The notes under the pieces: generated by a model
Databases searched by the model: none
What the model was told of the DNA's origin: nothing
Seen by the model: the letters and a program-made list of their open reading frames with translations, nothing else
Source: a virus
Lineage: Duplodnaviria; Heunggongvirae; Uroviricota; Caudoviricetes
Reading direction: 5' to 3' (one strand)
Virus record (IMG/VR): IMGVR_UViG_2648501787_000010
Length of the DNA: 9,406 nucleotides
Shown: positions 1-9,406 of the stretch, piece by piece
How the letters are laid out: each line of letters begins with the position of its first letter
How positions within the stretch are numbered: the first letter of the stretch is position 1
Position numbers and translations under genes: made by a program

Positions 1-282
1 CTACCGCCGCAACCGTTCCGGCTTCTTCCACTGGTAAGTATTTTTCGCGCTCTCCCTCCGTTGTTGAGAACGGCGACGGTATGCCAGCAACTCAAGGACT
101 CTTGTTCGTATGTTGCGCATATCCACGCCGTTAAGCTCAATACCATCACGGCGCATCACCTCAGCAACAACACGCACATAATTTTCAGCGGTCACGCTGT
201 CCGGCTGTGTGGCCTGTTCGTCATGCTGCTGGCTGATTCCGACGACGCGGCGGATTAATCCCAGTAGTTCGGCTTCAGTCAT
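1..282 (-). CDS. hypothetical protein (93 aa) immediately downstream of the Nu1-like small terminase gene
   Basis: Complete ORF: ATG at 280-282, stop TAG at 1-3 (minus). GAGGG Shine-Dalgarno-like motif a few nt upstream of the ATG. Sits where lambda would have the large terminase gene, but shows no resemblance to gpA N-terminus as I recall it. No recognisable motif. Confidence 0.5.
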   Translation of the reverse strand: MTEAELLGLIRRVVGISQQHDEQATQPDSVTAENYVRVVAEVMRRDGIELNGVDMRNIRTRVLELLAYRRRSQQRRESAKNTYQWKKPERLRR

Positions 283-355
283 TGTGCCCTCATCGTTCCG
301 ATAGCCTGGTGTCGTCGGGTCCTTCCTGGAATTATGGCCCGTTACGGGGCGGCGG

Positions 356-898
356 TTACTCGCCTTTGTTCTGTAGCAACTTCTCAGGCGCGTTTCCGGT
401 AGTTTCCATCAGGTAATCAGCCAGTATCTGTGGCAGGTTTTCGTCAAGTCTTGCACATGCGTTACATGCTTTGGCTATTTCCCTTTTTAGTTCATCCAGC
501 ATATACGGCCTTATATCGGGAAAGCGCCTTTGCATTGTGAGCGGGAGGCTGTCCATGATTGATGAAATCTGACTCGCTAGTTTTGAAATCGCGTAGATGC
601 AAAACTTTGTATCAATCACCTCGCCGCGTTCGCGCTCGTTTTTAAGTTCCTGCGCTTCCGCCTGGGCCGTCATTAATCTGATTCTTACGCGTAAAAGTTC
701 ATCATCATCAATCTCGCCTTTGTCGTTTGTAAGCTGGTTAATTGCATTGTTAACCCTATTGTCTATCACGCTAGCAACATCATAAAACGCCTCACGGCCT
801 TTACGCTCAACGGGAGTTACTCCCCACTTGTCGAACGCTGTCGCACTTACGCGGCAGCTTTGCGCCATAGTTTTTTTGTTCATCAGGTGCGATTTCAT
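356..898 (-). CDS. terminase small subunit, lambda gpNu1-like
   Basis: Translation aligns by eye along its length to lambda Nu1 as recalled from memory: N-terminal MNKK...KWGV..ERKGREAFYDVASVI versus lambda VNKK...NWQEQG..GGGKGNEVLYDSAAVI; central RLMTAQAEAQELKNERERGEVIDTKFCIYAISKLASQISSIMDSLPLTMQRRFP versus lambda RLTRAQADAQELKNARDSAEVVETAFCTFVLSRIAGEIASILDGLPLSVQRRFP. Lies directly downstream of a cos site, as in lambda. Start is ambiguous: in-frame ATGs at 898, 883 and 868 and a GTG at 910; 898 has a G-rich SD-like motif, while 883 gives the MNKK N-terminus that best matches lambda. Confidence 0.9.
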   Translation of the reverse strand: MKSHLMNKKTMAQSCRVSATAFDKWGVTPVERKGREAFYDVASVIDNRVNNAINQLTNDKGEIDDDELLRVRIRLMTAQAEAQELKNERERGEVIDTKFCIYAISKLASQISSIMDSLPLTMQRRFPDIRPYMLDELKREIAKACNACARLDENLPQILADYLMETTGNAPEKLLQNKGE

Positions 899-925
899 CA
901 ATATCCCCACTTAGTTAAGGTTTCA

Positions 926-1000
926 GGTTGGTGTGTTGGTGTTATCTTTCCCTTTTTATTCATAGAGATAGAGCGAAAAACAAAACCACCACCACCAACC
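926..1000 (-). repeat. imperfect inverted repeat between cosN and the terS start; candidate cosB-like binding elements for the small terminase
   Basis: Plus strand 926-943 GGTTGGTGTGTTGGTGTT and 984-1000 AACCACCACCACCAACC (reverse complement GGTTGGTGGTGGTGGTT) are inverted copies separated by about 40 bp of AT-rich DNA. They occupy the position of lambda cosB (R sites) but do not resemble the lambda R-site sequence as I recall it. Confidence 0.45.
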
Positions 1001-1085
1001 CGAAAAGGCTCATAAATAGCGAAAATCCGCAAGGTCGCCGCCCCGTAGCCTGCCGGATCGCCGGAAAGGACCCGCCAGCCAGAAC
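1000..1085 (-). other. lambda-type cohesive end site (cosQ/cosN); predicted 12-nt cohesive end GGGCGGCGACCT at 1032-1043 on the minus strand
   Basis: Minus-strand sequence GGGTCCTTTCCGGCGATCCGGCAGGCTACG-GGGCGGCGACCT-TGCGGATTTTCGCTATTTATGAGCCTTTTCG matches the junction of the lambda right end (...GGGTCCTTTCCGGTGATCCGACAGGTTACG) and left end (GGGCGGCGACCTCGCGGGTTTTCGCTATTTATGAAAATTTTCCGG), recalled from memory, with only scattered substitutions. Orientation and distance to the Nu1-like gene match lambda. Confidence 0.85.
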
Positions 1086-1099
1086 GGGCCCTAATTTCA

Positions 1100-1444
1100 T
1101 CAACCAATCAACTTATTGCGTCCTTTCAGGGCATTACGCCTGGCGCGTTCAATCTTGAGGCATAACGCCGCATCAGGTTTTTCGGGGGTGGGAACAAGGC
1201 AATAATTTGATGCGCGCGGAATGTTGTTAATCCACGCAACAACCTCGCTTAAATACCATGCCTTGCGCCCTTTCGTAACCTGTACGCGTTCGGGGAACTC
1301 TCCGCGAGCTTCAAGGTTTAGCAATGTGCGACGGCTAAGGGTTGTAAGCTCCACTACCTGATCCATATCAACAAGGCGCTCGCTTAAACTCATTTTGTCA
1401 TCGATATCTAATAGCTCTCGTAGCTGACTATCTCTTTCAATCAT
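1100..1444 (-). CDS. AlpA-family (MerR-like winged HTH) DNA-binding protein with C-terminal extension, 114 aa
   Basis: Core LVDMDQVVELTTLSRRTLLNLEARGEFPERVQVTKGRKAWYLSEVVAWI fits the AlpA/Xis-type pattern (HTH, then FP..V....GR.AW...EV.AWI). GAGGT SD about 6 nt upstream of the ATG at 1444, embedded in the 3' end of the gpD-like gene (9-bp gap), so it is co-transcribed with the capsid genes. Stop TGA at 1100-1102. Confidence 0.8.
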   Translation of the reverse strand: MIERDSQLRELLDIDDKMSLSERLVDMDQVVELTTLSRRTLLNLEARGEFPERVQVTKGRKAWYLSEVVAWINNIPRASNYCLVPTPEKPDAALCLKIERARRNALKGRNKLIG

Positions 1445-1453
1445 TCTCGTACC

Positions 1454-1795
1454 TCACACACGTGCCAGCGGCTGAACAGAAATACCTGAGCCAACAAACG
1501 CAGCAACTTTTGCTGATAGTTGTGTTACAGACTCAGGCCAGTTCAGAGCATCAACATTTAAGACGCCGGTTTTATAAACCTGAGCCTGCGTTTTTGTCGC
1601 TGTATCGATTTGTACAGCGGAAACATAAACAGCTTTGCCTGCGCTCGTTCCATCCCATACCACCAGTGCACCAGTTGCATCTTCTTGCATCAGTGGCGTA
1701 AATGCAGGAATTACCCCTTTATTAGCTGAAAATATCCCCAACGTAGTAACCAGTGCTTCAGTGCCAGCCATGAGTTCAGTGTAATGAGTAGCCAT
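1454..1795 (-). CDS. head decoration protein, lambda gpD-like (113 aa)
   Basis: TPLMQEDATGALVVWDGTSAGKAV...VYKTGVLNVDALNWPESV...AAFVGSGISV aligns to lambda gpD [24 protein letters not shown]...FYKSGTFRYEDVLWPEAA...TAFAGTAISIV (from memory). Size matches gpD. Starts 9 bp after the capsid gene stop, with a G-rich SD. Confidence 0.9.
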   Translation of the reverse strand: MATHYTELMAGTEALVTTLGIFSANKGVIPAFTPLMQEDATGALVVWDGTSAGKAVYVSAVQIDTATKTQAQVYKTGVLNVDALNWPESVTQLSAKVAAFVGSGISVQPLARV

Positions 1796-1804
1796 TGCTC
1801 CCCC

Positions 1805-2845
1805 TTAACCAATGCGAACGGTAACAAAACGATTGATGCGGGCCGGTATTGGTTGCGGTGCGCTGTGCGTCTGCACATATTCAATAGCCGGATCACCTGG
1901 TACGATGTAATTTTTCGGCGCAAGTTCGGCTTTAGTCAGCCCCATTCTGATTAACTCAGGATCCTGAATGCCACCGTAGGCAACGATGCCCTGTAATGAT
2001 GTGTTGCCAAGCACCATCAAATCAGGATCAAGGAAATATTTTTCTTTGCCGTCCTCGTCGGTATAACGTCCGCTATATACCACAATAGCAACATCGCCAA
2101 CGTAACCCTTGAAGCTTACAGAATCCCCAAGATTTTTCAGGGTCGTTTCAAGAACGGAATTAGATCCCCGTCGAGTATCAAGGCAATCTTTTACTGCTTT
2201 AAAGGCGCGGTATTTTTTCCATACGTTGCGGCCCATTACGATGATATTTGTAGTACCTTCGCTGATTTCTGCGTACTCTTCGATGTCATCGTTTGGATCA
2301 AATGTTGATAAATCTCTACCGCTCCACTCCGTGCCGCCGGACTGCGTGATAATATTTTGTGGTTTTATATTCCAGTCCAGTTCATAACGTTCAATTCCAT
2401 CGCCTTCAATGATATTTTTCCCCGTTGTAACCGCCTGAACAGCAAGCCACTCAATACGCGCACGAATTGCCTGCGCTTGTCTTACTAACGCTCGCTTTAT
2501 TTTGAAACTGCGTGATGAATATGCATTGAATTGTTCAGGTGATACGCCTGGTTGACGAACGGCTATTTTATTTGGGTCGATACTACTTTTTGGCTTCATA
2601 TAGCCAGGGCGAATTACTTTTGATTCGTAGCCTTCATCGCGTGAGACTTTACTACCAACCATAGGGGAACAAAATGCAGCCATCGGGATGTCTGGATCGT
2701 CAATAATATCAAGCGCAATATCCCGCGTCTCAAATGTAACGACTCGCTTAAAAAACAGGTTTATAAATAAAGAATTAATCTGCCATTGAATATCTTCGGC
2801 ATTAACAACCTGTATTAACATGGCTGGCGAATATAAATCACTCAT
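1805..2845 (-). CDS. major capsid protein, lambda gpE family (346 aa)
   Basis: Several long blocks match lambda gpE as recalled: NIITQSGGTEWSGRDLSTFDPNDDIEEYA versus NITQSGGTEWSKRDKSTYDPTDDIEAYA; FKAVKDCLDTRRGSNSVLETTLKNLG versus FKAVKEKLDTRRGSNSELETAVKDLG; VGDVAIVVYSGRY and MVLGNT are conserved. Length is close to gpE (341 aa). AGAGG SD 5 nt upstream of the ATG at 2843-2845. Confidence 0.95.
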   Translation of the reverse strand: MSDLYSPAMLIQVVNAEDIQWQINSLFINLFFKRVVTFETRDIALDIIDDPDIPMAAFCSPMVGSKVSRDEGYESKVIRPGYMKPKSSIDPNKIAVRQPGVSPEQFNAYSSRSFKIKRALVRQAQAIRARIEWLAVQAVTTGKNIIEGDGIERYELDWNIKPQNIITQSGGTEWSGRDLSTFDPNDDIEEYAEISEGTTNIIVMGRNVWKKYRAFKAVKDCLDTRRGSNSVLETTLKNLGDSVSFKGYVGDVAIVVYSGRYTDEDGKEKYFLDPDLMVLGNTSLQGIVAYGGIQDPELIRMGLTKAELAPKNYIVPGDPAIEYVQTHSAPQPIPARINRFVTVRIG

Positions 2846-3030
2846 ATAACCTCTTAATACTTAGTAAAAGTGTCGCGTTAATTTTATCATCTGCCTTGTT
2901 TGGCATCTTTATGCATTGCTATGCAATAGTGTGCAAAGTTTCAATCTTCGTTTATTTATCCGGCGTTACGTGTCATTCTGTACAGCGTTACAAGTTCAAA
3001 GACATAAATTATTCTCTTTGGTGATGAAAG

Positions 3031-3057
3031 GGTCGGAATATTCCGGCCTTTTTTTTT
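3031..3057 (+). terminator. rho-independent terminator on the plus strand (orphan: no plus-strand gene upstream)
   Basis: GGTCGGA-ATAT-TCCGGCC hairpin (7-bp stem with one G-U pair) followed by a run of 9 T at 3049-3057. Confidence 0.55.
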
Positions 3058-3079
3058 GCGTAGTGTGACGGACTCAACT

Positions 3080-3102
3080 GATAAAAGCCGGATTGCTCCG
3101 GC
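3080..3102 (-). terminator. rho-independent terminator for the ssb-containing transcript
   Basis: On the minus strand GCCGGA-GCAA-TCCGGC hairpin followed by TTTTAT, 17 bp downstream of the SSB stop codon (3119-3121). Confidence 0.5.
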
Positions 3103-3118
3103 CTCTGTTACTCGTTGC

Positions 3119-3541
3119 TTAAAACGGTATGTTATCCCCGTACGGATCATCATTTCCCGCCTGTTGTTTTGCCCTGTTCAGTGCGTCAGTAGCCTGCCCC
3201 TGTTGACCTTTTTTGCCGCCCGGTCGCGCCGTTCTGGCACTGATTACACTGTCTGCGATAACCTGCCAGCCCTGCCGCGTTTCGCCGTTCTGGCCTGTCC
3301 ACTGGCTCACCTGCATATTACCCGCCACGCTCAGGAGTTCGCCTTTGTGGTGTTTTGCCAGTGCGTCGGCCTGTCTGCCAAACGCCAGGACAGATAACCA
3401 CATCGTCGCCGTTCCGTCATCTGCCTGGCTGCACGGCAGGGGAACCGCCATACCCGCCATCGCCATTTGTGTCCCTTTGCTGGTGGTCTTTAACTGCGGG
3501 TCAGCCACCAGCCGACCGTAAGCTGCTATCTGTGCTGTCAT
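3119..3541 (-). CDS. ssb: single-stranded DNA-binding protein (SSB-like), 140 aa, with C-terminal ...GDNIPF tail
   Basis: OB-fold pattern parallels E. coli SSB (GRLVADPQLKTT...G..MAMAGMAV versus GNLGQDPEVRYM...G.AVANITLA; W..V.AFG..A...AK...KG versus [21 protein letters not shown]), followed by a Gly/Gln-rich linker and an acidic tip ending IPF, like the DDDIPF tail of bacterial SSB. Start ATG (3539-3541) overlaps the stop of the upstream ORF by 4 bp. Confidence 0.85.
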   Translation of the reverse strand: MTAQIAAYGRLVADPQLKTTSKGTQMAMAGMAVPLPCSQADDGTATMWLSVLAFGRQADALAKHHKGELLSVAGNMQVSQWTGQNGETRQGWQVIADSVISARTARPGGKKGQQGQATDALNRAKQQAGNDDPYGDNIPF

Positions 3542-3816
3542 GCAGTCTGCTCTCCGGTTTTAACGTTGATGGTTGTCACCTGTTCAGCTTCCGCAATCTC
3601 CCGCTCTGTCAGCGTGGCAAAATTTGCCGCCGTCGTGGTCATGAATGCGCTTATCAGTTCGGGATGTGCTTTCGCGTATCCTTCCCCCGCGTGGCGGTCT
3701 ATCGTTCTGATTGCCACCTTTAAAGCGTGCTCTGTCATGTCTAACGCGCGATATTTCGGTTCTGTTCTGTCTCTGCGTTTTTTGAGTGATTTATTAAATT
3801 TCCCTGAAGTGTGCAT
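3538..3816 (-). CDS. hypothetical protein (92 aa), translationally coupled to ssb
   Basis: ORF with GAGGGGG upstream of the ATG at 3814-3816 (spacing somewhat long); an alternative internal ATG at 3736-3738 lacks an SD. Stop overlaps the ssb start. No recognisable motif. Confidence 0.5.
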   Translation of the reverse strand: MHTSGKFNKSLKKRRDRTEPKYRALDMTEHALKVAIRTIDRHAGEGYAKAHPELISAFMTTTAANFATLTEREIAEAEQVTTINVKTGEQTA

Positions 3817-3864
3817 ATTTATTTTTACCCCCTCGTTTAAAAAGTTTTGAGTTGTGCCTCCCCT

Positions 3865-4090
3865 TGTCTACCTTATCTACCTTAGTGGCCCTCATGCCAG
3901 TAATGGCGCGGCTTTCAGCGGGGTAGAGTGCTTTTATCCACTATCTACCCCGTGTCTACCTCCCTGTCTGATTCAGGTAAAATCAGGTAGAGAGGGTAGA
4001 TAGTGGGTAGACAGTAAAAAAAGGCTATCTACCTAACTTAATGCACTGAATTAAATGTATTTTTCTTTACTCAGGTAGACAGGGTAGACA
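3865..4090. repeat. iteron cluster (octamer GGTAGAYA / TRTCTACC, about 11 copies in both orientations); putative origin of replication
   Basis: Copies read directly: TGTCTACC 3865-3872, TATCTACC 3874-3881, GGTAGAGT 3922-3929, TATCTACC 3942-3949, TGTCTACC 3953-3960, GGTAGAGA 3986-3993, GGTAGATA 3995-4002, GGTAGACA 4006-4013, TATCTACC 4026-4033, GGTAGACA 4074-4081 and 4083-4090. Interspersed A-runs and an AT-rich stretch (4040-4070). Lies immediately 3' of the primase-helicase gene. Confidence 0.75.
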
Positions 4091-4104
4091 GCAATTACAA
4101 AAAA

Positions 4105-5859
4105 TTATAAAAACGCGTCGCACTCGTCTGTTGTTATTGCGTTAGTCTGCGTTACTCCCTTAACTTTCCGCGTAATATATTCATGTCCGTAAACTTTCGC
4201 GGCTGGCTTCATAGCCTTGCCAAAGTCATTTACGTTTAGCGGTTTGCTCCTGCCTGCGTACGCCATAAACGCCAGATAGACGCGGTAAAGGCTGTTTCTG
4301 GTCGTGTACTTCACTGAATCGCCACCGCCGCCCATCATCAGGCCGCGTGCTTCCTCCAGAAAATTCAGGAACTGGCAAAACTCAATAACCGGATCCGTCT
4401 GTTGCTTTATTGCCAGTGCTTCATCACCGTCACGCTGTTCAATGAGTAAAGCCCGTGCCTTTTCAGGGTCGGCAAAGTTCGCCAGCAAGCGGCGGATAAT
4501 GACAGGGATTTCAGCCGCGATCTTTTCCGGTAGCTCCCTGTCTTTTTCTGCCTCGCTTACGATGTTATCGAACCGGAATATCACCCGACGACGTGCCACA
4601 CCTCCGGCCCGTTCGGTGAATATCATCGGATTGTTATTGGTTGCCAGCACCACCGCCCTGATTACCGCCGTAAAACGCTTTTCATATTTCGGGTTAATTT
4701 CCACGGGGTCGCCGCCCGTGATTTTCTTGATGCCCGTTCCTTCGCCTGTATATTTCGGCTGGTCTGCCAGGACGATAAGCCGACTCCCGACAACCTGCGC
4801 ACGCCCACCAGCATCATCAAGCGATGTCATCTCAGCGCTTACTGTGTTCTGTTTCCCTGCCAGAAGGCTGGCTATGTGCGTAAATGTACTCTTGCCGCTC
4901 CCGCCGTCTCCTGTGGCCTCAATAAACATCTGCCAGTCGTACCGGTTCGCCATAATCATGTATAGCGCGGCACATATGCGCATCATCTTGCCCGGGTCTT
5001 TTCCGGCTGCGTGATCAAGCCATTTATGAAAGTTTGGCGCGTTGTCGCGGATATTCTCCCCTGGTACTGGCGGCGTGTACTCAATGCCGTTGTGTGTGGT
5101 GATCCAGTTATCAGGCGAGTGCGGGGAAAATTCCCCTGTTTTCAGGTCAAGCACGCCATTAGCGAACGGCAGCAAATCACCGGACGGCTCGCCCATTGGT
5201 TCGGCAATAACTTTTAACGCTTCAATGGCGTTACTGATTACGCGCTTGCTGAAAGTGGCTTTATGTTCTGAATAAATCGCCACCATTTCGCGGCTCAGTT
5301 CCATTGTGCTGACCGGACACCATACCCCGCCGCGCCAGACGTGGATGATTTCACTTTCCGGATGCACACAAACGCTATCAAAGCGATCGACAAGCAGTTG
5401 CGCGCGCTCACTGTCCGCCATCTGCGAAAGCTGCATTTTTTGCTTTACCGGAAGCTCAATAACCAGCCCATCAGAAAGATTCTGGCGTTCACGGGCCAGA
5501 TATTCGCGCCAGTTCTCCACCTTCTTACCGTGCATTCCCTCAGGGTAAAAATTTGCATCCTGTACGCCTGCCGCAGCCAGATTCTGACCAATCGCCTTAA
5601 TCATTACAGGCGCAAGATGTCCGGCTCTGTAGATACGAGCGTATGTTCGGCCTTCCGGTACAATCTGTAGATTATCCAGTTCGGATAGCTGCTGCTCTCC
5701 AAGCCACACAGGAGGCTCATTATCTCCGGCTGTACGCGCGTCGTGTTCCTGCCACTGTTTCGCGTGTGACCAGGCATCACTACCCGCAAAAATGATCACT
5801 TCGGTTTGTTCGTGTTTTATTCCGCGAGGCTGTTTTTTTACGTTCGGTGCCAGTTTCAT
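4105..5859 (-). CDS. P4-family DNA primase/helicase (replication initiator), 584 aa
   Basis: Walker A box GDGGSGKST followed by a hydrophobic-acidic Walker B-like segment (RLIVLADQ), with a large N-terminal domain, consistent with the P4 alpha / D5-type primase-helicase architecture. Start ATG 5857-5859 overlaps the stop of the upstream ORF (ATGA) and is preceded by a GGGGG SD. Stop TAA at 4105-4107. Confidence 0.9.
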   Translation of the reverse strand: MKLAPNVKKQPRGIKHEQTEVIIFAGSDAWSHAKQWQEHDARTAGDNEPPVWLGEQQLSELDNLQIVPEGRTYARIYRAGHLAPVMIKAIGQNLAAAGVQDANFYPEGMHGKKVENWREYLARERQNLSDGLVIELPVKQKMQLSQMADSERAQLLVDRFDSVCVHPESEIIHVWRGGVWCPVSTMELSREMVAIYSEHKATFSKRVISNAIEALKVIAEPMGEPSGDLLPFANGVLDLKTGEFSPHSPDNWITTHNGIEYTPPVPGENIRDNAPNFHKWLDHAAGKDPGKMMRICAALYMIMANRYDWQMFIEATGDGGSGKSTFTHIASLLAGKQNTVSAEMTSLDDAGGRAQVVGSRLIVLADQPKYTGEGTGIKKITGGDPVEINPKYEKRFTAVIRAVVLATNNNPMIFTERAGGVARRRVIFRFDNIVSEAEKDRELPEKIAAEIPVIIRRLLANFADPEKARALLIEQRDGDEALAIKQQTDPVIEFCQFLNFLEEARGLMMGGGGDSVKYTTRNSLYRVYLAFMAYAGRSKPLNVNDFGKAMKPAAKVYGHEYITRKVKGVTQTNAITTDECDAFL

Positions 5860-6143
5860 TTCTTACCCCCTGCGACCAGCATTTCACGGATTTTGCGGAT
5901 ATGACTTGCTGCACGTTTCTGATTTACGGCTTTACGATGGCCCACCAGCGTGAAATCACGCCGGAATTGATAAACAGGCATCACGCAATCATATTCGTAA
6001 CCTTCACGGCGGTAGGTGATGCGCCGTTCTGCCACGCCTTTAATCGTTACCATGCCGCCATATTTATCGCGGTAAATATCGCCGTTCATAAATTCAGGAC
6101 GAGCGGGGCCGCTGGCAGTAACGCCAGAATTTTTATTTTTCAT
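5856..6143 (-). CDS. hypothetical basic protein (95 aa), translationally coupled to the primase
   Basis: ORF with GGAG upstream of the ATG at 6141-6143; stop overlaps the primase start codon. No recognisable motif. Confidence 0.55.
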   Translation of the reverse strand: MKNKNSGVTASGPARPEFMNGDIYRDKYGGMVTIKGVAERRITYRREGYEYDCVMPVYQFRRDFTLVGHRKAVNQKRAASHIRKIREMLVAGGKK

Positions 6144-6148
6144 GTTTT

Positions 6149-9406: not shown

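Follow-up and report, generated by a model that had tools for sequence, protein, structure and literature searches.

A small terminal gene of enterobacterial phage-inducible chromosomal islands and the box-and-hairpin array that usually begins at its stop codon

What does a phage-like element carry directly after a small terminase gene, at the place where a large terminase (TerL) would be looked for? The question was raised by a 9,406-nt stretch of viral DNA (IMG/VR record IMGVR_UViG_2648501787_000010; here called the window), at one edge of which a 93-aa open reading frame (ORF93, minus strand, positions 1-282) follows a Nu1-like gene. The ORF listing and the sequence bear out most of what a sequence-only reading had said about this ORF. 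It begins with ATG and ends with a TAG stop codon at window positions 1-3, that is, at the window edge; the minus strand before it reads CGATGAGGGCACA-ATG, with a Shine-Dalgarno sequence, GAGGG, at 291-287 and a spacer of 4 nt; and its C-terminus is rich in arginine (10 Arg and 3 Lys among the last 35 residues). The upstream gene (356-898, or to 910 with an alternative start) is indeed a Phage_Nu1 member. The ORF, which is RefSeq WP_000133431.1, had also been described as an uncharacterised, well-initiated small gene without obvious motifs, and we agree: nothing significant was found in Pfam, NCBIfam, PADLOC or PDB sequences (phmmer and profile searches), no PADLOC defence model matched at E <= 0.1, and its PHROGs family, phrog_1561, is of unknown function. 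The two genes are separated by a 73-nt gap in which no promoter was predicted, and ORF93 would be co-transcribed as the last cistron of a helper-induced late operon.

The element itself is an EcCICFT073-type phage-inducible chromosomal island (PICI), with the gene set of the Gram-negative PICIs of Fillol-Salom et al. 2018 (PMC6092414). All large genes of the window are on the minus strand, and the gene list holds no portal, protease, tail, lysis or TerL gene. At the end opposite to ORF93 lies a tyrosine integrase with the expected Pfam domains (8165-9406), adjoined by an AlpA regulator (PF05930; 7433-7639); a DUF4222 protein is listed between AlpA and a primase/replicase (D5_N, DUF5906; 4105-5859) that is 95% identical to EcCICFT073 Pri. 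Pfam searches further identified an island SSB (3119-3541), a lambda gpE-like major capsid protein (1805-2845), a lambda gpD-like head decoration protein (1454-1795) and, together with PHROGs, a second AlpA-family HTH protein within the packaging module (1100-1444). The island thus shows the features by which Gram-negative PICIs are recognised, namely an integrase at one end, att repeats, AlpA by int, unidirectional genes, a pri-rep primase, and no tail or lysis genes; the earlier view of the element as a helper-dependent satellite holds. A 346-aa ORF with a GTG start at 6388-7428 (minus strand), which came from the mechanical ORF listing, has no RefSeq annotation and is probably spurious; RefSeq places an Icd-like gene, a plus-strand YlcI/YnfO gene and an Icd-like pseudogene in that region.

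The expectation of a large terminase in the ORF93 slot rested on a wrong premise. The element, a PICI of ~10.5 kb, has no TerL at all, because the TerL of the helper phage is used, and the idea of a 'missing' TerL arises from reading a satellite region as a phage. Nor does ORF93 occupy the TerL slot, since in capsid-forming relatives that do have TerL the homologue sits 14-17 nt after it. The sequence could be extended leftwards, as had been advised, through a 99.9%-identical copy in E. coli MEW, where the island lies between yejO and tRNA-Pro/yejM and is bounded by 26-nt direct repeats 10.5 kb apart: no gene follows ORF93, the final gene of the island, but only ~1 kb of unannotated, non-coding DNA and then the 26-nt att repeat next to yejO. 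The two att repeats (L001 10974-10999 and 21486-21511) differ by 1 mismatch and are ~120 nt from tRNA-Pro, not inside it. About 25 of the best 80 IMG/VR contigs with the gene (L016-L095) stop exactly at the ORF93 stop codon, like the window, and we therefore take the window edge to be the gene-call boundary of a prophage prediction and not a biological end.

The packaging module upstream of ORF93 is of lambda type. The Nu1-like small terminase (TerS; 356-898, minus strand; 180 aa by the RefSeq start, with an alternative GTG start at 910) matches Pfam PF07471 (Phage_Nu1; E 9e-24) and phrog_57 (E 4e-53); its identity to lambda Nu1 is 37% across 179 aa, the C-terminal part included. Between it and the second alpA-like gene lies a cos site (cosQ-cosN; 997-1074, minus strand) whose 78 nt agree with lambda at 88% identity and include a perfect cosN (GGGCGGCGACCT, at 1043-1032); as in lambda, it is co-oriented with and upstream of nu1. 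A cos so similar to that of lambda predicts lambdoid helpers, and the module suggests that the island packages via its own TerS and a helper TerL, not by Rpp-type redirection. A full-length Nu1 homologue is found here where EcCICFT073 has RppA, and the Nu1-like type is that of 47 of the best 80 IMG/VR loci. Between cosN and the terS start is a cosB-like region (921-1005) with a 13-nt inverted repeat, whose arms (921-933 and 993-1005; on the gene strand, TTTCGGGTTGGTG / CACCAACCTGAAA) are candidate cosB sites for the island TerS; EcCICFT073 cos1 has a related CACCACCACCAC motif. RefSeq annotates a 'hypothetical protein' over cos (window 898-1107, 69 aa, TTG start), which has no Pfam match and is probably not a gene. 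The leader of ORF93 is formed by a relic of an inverted second cos (318-354, plus strand) that comprises a cosQ-like part and the left half of cosN (GTTACGGGGCGGCG at 341-354, identical to lambda) and is cut off by the 3' end and stop codon of the Nu1-like gene; at the corresponding place EcCICFT073 has a complete inverted cos2.

ORF93 is a real protein-coding gene. It matches phrog_1561 from end to end (E 1.2e-56, residues 1-93 on profile positions 1-93 of 93), its homologues form more than 1,000 clusters at 90% identity, all of them named hypothetical or 'prophage protein', and pN/pS over 46 distinct alleles is 0.27 (0.21 for codons 32-93). It is therefore not a chance ORF, and it is under purifying selection; the invariant C-terminal codons differ synonymously among E. 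coli, Citrobacter and Kluyvera copies. The more distant homologues include a Citrobacter protein at 46% identity and a short form in Kluyvera, and a shorter family, phrog_7271, matches ORF93 residues 38-93. It had been anticipated that a homology search might reveal a common conserved protein of unrelated function; ORF93 proved to be common, but its homologues are without known function. Its spread is narrow and enterobacterial. An exhaustive phmmer search of 1.84 billion representative proteins returned only 41 ORF93 clusters, mainly fragments, with no annotated relative among them, and when one genome per species was searched, the gene appeared only in Shigella, Kluyvera, Cedecea and a probable contaminant. 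A 601-nt probe (terL 3' end plus the ORF) matched 1,309 of 5,426 complete E. coli genomes, with partial matches that mainly cover the ORF half, which places homologues in roughly a quarter of these genomes. Among 50,697 phage records there was one partial match, in Klebsiella phage P12620-1; in that sparsely annotated 106-kb record the homologue has a truncated TerL ahead of it and an integrase behind it, and it looks like part of an embedded satellite and not like a phage gene. One protein of the 1.84-billion-representative search (P0149) joins the N-terminus of a P27-family TerS, as in capsid-forming PICIs (cfPICIs), to the last 25 residues of ORF93, a chimera that probably arose by deletion between terS and ORF93 in some genome.

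The encoded protein is predicted to be small and alpha-helical, with an acidic, less confident N-terminal helix and a confident helix-loop-helix core (~28-85). From the single sequence, AlphaFold placed helices at residues 3-22, 32-45 and 55-82 (pLDDT 76, pTM 0.62), and from 20 sequences it gave core helices at 28-45 and 52-85 with block pLDDT values of 86-91; the short family members (60-63 aa) consist of this core only. Conservation is concentrated in an invariant, aromatic-basic C-terminus, TY-x-WKKPERLR(R), in which Y83, W85 and P88 do not vary and K86, K87, R90, L91 and R92, as well as R70 and R71 before it, hardly do; also invariant or nearly so are G47, L50, N51, D54, I58 and R59, which cover the loop and the first part of helix 3, and further on L66 and A67. 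Fold searches with the model returned only generic helical bundles and no significant match. In a profile search of PDB sequences, a non-significant match to the atypical homeodomain of HMBOX1 (E 0.4-0.7) laid helix 3 on the recognition helix, which may hint at nucleic-acid binding and is a lead only.

Several more familiar identities were considered for ORF93 and rejected. At 93 aa, where more than 400 aa are needed, and with no Pfam match to an ATPase or nuclease, it is not a TerL; nothing points to a relic of a TerL N-terminus, and a relic of the Nu1 N-terminus received an hhalign probability of 0.1%. It is no Rpp protein by either BLAST against RppA (no similarity) or PDB sequence comparison with RppC (no match). 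An apparent likeness between the RRR...QWKK stretch and the arginine-rich motif of lambda N lacks statistical support (hhalign probability 0.3% over 8 columns). A scaffold-like C-terminus was looked for by eye among the C-termini of lambdoid head proteins of the CFT073 helper, and there was no resemblance.

The position of the gene across island types is more telling. The EcCICFT073 orthologue (WP_000133413.1) is 78% and the EcCIEDL933 orthologue (WP_000133425.1) 81% identical to ORF93, and both have 93 aa. In EcCICFT073 the orthologue is terminal, after rppA and the inverted cos2. In both EcCIEDL933 and a capsid-forming PICI of Shigella, a gap of 14 nt separates its start from the preceding terL, whose product matches PF03354 and PF20441. 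ORF93 likewise ends islands with a ClpP-capsid (ClpP-MCP) fusion and DUF1441, ends TerS-type islands at the clpS site, occurs in a remnant near fis, and is terminal in helper-embedded islands inserted in a lambdoid portal gene. Among the best 80 IMG/VR loci, the gene before it encodes a Nu1-like TerS in 47, RppA in 11, a cfPICI TerL in 11 and a protein of another kind in 11, among them one island where ORF93 comes directly after SSB; the gene also persists in an island without a packaging module (L026). The same variants of its variable stretch (residues 69-84) occur with all packaging module types, and the integrases of the window island and EcCIEDL933 are 25% identical where the ORF93 proteins are 81% identical. 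The gene is thus tied to no particular packaging machine or integrase, and because it ends islands with different packaging modules, it is an island backbone gene at the right end and not a terminase substitute. With its identity, conservation and position established, we are highly confident that ORF93 is a conserved terminal backbone gene of enterobacterial PICIs, orthologous to the c1505/c1506 gene of EcCICFT073 and to the post-terL gene of EcCIEDL933.

These orthologies allow published genetics to be consulted. Fillol-Salom 2019 (PMC6739421) cloned EcCICFT073 genes c1499-c1507 singly in pBAD18, and only c1503 (rppA) cut lambda plaques. When we mapped the primers on CFT073, the c1505 amplicon (L003 9274-9647) was found to cover the entire orthologue (9331-9612), and the c1506 amplicon (9333-9845) to begin at its third base. 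Since over-expression of c1505 and c1506 left plaques unreduced, the ORF93 orthologue alone does not interfere with lambda. By the same mapping, the c1504-07::cat exchange removes ~9052-9958, that is, cos2, the orthologue and the whole repeat array described below, and the island that carries it served as 'wild-type' in lambda and phage 80 transfer tests (PMC6739421). As the c1504-07::cat island still transfers, the orthologue is dispensable in the laboratory for induction, excision, packaging, transfer and establishment. In EcCIEDL933, mutation of a 'hypothetical gene 1792' severely lowers transfer (cfPICI paper, bioRxiv 10.1101/2022.09.08.507074). Counting from the major capsid protein (MCP = 1786), 1792 is the small ORF between hnh and terS and not the ORF93 homologue, so by gene numbering this phenotype does not apply to ORF93; the homologue, 1795 by our own numbering, goes unmentioned in bioRxiv 10.1101/2022.09.08.507074.

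In most islands the ORF93 stop codon is directly followed, outside the window and on the ORF strand, by an array whose co-oriented units number 1-8 and measure ~48-54 nt each (L001 ~11560-12005, minus strand; L003 9608-9830; L010 15579-16000; L006 8278-8490). Each unit consists of a box, (G/C)(G/C)TAAC-N3-YTGATATTYYCG, a hairpin a few nt further on, whose stem has 5-7 bp and whose 3-4-nt loop begins with A, and a G-rich tail, often GGCGCGG. The TAA or TAG of the first box is the stop codon of ORF93 itself, also in the Citrobacter (46% identity) and Kluyvera (short-form) homologues, so that the first 5 nt of the first unit (GGTAG, including the stop codon) still fall inside the window (1-5, minus strand; nhmmer hit L001 12005-11982). 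At E <= 1, overlap between stop codon and first unit was seen in 42 of the 53 loci, to which 2 degenerate cases can be added. A box HMM found 141 matches on the ORF strand and 0 on the opposite strand of the 53 downstream regions, and in 234 kb of assorted loci all 24 matches lay within ~450 nt downstream of ORF93 homologues.

The stems vary in sequence while their pairing is kept (CCTCA/TGAGG, CCCCC/GGGGG, CAGCC/GGCTG, CCTGC/GCAGG, TTCGCC/GGCGAA, GCGCA/TGCGC, GGCCCA/TGGGTT). A stem of at least 5 bp occurred at the fixed position in 35 of 43 distinct units, compared with 4.9 expected and a maximum of 15 in 500 shuffles. Across 20 aligned units, 5 of 6 pairs had changes on both sides, covariation was 0.554 vs 0.145 (0 of 500 shuffles as high), and 87.5% of cells were paired vs <=53% with the partner slid; the units are paralogues, so these unit counts are not independent events. 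The array and its covariation are thus established. No Rfam family matched it, and as far as our searches show it is undescribed.

What, then, might a dispensable yet conserved protein do next to such an array? We tentatively favour, with low confidence, the reading that ORF93 plays a dispensable accessory role by binding nucleic acid, its target being the array with which the late operon closes. On this view the long basic helix and tail at its C-terminus would contact the structured repeats that usually start at its own stop codon, either in RNA form, where they belong to the untranslated 3' end of late transcripts, or in DNA form. Such binding could tune events at the right end of the island, for example the stability or termination of the late transcript, and read-through to the defence-gene hotspot or, in the excised circle, to attP and int. 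Array binding is favoured because the coupling between stop codon and first unit is tight and ancient, the location of the array is exclusive and the C-terminus is basic and aromatic; the binding and its consequence are what we infer. A more specific version, in which protein and array form an undescribed satellite-specific protein-RNA (or protein-ssDNA) module, such as a nut-like device whose Arg-rich, Trp-containing C-terminus reads the hairpins and sets termination, stability or read-through of the late transcript, we consider unlikely. As the gene is dispensable for laboratory transfer, a regulatory or competitive refinement is to be expected and not a core mechanism.

Against this reading stands the proposal that ORF93 is a packaging or morphogenesis accessory. 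A packaging accessory had already been suggested from the sequence alone; in the version considered here, the invariant C-terminal peptide would dock on TerL, TerS, portal or prohead of helper or island and aid packaging of island DNA. When a packaging gene is present, ORF93 is always directly downstream of it, be it for Nu1-like TerS, RppA, DUF1441 or TerL (14-17 nt gap), and it is part of that late operon; docking motifs commonly take the form of a C-terminal peptide that does not vary, and the protein is satellite-specific and absent from phages. However, ORF93 is common to lambda-type (Nu1/Rpp) and HK97-type (HNH/TerS/TerL) packaging, two systems without a component in common, the variants of its variable segment are mixed across the module types without co-varying with them, it persists in L026 without any packaging module, it resembles neither Nu1 (by hhalign) nor RppA (by BLAST), and the orthologue is deleted from the transferable EcCICFT073 c1504-07::cat island; a packaging role is therefore disfavoured and in our judgement improbable. 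The other earlier proposal, a helper-interference factor, fared no better as far as lambda is concerned, given that the c1505/c1506 clones did not block this phage whereas c1503 (rppA) did. It can be widened to an interference, anti-phage or anti-defence factor whose target lies beyond lambda and phage 80, in another helper, a competing phage or satellite, or a host defence. The satellite-specific, widespread gene borders the 3' hotspot of PICI defence genes, a Kluyvera homologue is followed by a HEC-04/AriA-like ATPase, and He et al. 2025 (bioRxiv 10.1101/2025.02.11.637232) describe a variable region past the packaging operon in which immune systems are expected. Yet there was no PADLOC match, the over-expressed EcCICFT073 clones that cover the orthologue did not reduce lambda plaques (PMC6739421), ORF93 is highly conserved where hotspot cargo is variable, and cfPICIs carrying it are reported to be harmless to their helper; we find the widened proposal as doubtful as a packaging role.

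A recombination directionality or architectural factor on the adjoining att arm is very unlikely. ORF93 is small and basic, its gene adjoins the att-proximal non-coding arm, direct repeats lie close by, and in the excised circle the order would be ORF93, non-coding DNA, attP, int; but the window and EcCIEDL933 share ORF93 (81% identical) and the boxes despite integrases that are 25% identical and different att sites, the repeats lie 300-900 nt from the att core, AlpA-family proteins already fill the directionality role in such islands, and the c1504-07::cat island without the orthologue still excises, transfers and integrates. As an excisionase proper, ORF93 was rejected on two counts, as it neither co-varies with the integrase nor is required for excision. 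Hardly credible is the view that ORF93 is non-functional, a chance ORF or decaying remnant retained for overlapping DNA signals: its 3' end does overlap the first box, its 5' leader is a cos relic and no phenotype is reported, but pN/pS is 0.27, the invariant C-terminal codons carry synonymous changes, full length is kept in more than 1,000 clusters, start codon and Shine-Dalgarno sequence are conserved, and AlphaFold gives confident helices from the single sequence. Terminase substitute, Rpp-like protein, lambda-interference factor, essential packaging factor, excisionase and known defence protein are thus excluded or disfavoured as identities of ORF93, which leaves an accessory role, with binding of nucleic acid as the tentative reading that we carry forward.

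Compared with known systems, ORF93 is closest to the terminal genes of EcCICFT073 and EcCIEDL933, which share its terminal position, the first unit at the stop codon and its place in the island backbone; what differs is the upstream neighbour, RppA with an inverted cos2 in CFT073, TerL in EDL933, and a Nu1-like TerS with half a cos2 in the window. The Rpp proteins of E. coli PICIs are likewise small, satellite-specific, encoded in the same operon and adjoining cos, but they have 144-153 aa and a winged HTH like that of lambda TerS, and they both bind the TerS of the helper and block lambda, whereas ORF93 showed no similarity to Rpp in sequence and lambda is not blocked by its orthologue (PMC6739421). 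The likeness to lambda N/nut is one of architecture only, in that a small protein with an Arg-rich helix is encoded next to RNA-level units in which a conserved linear box precedes a short GC-rich hairpin with an A-rich loop; unlike in N/nut, the basic segment is C-terminal, the array is at the operon 3' end, the box does not resemble boxA and there is no homology. SaPI CpmB and other small satellite adaptors, and ColE1 Rop of plasmids, are all-helical like ORF93. Rop recognises RNA hairpins through their structure and not their sequence, and models for a packaging adaptor would be lambda gpFI or a small helical adaptor of the SaPI CpmB type; our searches with ORF93 gave no sequence match and no significant fold match. 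ORF93 adds one more member to an already catalogued family and belongs to a satellite class that is known; the array is the most interesting by-product of its analysis. PICIs are widespread and move virulence and defence genes, and ORF93 is among the few genes kept across Rpp-type, TerS-type and capsid-forming islands. Its placement as a backbone gene removes a false lead to a terminase substitute, and the covarying array offers a testable way into what happens where the late operon ends, beside the defence hotspot.

The DNA beyond ORF93 and the array holds some further features. Downstream of the unit array (L001 ~11550-11600, minus-strand GTGACGGAGGGTGACAACCAGTGACACGCCGTGAC; also L006 and L055-L062) or, in unit-less islands, directly after ORF93, there are four or five GTGAC repeats at a helical spacing of 10-11 bp; some 70 nt beyond them comes a hairpin that resembles a terminator and has a T-run. 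The 9 of 53 loci without units have this arrangement of GTGAC block and hairpin. The block looks like a protein-binding iteron block. In L027, L044, L052, L071 and L085, a C-terminal fragment of a lambdoid portal gene and the gpC protease gene begin 600-850 nt after ORF93, which indicates a satellite inserted in the portal gene of its helper, an arrangement described as 'helper-embedded satellite' (bioRxiv 10.1101/2022.07.18.500453). In a Kluyvera capsid-forming island (L008 8370-9821), the short ORF93 homologue is followed by two degenerate units and then by the HEC-04/AriA-like AAA ATPase (PADLOC E 5e-49), whose position puts a defence hotspot directly after the ORF93 module.

Follow-up and report, generated by a model that had tools for sequence, protein, structure and literature searches.

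The window, that is, the whole 9,406-nt stretch of DNA analyzed here, carries on its minus strand every long ORF that has a family match in the Pfam and PHROG scans (Table 1). At one end lies a tyrosine integrase, in which the Pfam scan recognizes arm-binding, central, and catalytic domains, and the gene adjoining it encodes an AlpA-type regulator. The segment between positions 356 and 2845 contains, in the order of transcription, a gene related to the lambda major capsid gene E, one related to the lambda decoration gene D, a second AlpA-like gene, a cos site, and a small terminase gene related to lambda Nu1. The earlier note had named these five elements from the letters alone, and Pfam, alignments to the lambda proteins, and a match to the lambda cohesive-end 12-mer bear it out for each of them. 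It was also correct in stating that E precedes D, the reverse of lambda, in which D occupies 5747–6079 and E 6135–7160. The genes are not fused as it had described, however; E, D, and the AlpA-like gene are separate ORFs with 9-nt spacers between them.

Table 1. Features of the window, with coordinates, strand, and the basis of each assignment.
Feature	Position	Strand	Basis or remark
Conserved 93-aa protein	1–282	−	PHROG 1561, 1.2e-56; sits after terS or rpp in such islands
Stub of second, inverted cos	317–354	+	cosQ block and first 8 nt of cosN, abutting the terS stop codon
Full-length Nu1-family small terminase (TerS), 180 aa	356–898	−	Pfam PF07471 (Phage_Nu1), 9e-24
Satellite-type cosB (predicted)	921–1005	−	G/T-rich (GGT)n-(GTT)n tract and inverted repeat TTTCGGGTTGGTG ... 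CACCAACCTGAAA
cos core: cosQ block, cosN, I2-like CGCTATTTATGA	1010–1073	−	64 nt, 5 mismatches to lambda cosQ-cosN-I2
Second AlpA-family winged-helix protein, 114 aa	1100–1444	−	Pfam PF05930 (Phage_AlpA), 8.7e-8; PHROG 2790; PDB 8C3T (AlpA family), 5e-10
gpD/SHP-family head decoration protein (D), 113 aa	1454–1795	−	Pfam PF02924 (HDPD), 2.6e-16
Lambda E-type major capsid protein (E), HK97 fold, satellite lineage, 346 aa	1805–2845	−	Pfam PF03864 (Phage_cap_E), 3.4e-41; PHROG 29
Triple direct repeat (A/T)TTGCA(C/T), 10-nt period	2902–2937	−	60–90 nt upstream of the E start
Stable hairpin and U-run (candidate terminator)	3083–3106	−	Just past the ssb stop; −15.2 kcal/mol, z = −4.3 vs shuffles
Rest of island	3119–9406	−	Pfam/PHROG, RefSeq of near-identical island
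SSB	3119–3541	−	
PHROG 1231 protein	3538–3816	−	
D5-type primase/replicase	4105–5859	−	D5_N, DUF5906, and Pox_D5 (Pfam)
DUF4222 protein	5856–6143	−	
AlpA-type regulator	7433–7639	−	Pfam PF05930, 5.6e-9
Tyrosine integrase	8165–9406	−	

The earlier note had raised the possibility that the rest of the island lacks the other head genes, and this is what we find. The ORF list, Pfam, and PHROG reveal no portal, protease, scaffold, or large terminase (TerL) gene in the window, and likewise no tail or lysis gene. E. coli MEW harbors a near-identical island (L001), whose flanks likewise contain no portal, protease, scaffold, or large terminase gene; host genes adjoin it on both sides, yejO on one and tRNA-Pro/yejM on the other. 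That island is flanked by a 16-nt direct repeat, AACGTGTAGCTAAAAA, at positions 6984 and 17496 of its locus, which is the single candidate att repeat; if it is indeed att, the unit length is ∼10.5 kb.

An integrase, AlpA, a primase, a capsid homologue, and terS with cos, within ∼10–15 kb and without tail, lysis, portal, or TerL genes, are among the features of a phage-inducible chromosomal island (PICI), and the window has all of these. SatelliteFinder counts "capsid morphogenesis" and terS among the core PICI components (bioRxiv 10.1101/2022.09.14.508007), and 21 of the 29 reference PICIs carry a capsid gene (PMC10111431). The closest model is EcCICFT073, the model Gram-negative PICI (Fillol-Salom 2018, 2019), which shares with the window the order of int, alpA, DUF4222, primase, SSB, E, D, a small gene, cos, a DNA-recognition gene, the position of a second cos, and the 93-aa ORF, together with a lambda-type cosQ/cosN. 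The primase is 95% identical to its EcCICFT073 counterpart and the 93-aa protein 78%, the latter being 87% identical to its counterpart in an O157 island (L004). However, E and D reach only 55 and 54% identity with those of EcCICFT073, which makes the two islands sister lineages; D is followed by an AlpA-like gene in the window but by a gene for an unrelated 137-aa protein in EcCICFT073, where also a 144-aa RppA, with no BLAST similarity to the 180-aa TerS of the window, stands in the TerS position. We also considered whether the island belongs with the capsid-forming PICIs (EcCIEDL933; bioRxiv 10.1101/2022.09.08.507074), with which it shares the int-alpA-rep backbone and a coat protein of its own. 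Those islands carry a full head and packaging set, from portal, protease, and connectors to HNH, TerS, and TerL, and we rejected this identity since the ORF list, Pfam, and PHROG show no portal, protease, connectors, HNH, or TerL in the window.

In our judgment, the segment at 356–2845 is probably the late module, for morphogenesis and packaging, of a classical Gram-negative PICI of the EcCICFT073 family, with coat genes that would supply shell subunits and a TerS-cosB pair that would serve packaging. A ∼10-kb satellite exploiting lambda-like cos phages is the best explanation for the element that hosts the module. The layout is genuine, and it is of an already published PICI type, such that it adds little as a discovery: the module architecture, the family, and the crystal structure of a homologous coat protein are already public, and the EcCICFT073 genes c1499 and c1500 have been described (PMC6092414), with capsid, decoration, and terS genes among the published core components of the family. 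Less well described are the N15-like domain of TerS, the G/T-rich cosB, the triple repeat 5′ of E, and the stub of an inverted second cos.

The coat protein is assigned with ample margin, its profile score being 141.8 bits against a cut-off of 22.9 for PF03864, and it is 42% identical to lambda gpE over 336 aa. Its AlphaFold model (pLDDT 86.8) superimposes on 3BQW with a TM-score of 0.97 and on full-length gpE (7SJ5) with 0.93, and on this model E has the complete HK97 fold. The earlier note had proposed looking in the N-terminus for a built-in scaffolding (delta) domain. None is present: the protein is about the size of gpE (346 vs 341 aa), the alignment runs from residue 12 to the end, and the model fits both gpE and 3BQW. 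The latter structure was deposited as a "putative capsid protein of prophage (E. coli CFT073)" and not recognized as a satellite protein, but it is exactly c1499 of EcCICFT073 (351/351 residues), to which E of the window is 53–55% identical. For D, the profile score is 60.2 bits against a cut-off of 29.1 (PF02924), and its best PDB matches are the "Head decoration protein" entries 1TD0/1TD3 (9e-17), the lambda-capsid decoration chain 7VII_H scoring 9e-13. It is 41% identical to lambda gpD over 78 aa, with a diverged N-terminal region.

Both proteins appear to be part of an ancient lineage of coat and cement proteins that is confined to satellites and on which purifying selection is strong. The E proteins of satellites form a clade with its own motifs and 50–98% identity within it, against about 42%, and at most 43%, to any phage E; dN/dS is 0.02–0.09 for E and 0.04–0.11 for D. 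In six genera the two ORFs are intact, constant in length, and always ordered E-D, and the whole E-D-AlpA-cos block is found again, its ORFs intact, in six genera or more. A match to the module is found in 1052 of 5426 complete E. coli genomes, about a fifth, and the module also occurs in Salmonella, Serratia, Edwardsiella, Kluyvera, Cedecea, and Kosakonia. The homology of these genes to those of lambda would also be expected of a decaying lambdoid prophage whose head genes are functionless leftovers. Considering the gene order and intact ORFs kept across six genera, dN/dS values well below 1, the satellite-only clade, the complete int-AlpA-primase satellite backbone, and the wide occurrence in E. 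coli, we give that explanation hardly any credence.

The second AlpA protein is a candidate regulator or excisionase and appears always to be linked to the present E/D lineage. Copies that are 70–76% identical sit after D in five related islands (L003 and L005–L008), and in another (L014) a 117-aa AlpA-family ORF does so. Two further elements, both called from sequence patterns, bear on how these genes may be transcribed. The hairpin past ssb is a candidate terminator between the replication genes and the capsid module; a consensus terminator scan did not report it, and thus we assign it that function by inference. The triple repeat upstream of E may be an operator or activator site of an E-D-AlpA promoter. 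It is conserved in the window and in L003, L005, L006, and L008, and by eye it is degenerate (TTGTAC/TTGTGC) in L007 and L014. By chance 0.43 occurrences of the pattern are expected per window, and three are found, one of them at this position. E, D, and the AlpA-like gene seem to form a transcription unit of their own, driven by the promoter with these conserved repeats.

Any shell built of E and D would need helper parts, since portal, protease, and scaffold are missing from the island. Our best guess is that E and D are real shell subunits that would assemble by way of the helper portal, scaffold, and protease, and that they either form shells proper to the satellite or are built into those of the helper, to an advantage that emerges only with some natural helpers. 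Of the helper-dependent capsid that the earlier note envisaged, the coat and decoration genes unaccompanied by portal, protease, or scaffold hold up; the novelty of a "minimal head module" does not, because this is the published PICI late module. In the strongest form of the idea, E and D would assemble on the helper components into satellite-specific capsids that have a lower T number and keep the helper genome out. A coat homologue in a satellite devoid of other head genes speaks for this, as do the strong selection, the satellite-only lineage, and the dedicated D partner with its diverged N-terminal region. There is also precedent in PmCI172, which forms small capsids and has a gene for a capsid homologue (PMC6092414), and in Ccm of SaPIbov5 (Carpena 2016; Hawkins 2021, PMC8569155). 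SaPIbov5 is a cos-packaged satellite without portal or protease, and its Ccm, a homologue of the helper major capsid protein, is reported to occupy pentons and give T=4 capsids. The sister of the island in E. coli, in contrast, gave phage-sized DNA; E of the window is unrelated in sequence to the Ccm family, and the island also encodes a decoration protein.

The experiments on EcCICFT073 point the other way. There, deletion of c1499 or c1500 left transfer and interference as they were, and the DNA packaged was all of phage size (PMC6092414). The earlier note had tied its proposal to an effect of such deletions on transfer, and in this sister lineage, tried with few helpers, transfer was unchanged; the small-capsid idea is thereby weakened for the lineage of the window as well. 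In view of these neutral deletions, a structural role of E and D is putative and, under laboratory conditions, dispensable. Rough scaling, with capacity ∝ T^1.5, allows two ∼10.5-kb units to fill a T=4 lambda-type head, which is arithmetic and not evidence, but four such units also fit a normal lambda head, so a small capsid is not needed. On balance we regard small capsids of the Ccm kind as rather doubtful, and hold a similarly guarded view of the broader proposition that the satellite-only E and D build the island's own shell, possibly of smaller T, on helper portal, scaffold, and protease when natural helpers are present. Were the latter true, "classical" enterobacterial PICIs would be intermediate between capsid-stealing satellites and capsid-forming PICIs, and the lack of effect in EcCICFT073 would come down to which laboratory helpers were used. 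No role for the strongly conserved coat and decoration genes emerged from the only experiments, which were performed on the sister lineage, and such a role, once shown, would fill a gap in the account of how the commonest enterobacterial satellites spread.

Other uses for coat genes in a satellite can be envisaged. Islands of the same lineage reside inside the E gene of lambdoid prophages, at approximately codon 82, in E. coli, Cedecea, and Kosakonia (L003, L007, and L008; see also PMC10111431). The first of these is of the helper-embedded "11capE" type (Mageeney et al. 2023, PMC10111431), in which E, D, and the AlpA-like protein are 84, 95, and 76% identical to those of the window and cos has the same position. 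Since such islands split the helper E gene, E and D could be spare coat genes that complement helpers whose own E or D is disrupted, incompatible, or repressed, with no redirection of capsid size. A 30-nt exact run common to E of the window and lambda E suggests exchange, and on one metagenome scaffold a lambda-E/satellite-E chimera is followed by satellite D, though this may be an assembly artefact. Yet the island of the window lies beside tRNA-Pro and not within a helper gene, and unlike the "11capE" type it has its own terS and cosB, the latter not of the lambda type. Excision moreover restores the helper E gene (PMC10111431), so a spare copy is not needed, and substitution is doubtful for a protein 42% identical to helper E that shows no extra similarity to the island's own helper. 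We consider the spare-gene explanation improbable. A role of E and D in poisoning helper capsid assembly seems to us very improbable: satellites often interfere at the capsid step, and a diverged coat protein could conceivably cap or distort helper shells, but when the EcCICFT073 genes downstream of ori were over-expressed individually, only c1503 (RppA) reduced lambda plaques, and deletion of c1503 fully restored plating (PMC6739421). The c1499 and c1500 deletions gave no relief of interference (PMC6092414).

The small terminase is 37% identical to lambda Nu1 over 179 aa and aligns with it end to end (residues 6–166 vs 3–180 of Nu1), its C-terminal region matching the TerL-binding part. Three starts are candidates: ATG 898, used by RefSeq, ATG 883, at which the lambda and N15 proteins also begin in the alignment, and GTG 910, with either ATG more likely than the GTG. 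The closest phage TerS is N15 gp1, at 48% identity, with a clearly similar N-terminal DNA-binding region; no phage TerS more than 60% identical to that of the island was found. Rpp (redirecting phage packaging) proteins are 139–154 aa long and consist of a DNA-binding domain and a dimerization helix, with no TerL-binding tail; they act through the helper TerS. We rejected an Rpp identity for the island protein, which has 180 aa and the Nu1 C-terminal region, no BLAST match to RppA, and no PDB match to RppC chains. The terS-carrying variant thus offers a natural comparison with Rpp islands, having a complete DNA-recognition subunit of its own with N15-like specificity, and it is relevant to the published proposal that Rpp derives from TerS.

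The anatomy of the packaging region can be read directly from the sequence. The exact lambda cohesive-end 12-mer, GGGCGGCGACCT, is found at 1032–1043 on the minus strand, its sole exact match in the window, and cosQ, cosN, and I2 have the lambda spacing, with cosN 134 nt upstream of ATG 898. As in lambda, with its homologous E, D, and Nu1 and identical cohesive end, cos lies immediately 5′ of terS; the island differs in its E-then-D order, in having no A, W, B, C, or Nu3, and in its cosB, where none of the R sequences of the lambda array R3-I1-R2-R1 occurs. What is present there instead is the G/T-rich tract and an inverted repeat at 921–933/993–1005 that is 92% complementary. Among the islands compared, the G/T-rich cosB is common only to those carrying terS (the window, L004, L006, and L008), whereas relatives without terS (L003 and L005) have lambda-type R sites; these are a handful of related islands and not phylogenetically independent. 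R3 of N15 is the G/T-rich GAGGTTGTTGTTT at bp 48–60 (Feiss et al. 2015, as reviewed in PMC9026076), and the (GGT)n-(GTT)n tract of the island spans bp 45–68. The tract is out of register with that of N15, however, the inverted repeat is additional, and cosN has the lambda sequence and not the N15 variant.

For the mechanism we infer the following scheme. The island cos has an almost lambda-like cosQ-cosN-I2 core and should therefore be a substrate for a helper gpA-type large terminase. Homology and co-occurrence suggest that the satellite TerS binds the satellite-specific cosB and recruits the helper TerL, and it would thereby direct island concatemers into helper-built heads. Such a strategy would be the cos counterpart of the TerS strategy of SaPIs, with TerS in the place of Rpp in EcCICFT073. 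Finally, the cos stub beyond terS is an exact 38-mer of a complete second cos in the O157 island, and in EcCICFT073 the corresponding position holds a second cos that is complete and nearly identical; ∼200 bp are deleted at this site in the window.

Every substantial open reading frame that has a family match is encoded on the minus strand of the window (table below), and the ends of the window coincide exactly with gene ends, so that it represents the gene span of one element. ORF and family scans of the 9,406 nt detect no portal, protease, scaffold or large terminase. In E. coli MEW (L001), a copy of the island at 2301591–2311010 of NZ_CM192120, which is 100% identical across the module and 97% identical overall, is bounded by yejO on one side and by tRNA-Pro/yejM on the other. 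The absence of portal, protease and scaffold, to which the earlier note had drawn attention, is not a matter of head genes lying just outside the window, since host genes border the MEW island. Ten window proteins scanned against NCBIfam and PADLOC had no matches, and neither Rfam at gathering thresholds nor a tRNA search returned a hit in the window. In MEW, a 16-nt direct repeat, AACGTGTAGCTAAAAA, flanks the island outside the window (L001 6984 and 17496–17511) and is a candidate att site; the 1 kb from the left repeat to the 93-aa ORF (6984–8000) is without an annotated gene and carries three 29-nt direct repeats, at 7613, 7746 and 7835.

Features of the island, in window coordinates
Feature	Position	Strand	Source
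Tyrosine integrase	8165–9406	−	Pfam/PHROG scans
AlpA protein, 68 aa	7433–7639	−	Pfam/PHROG scans
Small ORFs including DUF4222 protein	between AlpA and primase	−	Pfam/PHROG scans
D5-type primase	4105–5859	−	Pfam/PHROG scans
PHROG 1231 protein	3538–3816	−	Pfam/PHROG scans
SSB	3119–3541	−	Pfam/PHROG scans
Phage_cap_E protein (E), 346 aa	1805–2845	−	Pfam/PHROG scans
HDPD (gpD family) protein (D), 113 aa	1454–1795	−	Pfam/PHROG scans
Second AlpA-family protein (AlpA-like), 114 aa	1100–1444	−	Pfam/PHROG scans
Non-coding gap	899–1099		
Phage_Nu1 protein (TerS), 180 aa	356–898	−	Pfam/PHROG scans
Conserved protein, function not assigned, 93 aa	1–282	−	Pfam/PHROG scans

The element is a Gram-negative phage-inducible chromosomal island (PICI), and it shows the sequence features of the classical type, with the flanking repeat as a candidate attachment site. 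Its gene order is like that of EcCICFT073, located at 22930–33654 of the CFT073 genome (L011): int, alpA, DUF4222, primase, SSB, capsid gene, decoration gene, a small gene, cos, a 144-aa protein and the 93-aa ORF. The two islands are 95% identical in the primase, 71% in SSB, 78% in the 93-aa ORF, 55% in E and 54% in D. Of 29 reference Gram-negative PICIs, 21 carry a major capsid gene (PMC10111431), and the PICI core defined for SatelliteFinder consists of integrase, regulator, primase-replicase, capsid morphogenesis and small terminase, with islands that hold all five components occurring almost only in E. coli (bioRxiv 10.1101/2022.09.14.508007). Indeed, PDB 3BQW (2008, "putative capsid protein of prophage (E. 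coli CFT073)") is the EcCICFT073 E protein, c1499, residue for residue. The head module is therefore not novel; the element is a PICI of known architecture, which the earlier note rediscovered. A capsid-forming PICI was rejected on the lack of portal, protease, connectors, HNH and TerL in the element, and an island of the redirecting phage packaging (Rpp) type was rejected because the DNA-recognition protein is a full-length TerS.

What had been observed in the module is confirmed, and there is partial support for the interpretation put on it. Aligned with lambda gpE over 336 residues, the E-like protein is 42% identical, the D-like protein is 41% identical to gpD over 78 residues, and the Nu1-like protein 37% identical to Nu1 across residues 6 to 166 of 180. 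E stands before D, the opposite of lambda, where D precedes E, and the lambda cohesive end GGGCGGCGACCT is found without mismatch at 1032–1043 on the gene strand. The genes had been described as fused, but E, D and the AlpA-like gene are separate ORFs with 9-nt spacers. Nor is there a built-in N-terminal delta domain: E has 346 residues versus 341 in gpE, and its fold matches full-length gpE. The AlphaFold model of E, built from 53 homologues (pLDDT 86.8), superposes on full-length gpE (7SJ5) with a TM of 0.93 and on 3BQW with a TM of 0.97.

The E-D-AlpA-like-cos block, its ORFs intact and unchanged in length, is found again in E. coli (L003), Kluyvera (L005), Superficieibacter (L006), Cedecea (L007), Kosakonia (L008) and Serratia (L014), and related E-D pairs are present in Edwardsiella and Salmonella islands. 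A contig scan with the E protein alone gave four loci; such single-protein patterns reach close relatives only, and further island context came from looking up contigs that encode related proteins. In pairs with unsaturated synonymous sites, dN/dS is 0.02–0.09 for E and 0.04–0.11 for D, and this selection, together with the synteny, led us to reject a prophage remnant. A database search with window E returns relatives at 50–98% identity and then a gap; all phage-type E proteins lie at ≤43%, are themselves 57–96% identical to lambda E, and no E >60% identical to window E was found in any phage record. Alignment reveals motifs that are common to the satellite E proteins of both sub-lineages and are not in phage E, such as EWLAVxAxTTGKN in the long helix, AFCSPMVGS, and PGDPAIEYVQTHSAPQP near the C-terminus. 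In the three islands that lie within a lambdoid E gene (L003, L007 and L008), the island E is no closer to the E of its own helper (40–44%) than to lambda E. Taken together, these comparisons show E and D to be functional proteins of an old, satellite-only lineage.

A 30-nt exact match joins window E (nt 495–524 of the gene, about 2322–2351 in the window) to lambda E (nt 483–512) and encodes ITQSGGTEWS. By rough estimate the rest of the gene is ∼55% identical to lambda E at the nucleotide level, and the longest run shared with lambda E in the E. coli relative L003 is ≤17 nt; the patch looks like a short gene conversion from a helper E gene. A metagenome scaffold (L019) carries at 2801–3829 a chimeric capsid gene, P0046, in which about residues 1–225 are identical to lambda E and the C-terminal third is identical to a satellite E of the P0003 type. 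The crossover falls at a 17-nt shared stretch, with lambda-type protease and D genes upstream and a satellite D downstream, and the chimera reflects either genuine recombination between helper and satellite or an artefact of assembly. Finally, a 463-aa E-D fusion protein on one 3.2-kb contig (P0002), 98% identical to window E, is most likely read-through from a sequencing error at the E stop codon.

The cohesive end has no second exact copy in the window, and the 64-nt block around cosN (1010–1073) has five differences from lambda cosQ-cosN-I2. A RefSeq 69-aa hypothetical protein in L001 (WP_001299375.1) corresponds to window 898–1107 on the minus strand, across the whole cos; because it overlaps cos, this ORF is doubtful and probably arises by chance from the conservation of cos.

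The island differs from EcCICFT073 in its DNA-recognition gene, which encodes a full-length TerS rather than the 144-aa protein. Rpp proteins have 139–154 residues, are without the TerL-binding tail and work via the helper TerS (PMC6739421; PMC9026076); between TerS and RppA no similarity is detectable. The nearest phage relative of TerS is N15 gp1 (48%), and in alignment its N-terminal DNA-binding part is plainly N15-like; its C-terminal half aligns with the gpA-binding region of Nu1. A PDB sequence search with TerS matched neither lambda Nu1 (1J9I) nor RppC, as its N-terminal domain has diverged too far from that of lambda. Beyond the conserved cos core, on its downstream side, two classes of island can be told apart. 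Those with terS (the window, the O157 island L004, L006 and L008) have in common a G/T-rich tract, TGGTGGTGGTGGT-TTGTT, and a distal ACACCAACCTGAA, and in the window these make a 13-nt inverted repeat (993–1005/921–933). The terS-less islands of the same E/D lineage (L003 and L005) carry recognisable lambda-type R3, R2 and R1. This cosB anatomy co-occurs with terS. N15 R3 is likewise G/T-rich (GAGGTTGTTGTTT, bp 48–60; position from PMC9026076), though its register differs from that of the island tract. We infer that the satellite TerS would bind the satellite cosB and bring helper TerL to a cosN that the helper enzyme could cleave; packaging would then most resemble the SaPI TerS strategy, in a cos-type version. 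The Rpp-type cosB in cos1 of EcCICFT073 (L011 about 32600–32625) includes CACCACCACCAC; its reverse complement is GGTGGTGGTGG, the tract of the terS-type islands; the match could reflect related recognition elements or chance.

Between ssb and E lies an AT-rich gap of 273 nt. It starts with a stable hairpin and U-run (3083–3106; −15.2 kcal/mol, z = −4.3 on folding) that is not called by a consensus terminator scan. Upstream of E, at 2902–2937 on the minus strand, TTGCA is repeated directly three to four times with a period of 10 nt. These repeats are conserved in position in the window, L003, L005, L006 and L008, and L007 and L014 have degenerate copies. Islands of the c1499 type (L004 and L011) show no match to the repeat pattern; they are without the AlpA-like gene and differ both in the gene that follows D and in those upstream of E. 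This arrangement suggests that E-D-AlpA-like-cos-terS may form its own transcription unit with a dedicated regulator site. The AlpA-like protein is, speculatively, a candidate regulator, an idea that rests on correlation within one lineage.

The real interest lies in what the satellite E/D pair does. In EcCICFT073, deletion of c1499 (E) or c1500 (D) left lambda plating unrestored and transfer unaffected, and the particles held only phage-sized DNA (PMC6092414). When each of the genes downstream of ori was expressed singly, lambda was blocked by c1503 (RppA) only, and lambda plating came back after deletion of c1503 (PMC6739421). The earlier note had named an E/D deletion without effect on transfer as a refutation of its reading. 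The sister island gave that outcome, which makes a capsid-building role less likely here; it does not eliminate it, because the EcCICFT073 proteins are 55% identical and few helpers were used. We consider it unlikely, though conceivable, that with its natural helpers the pair assembles shells that are specific to the satellite and possibly smaller. The nearest functional analogue of the coat gene is Ccm, the capsid homologue of SaPIbov5, which sits at pentons and leads to T=4 capsids (PMC8569155); the resemblance is a lead rather than a test. A literature search for work after 2019 on what PICI decoration or capsid genes do found no functional study, and it found nothing relevant on PDB 8C3T.

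Two Salmonella enterica contigs (L016 and L017, about 3292–12980) hold E-D islands that interrupt P2-like prophages at two different sites in their late-gene regions, and in L016 an AlpA-like gene also follows D. Since these islands contain a lambda-family cos block (GGGTCCTTCCTGG ... CGCTATTTATGA), a P2-like helper was rejected, and the P2-like prophage probably served for insertion and not as helper. In Edwardsiella tarda (L012 786–10394), the island lies inside the portal gene of a lambdoid prophage and has E and D, with no AlpA-like gene or terS before the portal gene resumes.

The window also carries, at 317–354 on the plus strand, the stub of a second, inverted cos, made up of the cosQ block and the first 8 nt of cosN, which joins the 3′ end of terS abruptly (stop codon at 356–358). 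A complete second cos, with phage-type tripartite cosB repeats, is kept at this place in the O157:H7 island (L004, cosN 7048, plus strand) and in EcCICFT073 (L011, cosN 33308, minus strand); ∼200 bp have been lost there in the window. The stub bears on why two cos sites are present in some PICIs, a question raised in the literature.

Follow-up and report, generated by a model that had tools for sequence, protein, structure and literature searches.

Positions 921-1005 of a 9-kb stretch of Escherichia coli DNA, which lie between a cohesive-end site and the gene of a small terminase subunit (TerS), are probably the cosB of a cos-packaged phage-inducible chromosomal island (PICI) that encodes its own TerS and diverts the terminase of a helper phage. 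The stretch, hereafter called the window, is the IMG/VR record IMGVR_UViG_2648501787_000010 in its full length of 9,406 nucleotides. Gram-negative PICIs spread virulence and anti-phage genes, and to our knowledge Rpp, which needs the helper's own TerS, is the one packaging mechanism that has been elucidated in them. Islands of this kind that encode a TerS were already noted in 2018, and two of them in E. coli were tested in that year and showed no mobilisation by the resident prophages (PMC6092414). The existence of such islands and the redirection of packaging by Rpp are thus known already, and what is new here is the recognition site of the terS islands; no description of the cosB, of the mechanism or of the helper of TerS-encoding Gram-negative PICIs was found in the searchable literature.

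The whole window is a PICI of the EcCICFT073 type. As expected of such an island, it measures roughly 10 kb, has a specific attachment site and carries neither tail nor lysis genes. By Pfam matches it carries an integrase, AlpA, a D5-type primase, an SSB and genes like those of lambda gpE and gpD, and its genes are laid out as follows:

9406-8165, minus strand: tyrosine integrase (ORF and Pfam)
7639-7433, minus strand: AlpA (ORF and Pfam)
5859-4105, minus strand: D5-type primase (ORF and Pfam)
3541-3119, minus strand: SSB (ORF and Pfam)
2845-1805, minus strand: lambda gpE-like capsid protein (ORF and Pfam)
1795-1454, minus strand: gpD-like decoration protein (ORF and Pfam)
1444-1100, minus strand: second AlpA-like helix-turn-helix protein, directly upstream of cos (ORF and Pfam)
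898-356, minus strand: terS, Nu1-family small terminase subunit of 180 aa (PF07471, alignments and PGAP start)
318-354, plus strand: remnant of an inverted second cos (cos2), which is intact there in EcCICFT073 and in three other islands (L008, L011, L012)
282-1, minus strand: 93-aa ORF, the next gene after terS (ORF list)

A copy of the island in E. coli strain MEW, 97% identical, adjoins tRNA-Pro in the yejM-yejO interval. In gene order the window agrees with the right half of the model PICI of Gram-negative bacteria, EcCICFT073, where the capsid gene c1499 and the decoration gene c1500 are followed by a 137-aa gene, cos1, the gene of the 144-aa RppA, cos2 and the same 93-aa ORF. The Nu1-like gene therefore occupies the exact rpp position of the characterised relatives. 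Neither the ORFs nor the annotation of the island include a terL, and terS neither overlaps nor adjoins one, which is the feature marking its product as a satellite TerS. Of cos2 there remain a cosQ-like GGGTCCT and the initial 8 bases of the cohesive end; everything else, its cosB included, is deleted up to the terS stop codon, so that cos1 is the sole intact cos of the window.

Within cos1 we counted from the first base of the cohesive end, bp n being window position 1044-n. Its parts are:

1067-1073, minus strand: cosQ-like heptamer GGGTCCT, in a 33-bp near-lambda-type stretch upstream of cosN
1032-1043, minus strand: cosN cohesive end GGGCGGCGACCT, identical to lambda bp 1-12 at 12 of 12 bases
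1010-1021, minus strand: block CGCTATTTATGA, bp 23-34, common to lambda and nearly invariant in the islands
981-993, minus strand: proximal R-like element GGTGGTGGTTTTG, bp 51-63, from the alignment of 14 islands
958-970, minus strand: central box TATCTCTATGAAT, bp 74-86, from the same alignment
926-938, minus strand: distal R-like element CAACACACCAACC, bp 106-118, from the same alignment

The minus strand reads GGGTCCTTTCCGGCGATCCGGCAGGCTACG, GGGCGGCGACCT and TGCGGATTTTCGCTATTTATGAGCC in direct succession, that is, lambda cosQ and cosN, and the 12-nt cohesive end has partial dyad symmetry. In lambda-type cos sites cosQ is an element about 30 bp upstream of cosN, and the GGGTCCT at 1073-1067 is taken to be this element. 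Upstream of cosN, GGGTCCTT is invariant in 10 E. coli islands, and the cosQ-side stretch recurs, again upstream of cosN, in a prophage that encodes a TerS with about 99% identity to lambda Nu1. On the other side of cosN, 10 of the 12 columns of the block at bp 23-34 are invariant across 14 islands.

These 14 islands, which come from Escherichia, Enterobacter, Citrobacter, Kosakonia, Superficieibacter and metagenomes, were aligned over the interval from cosN to terS. There is no indel up to bp 118 in 12 of them, and the two exceptions fall in or beside a GGT tract: one island (L009) is 1 bp short and another (L013) lacks 6 bp, that is, two GGT units, which shifts the spacing of its blocks from cosN. 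Three blocks are conserved. The proximal one, of the form GGTGGTGG(T/G)TTG, has a mean column conservation of 0.96 with 10 of 13 columns invariant; the distal one, CAAyACACC(A/C)AC(C/T), reaches 0.92 (7 of 13 invariant), and the central box, TATCnnnATGAwT, 0.88 (6 of 13 invariant). Between the blocks the conservation is 0.67-0.82.

Read as its reverse complement, GGTTGGTGTGTTG, the distal element repeats the proximal one imperfectly and in inverted orientation; with the common form GGTnGnnGTnTTG, the two 13-mers agree at 9 of 13 positions in the window, 10 in L023 and 11 in L021. The best inverted repeat in the window is 13 nt long (921-933 with 993-1005, 12 of 13 complementary), and one as good arose in 7 of 1000 dinucleotide-preserving shuffles of the interval from cosN to the terS ATG. 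Its extension beyond the proximal element, up to 1005, is specific to the window. The initial annotation had drawn the symmetry as two inverted repeats of 17-18 bp, and its two sequences are indeed there: on the plus strand 926-943 is GGTTGGTGTGTTGGTGTT and 984-1000 is AACCACCACCACCAACC (reverse complement GGTTGGTGGTGGTGGTT), both between cosN (1043-1032) and the terS ATG (898) and separated by an A+T-rich spacer. The arms overlap the conserved blocks, but as drawn they share only 8 exact bases (GGTTGGTG), and their non-overlapping parts are not conserved: GGTTGGTG itself (bp 44-51, the cosN-side half of the proximal arm) varies among the relatives, as does the spacer-side third of the distal arm. 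The long repeat of the window is therefore partly lineage-specific.

When the single strand is folded, the proximal block pairs with the distal one in all the islands, and so it does in an E. albertii-type prophage and, as R3 with R2, in lambda; the interval of the window has z = -5.4. A reading of this strong fold (z about -5) as RNA structure was dropped because the same pairing occurs between lambda R3 and R2, and the fold reflects the dyad symmetry of the DNA. No compensating changes could be demonstrated in the two arms across lineages, or between the arms and the recognition helix of TerS; the lineages differ at bp 60 (T or G) and at bp 115 (A or C), which are non-equivalent positions of the two copies, so that no compensatory pattern can be claimed. 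As for the central box, the cosN-terS interval has no match to the IHF consensus with at most one mismatch, and the box agrees at about 6 of the 9 specified positions (hand count), a weak match; it is a possible bending site.

The positions of the blocks are those of lambda. In lambda, R3 lies at bp 50-65, the I1 core at bp 74-86 and R2 at bp 109-124 (PMC9026076). The island blocks lie within 1-3 bp of R3, I1 and R2, with an outer pair that is mutually inverted as in lambda, and the central box stands exactly where the I1 core does, although it is the poorer IHF match. Likewise the two systems share cosQ and cosN, a terS directly downstream and a TerS of the Nu1 family (PF07471). However, the R sequences are unrelated (GGTGGTGGTTTTG in the island, AGGCGTTTCCGTTCTT in lambda), the recognition helix is different and no terL follows the island terS. 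Neither a lambda R sequence in the island cosB nor a third element before terS was found; lambda R1 is at bp 151-166, a position that falls inside the island terS, and the island has no R1 because its terS starts at bp 146 and not at bp 191. The comparison thus supports the view, put forward in the initial annotation, that the interval is the equivalent of cosB with repeats of its own in place of lambda R sites, and more precisely that 921-1005 may be read as a cosB equivalent with a three-block layout like R3-I1-R2.

The start of terS at 898 (bp 146), which PGAP places at the same codon, is preceded by the ribosome-binding site GGGGA at 904-908. The protein matches PF07471 over residues 37-152 (E = 9.3e-24; score 84 bits, cut-off 30 bits), and BLASTP aligns it with lambda Nu1 at 37% identity (E = 2e-35). 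By region, the identity to Nu1 is 34% for residues 1-50, 35% for 51-90, 48% for 91-130 and 44% for 131-166. The earlier proposal that TerS differs from Nu1 mostly in its N-terminal part is only partly right: the gradient along the protein is modest, and within the island family it is the C-terminus that is most variable and the N-terminal domain that is most conserved (mean pairwise identity of 13 island TerS proteins 0.83 over residues 1-50 and 0.51 over residues 131-166). The C-terminal motif quoted there, LDENLPQILADY, does align with lambda LDELIPGLLSEY. After this motif TerS has a tail of 14 residues which is absent from phage TerS proteins, and its C-terminal 66 residues reach at most about 55% identity to any phage TerS. 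Beside these values and the 44% identity to lambda over residues 131-166, the last stretch that aligns with lambda, the retained docking onto a lambda-like TerL which the initial annotation proposed is overstated, although such docking may occur.

The N-terminus of TerS is a winged helix-turn-helix domain of the class found in phage N15. Its residues 6-48 can be aligned to the DNA-binding domains of both lambda and N15, and residues 1-50 are 56% identical to the N15 TerS (gp1). The recognition helix is SATAFDKW in the island, SVQAFDKW in N15 and SIRTIQNW in lambda, and the whole recognition segment is VSATAFDKWGV, ISVQAFDKWGV and ASIRTIQNWQE, respectively. An AlphaFold model of TerS has helices at 8-14 and 19-24, strands at 31-33 and 36-39 and a helix at 41-56, with a pLDDT of 74-86 over residues 1-40 and the remainder poorly modelled. 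Fold searches with this whole low-confidence model did not recover Nu1, and in the search of solved structures with TerS neither the RppC nor the TerS(1-98) chain was matched.

N15 is also the closest among sequenced phages over the whole TerS (48% identity), with the near-identical recognition segment AFDKWGV. Its R3 has been mapped to bp 48-60 (PMC9026076). This R3 is GAGGTTGTTGTTT, a GT-rich sequence which the proximal block of the island overlaps in position and resembles, the island having GGTGGTGG where N15 has GAGGTTG; the N15-class domain would bind this element. The R elements of related phages resemble the proximal block too: in phages of Trabulsiella, Pluralibacter and Pseudomonas that share the recognition segment, GAGGTTGGTTGTTGTT stands at the place of R3. 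On the other hand, the cosB of N15 consists of R3 only, with terS at bp 89, whereas in the island a central box and an inverted distal copy are present as well, and N15, being a complete phage, has a terL. The three-part layout is met again in two lambdoid prophages, one of E. albertii NBRC 107761 (L024) and one of Escherichia sp. MOD1-EC7003 (L025), which have an N15-class TerS gene followed by terL. In both, the three parts are GGTGGTTGTTGTTT (bp 48-61), TATCTAATTGATA (bp 74-86) and AATACAACAACC (bp 107-118), in the layout and at the coordinates of the island and with a clear inverted repeat GGTTGTTGT. Their central box is a good IHF match (8 of the 9 specified positions, hand count). The core of their elements is GGTTGTTGT and not the island's GGTGGTGGT and GGTTGGTGT, and their TerS is 49% identical to that of the island (52% in the DNA-binding domain).

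Judged by the N15-like domain, the likeness to N15 R3 and the layout of the two prophages, the island cosB is best placed as a diverged member of an N15-class cosB family whose sites have either one R or an R-box-R arrangement; its geometry resembles that of lambda cosB, its sequence class that of N15 R3. This takes away part of what had been claimed for the island, namely a DNA recognition that is island-specific in kind: the domain is of the N15 class, the proximal block resembles N15 R3, and the E. albertii-type prophage shares the three-part cosB.

The cassette is common. A cos-terS segment with at least 80% coverage and 83-100% identity is present in 761 of 5,426 complete E. coli genomes, those of O157:H7 and Nissle 1917 included, and the RppA cassette in 97 of the same 5,426, which makes the terS cassette about eight times commoner. 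Homologues with a TerS of 54-57% identity occur in Enterobacter, Citrobacter, Kosakonia and Superficieibacter, where the arrangement of capsid, decoration, AlpA-like gene, cos and terS is kept. The island cosB is always accompanied by a Nu1-family terS without an adjacent terL. The islands of O157 and Nissle share 94-96% identity with EcCICFT073 on both sides of the cassette, as far as about bp 35 of cos1 and then from cos2 on, and between these points they carry cosB and terS where EcCICFT073 carries cosB and rppA.

Among islands having the same cosB, cosN varies (GGGCGGCGACCT, GGGCGTCAGGCG, AGGCGGCAGCGT, GGGCGTCAGCGT), and in most islands it is the lambda/21/phi80 sequence. In one island (L023) the island-type DNA-binding domain is joined to a C-terminal half with 64-80% identity to lambda. 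A constant cosB and DNA-binding domain together with a variable cosN and C-terminus fit a recognition module joined to an exchangeable module that would dock onto the large terminase subunit (TerL), with cosN and the docking end as the parts that would have to suit a helper. No strict pairing of cosN type with TerS C-terminus was found among the islands compared, the VADNLPQILADY type of TerS occurring with two different cosN sequences. The island L007 and its prophage form a natural pair: L007 interrupts the capsid gene of a prophage that has a lambda cosB and a TerS about 99% identical to Nu1; the two have the same cosN and a different cosB, and their DNA-binding domains are only 34% identical. 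In another case (L010) the cosN of the island is unlike that of the lambda-type prophage around it.

Regarding the mechanism, we infer the following order of events. After induction and replication of the island, its TerS would bind the two inverted 13-bp elements GGTnGnnGTnTTG (bp 51-63 and 106-118) through its N15-class winged helix-turn-helix domain, with the central box possibly bent between them, and the C-terminal region of TerS would recruit the TerL of a lambdoid helper. The helper subunit would then nick the adjacent lambda-type cosN and package island concatemers into helper capsids. The island would in this way be selected independently of the helper TerS, and probably in competition with it, to the helper's disadvantage; independence is suggested because helpers of the lambda, 21 and phi80 types differ in their R sequences and recognition helices. 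An island-encoded redirection of the helper TerL is put here as the likely function of the pair of terS and cosB. The elements, their places and conservation, their association with terS and the class of the DNA-binding domain are shown by the sequences, while the binding of TerS, the bending, the docking of TerL and the interference with the helper belong to the proposed mechanism. Against the mechanism count the two PICIs of 2018 that their resident prophages did not mobilise, the modest C-terminal identity together with the extra tail, the match of the two elements at only 9 of 13 positions in the window, the poor IHF match of the central box, the shifted spacing in L013 and the cosN of L010.

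The most serious competing explanation is that there is no switch of specificity at all: the cassette would have been captured from an N15-class lambdoid phage, helpers of this class would package the island through a cosB that island and phage share, and terS would be a redundant or dosage copy. The prophages L024 and L025, in which TerS is followed by TerL, do show the same three-part layout at the same positions, their distal element differs from that of the E. coli island by a single base in 13, and the DNA-binding domains are 52% identical, as given above. Yet the island elements (GGTGGTGG in the proximal and CACCAACC in the distal block) are consistently unlike the phage elements (GGTTGTTG and CAACAACC), and the recognition helix differs from that of the phage at 2-3 positions across five genera. 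Moreover, islands occur inside prophages with lambda Nu1 and lambda cosB, most islands have the lambda/21/phi80 cosN, and none of the 50,697 phage records searched has the island cosB. We therefore regard a mere capture as unlikely. A different objection is that the repeat is a functionless by-product of low-complexity sequence, in which a slippage-prone (GGT)n tract stands opposite an AC-rich stretch; packaging would then need only cosN and cosQ, or would depend on a second cos. The copy number of GGT does vary among the islands, L013 being two units short, a repeat of the same length is reached by the 7 of 1000 shuffles mentioned above, and relatives have a second cos with a phage-like cosB; plasmids with cos sites but no cognate cosB are still transduced, though at reduced frequency (PMC6092414). 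But five genera have kept both 13-mers in spite of the divergence of the intervening DNA, the cos2 of the window is destroyed and cos1 is its sole intact cos, and terS is intact and widespread (761 of 5,426 genomes), all of which leaves this explanation with a small probability.

Smaller still is the chance that the repeats are an operator or another regulatory site of terS, for instance for the AlpA-like protein encoded at 1100-1444, rather than terminase sites. Inverted repeats are typical operators, an AlpA-family gene lies directly upstream, and 27 bp separate the distal element from the start codon of terS. However, in five islands (L008, L009, L011, L012, L013) an unrelated 137-aa gene replaces the AlpA-like gene and both elements are kept, and the AlpA-like protein was rejected as the binder because the repeats persist in these islands. 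A search of 899-1031 found neither a sigma-70-like promoter nor a terminator, and, with the shifts of L009 and L013 apart, the block positions are fixed relative to cosN and coincide with those of lambda R3, I1 and R2.

The reading of 921-1005 as a cosB served by the island's own TerS has to be seen beside two known ways of packaging hijack. With EcCICFT073 (Fillol-Salom 2018 and 2019; Murialdo and Feiss 2022) the window shares the backbone, the gene order, the position of the cassette and up to 94-96% identity outside the cassette, as well as a lambda-type cosQ and cosN and the pairing of a non-phage cosB with an island-encoded winged helix-turn-helix protein. The redirection of packaging by RppA to the cos1 cosB of the island was proven experimentally in 2019 (PMC6739421). 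RppA, with its 144 aa, is without the TerL-binding C-terminal region and forms a heterodimer with the helper TerS, whereas the island TerS is a full-length, 180-aa homologue of Nu1 with no detectable sequence similarity to it. That TerS is itself an Rpp was rejected, as BLASTP against RppA gave no alignment, the RppC and TerS chains were not hit among the solved structures, and the protein is full-length; Rpp homologues have 139-154 aa and no TerL-binding tail. The sites differ too, as the Rpp-type cosB has one proposed element, ACCACCACC at bp 55-63, and no distal copy. Murialdo and Feiss (2022) discuss Rpp-type islands only, for which they propose a single R3-like element. In the SaPIs, the satellite protein TerS(S) is encoded without TerL and recognises a satellite-specific site, and the helper TerL is used (PMC6739421). 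The logic of the island TerS without a TerL of its own is the same, but the SaPIs package by the headful (pac) mode, their TerS belongs to an unrelated family and a separate protein, Ppi, blocks the phage TerS; the present island is of the cos type, and no Ppi-like function was identified in it.

It is conceivable, and we offer it as a tentative suggestion rather than as our expectation, that terS-cosB represents a third strategy of satellite packaging hijack, and the commonest one in E. coli. A full-length cos-type TerS with its own R3-I1-R2-like site would form a working terminase with the helper large subunit and shut out the helper genome, terS and rpp cassettes would be swappable between the inverted cos sites, and the C-terminus and cosN would be re-matched to the available helper. 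If the proposed function is true, a site of about 85 bp and a protein of 180 aa would confer on lambda-type capsids a packaging specificity independent of the helper TerS, which would help to predict which phages mobilise these islands and could be used in PICI- or cosmid-based delivery. The proposal follows naturally from earlier publications, deals with the commonest cassette and lends itself to direct testing. It also bears on the question of Murialdo and Feiss of how much the assembly of terminase requires the geometry of R3-I1-R2 and how much its sequence, as the island retains the geometry but has a different sequence.

The second, inverted cos (cos2), which lies downstream of the packaging cassette in related islands, persists in the window only as a remnant, located by comparison with two TerS-type islands, L011 and L012, and with EcCICFT073, an Rpp-type island carrying rppA in the place of terS (L002).

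Window 318-358, + strand: cos2 remnant (compared with L011:3192-3420, L012:3192-3420 and L002:3095-3330)

An intact cos2 stands at the equivalent place in all three relatives, while the stump consists of a cosQ-like GGGTCCT and the first 8 cohesive-end bases, followed directly by the terS stop codon. Since GCGAG is common to both endpoints of the deletion, the sequence suggests that cos2 was lost through microhomology; cos1, the site upstream of terS, is therefore the sole intact cos of the window.

The comparison of L011 and L012 with L002 (214-3821) indicates that terS and rppA cassettes replace each other exactly between the two inverted cos sites. Outside the cassette these islands are 94-96% identical, and some of them share one chromosomal site, adjoining phoQ. 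The cassettes may be swapped through recombination at cos.

Where TerS-type islands retain a complete cos2, its cosB looks helper-phage-like (L008:3218-3420 and L011:3192-3400, reverse orientation), having repeated CATGTCG/CGACATG elements and a ATAACTnTTTGTTTTT box, and it is much resembled by the cos of the CFT073 prophage adjoining icd (L002:39660-39935). Such islands may combine one island-specific cos with one helper-type cos. The cos2 of EcCICFT073 carries ATGTCCGG/CCGGACAT repeats (n=3).

As for the R3 position of the island cosB, the top strand reads (GGT)3 in TerS-type islands (window 985-993; bp 51-59 from the first cohesive-end base of cosN) and (ACC)3 in Rpp-type islands (cos1 of EcCICFT073, L002:2584-2592; bp 55-63), the two being one duplex sequence in opposite orientations, despite no detectable similarity between the TerS and Rpp proteins. 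In the related island L013 (about 2540-2560), two GGT units (6 bp) are missing just upstream of the conserved 13-mer at this position, which brings cosB 6 bp nearer to cosN; a spacing change of this size was reported to be severely defective in lambda (PMC9026076).

Two further features lie around the cos of the window.

Window 1106-1118, + strand: exact match (AATCAACTTATTG) to the IHF consensus WATCARNNNNTTR
Window 898-1107, - strand: 69-aa hypothetical protein WP_001299375.1 (RefSeq annotation), covering cosQ, cosN and cosB

Some 35 bp separate the IHF match from the cosQ-like element downstream of it, and the match falls just beyond the end of the AlpA-like gene. Because of the DNA conservation pattern, WP_001299375.1 is probably not a real gene.

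Variant cosN sequences are present in the Citrobacter islands L018-L020 (AGGCGGCAGCGT), in the island L021, and in the E. coli island L010 (2567-2578), where cosN is GGGCGTCAGGCG and cosB is of the typical island kind. The prophage harbouring L010 has lambda cosN and lambda Nu1 (L067:12360-12620) and a TerL identical to lambda gpA at 640 of 641 residues; from these sequences, L010 may have a different helper.

The TerS of the Superficieibacter sp. island (L023:2501-3004) is a chimera, whose residues 1-90 show 82-84% identity to Citrobacter island TerS and residues 91-167 show 64-80% identity to lambda Nu1.

PICIs are known to carry anti-phage genes. Relatives have variable cargo beside the packaging module or near int, comprising an abortive-infection family protein, an FRG-domain gene with a DUF3892 gene, and a TIR-domain protein, which fits such carriage.

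Cargo loci: L010:3945-4706; L015:4559-5916; L067:3631-4506

Follow-up and report, generated by a model that had tools for sequence, protein, structure and literature searches.

A lambda-type cosQ/cosN site beside a candidate private cosB and a Nu1-family small terminase gene in an Escherichia coli phage satellite

The combination of a lambda-like cosQ/cosN with a foreign cosB was described in E. coli PICIs between 2018 and 2022 (PMC6092414, PMC6739421, PMC9026076). In EcCICFT073, transfer by lambda and phi80 requires cos1, and the PICI cosB is read by a complex of Rpp and TerS (PMC6092414, PMC6739421); the helper's TerS is strictly required. The C-terminal region of Nu1, which binds the large terminase (TerL), is absent from Rpp proteins (PMC9026076, PMC6739421). 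The R3 element lies at bp 50–65 in lambda and was placed at bp 48–65 in PICIs by Murialdo and Feiss (PMC9026076). The right end of EcCICFT073 in strain CFT073 consists of a capsid gene, a decoration gene, a 137-aa ORF, cos1, rppA (144 aa), an inverted cos2 and a 93-aa ORF. This island reportedly goes into heads of phage size, some cos sites being passed over, and deletion of neither its gpE nor its gpD homologue relieved interference with lambda (PMC6092414); PICI capsid genes have been reported as dispensable for transfer (10.1101/2022.07.18.500453). E. coli PICIs that encode a TerS were noted in 2018, by annotation only (PMC6092414), and we found no characterised TerS-type cos PICI in the literature, the Rpp route being the only one worked out so far for Gram-negative cos PICIs. 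When the resident prophages of IHE3034 and 18098 were induced, the TerS-encoding PICIs of these strains did not transfer (PMC6092414, 2018), so no helper is known for this type in E. coli. PICIs carry virulence and anti-phage defence genes among enterobacteria, and the packaging route decides which phages spread a PICI and how strongly it interferes.

The window analysed here is a 9,406-nt stretch without flanks, from an element of about 10.7 kb as judged from the junctions in strain N12. On its gene content, it is an E. coli phage satellite, a TerS-encoding Gram-negative PICI related to EcCICFT073. All large ORFs lie on the minus strand and, starting from int, the order is integrase, AlpA, a DUF4222 protein, a D5-type primase, SSB, capsid and decoration protein, then a second AlpA-family protein, the cos site, a Nu1-family small terminase and a 93-aa ORF (Table 1). 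The second AlpA-family gene is directly 5' of cosQ and occupies the same place in relatives. The window contains the SatelliteFinder core set (PMC10085698), namely integrase, AlpA-type regulator, primase-replicase, capsid homologue and small terminase, all five co-oriented; in that scheme, five core components define Proteobacterial PICIs, which are about 10 kb long and lack other structural and lysis genes (PMC10085698). Pfam and PHROG searches of the ORFs scanned gave no matches to portal, protease, tail, lysis, HNH or connector genes, and no TerL match was found among the major ORFs scanned in the window, including all four of at least 346 aa. The island shares its int-alpA-pri backbone and its capsid and TerS homologues with cf-PICIs, but the further genes of those elements, for TerL, HNH, portal, protease and connectors (10.1101/2022.09.08.507074), had no match among the ORFs scanned.

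Table 1. Coordinates of the cos-associated elements and genes of the island, numbered along the window
Feature	Position	Strand	Remarks
Truncated inverted cos2	317..354	+	GGGTCCT at 317-323, 23-nt spacer, ACG then GGGCGGCG across the nick; stops 8 nt into the cohesive end
Small terminase TerS, 180 aa	356..898	-	Full-length Nu1 homologue; ATG at bp +146 from cosN
Distal element CCAACACACCAACCTGA	923..939	-	bp +105..+121; lambda R2 position; inverted relative to the R3-equivalent; possible R2-equivalent
Private R3-equivalent TGGTGGTGGTTTTGTT	979..994	-	bp +50..+65; lambda R3 coordinates; proposed binding site of the island TerS
cosN right flank and conserved spacer TGCGGATTTTCGCTATTTATGA	1010..1031	-	bp +13..+34; 20/22 identical to lambda
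Cohesive end GGGCGGCGACCT, 12 nt	1032..1043	-	Exact lambda match
cosQ-cosN spacer, 23 nt	1044..1066	-	Ends in left cosN half-site ...CTACG
cosQ heptamer GGGTCCT	1067..1073	-	-30..-24 from the top-strand nick; sequence and spacing same as lambda
AlpA-family HTH protein, 114 aa	1100..1444	-	Pfam PF05930, E = 9e-8; PHROG 2790
gpD-like head decoration protein, 113 aa	1454..1795	-	Pfam PF02924, E = 3e-16
gpE-like major capsid protein homologue, 346 aa	1805..2845	-	Pfam PF03864, E = 3e-41; PHROG 29, E = 1e-88
Primase/replicase, 584 aa	4105..5859	-	D5_N, DUF5906 and Pox_D5 domains
AlpA regulator/excisionase, 68 aa	7433..7639	-	Pfam PF05930, E = 6e-9; adjoins int
Tyrosine integrase, 413 aa	8165..9406	-	Pfam PF00589, PF22022, PF13356; tRNA-Pro end of the island

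A 97%-identical island is found in E. coli MEW, and strain N12 has a related island whose cos-TerS module is identical to that of the window; both are at tRNA-Pro between yejM and narP, with the tRNA gene about 210 bp past the integrase gene. The same tRNA-Pro site is empty and uninterrupted in E. coli IHE3034, and comparison of the near-identical islands with this strain placed the junctions at the tRNA-Pro 3' end, in an imperfect direct repeat AAT(C/A)CTCTCGTGCC that lies in the flanks, beyond the window. The empty site and the precise junctions indicate that the island is mobile. Two other candidates were rejected at this locus: a 16-bp direct repeat (AACGTGTAGCTAAAAA) as att, as its copies fall within the island, close to either end, and the IHE3034 comparison puts the junctions elsewhere, and EcCIIHE3034, a TerS-encoding PICI from the literature, as an occupant of tRNA-Pro in IHE3034, as the site is empty there. 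The initial annotation, made from the letters of the window, had described an integrase-bounded island without a gpA-type large terminase, and both points are borne out by the integrase gene, the tRNA-Pro comparison and the domain searches. With no TerL in the window, its inference that a helper's TerL is needed also holds at the sequence level. It was incomplete rather than wrong, in that the island's own Nu1-type TerS gene and private cosB went unmentioned; given these two, the helper's TerL is probably needed, but the helper's TerS not necessarily.

Read on the minus strand from 1074 to 1010, the window consists of CGGGTCCTTTCCGGCGATCCGGCAGGCTACG, GGGCGGCGACCT and TGCGGATTTTCGCTATTTATGA in succession, and 60 of these 65 positions (92%) are identical to the lambda end junction. 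The comparison was ungapped and in register with the cosN nick, using as the lambda reference the DE3 prophage, where a 'cos site' is annotated under the match. Identity was 28/31 at -31..-1, 12/12 in the cohesive end and 20/22 at +13..+34, and dropped further right to 9/13 (bp 35–47), 8/18 (bp 48–65, the R3 position) and 21/55 (bp 66–120). In a blastn search against 50,697 phage records (2.3 Gb), 100 lambdoid records were listed, the best matching at 89.9% over 79 bp (1075 to 997, E = 1e-21). The heptamer GGGTCCT, the cosQ of lambda, keeps its lambda spacing from the cohesive end, and nicks are predicted between 1044 and 1043 on the minus strand and between 1032 and 1031 on the plus strand, leaving 5' overhangs. 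The lambda-type cosQ/cosN with an exact 12-nt cohesive end that had been described in the initial annotation is therefore confirmed by alignment. The lambda-like stretch had been given as about 85 bp (1000–1085), which was right to within about 10 bp at the outer edge, but positions 1076–1085 do not match lambda. Symmetric flanking bases had also been described and the flanks are indeed well matched, but bp +13, which adjoins the bottom-strand nick, is T in the window and C in lambda and most relatives, so that one symmetric cosN pair of lambda is lost.

Beyond the lambda-like stretch the site becomes private. The R3-equivalent TGGTGGTGGTTTTGTT, which starts exactly 37 nt past the cohesive end in every TerS-type island compared, is the likely binding site of the island TerS. 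It is accompanied by a distal element, which in TerS-type islands reads CAAYACACCAACCTGAA and lies inverted at bp 105–121. The inverted repeat that the two elements form in the window, 921–933 with 993–1005 (13 nt, 12/13), has a score that was reached by 1 of 200 shuffles. No third repeat (R1) was found in cosB, and the IHF consensus WATCAANNNNTTR had no match within 2 mismatches between the two repeats; the site does not have the R3-I1(IHF)-R2-R1 organisation of lambda cosB and keeps a two-inverted-element geometry with private sequences. The locus is thus like lambda in its cohesive end, in cosQ and its spacing, in the terS gene downstream in the same orientation and in R3/R2-like elements at equal distances, but it differs in that its R sequences are unrelated and that R1, a recognisable IHF site and a gpA gene after terS are missing.

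For conservation, we used 80 IMG/VR loci chosen by their TerS protein rather than by DNA, from which 62 distinct upstream regions were aligned. These relatives are close (TerS 81–99% identical), so the absolute conservation is inflated and partly reflects shared ancestry. Within that limit, the majority-base frequency was 0.65 5' of cosQ, 0.998 in cosQ, 0.78 in the cosQ-cosN spacer, 0.93 in the cohesive end, 0.96 at bp 13–34, 0.84 at bp 35–49, 0.992 at the R3 position, 0.90 at bp 66–104 and 0.95 at the R2 position. Six of the seven cosQ columns and 19 of the 22 at bp +13..+34 were invariant, as were 14 of the 17 columns of the distal element in E. coli relatives, and the cosQ-cosN spacer was constant in length (23 nt) and variable in sequence. 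The contrasts of cosQ with the neighbouring spacer and of R3 with bp 35–49 are informative despite the kinship: conservation tracks the functional subsites. A 69-aa ORF that runs over the cos site (898–1107) was dismissed as a spurious call, as it is present in the MEW annotation and absent from the annotation of the identical N12 sequence; it showed no excess variation at third codon positions in the 62 relatives.

The next TerS relatives (54–56% identical) come from Enterobacter and Citrobacter islands, which have the same synteny of capsid, decoration protein, AlpA-like protein, cos and TerS and are inserted in a prophage capsid gene, matching the 'helper-embedded satellite' arrangement (10.1101/2022.07.18.500453). 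In their cos sites, the heptamer GGGTCCT is again at -30, the cohesive end is unchanged, and bp 50–65 read AGGTGGTGGTGTTGTT (14/16 identical to the window's R3-equivalent, in register). Apart from R3, their cosB is unrelated to that of the window and lacks the distal inverted element, so the role of this element is weaker than that of R3.

The TerS gene begins 145 bp past the cut site, a phage-like arrangement (190 bp in lambda, where Nu1 starts at +191). Its product matches Pfam PF07471 (Phage_Nu1) over residues 37–152 with 84.3 bits (cut-off 30, E = 9e-24) and PHROG 57 (E = 4e-53), and shares 37% identity with lambda Nu1 across residues 6–166 (E = 2e-35). The nearest phage TerS is gp1 of N15 (48%), and tblastn against the 50,697 phage records found none of at least 60% identity. 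By region, identity to the Enterobacter/Citrobacter island TerS is 73% in the DBD, 62% in the middle and 26% in the C-terminus; the corresponding values are 60%, 48% and 42% for N15 gp1 and 38%, 51% and 45% for lambda Nu1. The C-terminal region carries a 12–14-aa extension. The DBD is of N15 type, sharing with it an 11-aa deletion and the recognition helix AFDKWG, and the G/T-rich R3 region of N15 (GAGGTTGTTGTTT) lies in the same place and resembles the island motif. N15 differs in its cohesive end (GGGCGGCGTCCG), its own TerL and its single-R3 cosB, to which the island adds the distal inverted element. Such joint conservation of DBD and R3, next to a diverged C-terminus, would be expected if TerS binds at R3 and its C-terminus follows different helpers. 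An AlphaFold2 model of TerS from a 19-sequence alignment was of low confidence (pLDDT 55.9, pTM 0.27). The N-terminus can be aligned to the DBDs of Nu1 and N15, and the secondary-structure order H-H-E-E-H predicted in that low-confidence model (pLDDT 56) fits, so the winged-helix fold that we propose for TerS is taken from sequence alignment.

Cohesive-end alleles pointed to a class of helper. In the 62 relatives, GGGCGGCGACCT occurs 49 times, GGGCGTCAGGCG 5 times and others 8 times. A scan for GGGCGTCAGGCG returned island-type sites followed by island TerS and also phage-type sites with lambda R3 and R2, followed by Nu1 (98–99%) and gpA (98.6–100%), and the cosQ-cosN spacers of the two kinds were identical. 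The other alleles of the relatives are likewise present at lambda-type phage cos sites, as is the window's own cosQ-cosN spacer variant. Through these shared alleles and spacers, the TerL-read half of cos seems to be exchanged or to co-evolve with lambda-type phages, the TerS-read half remaining private. In strain 48, the portal gene of a prophage with a lambda cos, cosB, Nu1 and gpA is interrupted by a TerS-type island (TerS 87% identical). This circumstantial evidence suggests phages with lambda-type Nu1 and gpA as likely helpers.

The reading that we favour, at a probability of roughly 70%, is that the island's own TerS reads the private cosB and recruits a helper gpA-type TerL, which would cut the helper-like cosQ/cosN. 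On induction of a lambda-type helper, the island would excise from tRNA-Pro and replicate by its own primase, as we infer from its family. The island TerS would then bind the R3-equivalent 50–65 bp to the right of the nick, perhaps together with the inverted distal element, and its C-terminal domain would recruit the helper's large terminase. TerL would nick cosN to give 12-nt 5' overhangs, translocate rightward through terS, across att, into int and onward, and terminate at the next cosQ/cosN of the concatemer. The parts read by TerL (cosQ, cosN) would thus be matched to helpers and the part read by TerS (cosB) privatised. Lambda heads accept roughly 38–51 kb, so that four island copies (about 43 kb) would fit. 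We favour this reading because identity to lambda is high across cosQ-cosN at exact spacing and collapses at R3; because a full-length Nu1 homologue follows, conservation falls on subsites and the DBD is co-conserved with R3; because an N15-type DBD is paired with an N15-like R3, alleles are shared with phages, strain 48 offers an island within a lambda-type prophage, and TerL and Rpp are missing; and because cos1 of EcCICFT073 functions with a PICI-specific cosB reader (PMC6092414, PMC6739421). Against it stand the failure of the IHE3034 and 18098 islands to transfer on prophage induction (PMC6092414), the TerS C-terminus with its extension and only 45% identity to that of lambda Nu1, the low-confidence TerS model, the T at bp +13, the missing IHF consensus, a distal repeat that is not kept beyond E. 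coli, and the closeness of the relatives.

EcCICFT073 is the closest comparison. It has a syntenic layout with a lambda-like cosQ/cosN, a foreign cosB and no TerL, and islands related to the window carry an inverted cos2 as well. The window's R3 (GGTGGTGG...) is the reverse complement of the EcCICFT073 R3 motif ACCACCACC. The two differ in that EcCICFT073 lies next to phoQ and the window-type island at tRNA-Pro, that cos2 is truncated in the window, that it is EcCICFT073 whose transfer by lambda and phi80 is known, and that the rppA slot holds the 180-aa Nu1-family TerS, with no BLASTP similarity between the two proteins. TerS is the sole ORF in the syntenic slot and no Rpp homologue was found in the window; phmmer against PDB sequences gave nothing significant apart from an ankyrin-repeat artefact, in a set that contains RppC only if the structures of PMC6739421 were deposited. 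We therefore rejected TerS as an Rpp homologue. The function of Rpp could still be shared: the island TerS might be active only in hetero-oligomers that include the helper's TerS, which would then be required too, poisoning helper packaging and retargeting the complex to the island cosB, as Rpp does through a Nu1-like DBD (PMC6739421). Its self-association region (residues 71–135) is 48–51% identical to N15 and lambda and is the part best conserved against lambda, which makes mixed oligomers plausible. However, the island TerS is full length and aligns to the TerL-binding end of Nu1, whereas Rpp proteins have 144–153 aa and lack the C-terminal 30–40 residues (PMC9026076), and it has no sequence similarity to RppA. 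We consider this explanation unlikely, if the most serious of the alternatives.

Satellites that redirect or borrow a helper's terminase are known elsewhere. The pac SaPIs (SaPI1, SaPIbov1) also use a satellite TerS to redirect the helper TerL to their own site (reviewed in PMC6739421), but they package by headful from pac with a TerS that works together with Ppi, whereas the window is of cos type with defined ends and has no identified Ppi-like gene. The cos SaPIs (SaPIbov5) and P4 resemble it in having a helper-type cos and no large terminase, but they carry the helper's entire cos and use the helper's TerS (reviewed in 10.1101/2022.09.08.507074), whereas the window has a private cosB and its own TerS. 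Carriage of that passive kind, in which a helper Nu1-gpA holoenzyme reads the site unaided while the island TerS plays no part or acts in interference alone, is improbable here. The site has a different sequence in place of lambda R3, an element that is critical to lambda, as is its spacing (PMC9026076); the private R3 hardly varies among relatives and is conserved along with the TerS DBD from genus to genus. Moreover, the phage-type cos2 that would suit this route is deleted. A regex search located its scar, and alignment to three islands that retain cos2 in full (O157 FRIK944, strain 48 and CFT073) shows that about 180–190 bp are missing from the window, comprising the remainder of cosN and a phage-type R3/R2/R1 cosB.

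It is more improbable still that cos, Nu1, E and D are nonfunctional leftovers of a degraded lambdoid prophage. All four have lambda homologues and the truncated cos2 shows that deletions occur at the locus, but the ORFs are all intact and a phage would not have its genes in the order E, D, AlpA-like, cos, terS. Of 5,426 complete E. coli genomes, 761 (about 1 in 7, O157:H7 among them) contain the module at a coverage of at least 80%, and it occurs with the same synteny in other genera; the tblastn search of phage records, the five PICI core components (PMC10085698) and the evidence for mobility at tRNA-Pro argue in the same direction. Chance resemblance to lambda cos can be dismissed, since the blastn E-value was obtained against 2.3 Gb, matches to the 12-mer GGGCGGCGACCT with up to 1 mismatch averaged 0.03 over 200 dinucleotide shuffles, and the one observation in its favour, a second near-cosN sequence (GGGCGGCGACCC) at 4706–4717, was rejected as a cos site because it is explained by the primase codons I-T-G-G-D-P and has neither cosQ nor lambda-like flanks.

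The site, the type of element and its logic are already known. What we found no description of is the TerS-type R3-equivalent and its co-conservation with the TerS DBD across genera, the cohesive-end alleles common to lambda-type phages and the deletion of cos2 in the window's lineage. If the island TerS does recruit a helper TerL to its own cosB, TerS-type cos PICIs may represent a third strategy of piracy, with a cos half read by the helper's TerL, a private R3 and an own TerS that bypasses the helper's, an idea to which we give slightly less than an even chance. Exchange with lambda-type phages would then renew the cos half (cosQ, cosN and the cohesive-end allele), the C-terminus of TerS would adapt to different helper TerLs, and loss of cos2 would mark the commitment of a lineage to this route. 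The resulting map gives a predicted cut site, a candidate TerS-binding site (979–994) and a likely helper class of lambda Nu1/gpA type, and the module could serve cosmid-like delivery vectors with orthogonal packaging specificity. An exact pattern of the cohesive end plus the private R3 had 0 matches in GTDB species representatives, where the genome chosen for E. coli evidently does not carry the island, and 72 matches in IMG/VR.

Related islands also carry cohesive ends other than that of the cos site in the window, namely GGGCGTCAGGCG, GGGCGGAAGGCG and GGGCGGCAGACG. The GGGCGTCAGGCG allele is present at the cos sites of lambda-type phages as well as in islands, with the same cosQ-cosN spacer, and because both allele and spacer are common to island and phage sites, the comparison suggests that the left half of cos has been swapped between satellites and helpers. 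At three of the phage-type GGGCGTCAGGCG sites (L169, L181 and L186), the next genes are those for the lambda small and large terminase subunits, Nu1 (98-99%) and gpA (98.6-100%). Islands that carry a Nu1-family terS gene (TerS-type) frequently lie within the late genes of lambdoid prophages, where they split a gene of the presumptive helper; the same layout is found in 10.1101/2022.07.18.500453.

Locations of features in the window and in fetched loci of related islands or phages (L-numbers)
Feature	Location	Strand	Remark
93-aa ORF	window 1-282	-	PHROG 1561
Partial second cos (cos2), inverted	window 317-354	+	between 93-aa ORF and terS stop codon
69-aa ORF	window 898-1107	-	covers whole cos site, overlaps terS start codon (TGATG)
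346-aa ORF, GTG start	window 6388-7428	-	family match limited to last ~80 residues
TTTTTAGCTACACGTT copies	L009:2579-2594 and 13112-13127; L001:7984 and 18496		
Alternative cohesive-end alleles, island type	L011:1490-1730, L170, L173, L174, L177-L179, L184, L185		
Alternative cohesive-end alleles, phage type	L169, L171, L172, L175, L176, L180-L183, L186		
Portal-gene insertion	E. coli strain 48 (L006 with L013) and LH09-a (L010)		
Major-capsid-gene insertion	L166-L168 (Enterobacter/Citrobacter-type contigs)		

The partial cos2 consists of a GGGTCCT cosQ (317-323), a 23-nt spacer and ACG|GGGCGGCG, and its truncated cohesive-end remnant is directly abutted by the terS stop codon. The islands of O157 FRIK944, strain 48 and CFT073 each have an intact cos2 with a phage-type R3/R2/R1 cosB at the equivalent place, whereas the window is short by ~180-190 bp, a deletion relative to all three. 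In EcCICFT073, deletion of cos2 increased lambda-mediated transfer (PMC6092414). The first cos site of that island (L004:2559-2660), which belongs to the Rpp type (RppA in place of TerS), differs from the TerS type in its R3 element of cosB: its core is ACCACCACC, at bp 55-63 from the nick, while the TerS-type R3 (compared over window 979-996) has the core GGTGGTGG at bp 51-58. The two cores are reverse complements, at a nearly equal distance from cosN, and ACACCAACC, the distal element of TerS-type islands, lies in the Rpp-type orientation. The opposed cores could be due to shared ancestry followed by inversion, or to a triplet-repeat coincidence.

Within the primase gene, GGGCGGCGACCC (window 4706-4717, minus strand) has one mismatch to the cohesive end. 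It was rejected as a cos site, as it codes for the primase peptide I-T-G-G-D-P and lacks both cosQ and lambda-like flanks; the resemblance is a coding coincidence. The 69-aa ORF matches PHROG 11159, and PGAP annotates it in E. coli strain MEW but not in N12, despite identical sequence. Since its variation showed no third-codon-position excess among 62 relatives, it is disfavoured as a real gene and is probably a spurious call.

Just within both island ends lies an exact 16-bp direct repeat, TTTTTAGCTACACGTT, followed by (T/A)AGCTATACG. Its positions differ from the true att junctions, and it may be an arm-type integrase or an excisionase binding site. For the 346-aa ORF, the ~80 C-terminal residues match PHROG 6196 ("transcriptional repressor"), with Icd-like annotation in relatives; in MEW and N12 the stretch that corresponds to the whole ORF is broken into short or pseudogene calls plus an opposed YlcI/YnfO gene. 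The 93-aa ORF, which had neither a Pfam nor a PADLOC match, is kept at the far end of TerS-type and Rpp-type islands alike, just past cos2.

Follow-up and report, generated by a model that had tools for sequence, protein, structure and literature searches.

The window, the whole stretch of 9,406 nucleotides that we analysed, was identified from its gene content and layout as an EcCICFT073-type phage-inducible chromosomal island (PICI) of Escherichia coli, a satellite of lambdoid phages. Its int, alpA, and primase genes are co-oriented, it carries a lambda-type cos, it measures approximately 10 kb, and it has no lysis or tail genes. Every real gene lies on the minus strand. A 97%-identical element was found in E. 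coli MEW beside tRNA-Pro, between yejM and yejO. The genes and sites, from high to low coordinates, are as follows.

8165-9406, minus strand: integrase
7433-7639, minus strand: canonical integrase-proximal AlpA, 68 aa (Pfam 5.6e-9)
4105-5859, minus strand: D5-type primase
3119-3541, minus strand: SSB
3083-3106, minus strand: sense-strand terminator after ssb
2901-2936, minus strand: direct-repeat array TTGCAC / TTGCAT / ATGCAT / ATGCCA with 10-bp spacing, the proposed AlpA' operator
2881-2889, minus strand: candidate extended -10-like element TGATAAAAT, assigned by eye, 14 nt downstream of the last repeat and 36 nt before the capsid ATG
1805-2845, minus strand: major capsid protein E', similar to lambda gpE; its gene opens the capsid operon (Pfam Phage_cap_E 3.4e-41, phrog_29)
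1454-1795, minus strand: head decoration protein D' (lambda gpD-like; Pfam HDPD 2.6e-16, phrog_49)
1100-1444, minus strand: AlpA' gene, 114 aa (Pfam, PHROG, and PDB matches, AlphaFold2 model)
1067-1073, minus strand: cosQ GGGTCCT, identical to lambda cosQ
1032-1043, minus strand: cosN with the 12-nt cohesive end GGGCGGCGACCT of lambda type, flanked as in lambda by GCTACG and TTGCGGATTTTCGCTATTTATGA
921-1005, minus strand: island-type cosB with the inverted repeats TTTCGGGTTGGTG and CACCAACCTGAAA, arms at 993-1005 and 921-933 (TTTCRGGTTGGTG)
356-898, minus strand: small terminase TerS' (Nu1-like, 180 aa counted from the RefSeq start ATG; Phage_Nu1 9.3e-24, phrog_57 3.6e-53, RefSeq annotation of a near-identical island)
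1-282, minus strand: conserved 93-aa ORF

In the layout of its late region, the window matches EcCICFT073, the prototype Gram-negative PICI, in which capsid (c1499) and decoration (c1500) genes are followed by a 137-aa gene (presumably c1501), cos, RppA (c1503), and the 93-aa ORF. The genes in the corresponding slots showed no similarity to each other (AlpA' against the presumed c1501, and TerS' against RppA). The AlpA next to int, which the original prediction had noted, was confirmed by its Pfam match; by analogy with the experiments on EcCICFT073 (PMC6092414), it is presumed to be the master activator of the island. An Rfam scan of the window returned nothing relevant, the sole matches being sub-threshold miRNA models on the cosB inverted repeat.

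The AlpA' gene is closely coupled to the decoration gene. The D' stop codon occupies 1454-1456 and the AlpA' ATG 1444-1442, 9 nt after the decoration gene. The Shine-Dalgarno sequence had been placed within the D-like gene; the coupling was confirmed, but the element (GAGG) only overlaps the D' stop codon. Similarly, the reported adjacency to cosN was correct, with a distance of 56 nt from the AlpA' stop codon instead of 57 nt. cosQ follows the stop codon at 26 nt in the window, and also at +26 in nearly all E. coli relatives. The int gene lies approximately 6.7 kb away, and the neighbours of AlpA' are the decoration gene and cos rather than the tyrosine integrase that is the typical, although not defining, neighbour of AlpA genes. 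The decoration gene adjoined AlpA' in all 144 homologue-bearing loci, wherever flanking sequence was available.

AlpA' matched the Pfam family Phage_AlpA (PF05930) with an E-value of 8.7e-8 and 32.4 bits, the curated cut-off being 21 bits; residues 23-72 aligned with profile positions 2-51 of 51. It also matched phrog_2790 (1.3e-37) and PDB 8C3T, an AlpA-family protein described as the GIsul2 excisionase (5e-10). These matches bore out the AlpA-fold identity proposed for the ORF. In the AlphaFold2 model (mean pLDDT 78, approximately 90 for core residues 21-70), an N-terminal helix (3-20) is predicted to precede a winged helix-turn-helix (24-73), a linker, and a basic C-terminal helix (92-106). 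Foldseek matched the model to excisionases (GIsul2 Xis, RdfS, and Pukovnik Xis), BldC, MerR regulators, and the DNA-binding domains of small terminases. The match to 8C3T had a target-normalised TM-score of 0.84 and an rmsd of 1.0 over 52 columns; the name GIsul2 excisionase is that of the Foldseek description, and searching the literature for the PDB code turned up no paper on this structure. The GIsul2 paper does not spell out the sequence to which the excisionase binds. The modelled fold is a generic MerR-like one, and does not discriminate among the possible functions.

AlpA' and the canonical AlpA of the window were only 26% identical, which indicates that they are old paralogues. A C-terminal extension of roughly 50 residues had been predicted; the extension is present, but it comprises 42 aa beyond the Pfam domain, and there is an N-terminal extension besides. 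The latter is 22 aa long in the window; the usual family member, of 127 aa, has 35 aa there, and the window allele is 13 N-terminal residues shorter than most members. A WINNIP motif, located right after the last helix of the domain, was invariant in the family alignment. Neither extension matched any Pfam or NCBIfam entry. AlpA' had no match to Phage_Nu1 (PF07471), its hhalign probability with the window TerS' was 0.5%, and neither BLASTP nor hhalign detected similarity to RppA.

From the fetched loci, 144 copies of the AlpA' gene were recovered, which encode 35 distinct proteins of 48-100% identity. The dN/dS was approximately 0.15 overall and approximately 0.06-0.1 in the helix-turn-helix, the most constrained part (mean pairwise identity 0.90, dN 0.05-0.08 across genera); the N-terminal extension was the least constrained. 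It was thus confirmed that AlpA' is a real gene under purifying selection and not a chance ORF. The decoration-AlpA'-cos segment was present in at least 340 of 5426 complete E. coli genomes (at least 6%), and homologues were found in Enterobacter, Citrobacter, Salmonella, Klebsiella, Kosakonia, Kluyvera, Cedecea, Scandinavium, and other genera. A tblastn search of AlpA' against 50,697 phage records gave no match. In a GTDB scan, the single-protein query confirmed no loci, and the alignment query yielded four true loci and one distant AlpA beside an integrase.

The genes with which AlpA' is inherited were investigated in approximately 240 related islands, fetched via the decoration proteins of both lineages, via an AlpA' profile in genomes and metagenomes, and via exact-protein look-ups. 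Two lineages were counted among the loci with enough upstream flank: 90 window-type loci, with capsids 71-100% identical to that of the window, and 76 EcCICFT073-type loci, with capsids about 55% identical. AlpA' followed the decoration gene in all 90 of the former and in none of the 76 of the latter, in which a homologue of the presumed c1501, a gene unrelated to AlpA', took the slot in 71 loci and nothing in 5. In some 50 further window-type metagenome loci, AlpA' stood behind the decoration gene wherever flank existed. The modules of these islands diverge independently. Between the islands EC93 and L003, which are inserted in the helper portal gene and the helper capsid gene E, respectively, AlpA' and capsid are both 99% identical, and the integrase-proximal AlpA (65%), primase (45%), and TerS (41%) are far less so. 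Between the window and EC93, the sole pair for which integrases were compared, the integrases are 26% identical and the AlpA' proteins 76%. These comparisons indicate that AlpA' belongs to the capsid module and not to the integration, replication, or packaging modules. They also support the earlier view that AlpA' does not exert classic excision control, and make an excisionase role unlikely.

From cosQ to just past cosN, the window is almost identical to lambda. The inverted repeats of the island-type cosB are candidate binding sites for TerS'. This cosB and TerS' were found behind AlpA' in 59 loci, and the remaining 31 of 90 carried a lambda-like cosB with Nu1 (36% identical to the window TerS') or had no TerS match. 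The same cosB with a TerS' of 85-100% identity was also present behind c1501-type modules, without AlpA', in 38 loci. AlpA' alleles and TerS alleles did not co-vary. At least five cohesive-end sequences occurred behind an identical cosQ, and the cassette breakpoints must accordingly lie at cosN; the region to the right of cosN is a cassette separate from the capsid module. Together, this shows that the late region is assembled from two cassettes that recombine freely: one is the capsid module and includes its proposed regulator, the other comprises cos and terminase.

The sequence that separates the AlpA' stop codon from cosQ was conserved within E. coli, was different in Kosakonia, Superficieibacter, and Kluyvera, and was a plain terminator in Cedecea and in locus L008. 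Clean intrinsic terminators follow the slot gene in these last two and in all c1501-type islands. A hairpin using cosQ (GGGCCCG-N10-CGGGUCC), which had the look of a conserved terminator or structure, was considered and dropped, as its RNA fold was no better than that of shuffled sequences (z = -0.64). TTGCAY pairs were present in none of 50 distinct cos regions downstream of AlpA'. The proposal that AlpA' acts at cos, for example by redirecting terminase, is thus disfavoured: the same cosB and TerS' do without AlpA' in 38 loci, AlpA' occurs with lambda-type TerS or with none, the alleles vary independently, and the DNA between its stop codon and cosQ is unconserved across genera.

A different site was conserved with AlpA'. 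Since the sense-strand terminator at 3083-3106 follows ssb, the capsid operon needs its own promoter, and the TTGCAY array lies in the region where this is expected. No recognisable -35 hexamer was read in the sequence before the -10-like element. Every AlpA'-bearing locus had three to four TTGCAY repeats at an exact spacing of 10 bp upstream of the capsid gene, with variants such as TTATAC, TCGCAT, and ATGCAT; in the Scandinavium arrays, TTATAC replaces TTGC altogether. Array and AlpA' occurred together in 90 of 90 window-type loci and neither was present in the 76 EcCICFT073-type loci, although this is essentially a comparison of one lineage with its sister, strong as conservation and weak as an independent association. 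They also occurred together in approximately 45 more metagenome loci with flank upstream of the capsid gene (array score 16-18 of 18) and in Kosakonia, Superficieibacter, Kluyvera, and Cedecea genomes; overall, the array is conserved across about eight genera. The triple array had a single match in the window against 0.05 expected; neither the lambda genome nor 45 kb of CFT073, a lambdoid prophage included, contained it.

At a conserved distance from the array, or nearer by one helical turn, most relatives had TGnTAnnAT or, lacking the TG, a related -10-like hexamer. E. coli variants with about 8-10 bp fewer between array and -10-like element keep the helical phase, and in the main allele group of E. 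coli this spacing is shorter by one helical turn, so that the phase is preserved there too. The surrounding intergenic DNA cannot be aligned between genera while the array and its phase are kept, which argues that the array is under selection. AlpA' was the only predicted DNA-binding protein that accompanied the array everywhere. Between groups of array-bearing islands, the integrase-proximal AlpA proteins were only 23-37% identical and the primases 37-45%. The canonical alpA gene is preceded by two copies of GTGAGTAC, which are unrelated to TTGCAY. The canonical AlpA was ruled out as the binder of the array on account of this divergence and of its different upstream repeats. Replication iterons were rejected, as the array is kept while the primases diverge to such an extent. 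A sigma-54 promoter was also rejected, on inspection of the sequence: TTGCAC-N4-TTGCAT has TG for GG, and its spacing is one base short of TGGCAC-N5-TTGC. A perfect TTGCAT-N4-TTGCAT at 1675-1690, on the plus strand inside the decoration gene, was treated as a chance occurrence, the MQEDA that it encodes on the opposite strand being unconserved in distant relatives. Late-gene control by AlpA', the other role that had been suggested, is supported by these data, although circumstantially, through its 100% co-occurrence with a phased TTGCAY array at the promoter region of its own operon.

Here, we tentatively propose, as a reading with somewhat less than an even chance of being correct, that AlpA' serves the capsid module as its dedicated transcription factor, is probably autoregulatory, and binds the TTGCAY array. 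The array binding, the sign of regulation, and the promoter position are inferred from co-occurrence and conservation. In this model, the winged helix-turn-helix would bind the three to four repeats head-to-tail, one helical turn apart. It is well known that lambda Xis and BldC bind phased direct repeats cooperatively in a head-to-tail manner and that RdfS forms filaments. By the candidate -10 assignment, the repeats would span about -28 to -70, just upstream of a -10-like element without a -35, and AlpA' bound there would most likely activate RNA polymerase. The flanking N- and C-terminal helices may serve in oligomerisation or polymerase contact. As the last gene of its own operon, alpA' could give positive feedback once read-through or basal transcription starts it; negative autoregulation of the capsid operon is a less likely variant. 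The proximity of AlpA' to cos would then simply reflect its place as the last gene of the late operon. A point against this model is that the operon would be switched on by the product of its own last gene, which calls for a trigger that the model does not account for.

A stronger form of the proposal is possible but doubtful. AlpA' would be a satellite late-gene switch that takes the part of P4 Delta with an unrelated fold, that of excisionases. By head-to-tail polymerisation on the TTGCAY array, it would lock the capsid/decoration operon in the ON state through positive feedback, with WINNIP and the basic C-terminal helix contacting RNA polymerase. In a bolder variant, AlpA' might additionally mark the cosQ-proximal end of the island and so couple capsid-gene expression to packaging.

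Other explanations were weighed against autoregulation of the capsid operon. If AlpA' were a packaging accessory, its target would be DNA near cosQ/cosN or a small terminase, and the protein would help to bring the helper TerL/TerS or TerS' to the island cos, or else would influence the terminal cut at cos. The nearly constant distance between gene end and cosQ in E. coli, the inheritance of the left side of cos always with AlpA', and its co-expression with abundant late proteins are in line with this idea, as is the winged-helix fold common to the DNA-binding domains of cos-phage small terminases (Foldseek; PMC9026076). However, a cofactor of cos/TerS' is hardly compatible with the 38 c1501-type loci that have the complete cosQ-cosN-cosB-TerS' module and no AlpA', nor with the lack of co-variation with any partner. 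AlpA' is free in its pairing, being accompanied by island-type TerS' in some islands, by lambda-type Nu1/cosB in others, and by neither in the rest, and EC93 and L003 combine near-identical AlpA' with dissimilar TerS. Binding between stop codon and cosQ is disfavoured likewise, because the helix-turn-helix that would read such a site is constant while the spacer varies between genera or is a plain terminator. Moreover, AlpA' resembles neither RppA nor TerS' in sequence, and cosB has its own inverted repeats suited to TerS'. We consider the packaging role improbable. Even more improbable is that AlpA' serves as the recombination directionality factor (excisionase) for the island's own integrase. 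It belongs to the AlpA family and its best structural match is the GIsul2 excisionase, but int is distant and already has a canonical AlpA next to it, and AlpA' stays 99% identical across portal-gene and capsid-gene insertions and 76% identical where the integrases have fallen to 26%. The EcCICFT073 lineage, furthermore, excises without any AlpA' (PMC6092414).

Two further explanations assign a part to the helper or the host. In the first, which we regard as unlikely, the TTGCAY array would be the target of a factor from the helper or the host, with lambdoid CII as the most plausible candidate, and AlpA' would do something else. The CII site of lambdoid phages is TTGC-N6-TTGC. The first two repeats match this consensus exactly, and an early protein of the helper would be a natural timing cue for a satellite. 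In contrast to a CII site, the array has three to four repeats, its positions 5-6 (AY) are conserved too, and the TTATAC variants within arrays, predominant in Scandinavium, alter the TTGC core that CII requires. The repeats start near -33, -43, and -53 relative to the candidate -10, compared with about -29 and -39 for the CII sites of pRE, both sets of figures being inferred. CII is in addition a lysogeny signal, which is an odd cue for making capsids, and the perfect linkage of array and AlpA' would be left as coincidence. It is slightly less probable still that AlpA' acts on the helper prophage instead of the island, for example by standing in as excisionase or by regulating genes of the helper, in the manner of EcCIMP1 alpA_1. 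That second AlpA is dispensable for its island and partly replaces the helper Xis (PMC11773190), the closest solved relative of AlpA' is an excisionase, and many relatives of the window island sit inside helper prophages (PMC10111431). However, alpA_1 is located at the island end, on the opposite strand, and its product is a short Xis-like protein, neither extended nor encoded in a capsid operon. It resembles the Xis of its helper, in contrast to AlpA', for which the tblastn search of phage records was empty. The TTGCAY array is absent from lambda and from the prophage DNA flanking the islands examined, and a helper-directed role leaves the strict linkage to the capsid lineage unexplained.

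The capsid and decoration genes of EcCICFT073 were noted by Fillol-Salom et al. 2018 (PMC6092414). Deletion of either gene gave no transfer phenotype, and a c1501::tetA insertion used as a marker still transfers; the former result weighs against the proposed model, since it gives no hint of what regulating the capsid module would gain. A dedicated regulator with a clear candidate operator would offer a direct experimental route to the timing of, and the reason for, the expression of these genes. If true, the late-gene switch would imply that the phenotype-less capsid genes of PICIs are deliberately regulated and functional. Our results also correct an attractive but unsupported idea, namely that any DNA-binding protein beside cos is a packaging factor. 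The capsid-decoration-AlpA' module occurs in at least 6% of complete E. coli genomes and in many other Enterobacteriaceae. Previous studies explained packaging via Rpp proteins encoded downstream of cos (Fillol-Salom et al. 2019, PMC6739421; Murialdo & Feiss 2022, PMC9026076), and a 2023 paper on helper-embedded satellites described a four-zone organisation with islands embedded in helper late genes (PMC10111431). In the papers that we located, there was no discussion of this late-zone AlpA paralogue or of the TTGCAY array. The widespread second AlpA paralogue appears to have gone undiscussed, a single AlpA per E. coli PICI being treated in these papers as the norm; typical E. coli PICIs are stated to encode only one (PMC11773190).

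The known systems closest to AlpA' include the integrase-proximal AlpA of Gram-negative PICIs, such as that of EcCICFT073 (Fillol-Salom et al. 2018, PMC6092414), which AlpA' resembles in Pfam family, winged helix-turn-helix, and kind of island. The EcCICFT073 protein is a transcription activator and acts on its own promoter (PMC6092414), and this is the logic that we propose for AlpA'. Unlike integrase-proximal AlpA proteins, AlpA' ends the capsid operon instead of lying beside int, and has 22-35 aa N-terminal and 42 aa C-terminal extensions with the invariant WINNIP; its candidate operator, three to four copies of TTGCAY, is unrelated to the repeats upstream of the canonical alpA. EcCIMP1 alpA_1 (PMC11773190) offers a precedent for a PICI with two AlpA genes of different jobs, the second copy being dispensable for excision and transfer of the island. 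It is unlike AlpA', however: its island has neither capsid nor terminase genes, it sits at the far end of that island in the opposite orientation, it resembles the helper Xis, and its proposed role is in helper excision.

RppA-C of EcCICFT073-type PICIs (PMC6739421, PMC9026076) are, like AlpA', small island-encoded winged-helix proteins with C-terminal helices, and their genes also adjoin cos. The rpp genes are located downstream of cos in the terS position and their products bind the helper TerS, whereas AlpA' is encoded upstream of cos and has no similarity to RppA. In the window island, the slot downstream of cos holds the Nu1-like TerS'; in EcCICFT073, it holds RppA.

P4 Delta and P2 Ogr serve only as a working analogy, that of a satellite-encoded activator of its own late operon, and neither is homologous to AlpA'. 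Both are zinc-finger proteins whose binding site is a TGT-N12-ACA dyad. We saw no sign that AlpA' trans-activates helper genes, in which it departs from this analogy. Xis, RdfS, and BldC share the fold of AlpA' according to Foldseek; they have no counterpart of its extensions, and they act in recombination (Xis and RdfS) or developmental regulation (BldC). The direct-repeat binding of lambda Xis and BldC nevertheless fits an array phased at 10 bp such as that upstream of the capsid gene.

The boundary between the capsid and packaging cassettes was compared between the window and the related islands. The features concerned lie between AlpA', the AlpA-family protein encoded last in the capsid operon, and TerS', the Nu1-like small terminase:

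898-1107, - strand: 69-aa ORF, listed in RefSeq as "hypothetical protein" in the MEW island (a near-identical island in E. coli), covering cosQ, cosN, and cosB
921-933 and 993-1005: 13-nt inverted repeat, TTTCAGGTTGGTG / CACCAACCCGAAA in + strand letters, between cosN and the start of terS'
1032-1043: cohesive end of cosN, variable among relatives (equivalent positions in L003-L090)

Behind cosQ and the left half of cosN, which were identical, the cohesive ends of the relatives (L003-L090) comprised at least five sequences (GGGCGGCGACCT, GGGCGTCAGGCG, GGGCGGAAGGCG, GGGCGGCAGACG, and GGGCGGCTGACG), and two unrelated types of cosB were found, an island type and one nearly identical to R3-I1-R2-R1 of lambda. 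Because varied cohesive ends and two cosB types follow the same cosQ, cosN looks like a recombination breakpoint between the capsid cassette and the packaging cassette. The inverted repeat was kept wherever the island-type TerS' occurs, including the loci that carry the unrelated gene c1501 in the AlpA' slot, and TerS' probably recognizes its two arms as cosB sites. The sub-threshold matches of Rfam miRNA models to this region reflect only its ability to form a hairpin. The 69-aa ORF is probably not a gene.

In three related loci (L045, L049, and L051), the AlpA' allele ends in KLIC, and a sequence other than cos lies directly after the stop codon. This sequence presumably encodes the start of a homologue of the lambda tail-assembly protein I. 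The junction in these loci may be a captured block of tail genes or another junction with a helper prophage.

On the other side of the capsid operon, two hairpins separate ssb from the capsid promoter in the window:

3083-3106, - strand: hairpin GCCGGAGCAATCCGGC followed by TTTTAT, a sense-strand terminator after ssb
3026-3062, + strand: hairpin GGTCGGAATATTCCGGCC with a T run after the hairpin on the + strand only

The position of the T run indicates that the latter hairpin faces antisense transcripts coming out of the capsid promoter region and would terminate these. The layout of an A run plus a hairpin was also present in EC93, Kluyvera, and Cedecea.

Upstream of the sister capsid module, that of EcCICFT073 (L002 1-700), lie a gene for a PerC-family regulator and two sense terminators, together with a sigma-70 promoter close to consensus (TTGCTC-N16-TATAAT) that is accompanied by an ATTGC-N7-GCAAT inverted repeat. 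Given the regulator gene, terminators, and promoter, this lineage seems to be regulated in another way than by AlpA' and the TTGCAY array, the direct repeats proposed as the AlpA' operator.

Two further repeats were found in the window:

1675-1690, + strand: perfect TTGCAT-N4-TTGCAT, antisense strand of the decoration gene
7711-7738, - strand: GTGAGTAC, present twice (20 bp apart) inside the near-palindrome AACAGTGAGTACCGTTTTAAAACGGTGAGTACTGTT

The former matches codons for MQEDA and was regarded as a chance occurrence, since this peptide is not kept in distant relatives. The near-palindrome lies ~70-100 nt upstream of the canonical, integrase-proximal alpA, and its repeat pair, which has no relation to the TTGCAY array, may be the operator of canonical AlpA or of the helper-derived inducer. 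A 346-aa mechanical ORF (6388-7428, - strand) is not annotated as such in RefSeq, where this stretch holds Icd-like genes, one of them a pseudogene, and a YlcI/YnfO gene on the + strand.

Many close relatives of the island (L003-L007, L011, and others) were inserted in the late genes of lambdoid prophages. Just past these islands, ~2 kb beyond AlpA', lies a 254-aa C-terminal remnant of the helper capsid gene E, followed by FI, FII, Z, U, and V, and in EC93 the portal gene is split by the island (L092 1-657 and 11542-12375). Whereas the window's own copy lies beside tRNA-Pro, many relatives are thus embedded in helper late genes, an arrangement of PICIs that is already known (PMC10111431).

Follow-up and report, generated by a model that had tools for sequence, protein, structure and literature searches.

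A conserved outward terminator and a predicted short divergent transcription unit at the capsid-module boundary of an EcCICFT073-type phage-inducible chromosomal island

We analysed a 9,406-nucleotide stretch of DNA (the window; IMG/VR record IMGVR_UViG_2648501787_000010), with particular attention to the interval 2846-3118 between ssb and the capsid operon. The window is a phage-inducible chromosomal island (PICI) of about 10 kb and of the EcCICFT073 type, with its genes on the minus strand, an assignment based on Pfam matches, on the annotation and tRNA-Pro flank of Escherichia coli MEW, and on iterons at 3860-4095. It combines an integrase, AlpA, a primase/replication gene with an origin, and phage-like packaging genes, arranged in one direction over about 10 kb with site-specific insertion, as expected of a PICI. 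The genes referred to below are as follows.

8165-9406, minus strand: integrase (Pfam).
4105-5859, minus strand: primase, D5-type (Pfam).
3119-3541, minus strand: ssb, the final gene of the replication module in this lineage (Pfam SSB, E 9.4e-15, and annotation).
2850-2855, minus strand: Shine-Dalgarno sequence AAGAGG of the capsid gene, read from the sequence, 5 nt before the ATG at 2845-2843.
1805-2845, minus strand: major capsid protein gene, lambda gpE-like, first in the capsid/packaging operon (Pfam Phage_cap_E, E 3.4e-41).
1454-1795, minus strand: decoration protein, gpD-like (Pfam).
1100-1444, minus strand: AlpA-like winged-helix protein of the capsid operon (Pfam Phage_AlpA; WP_000572593.1).
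356-910, minus strand: Nu1-like small terminase/Rpp-like protein (Pfam).

Positions 2700-3250 are 100% identical to an island of about 10 kb in E. coli MEW (L001), located between yejO and tRNA-Pro/yejM, where the equivalent of 1805-2845 is annotated as the major capsid protein. Upward of about 5850, gene coordinates shift by 6-14 nt between the window and MEW; the primase has 584 aa in the window and 582 aa in MEW, and alpA lies at 7433-7639. Given this drift of gene coordinates, the window is a close relative of the MEW record and not that exact record. The island shares with EcCICFT073-type PICIs the common order of int, alpA, primase with downstream iterons, and ssb, and the capsid and decoration homologues of those islands are c1499 and c1500 (PMC6092414; PMC6739421). 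The gpE-like capsid, gpD-like decoration and Nu1/Rpp-like proteins, the size of about 10 kb and the tRNA insertion are likewise common to both. A blastn search of 2846-3118 against 50,697 phage records gave zero matches, which argues against a helper cos or other phage segment as the source of the interval.

Several further features were observed in the island. Between the small ORF 3538-3816 and the primase gene, positions 3860-4095 hold dense direct and inverted copies of (C/T)(G/A)TCTACC, read as GGTAGA on the opposite strand. These repeats are very probably the replication origin of the island, which fits published PICIs, where ori lies just downstream of the primase gene; they also caused spurious microRNA-family Rfam matches at 3935-4018. 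A long imperfect palindrome at 920-1006, with arms at 921-933 and 993-1005 that are 92% complementary and spaced by 59 nt, lies within the small ORF 898-1107 between the AlpA-like and Nu1/Rpp-like genes. It had the top Rfam score on both strands, still below threshold, and is possibly a packaging-related site. Many island genes in the window and in four related loci (L002-L005) have an unusually G-rich Shine-Dalgarno sequence, such as AGGGGG or AAGGGGGAG; they include the decoration and AlpA-like genes, ORF 3538-3816, the type C capsid gene and a PerC-like gene.

The interval between ssb and the capsid gene, and its edges, contain the following features and predictions.

2889 to 2881, minus strand: candidate capsid-operon promoter with the extended -10 element TGATAAAAT, the top minus-strand score in the interval.
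2911-2937, no strand assigned: three boxes, ATGCATT, ATGCAAT and GTGCAAA, in 10-bp phase and unique in the window.
2911-2939, plus strand: candidate divergent promoter, weak here, made up of ATGCAT (2911-2916), a 17-bp spacer and CAAAGT (2934-2939).
2946-3057, plus strand: predicted untranslated transcript of about 110 nt, its 5' end uncertain by several nt.
3031-3057, plus strand: intrinsic terminator of the divergent unit, consisting of a stem, an ATAT loop and T9, with position and polarity kept in 11 sequence types.
3058-3082, no strand assigned: junction between the capsid module and the ssb-replication module, placed by a similarity boundary.
3080-3102, minus strand: intrinsic terminator of the ssb module, with stem GCCGGA/TCCGGC and tail UUUUAUC, which travels with ssb.

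When the sequence was re-read, the coordinates that the original prediction had given for both hairpins and for a short palindrome were all accurate, and its description of a plus-strand terminator lacking an upstream plus-strand gene was borne out, none being annotated or plausible before the T9 terminator. The plus-strand stem pairs GGTCGGA (3031-3037) with TCCGGCC (3042-3048) around the 4-nt loop ATAT, with T9 at 3049-3057; five of its 7 bp are G-C pairs and one is G.U. It thus has the G+C-rich, short-loop stem and the immediate U-rich tract of a rho-independent terminator on the plus strand, and in a consensus scan it was among the three longest terminator-like sites of the window (12 pairs including an A/T extension). 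RNA of 3020-3062 from the plus strand folds at -18.2 kcal/mol (z -4.35), which 0 of 200 shuffles equalled. The minus-strand RNA reaches only -8.1 kcal/mol (z -1.98), because the G.U pair turns into a C.A mismatch, and its tail is just CUUUCAUC. The ssb terminator has its stem at 3087-3092 and 3097-3102, its loop at 3093-3096 and its tail running from 3086 to 3080, with a folding energy of -15.3 kcal/mol (z -4.12); it was absent from the scan list because its tail holds only five U in a broken run. Among otherwise near-identical relatives (L011-L015), the T run of the outward terminator (3049-3057 in the window) varies from T7 to T10, which could reflect homopolymer slippage or sequencing error.

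The two terminators had been described as facing each other; judged by their distribution, they are not a functional pair. A megablast search with 2700-3250 matched 923 E. coli genomes, 893 of which match only from about 3083 on, through the minus-strand hairpin into ssb. Positions 2846-3082 are present in only 30 genomes, every time beside this capsid gene. Because the similarity boundaries differ in this way (923 versus 30 genomes), we assign the two terminators to different modules joined at about 3058-3082. In the commonest relatives, types A and B described below, the minus-strand terminator after ssb is wholly absent. The facing arrangement is best read, from this pattern of matches, as a recombination junction and not as a designed pair.

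The ssb terminator resembles other hairpins of these islands. The same GCCGGATTGCTCCGGC hairpin is also seen behind ssb and behind cargo genes of L004 and L005. More generally, a hairpin GCCGGATT(G/T)CTCCGGC with an A-rich 5' flank follows ssb, a PerC-family gene and other cargo genes (L005 4468-4490 and 4829-4850; L004 4640-4665; window 3083-3102), and looks like a portable terminator marking the ends of gene cassettes in these islands.

We compared the interval with relatives from E. coli genomes (L002-L006), IMG/VR (L011-L090 and L132-L211), species-representative genomes of Kluyvera, Superficieibacter, Cedecea and Kosakonia (L007-L010), and metagenomes found through a box-pattern search (L091-L131). 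These gave 11 sequence types (W, A, B, C, L007, L110, L123, L115, L010, L008 and L009) drawn from Escherichia, Kluyvera, Superficieibacter, Cedecea, Kosakonia and metagenomes. Without exception (11 of 11), the capsid promoter region ends in an intrinsic terminator directed away from the capsid gene. The common layout runs from the first gene of the operon through an extended -10 element on the capsid strand and three or four rTGCAAy boxes to 80-125 nt of lineage-specific sequence, and then to a hairpin and T run pointing outward. The first operon gene is the capsid gene, except in type C, where a 68-aa gene precedes it. In every type, T residues in the 8 nt after the stem (5-8) outnumber A residues in the 8 nt before it (2-5). 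Measured from the conserved -10-like element, the last T lies 83-127 nt away in 16 representatives and 118 nt away in the window. The stems comprise at least five distinct sequences (GGTCGGA..., GCCGGAAAA..., GCCCGATAAG..., GCGGG/GGCGGG... and CAGCTCGC...).

This outward unit stays with the capsid gene whichever neighbour lies beyond it, be it ssb, other ORFs, or a primase gene with iterons. In L007-L010, the far-side gene is not ssb, its place being taken by a 107-aa, 372-aa or 290-aa ORF, or by a primase gene with iterons. In types A and B, the outward hairpin is the sole terminator-like site between ssb and the capsid gene, and it lies on the outward strand. Among 5426 complete E. coli genomes, type W occurs in 30, types A/B in 366 and type C in 528, as counted in three separate queries whose sets may overlap; the sequence type of the window is thus rarer than type C or A/B within the EcCICFT073-type PICIs, and the unit is present in roughly one sixth of the genomes (about 900 of 5426, with the same possible overlap). 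We take the phoQ-adjacent type C to be the type found in CFT073 and O157. The A/B and W regions are featureless in the annotation, and under the type C match RefSeq gives one hypothetical protein.

This distribution suggests that the orphan terminator is under selection as a conserved component of the capsid module, where it most likely ends a short untranslated divergent transcript. The original prediction, that it implies either a short plus-strand RNA or insulation, is strengthened in part, since every related capsid module that we examined has an outward terminator at the equivalent place. Because the outward terminator recurs, plus-strand transcription from the promoter region would seem to be real enough for selection to act against run-on.

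Candidate promoters on both strands were sought with a simple sigma-70 weight-matrix scan. That the interval includes the capsid-operon promoter, as had been proposed, agrees with the conserved extended -10 candidate TGnTAnnnT, which probably serves this purpose; its -35 region is poor (AAGATG, 2909-2904). The same element occurs on the capsid strand at a matching distance from the boxes in types W, A, L007, L009 and L010, with the variants TAGAAT, lacking TG, in type B and TATAAT in type C. Type C has a near-consensus capsid promoter, TTGCAC-16-TATAAT, the -35 of which is itself a box. In CFT073, c1498-c1501 go up together at 37 C as a separately regulated unit (PMC12890032). Judging from gene order next to phoQ, these appear to be the four genes of the type C operon, and their joint rise is consistent with an operon having its own promoter. 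The type C capsid promoter is directly followed by a hairpin, CTGGATG-N-CATCCAG plus AUGAUUUUUU, which the scan listed as terminator-like. This site was noted at 4296-4315 on the minus strand of L004; its sequence occurs also in L005 and L006 and is conserved across L132-L211. The arrangement suggests that type C is controlled by leader termination and antitermination, much as at lambda PR'-tR', and not by activation.

The outward promoter is also better seen by comparison. The pattern rTGCAA-17-yAAArT was found in six lineages, as rTGCAA-17-TAAAGT/TAAAAT in L003, L007, L008 and L010 and as ATGCAA-17-CAAAAT in L009, and the ATGCAT-17-CAAAGT of the window is in register with the others, all types keeping A at -11 and T at -7. 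In the weight-matrix scan, ATGCAT-17-CAAAGT fell outside the top five plus-strand scores of the window. The GTATAAAGT element could instead be a fourth operator box and not a -10. Another weak plus-strand candidate, GTTACA-17-TATTCT, would yield an RNA of only about 35 nt. The outward equivalent in type C is TTGAGT-17-TG-AATGAT, and among 45 unique type C sequences the TTGAGT, TG and AAT..T positions are invariant or nearly so, with polymorphism of the -10 confined to -9/-8. The first 30 nt or so of the predicted type C transcript exist in four unrelated versions. In type C, the predicted plus-orientation (anti-c1498) transcript of about 78 nt would run from some 7 nt past TGAAATGAT to the U run after CTTATCGGGC. 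This conservation suggests that the candidate divergent promoter at 2911-2939 may be active.

The boxes form the pattern TGCAT-N5-TGCAA-N5-TGCAA at 2912-2936, which is unique in the window, with 0.11 matches expected even when two mismatches are allowed. Every lineage has three or four rTGCAAy boxes in the equivalent place, and their conservation makes it probable that the boxes at 2911-2937 are an operator for a DNA-binding regulator. The palindrome ATTGC-TAT-GCAAT noted earlier is present at 2915-2927; its standing as a separate dyad is lost, as it consists of two of the three direct-repeat boxes. All lineages with direct-repeat boxes encode the AlpA-like protein in the capsid operon, with 68-78% identity and a near-identical helix-turn-helix region. 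In type C, the box layout is partly inverted, an unrelated 137-aa protein replaces the AlpA-like protein, and the extra 68-aa gene stands before the capsid gene. As it co-occurs with the direct-repeat boxes, the AlpA-like protein (1100-1444) is the obvious candidate for binding the TGCAA boxes, a circumstantial link drawn from gene content.

Taken together, these features suggest that the capsid/packaging module is controlled from 2846-3118, a stretch that abuts the end of the replication module. The three TGCAA boxes would lie between two back-to-back promoters. The leftward capsid promoter, with an extended -10 and no usable -35, would for that reason probably depend on an activator. The rightward promoter, predicted to be weaker and to use a box as its -35, would produce the untranslated transcript of about 110 nt that halts at the T9 terminator. 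We propose, with evenly balanced confidence, that this short divergent untranslated transcription unit serves as a module boundary. As chiefly a boundary element, it would use the terminator to block transcription from the operator region from going antisense into ssb and the primase gene, and the transcript, or the act of transcribing it, would be antisense and head-on to ssb read-through heading for the capsid genes. The hairpin at 3083-3102 is a plain ssb-module terminator. Among comparisons of transcript bodies between lineages, only A versus B gave significant homology. Given these non-homologous bodies and the lack of a consistent trans target, a cis role that does not depend on the sequence of the RNA is favoured. 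Three observations hint at something beyond a passive spacer: the narrow length range, a hairpin of the non-E. coli clade that covaries around its CCUCC loop, and the conservation of the 3' part among type C sequences.

The outward terminator invites other readings. It might be a pure insulator of the replication module that, with no local promoter, stops plus-strand transcription from further left, whether from antisense transcripts within the capsid/packaging operon or from read-in out of flanking host genes. The weakness of the predicted local promoter in the window is in keeping with this, as are the host genes aimed at the left end of the island (yejO in L001, phoQ in L004 and L005) and the non-homologous spacers, which are what a mere spacer would be expected to show. 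However, the terminator stands about 3 kb into the island, a position too far in to shield the capsid operon from read-in, and the scan gave no consensus plus-strand promoter in the capsid operon, its plus-strand sites lying only at 4076-5995. The spacing of 83-127 nt and the conservation of the -35, TG and -10 would also be left unexplained, and we consider this reading improbable. It is very unlikely that the hairpin at 3031-3048 serves the minus strand, either as a back-up terminator for ssb or with both hairpins forming a bidirectional terminator. The hairpin does lie downstream of ssb on that strand, types A/B have no other hairpin after ssb, and type C terminators, flanked by AAAA and T6-7, could act both ways; but the minus-strand RNA has the C.A mismatch and weak fold given above, all 11 types carry the U-rich tail on the outward strand, the unit is retained where the upstream neighbour is other than ssb, and the similarity boundary groups the hairpin with the capsid module and not with ssb. 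That the interval encodes a small plus-strand protein is scarcely credible. Mechanical ORFs can be drawn at 2896-3024 (42 aa) and 2916-3068 (50 aa), both with a TTG start, as can a 14-codon ATG ORF from 3025, but these begin inside operator boxes or cross the terminator, and none has a Shine-Dalgarno sequence. The type A ORF crosses the terminator, that of type B is only two codons long, and the ATG is missing from type C variants; no plus-strand ORF shared between lineages was found.

The main rival reading makes the plus-strand unit a trans-acting small RNA of the Hfq or anti-Shine-Dalgarno type, pairing with island, helper-phage or host mRNAs, with the terminator supplying both the RNA 3' end and an Hfq handle. 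It would suit the predicted length of 77-120 nt and the long U tails (6-9) that most lineages have. In Kluyvera, Kosakonia and Superficieibacter, a hairpin lies 41-43 nt from the predicted 5' end, and in this non-E. coli clade the hairpin keeps a CCUCC/CUCCU loop (P unpaired 0.65-1.0), with compensatory stem changes found by a direct stem search (TGTTATTT/AAATAACA, CTGTTAC/GTAACAG and TCTGTCGCT/GGCGACAGA). RNAalifold on the MAFFT alignment of this clade recovered the terminator alone, because MAFFT misregisters the internal hairpin. Type C combines a variable 5' domain with a conserved 3' part, CCUCAUAUGCAAAA plus the terminator, in a pattern that resembles the prophage anti-sRNAs AgvB and AsxR (PMC4104026), and its terminator loop of 10-12 nt always contains CCUC or CCUG. 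CCUC motifs are also kept immediately ahead of the type C terminator. Such C/U-rich motifs could pair with the G-rich Shine-Dalgarno sequences of many island genes. Against this, the transcript bodies are non-homologous between lineages, and the C/U-rich motif falls outside hairpin loops in W, A, B and L009, being mostly paired in W (P unpaired 0.31). Between A and B, the intergenic region is 78-90% conserved, less than the capsid gene at 95-100%.

The search for targets and for known RNA families bears on the same question. Duplexfold against the translation-initiation regions of the islands pointed to the start region of the AlpA-like gene; in type A, CUCCCUUUG pairs with UAAAGGGGG, and in type C CCCGAUAAG, which precedes the 137-aa gene, is complementary over 10 nt to the 3' arm of the terminator. 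As a target, this start region was set aside after cofold ranks proved inconsistent (3/15, 4/7, 2/8, 7/8 and 10/11), and no target ranked consistently once accessibility was included; in this search, some of the start coordinates beyond about 5850 were displaced by 14 nt, the window differing there from MEW. A k-mer search for complementarity over the window found seven 9-mers against 4 expected, and nothing of 10 nt or longer elsewhere in the window. Rfam covariance models, including C4/CI, Esr41, AgvB and AsxR, gave no match to the interval at E<=1 in the window and none at E<=0.5 in the homologous regions of eight related loci, and the unit was absent from the EHEC/EPEC sRNA catalogues checked. 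In O157 Sakai, the sRNAs reported from Hfq crosslinking include none from the island that corresponds to this one (Tree 2014, Table S2). Known E. coli mobile-element sRNAs were rejected: Esr41 is on SpLE1 and not at this locus, none of the EcOnc RNAs is assigned to Sp7 (EcOnc54 is in the Sp6 tail region; Tree 2014), and PasB is in prophage PP6, its probe sequence being missing from all 213 sequences compared. On balance, we regard a trans-acting RNA as unlikely. We think it improbable, too, that an unannotated sRNA gene divergent to the PICI capsid promoter is a real riboregulator forming a two-state switch with the AlpA-like protein and the TGCAA operator. Such a switch may alternate between a resting state, with the RNA on and the capsid operon off, and an induced state, and lineage-specific 5' domains or anti-Shine-Dalgarno loops may then act on island or helper-phage late mRNAs.

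The proposed boundary unit has design analogues among phages and satellites. The OOP RNA of lambda is a 77-nt untranslated RNA that has a promoter and an intrinsic terminator to itself and works in cis, as an antisense transcribed head-on to the upstream operon. The unit predicted here would likewise be short, untranslated and head-on, with a promoter and terminator of its own, whereas OOP overlaps the 3' end of cII and the window unit is intergenic, shares the capsid promoter region and is unrelated in sequence. At lambda PRM/PR, divergent promoters surround repeated operators, and one bound protein activates one promoter and occludes the other; here, one arm would yield only an untranslated transcript of about 110 nt. 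AgvB, AsxR and convergent sRNA pairs are also short RNAs with intrinsic terminators at phage-module junctions (Tree 2014, PMC4104026), and AgvB and AsxR share with the type C versions a conserved 3' part and a variable 5' part. They differ in being 51-60 nt long, lying downstream of PR' in lambdoid prophages and having been shown to bind Hfq, and the elements to which the listed EcOnc RNAs are assigned include none that could be this island (Tree 2014). The P4 CI RNA (C4 family) and the PLE small RNA (bioRxiv 10.1101/2022.04.08.487710) provide precedents for satellite small RNAs that control genes of the satellite or its helper. In contrast to the present unit, the CI RNA is processed from a leader transcript, with its Rfam family unmatched here, and the PLE RNA comes from Vibrio. 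None of the closest design analogues, namely OOP, the convergent prophage sRNAs and back-to-back promoters, is related in sequence.

The timing of capsid and packaging genes in Gram-negative PICIs is little described. In two papers on EcCICFT073-type PICIs (PMC6092414; PMC6739421), the DNA ahead of the capsid genes is given no promoter, operator, terminator or RNA, and in the papers examined on this family AlpA acts at its own promoter, with no control region described before the capsid operon. The present comparison defines such a region, made up, as predicted here, of an extended -10 promoter that is conserved, an operator of TGCAA boxes, a candidate regulator and a short outward transcription unit. 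With transcription and binding deduced from sequence conservation, we infer a widespread but mechanistically ordinary element in which the terminator would have an insulating role. If the transcript exists, it would be either a simple case of mobile-element modules bringing along insulation of their own or a small RNA widespread among satellites.

Follow-up and report, generated by a model that had tools for sequence, protein, structure and literature searches.

The gene at positions 3119..3541 on the minus strand of the 9,406-nucleotide stretch of DNA analysed here (the window) is a genuine member of the SSB (single-stranded DNA-binding protein) family, with a score far beyond chance. In the ORF list it has an ATG start and encodes 140 amino acids followed by a stop codon. 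Its sequence, predicted fold and surroundings suggest that the product is probably a functional SSB-family protein of the replication module of an EcCICFT073-type phage-satellite island (PICI), in which it would act as a generic accessory protein whose tail recruits host partners. In kind and in annotation the gene is already known: its product has a RefSeq name, the prototype island EcCICFT073 carries a homolog, and primase, SSB and DUF5906 have been assigned to the Replication zone of GN-PICIs and HE-PICIs (Mageeney et al. 2023, PMC10111431).

The predicted protein is identical to RefSeq WP_052937691.1, named "single-stranded DNA-binding protein", and the gene is a 100% DNA match to an annotated CDS in E. 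coli MEW. Pfam PF00436 matches residues 5-99 (E=9.4e-15; 55 bits, where 26 is the cutoff), PHROG 44 ("single strand DNA binding protein") matches residues 1-140 (E=3.6e-38), and TIGR00621 scores 56.5 bits, which is marginally over its cutoff of 53.95. When the product was searched by sequence against the PDB at E<=1, SSBs accounted for 28 of the 30 matches. The preliminary description had placed an SSB OB-fold protein at 3119-3541, and on this point Pfam, TIGR00621, PHROG 44, AF2 and Foldseek all agree.

An AF2 model built from 38 homologs consists of an OB core at residues 1-104 (3230..3541, minus strand; pLDDT ~90) and a disordered tail of 36 residues (105-140; pLDDT <50). The top 50 matches of the modelled core in a Foldseek search of the PDB are all bacterial SSBs, the best being SsbA of S. 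aureus (7ym1; E=2.5e-9), the SSB of M. tuberculosis and SsbA of B. subtilis, and the target-normalised TM score is 0.66-0.80 for most of these 50. In E. coli SSB, the aromatic residues W40, W54, F60 and W88 stack on ssDNA. Three of these four are matched in alignment A1, whose E. coli reference sequence is identical to PDB 1eqq_A: W48, F54 and W81 of the island SSB align with W54, F60 and W88, respectively, and W48 and F54 are invariant or nearly so throughout the island SSB lineage. W40 has no counterpart because the preceding (L23) loop is shorter. The position of E. coli His55 is occupied by Leu (L49); Leu is also found there in Firmicutes SSBs and is not diagnostic. Resemblance to E. coli SSB (P0AGE0; PDB 1EQQ, 1EYG) thus extends to the OB-fold and the equivalents of W54, F60 and W88, but overall identity is only 24% (phmmer E=4e-4), and by sequence the island SSB has closer affinities with the SSBs of Thermus/Deinococcus and Firmicutes. 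Judging from alignment A1, AF2 and Foldseek, the OB core is predicted to bind ssDNA. Pairwise dN/dS of the core is ~0.15 in every unsaturated comparison, and ssb is therefore under purifying selection.

The disordered tail can be divided into a short K/Q/R-rich linker (residues 105-130, 26 aa; 3152..3229, minus strand; AF2 pLDDT <50) and an acidic tip, DDPYGDNIPF (residues 131-140; 3122..3151, minus strand), which by its sequence is an SSB-Ct-like motif. In the ORF translation the product ends in ...AGNDDPYGDNIPF, also written ...NRAKQQAGNDDPYGDNIPF, and then the stop codon. I138, P139 and F140 therefore lie directly before the stop codon, at the end of the disordered tail. In E. coli SSB, the ...DIPF tip docks chi, PriA, ExoI, RecQ and other proteins. 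Both proteins have a disordered tail with the pattern aromatic(-6)...D(-4)-x-I-P-F, although the linker of E. coli SSB is longer and of different composition (~56 aa, G/Q/P-rich). Position by position, the island tip reads Y(-6) G(-5) D(-4) N(-3) I P F, in comparison to F D D D I P F in E. coli SSB, which has Asp at both -3 and -5. Additional Asp residues are found at -8 and -9, and the last 10 residues include three acidic and no basic ones. An acidic ...GDNIPF tip, slightly divergent from DDDIPF, had been proposed previously; the sequence bears this out, with N at -3 and G at -5 in place of Asp. Because these two replacements make the tip less acidic than that of E. coli SSB, it may bind host partners with lower or altered affinity.

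The tip recurs among relatives of the island SSB. In an unfiltered survey of the 120 best database homologs (72-98% identity), 108 end in IPF, and several of those that do not are truncated or frameshifted entries. The variants observed among the 108 are GDNIPF (54), GDGIPF (19), GDDIPF (15), EDEIPF (8), SDDIPF (5) and others. Position -3 varies freely between N, G, D, E and S. Alignments A1 and A2 show no variation at D136, P139 or F140. Additionally, the tip is retained across at least three unrelated linkers, namely those of the CFT073 type (136 aa) and of the types with 140/141 and 149 aa. At greater distances, HMMER (E<=1e-3), applied to 1.84 billion representatives at 50% identity, recovered 5908 relatives of the island SSB lineage, with the consensus tail PFDDxIPF. 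Island SSBs of other genera have a terminal Phe in 27 of 31 cases and Pro-Phe in 19 of 31, and the context is always acidic; tails lacking Ile-Pro occur in Klebsiella (...PPYDDDF) and Enterobacter hormaechei (...HEDDF), and some genera have ...FDGL. The dN/dS of the tail is 0.07-0.13 where measurable. Since synonymous sites are saturated in most cross-genus pairs, tip conservation rests on amino-acid patterns, and by these patterns the tip is conserved rather than accidental.

The recognised genes of the window are all on the minus strand. At one end, a tyrosine integrase gene (8165-9406) faces inward and is followed by a gene for an AlpA-type HTH protein (7433-7639), an Icd-like region between this gene and the DUF4222 gene, and the DUF4222 gene itself (5856..6143), a conserved companion of the replication gene that overlaps the primase start by 4 nt. 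The replication gene (4105..5859) encodes a Pri-Rep primase-helicase with D5_N / DUF5906 / Pox_D5 domains and the TIGR01613 P4-family primase C-terminal domain, and is 95% identical in amino acid sequence to EcCICFT073 pri. On the other side of ssb, beyond a non-coding spacer of 273 bp, are genes for a lambda-E-type major capsid homolog (Phage_cap_E; 1805-2845), a head-decoration homolog (HDPD; 1454-1795), a second AlpA (1100-1444) and a Nu1-type small terminase homolog (TerS; 356-910), as well as a 93-aa ORF (1-282). No RppA homolog was detectable by BLAST in the window, and the Nu1-type TerS homolog is present in its stead. A chromosomal island of E. coli MEW, which adjoins tRNA-Pro between yejM and yejO, shares 97% identity with the window. 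Features of GN-PICIs are thus seen throughout: an integrase gene, alpA and the att-site location, pri-rep followed by an iteron/AT-rich ori, and a late zone. The earlier view that ssb resides on a phage-satellite island is borne out by gene content and order, and the window is assigned to the EcCICFT073-type PICIs because it shares its gene order with the prototype.

The prototype itself encodes an SSB (WP_000126698.1; NC_004431 1384538-1384948) that is 71% identical to the window SSB and of the same lineage, in the same order DUF4222, primase, 289-bp spacer, 85-aa ORF and SSB. Its C-terminus is GGDDPYGDDIPF, and the tip pattern DDPYGD-x-IPF is common to both proteins. In contrast, the EcCICFT073 protein is 136 rather than 140 aa long, its linker segment is unrelated, and it has D at -3 where the window SSB has N. 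The two islands also differ behind the gene: in EcCICFT073, ssb is directly followed by perC and then by the capsid homolog (c1499), the decoration protein (c1500) and RppA (PMC6092414, PMC6739421), whereas in the window it is followed by the 273-bp non-coding spacer, which contains hairpins. Helper-phage-dependent induction, replication and high-frequency transfer have been demonstrated for EcCICFT073, not for the present island (PMC6092414, PMC6739421).

Two further searches concern the window as a whole. Rfam, applied at the gathering threshold, identified no RNA family in the window, including P4-type CI/isrK RNA. A 346-aa ORF with a GTG start (6388-7428) had no match in a family search; it overlaps regions that are annotated as Icd-like genes in the nearest relative.

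The replication origin, recognised from its repeat families, lies between the Pri-Rep gene and the small ORF that precedes ssb (3817..4104, no strand assigned). It contains (G/A/C)TCTACC iterons in both orientations at 3867-4088, including sets on both sides of an AT-rich stretch at ~4035-4070. The sequence TCTACC occurs 12 times in the window, 11 of them at 3867-4088, compared with 2.4 occurrences expected window-wide, and none of 200 shuffles reached 12. The 288-bp ori spacer is ~95% identical to the region 3' of pri in EcCICFT073. Similarly, GN-PICI origins are located immediately 3' of the replication gene, with two iteron sets around an AT-rich stretch (Fillol-Salom et al. 2018, PMC6092414).

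Directly downstream of the origin are orf92 and ssb. The former (3538..3816, minus strand, from the ORF list) encodes a hypothetical protein of 92 aa and overlaps ssb at an ATGA, suggesting that the two genes are translationally coupled. Its product is 71% identical to that of the ORF at the same position in EcCICFT073 and belongs to phrog_1231, a PHROG of unknown function, and its homologs fall into 166 clusters whose names are almost all Escherichia or Shigella. Neither Pfam nor NCBIfam gave a match for orf92, a PDB profile search returned no sequence match, and the AF2 model is helical and of low confidence (pLDDT 58). By its sequence and position, orf92 is a conserved partner ORF in E. coli/Shigella PICIs. 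On the other side of ssb, a GC-rich hairpin, GAGGCCGGA-GCAA-UCCGGCUUU, with a short U-tract (3081..3105, minus strand; RNA fold z=-2.45) lies 14 nt after the ssb stop codon. It is possibly a weak intrinsic terminator that ends the early/replication transcript. This call is tentative because a consensus terminator scan did not report the hairpin and the U-tract is short.

These observations suggest a route by which ssb could contribute to island replication. After helper-phage induction, a leftward early transcript would run through the DUF4222 gene, pri-rep, ori, orf92 and ssb, as gene order, the overlapping start and stop codons and the hairpin after ssb suggest, and it would deliver the primase-helicase, the orf92 product and the SSB together. 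The primase-helicase would open the iteron origin, where, as at forks, the exposed single strands would be covered by the OB core of the island SSB. The D-x-IPF tip would most likely dock host SSB partners, for which chi (a subunit of the Pol III clamp loader), PriA, exonucleases and helicases are candidates. Such docking may link primers and forks made by the island to the host replisome while the SOS response, helper phage and island are in competition for host SSB. That the SSB supports island replication had been suggested from the sequence beforehand, and this suggestion fits the anatomy: ssb follows primase-helicase, iteron ori and a coupled small ORF directly, at the end of the putative early/replication transcript, and such an arrangement is seen again across ~20 genera. 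A plasmid from EcCICFT073 named pri-ori is maintained in DH5alpha (PMC6092414). Since that construct, to judge from its name, would be without ssb, basal firing of the origin can probably do without the island SSB when host SSB is present. No functional study of any PICI SSB, and no comment on its tail, was found in the searchable literature. Further counterpoints to this explanation are the less acidic tip, the missing counterpart of E. coli W40, the tails without Ile-Pro in some genera, the weakness of the putative terminator, and the position of perC right after ssb in CFT073.

Plasmids and phages commonly carry additional SSBs whose tails are conserved. A positive result for the island SSB would therefore be confirmatory rather than surprising, and its value would be modest, as an easily testable detail of satellite replication. 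If the proposed role is correct, PICIs bring their own ssDNA coat, which plugs into the host replisome via the universal SSB tail, and one small piece would be added to what is understood of PICI replication during helper-phage growth. The role is easy to test because ssb is present in about one third of complete E. coli genomes and EcCICFT073 is tractable.

The SSBs of conjugative plasmids offer one comparison. Those encoded in the leading regions of F and pED208 supplement host SSB with an extra, mobile-element-encoded SSB that keeps a host-type tail, and in this respect the island SSB is similar. However, the F and pED208 proteins, like classical conjugative-plasmid SSBs in general, resemble E. 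coli SSB closely and are produced early, from the leading region of the ssDNA that is transferred, whereas the island SSB is encoded in the replication operon of a satellite that is packaged as dsDNA, and its lineage is almost absent from plasmids. Matches to the lineage were found in 48 of 72,556 plasmid records, mostly non-mobilizable, and classical conjugative-plasmid SSBs are not among the plasmid matches listed at the threshold used. Sequenced phages offer a second comparison. By tblastn, none encodes a close homolog: the 98 phage records with matches, mostly Staphylococcus and Streptococcus phages, reach at most 31% identity. The nearest phage relatives are SSBs of ~130-150 aa from Firmicutes temperate phages (Staphylococcus phages PVL, tp310-1 and StB20-like), to which the island SSB aligns over its full length, including the tail, but with only 27-31% identity and in another host clade.

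The SSB lineage is widespread in bacterial chromosomes and is not confined to a single island type. Of 5426 complete E. coli genomes, 1821 contain DNA resembling ssb, in up to six copies each, and the match covers at least 80% of ssb in 1084 genomes. A cross-genus search with the narrower alignment A4 and one genome per species yielded 40 loci, including ~20 genera of Enterobacterales (among them Escherichia, Klebsiella, Enterobacter, Leclercia, Buttiauxella, Pectobacterium, Serratia, Edwardsiella, Rahnella and Budvicia) and a few alphaproteobacterial MAGs. A co-oriented tyrosine integrase gene is located upstream in all but nine of the 40 loci, usually 5-10 kb from ssb. Intact SSB ORFs usually begin 70-380 nt downstream of a large replication ORF, and at some loci a small ORF overlaps ssb by 4 nt. 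The replication ORFs are of several types: D5_N/DUF5906/Pox_D5, Zn-ribbon-primase plus Toprim plus DUF927 (~920 aa), and Toprim plus D5. A further type, a RepA-type AAA_25 helicase, is encoded by an E. coli island that occupies the att site of the window; the SSB of this island is 98% identical to the window SSB. Conversely, the window and EcCICFT073 are 95% identical in primase and ori but only 71% identical in orf92 and ssb. SSB alleles thus reassort among initiators, which argues that the SSB is generic, exchangeable and not tied to one initiator.

This reassortment bears directly on an alternative in which the SSB is an initiator-specific partner, its tail binding mainly the island Pri-Rep or the orf92 product and not host proteins. 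The analogy is with gp2.5 of phage T7, a dimeric protein of a different OB-fold family whose acidic tail and C-terminal Phe bind the phage's own polymerase and helicase and organise its replisome. As an element-encoded ssDNA-binding protein with an acidic tail ending in Phe, gp2.5 is a functional analogue of the island SSB, although not a homolog. Such a specific partnership would be consistent with the invariable position of ssb after a replication-initiator gene and with its translational coupling, in E. coli islands, to a conserved small ORF. Nevertheless, it appears unlikely. Near-identical SSB alleles stand behind initiators of the D5/P4, Zn-ribbon+Toprim+DUF927 and RepA AAA_25 types, the 95%-identical pri-ori regions are paired with SSBs of 71% identity, and orf92 is confined to Escherichia and Shigella, whereas the SSB lineage is distributed far more widely. 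Additionally, the tip fits the general consensus of bacterial SSB C-termini, including that of host SSB, and in this, as in its reassortment among initiator types, the island SSB differs from gp2.5.

A second alternative is that the island SSB is a competitor or decoy, which would titrate host SSB partners or form mixed or poisoned complexes and thereby interfere with DNA metabolism of the helper or the host. Competition with host SSB for partner proteins had also been raised in the preliminary description. To our knowledge, lambda-type helpers encode no SSB of their own and would therefore depend on host SSB. A host-like tip on a different core with a short linker would suit a decoy, as would the lack of any close homolog among sequenced phages (maximum 31% identity). 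In EcCICFT073, however, interference maps to RppA: deletion of rppA fully restores plaque formation by lambda and raises titres nearly to the island-free level, while RppA expression has no effect on phage replication (PMC6739421). The interference screen used pBAD18 clones from c1499 onward, a set in which ssb is not included, so this evidence is indirect with respect to ssb (PMC6739421). A competitor or decoy role is considered improbable.

A broader proposal is similarly doubtful, namely that the host-type tip, on a divergent core with a short linker, preferentially channels chi/Pol III, PriA and exonucleases to island DNA and off the helper, or that the protein is a decoy or trigger for SSB-sensing defence. 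If it were true, a replication gene would double as a means of helper interference or immune modulation in about one third of E. coli strains. Defence taken by itself, with the island SSB as trigger, decoy or shield for the SSB-sensing systems Retron-Eco8, AbpAB, Hna, DARNA or DRT10 and thus as a modulator of abortive infection during helper growth, is very improbable. Several defence systems of E. coli reportedly sense SSBs of phages, and the island lineage is less close to E. coli SSB than to the SSBs of phages and Gram-positive bacteria. In contrast, PADLOC, run on ssb, orf92 and further small ORFs nearby, gave no match, ssb lies in the replication zone and not in the accessory zone, and it is stably carried by a third of E. 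coli genomes.

Finally, it is scarcely credible that ssb is what remains, decaying or inactive, of an ssb gene captured from a phage or plasmid: the EcCICFT073 pri-ori plasmid does appear to work without ssb, and some database entries are truncated or frameshifted, but dN/dS is low in both the OB core (~0.15) and the tail (0.07-0.13 where measurable), and the full-length ORF and its tip are kept in the 1084 E. coli genomes with at least 80% coverage and across ~20 genera.

The island's replication origin lies at 3817–4104, after the stop codon of the primase gene and before orf92; it is placed within the early transcription unit. This region holds an iteron array of 11 densely packed TCTACC cores in both orientations, with sets of cores on both sides of an AT-rich stretch, and it is approximately 95% identical to the origin region of EcCICFT073, the prototype Gram-negative PICI. 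The replication module is mosaic, with a breakpoint between the origin and orf92-ssb (3119–3816 versus 3817–5859; loci L003 and L004, which carry an SSB of the same lineage). Whereas the primase and origin are 95% like those of EcCICFT073, orf92 and ssb reach only 71%. Additionally, an SSB 98% identical to that of the window is found in an island with a RepA-type helicase. In the comparison of ssb between the window and L004, dS is 0.028 for the OB core and 0.36 for the tail. This difference of more than 10-fold suggests intragenic recombination.

The conserved hypothetical gene orf92 (3538–3816, minus strand) is joined to ssb by an ATGA overlap, and the two are translationally coupled. Its product is a member of phrog_1231, a PHROG of unknown function, and no match was found in Pfam, PDB, or PADLOC searches; an AF2 model gives a helical hairpin at low confidence. 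Nearly all of its 166 database clusters are named Escherichia or Shigella. The protein may be an accessory factor of the SSB or of the origin.

The ssb lineage is also found elsewhere. Four records that carry it and are annotated as plasmids [NZ_CP033626.1 (22.9 kb), OW969669.1 (10.6 kb), NZ_CP047733.1 (15.5 kb), and NZ_CP066112.1 (16.8 kb)] are from Klebsiella/Enterobacter, and are small and mostly non-mobilizable. Since their sizes match those of PICI genomes, they may be excised circular satellites that were assembled as plasmids. In a Kosakonia sacchari locus (L036, 6657–10363), an SSB of 121 aa without the acidic tail is encoded directly 3′ of a 1110-aa relaxase/LPD7 protein; here, a mobilizable or conjugative element has captured the ssb lineage and the docking tip has been lost. 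Other loci are attributed to non-proteobacteria, namely L014 (labelled Chryseobacterium sp.), L031 (a Paceibacterota MAG), and L034/L035 (a Vicinamibacterales MAG). Their SSBs share 49–64% identity with the protein of the E. coli island, and integrase and/or primase matches are also present in L014 and L031. These loci are likely to stem from contamination or wrong binning of contigs, and not from a genuine presence of the lineage in several phyla.

Downstream of ssb, the interval to the capsid homolog in EcCICFT073 is longer and holds perC and a 68-aa ORF, whereas in the window it is a 273 bp non-coding spacer (2846–3118). The spacer contains two GC-rich hairpins, one read on the minus strand (3081–3105) and one on the plus strand with a T9 run (3026–3053), and probably includes the boundary, or a regulatory region, that separates the replication zone from the late zone. 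The minus strand at 356–910 encodes a small-terminase homolog of the Nu1 type (184 aa; Pfam Phage_Nu1, E = 9e-24). Because it has no BLAST similarity to RppA of EcCICFT073, the packaging-hijack strategy of this island may differ from the Rpp mechanism reported for the prototype.

The P4-like immunity ('Bro') zone is located at 6388–7428, where the minus strand has a 346-aa ORF with a GTG start and no family match. No CI/isrK RNA was detected by Rfam at the gathering threshold. In the nearest relative, the corresponding DNA is annotated as an Icd-like gene and an Icd-like pseudogene; a YlcI/YnfO gene is annotated there as well, on the opposite strand.

Follow-up and report, generated by a model that had tools for sequence, protein, structure and literature searches.

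The octamer array at positions 3865–4090 is very probably the vegetative replication origin of a phage-inducible chromosomal island (PICI) of the EcCICFT073 type. The feature is already known, because a 95%-identical origin, that of EcCICFT073, has been described and its pri-ori region tested (Fillol-Salom et al., 2018, ISME J; PMC6092414). The origin in the window (the whole 9406-bp stretch analyzed here) is an allele of that origin and holds no new biology; what annotation gains is an origin position for a satellite island that is very common in E. coli. The residual novelty lies in a two-unit build, part P4 ori1-like and part crr-like, in an apparent two-class specificity switch and in the unverified "primase" function of the adjacent initiator. 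Repeat statistics, homology, layout and co-variation are shown here, and experiments have established dependence on pri and ori in EcCICFT073 only, whose region is 95% identical; what we infer is the binding and melting of the DNA, the loading of the helicase and the identity of the protein that synthesizes primers.

The window is an EcCICFT073-type PICI; in E. coli MEW a chromosomal island between yejO and tRNA-Pro/yejM matches it at 100% identity. About 490 of 5,426 complete E. coli genomes contain a near-full-length match to the region. All genes in the window are on the minus strand. They encode an integrase (8165–9406), an AlpA-type regulator (7433–7639), a DUF4222 protein (5856–6143), a 584-aa initiator annotated as a DNA primase family protein (4105–5859), which corresponds to Pri-Rep of EcCICFT073-type PICIs, a 92-aa protein (orf92, 3538–3816; phrog_1231, no function assigned), SSB (ssb, 3119–3541), a lambda-E-like major capsid protein (1805–2845), a lambda-D-like head decoration protein (1454–1795), a second AlpA-like protein (1100–1444) and a Nu1-like small terminase (356–910). 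The presence of int, alpA and pri-rep on one strand of an island adjoining tRNA-Pro agrees with a PICI, and the element is of this kind and not a P4-type satellite. An exact copy of the lambda cosN 12-mer, GGGCGGCGACCT, at 1032–1043 on the minus strand, between the genes for the second AlpA-like protein and the Nu1-like terminase, is probably the cos site of the island.

Layout of the octamer array and match to EcCICFT073

The window contains nine exact copies of GGTAGAYA, counting both strands, and every one falls within 3865–4090. The chance expectation is 0.27 (SD 0.54), and nine copies were reached in 0 of 200 shuffles. In E. coli MEW, a 24.9-kb stretch that includes the identical island contains no copy beyond those of the array, and neither the window nor the island as a whole has a second cluster. 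Two degenerate octamers, GGTAGAGA at 3986–3993 and GGTAGAGT at 3922–3929, occupy slots that hold a repeat in relatives and bring the total to 11, such that the coordinates, the approximate copy number and the general description given previously are accurate. The octamer occurs in two forms, TGTCTACC or TATCTACC. A full-text literature search for the octamers returned only unrelated primer sequences.

The array starts 14 nt past the stop codon (4105–4107) of the minus-strand 584-aa gene, with the first octamer ending at 4090. Octamers start at 4083+, 4074+, 4026−, 4006+, 3995+, 3986+, 3953−, 3942−, 3922+, 3874− and 3865−, so that successive starts, from 4083 down, are 9, 48, 20, 11, 9, 33, 11, 20, 48 and 9 bp apart, with adjacent pairs always separated by 9 or 11 bp. 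The whole is an imperfect 226-bp palindrome centered near 3977 and comprises two mirror-image units; each runs from a pair across a 40-bp spacer to a single inverted copy and ends in two or three octamers.

The gene-proximal unit (3986–4090) begins with repeats 1 and 2 (4074–4090, plus strand), two copies of GGTAGACA 9 bp apart on the gene side of an AT-rich spacer. This spacer (4034–4073) is 40 bp long and 77.5% A+T, compared with 51% for the window overall, and is the presumed DNA-unwinding site. Repeat 3 (4026–4033, minus strand; GGTAGATA) is a lone inverted copy whose position is kept in relatives. It is followed by an A7 tract, read from the sequence at 4016–4022 on the plus strand between repeats 3 and 4, and by repeats 4–6 (3986–4013, plus strand; GGTAGAGA, GGTAGATA and GGTAGACA, spaced by 9 and 11 bp), which together with repeats 1–3 make up an ori1-like unit.

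The distal, mirrored unit (3865–3960) begins with repeats 7 and 8 (3942–3960, minus strand; GGTAGACA and GGTAGATA, 11 bp apart), which form the inverted-repeat arms I1 and I4. Repeat 9 (3922–3929, plus strand) is the degenerate GGTAGAGT; the same slot holds GGTAGAGG in two relatives (L005 and L006), GGTAGACA in L008 and GGTAGATA in L007. The spacer of this unit (3882–3921) is likewise 40 bp long but G+C-rich (40% A+T), and is well conserved in E. coli relatives of both repeat classes (see further below). Repeats 10 and 11 (3865–3881, minus strand; GGTAGATA and GGTAGACA, 9 bp apart) form the distal end of the array. Past this last pair, at a distance of 16 nt, is a AAAACTTTTT motif (3839–3848, minus strand), which could be a bend or a host-factor site, a role suggested by inference only; relatives from E. 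coli, Serratia and Morganella have motifs like it after their own last pair.

The single-strand DNA fold is strong (z = −4.5), a trivial consequence of the inversion of the octamers from which we draw no conclusion, and an Rfam scan of 3700–4250 gave nothing above noise, only sub-threshold microRNA hairpin matches that arise because the repeat arrangement is palindromic. A DnaA-box-like TTATCCACT at 3934–3942 (8 of 9 positions), which abuts octamer 8, is absent from the other octamer class and from L008, and we treated it as a chance match.

In the text of Fillol-Salom et al., the origin of Gram-negative PICIs is placed immediately 3′ of the replication initiator gene (pri-rep) and is described as carrying iteron sets that flank an AT-rich region; a temperature-sensitive plasmid was maintained by the EcCICFT073 pri-ori, and deletion of pri or ori impaired this (PMC6092414). 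The window shares this organization. Its array lies immediately 3′ of the 584-aa pri gene, the gene order of the island equals that of EcCICFT073, and iteron sets at 4074–4090 and 3986–4033 flank the spacer at 4034–4073, which corresponds to the AT-rich region reported for PICI origins in that text. The spacer between the primase gene and the next gene is identical to that of EcCICFT073 at 280 of 294 positions (95.2%), with 14 substitutions; all 11 octamers are in place, and nine are exact in both. The EcCICFT073 primase, also 584 aa long, is 95.2% identical to the window initiator. A primer arm from the supplement of that study (EcoCFT073-pri-4c; PMC6092414), which includes repeats 1 and 2, matches positions 4057–4116 at 57 of 60 bases. 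The two islands differ in location, between roxA and phoQ in CFT073 and beside tRNA-Pro/yejM here, and in their flanking genes, which are mosaic; the primer arm upstream of pri (PMC6092414), for example, has no match in the window.

We propose that, after induction, the initiator, a P4 alpha-like SF3 helicase, would use its C-terminal winged-helix domain to bind TRTCTACC octamers. Those on either side of the 40-bp AT-rich stretch would concentrate the initiator at that position, where the DNA would melt and the helicase load itself, and theta-type replication of the excised circle would then start.

The initiator and comparison with P4 and other origins

The initiator comprises D5_N, an SF3 helicase core and a C-terminal origin-binding domain (Pfam D5_N, DUF5906 and Pox_D5). 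Residues 143–579 are 41% identical to residues 326–762 of P4 alpha. Residues 488–579, encoded at 4123–4398 on the minus strand, match 1KA8, the solved P4 origin-binding domain (phmmer, E = 7.4e-7), and are presumed to form a winged helix; a single-sequence AlphaFold model of this domain is of low confidence (pLDDT 58). Together with the 95% identity of the EcCICFT073 spacer, these matches uphold the proposal that an iteron-type origin lies beside a P4 alpha-type initiator. A protein homologue search gave, among the matches listed, only proteins of at least 95% identity.

The gene had been described as encoding a primase-helicase. An N-terminal primase domain like that of P4 alpha was not detected in it, with no significant alignment of the initiator to alpha residues 1–325. 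Residues 1–142 (5434–5859) gave no hit to Pfam or NCBIfam models at the cutoffs applied, and among PHROGs they match only phrog_2850 (function not assigned) and phrog_864, a broad family labeled "DNA primase". The name seems to derive from the P4-family helicase part (TIGR01613), and primase activity is best regarded as putative.

In the P4 RefSeq annotation (NC_001609), the type-1 repeat is TGTTCACC, exactly as given in the preliminary description. The octamer TRTCTACC differs from it at two of eight bases, both central, which supports the view put forward there that initiator and origin have a specificity of their own. In layout the gene-proximal unit follows P4 ori1. Both systems use 8-bp repeats in both orientations, alongside a homologous helicase and origin-binding domain. 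P4 ori1 (9310–9413) has repeats at 9310, 9320 and 9331, an inverted one at 9353, a spacer of 35 bp and 83% A+T, to which the AT-rich spacer at 4034–4073 corresponds, and repeats at 9396 and 9406. The same succession of three repeats, one inverted repeat, an AT-rich spacer and two repeats is found here (3986/3995/4006, 4026 and 4074/4083), with the same orientation pattern (− − − + [AT] − −). Spacings are 10/11/22/43/10 bp in ori1 and 9/11/20/48/9 bp here, an agreement within 1–5 bp.

The distal unit (3865–3960), with its G+C-rich spacer, resembles a P4 crr unit. P4 crr lies directly 3′ of alpha, as the array here lies 3′ of the initiator gene, and has A6GT8 and A6T8 runs beside its repeat pairs, to which the AAAACTTTTT motif past the last pair of the distal unit is similar. 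The two P4 elements are ∼4.7 kb apart, whereas the two units here abut and are inverted relative to each other; the compact origin may be a fused version of the separate elements ori1 and crr. The window also differs from P4 in that no terminator stands between the gene and the repeats, and in that the element is a PICI with other regulation and packaging genes. At the crr edge of P4 itself (L093), positions 4281–4289 contain a perfect TTATCCACA, compared with the 8-of-9 DnaA-box-like TTATCCACT beside octamer 8 in the window.

The helicase core of the initiator matches PDB 7OLA (E = 6e-15; database label "DNA primase"), which we take to be the SaPI5 Rep helicase, and this match is a feature that the window shares with the Rep-dependent origins of SaPIs and other Gram-positive PICIs. 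No match between 7OLA and the C-terminal domain of the initiator was reported at E ≤ 1, there is no similarity in repeat sequence, and the Gram-positive islands belong to another lineage with another transcription layout. Iteron plasmids such as pSC101, R6K, P1 and F, with initiators of the RepA/Pi type, likewise have initiator-site repeats adjoining an AT-rich unwinding element and an initiator with a winged-helix DNA-binding domain, as presumed here. Plasmid iterons are typically direct repeats of 17–22 bp, and a dedicated Rep protein recruits the host DnaB helicase. In contrast, the repeats here are 8-bp octamers in both orientations and the adjacent initiator is itself an SF3 helicase; 17–22 bp direct repeats served by a non-helicase Rep are not what the window contains.

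Octamer classes across related islands

We compared 91 related loci, comprising eight from E. coli genomes, three from other genera and 80 from IMG/VR; a genome-contig search with the primase gave three loci, among them those from Serratia and Morganella. The octamer slots keep their arrangement in seven of the eight E. coli loci that were inspected closely. Dozens of islands retain the position and orientation of the octamers, and in most copies the repeat sequence has changed in concert.

The octamer sequences divide into at least two classes, which correspond to a short motif in the C-terminal domain of the initiator (residues 544–548; N544-D-F-G-K548 in the window, encoded at 4216–4230 on the minus strand), the motif co-varying with repeat positions 7 and 8. 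All 45 loci with N[DE]FGK have octamers of the ..YA form, GGTAGA(Y)A, and 45 of the 46 with A[ED]FSK (a count that includes L090–L092) have ..NG octamers, mostly GGTAGANG. Among the E. coli and IMG/VR loci of the two classes, the C-terminal domain shows no consistent amino-acid difference outside the motif residues. The sole discordant locus (L029; IMGVR_UViG_3300029303_000153), from a metagenome assembly, combines AEFSK with ..YA octamers. Beginning ∼30 nt beyond the motif codons, the rest of its alignment, the whole origin included, differs from the window at only two positions, and the locus may be either a natural recombinant or a chimeric assembly.

Variable sites further upstream in the gene are weakly associated with octamer class, and the association reaches 0.95–0.98 at the N/A codon. 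Towards the origin from this codon it remains high at several but not every variable site, and linkage to repeat class extends to synonymous sites lying between motif and origin. The segment from motif to origin thus behaves as a cassette of ∼500 bp, and the co-variation could partly reflect physical linkage. Beyond the origin, the alleles of the 92-aa gene that lies downstream are found in both classes and do not track the repeat class.

The more distant Serratia and Morganella relatives, at 53%–54% identity to the initiator, have C-terminal domains that are more P4-like. Their octamers are of a TGTTCA type, near the P4 iteron, and are comparably arranged around an AT-rich stretch. Considered together, the co-variation and these relatives support recognition of the octamers by the C-terminal domain of the initiator, as the preliminary description had suggested from the repeats.

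A more specific model can be offered tentatively, at somewhat less than even likelihood: the initiator family would comprise two or more replicon specificities without cross-reaction, set by two or three residues of the C-terminal domain, and the compact origin would in addition be a fusion of ori1 and crr. The proposed switch would consist of N544/D545/G547 against A/E-or-D/S at a helix end in the origin-binding domain, matched by octamer positions 7–8 (YA against NG) in most of the ∼11 copies. If this is true, related islands could share a cell without firing each other's origins, and the pairing of residues with octamers would provide a simple model for joint change of initiator and origin and for the compatibility of co-resident satellites. 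Neither the switch nor the fusion was found in the text and supplements of PMC6092414 that were covered; the iterons of several E. coli PICIs are shown in its Fig. 2a. One isolate (IMG genome 2703718778) carries two islands of the initiator family, one of each octamer class (L016 and L085), a single anecdote that is consistent with compatible replicons.

The exception among the E. coli loci is L009, from E. coli ETEC1734 (NZ_CP122801, locus 1966–2281), in which the units are swapped, with the distal-type unit first and the AT-rich unit after it. This order suggests that the two origin units can be rearranged as modules. The genes downstream of it also differ, and include a RepA-helicase fragment, ProQ/FinO and PerC. 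A hairpin in the G+C-rich spacer of this locus is not conserved in the window and was dropped from the analysis.

A sister island in E. coli clone D i14 (L094; NC_017652) has the same ssb, capsid and terminase genes, with the P4-like initiator replaced by a RepA-family helicase. Its spacer (locus 6391–6594) contains about five to seven copies of a AAGTGGGGA-like repeat. With another helicase family and other repeats, this is a different Pri-Rep allele, and we set it aside as a comparator; it shows that the whole initiator-plus-origin module swaps between islands.

Alternative roles of the octamers

The octamers might instead be operators for a regulator, for example an AlpA-like protein, at a promoter of the orf92-ssb-capsid genes, or, in a weaker version, the origin might double as a promoter-control region. 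We consider this unlikely. The array does lie directly upstream of orf92 and ssb, and the TAGACA in the last octamer agrees with the −35 consensus at five of six positions and stands 17 nt before AAACTT, a combination that was picked out by eye and, at 8 of 12 positions, is sub-threshold. The occurrence of the AAAACTTTTT motif after the last pair in distant relatives as well could also be accommodated by such a role. However, a promoter scan of 3500–4400 gave no site on the coding strand, and the overlap of the array with an orf/ssb promoter, as previously proposed, is not upheld, there being no sigma-70-like site on that strand in or after the array. Because no coding-strand promoter was found and no terminator follows the primase gene, it is simpler to suppose that transcription entering from upstream reads through into orf92 and ssb; the text of Fillol-Salom et al. 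describes a single direction of transcription for Gram-negative PICIs (PMC6092414). The octamer sequence, moreover, tracks the C-terminal domain of the initiator, the layout equals that of P4 ori1, and the near-identical EcCICFT073 region behaves as an origin in the experiments reported in that text. A secondary regulatory role of the array, though conceivable, finds no support in these comparisons.

The island encodes a Nu1-family small terminase, and lambda Nu1 binds repeated sites in cosB. The octamers could accordingly be read as a packaging signal, with cosB-like sites for the Nu1-like protein, a reading to which we give almost no weight. The exact cosN 12-mer at 1032–1043 stands a short way upstream of the terminase gene, some 3 kb away from the array; the array is therefore not the cos site. 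The octamers also co-vary with the initiator, and relatives with P4-like domains carry octamers near the P4 iteron.

A cluster of repeats that arose by chance or is decaying, without function, a reading for which the two degenerate copies and nothing else speak, is refuted by the outcome of the shuffles, the conservation of the position and orientation of every copy across dozens of islands and the joint change of repeat sequence in most copies.
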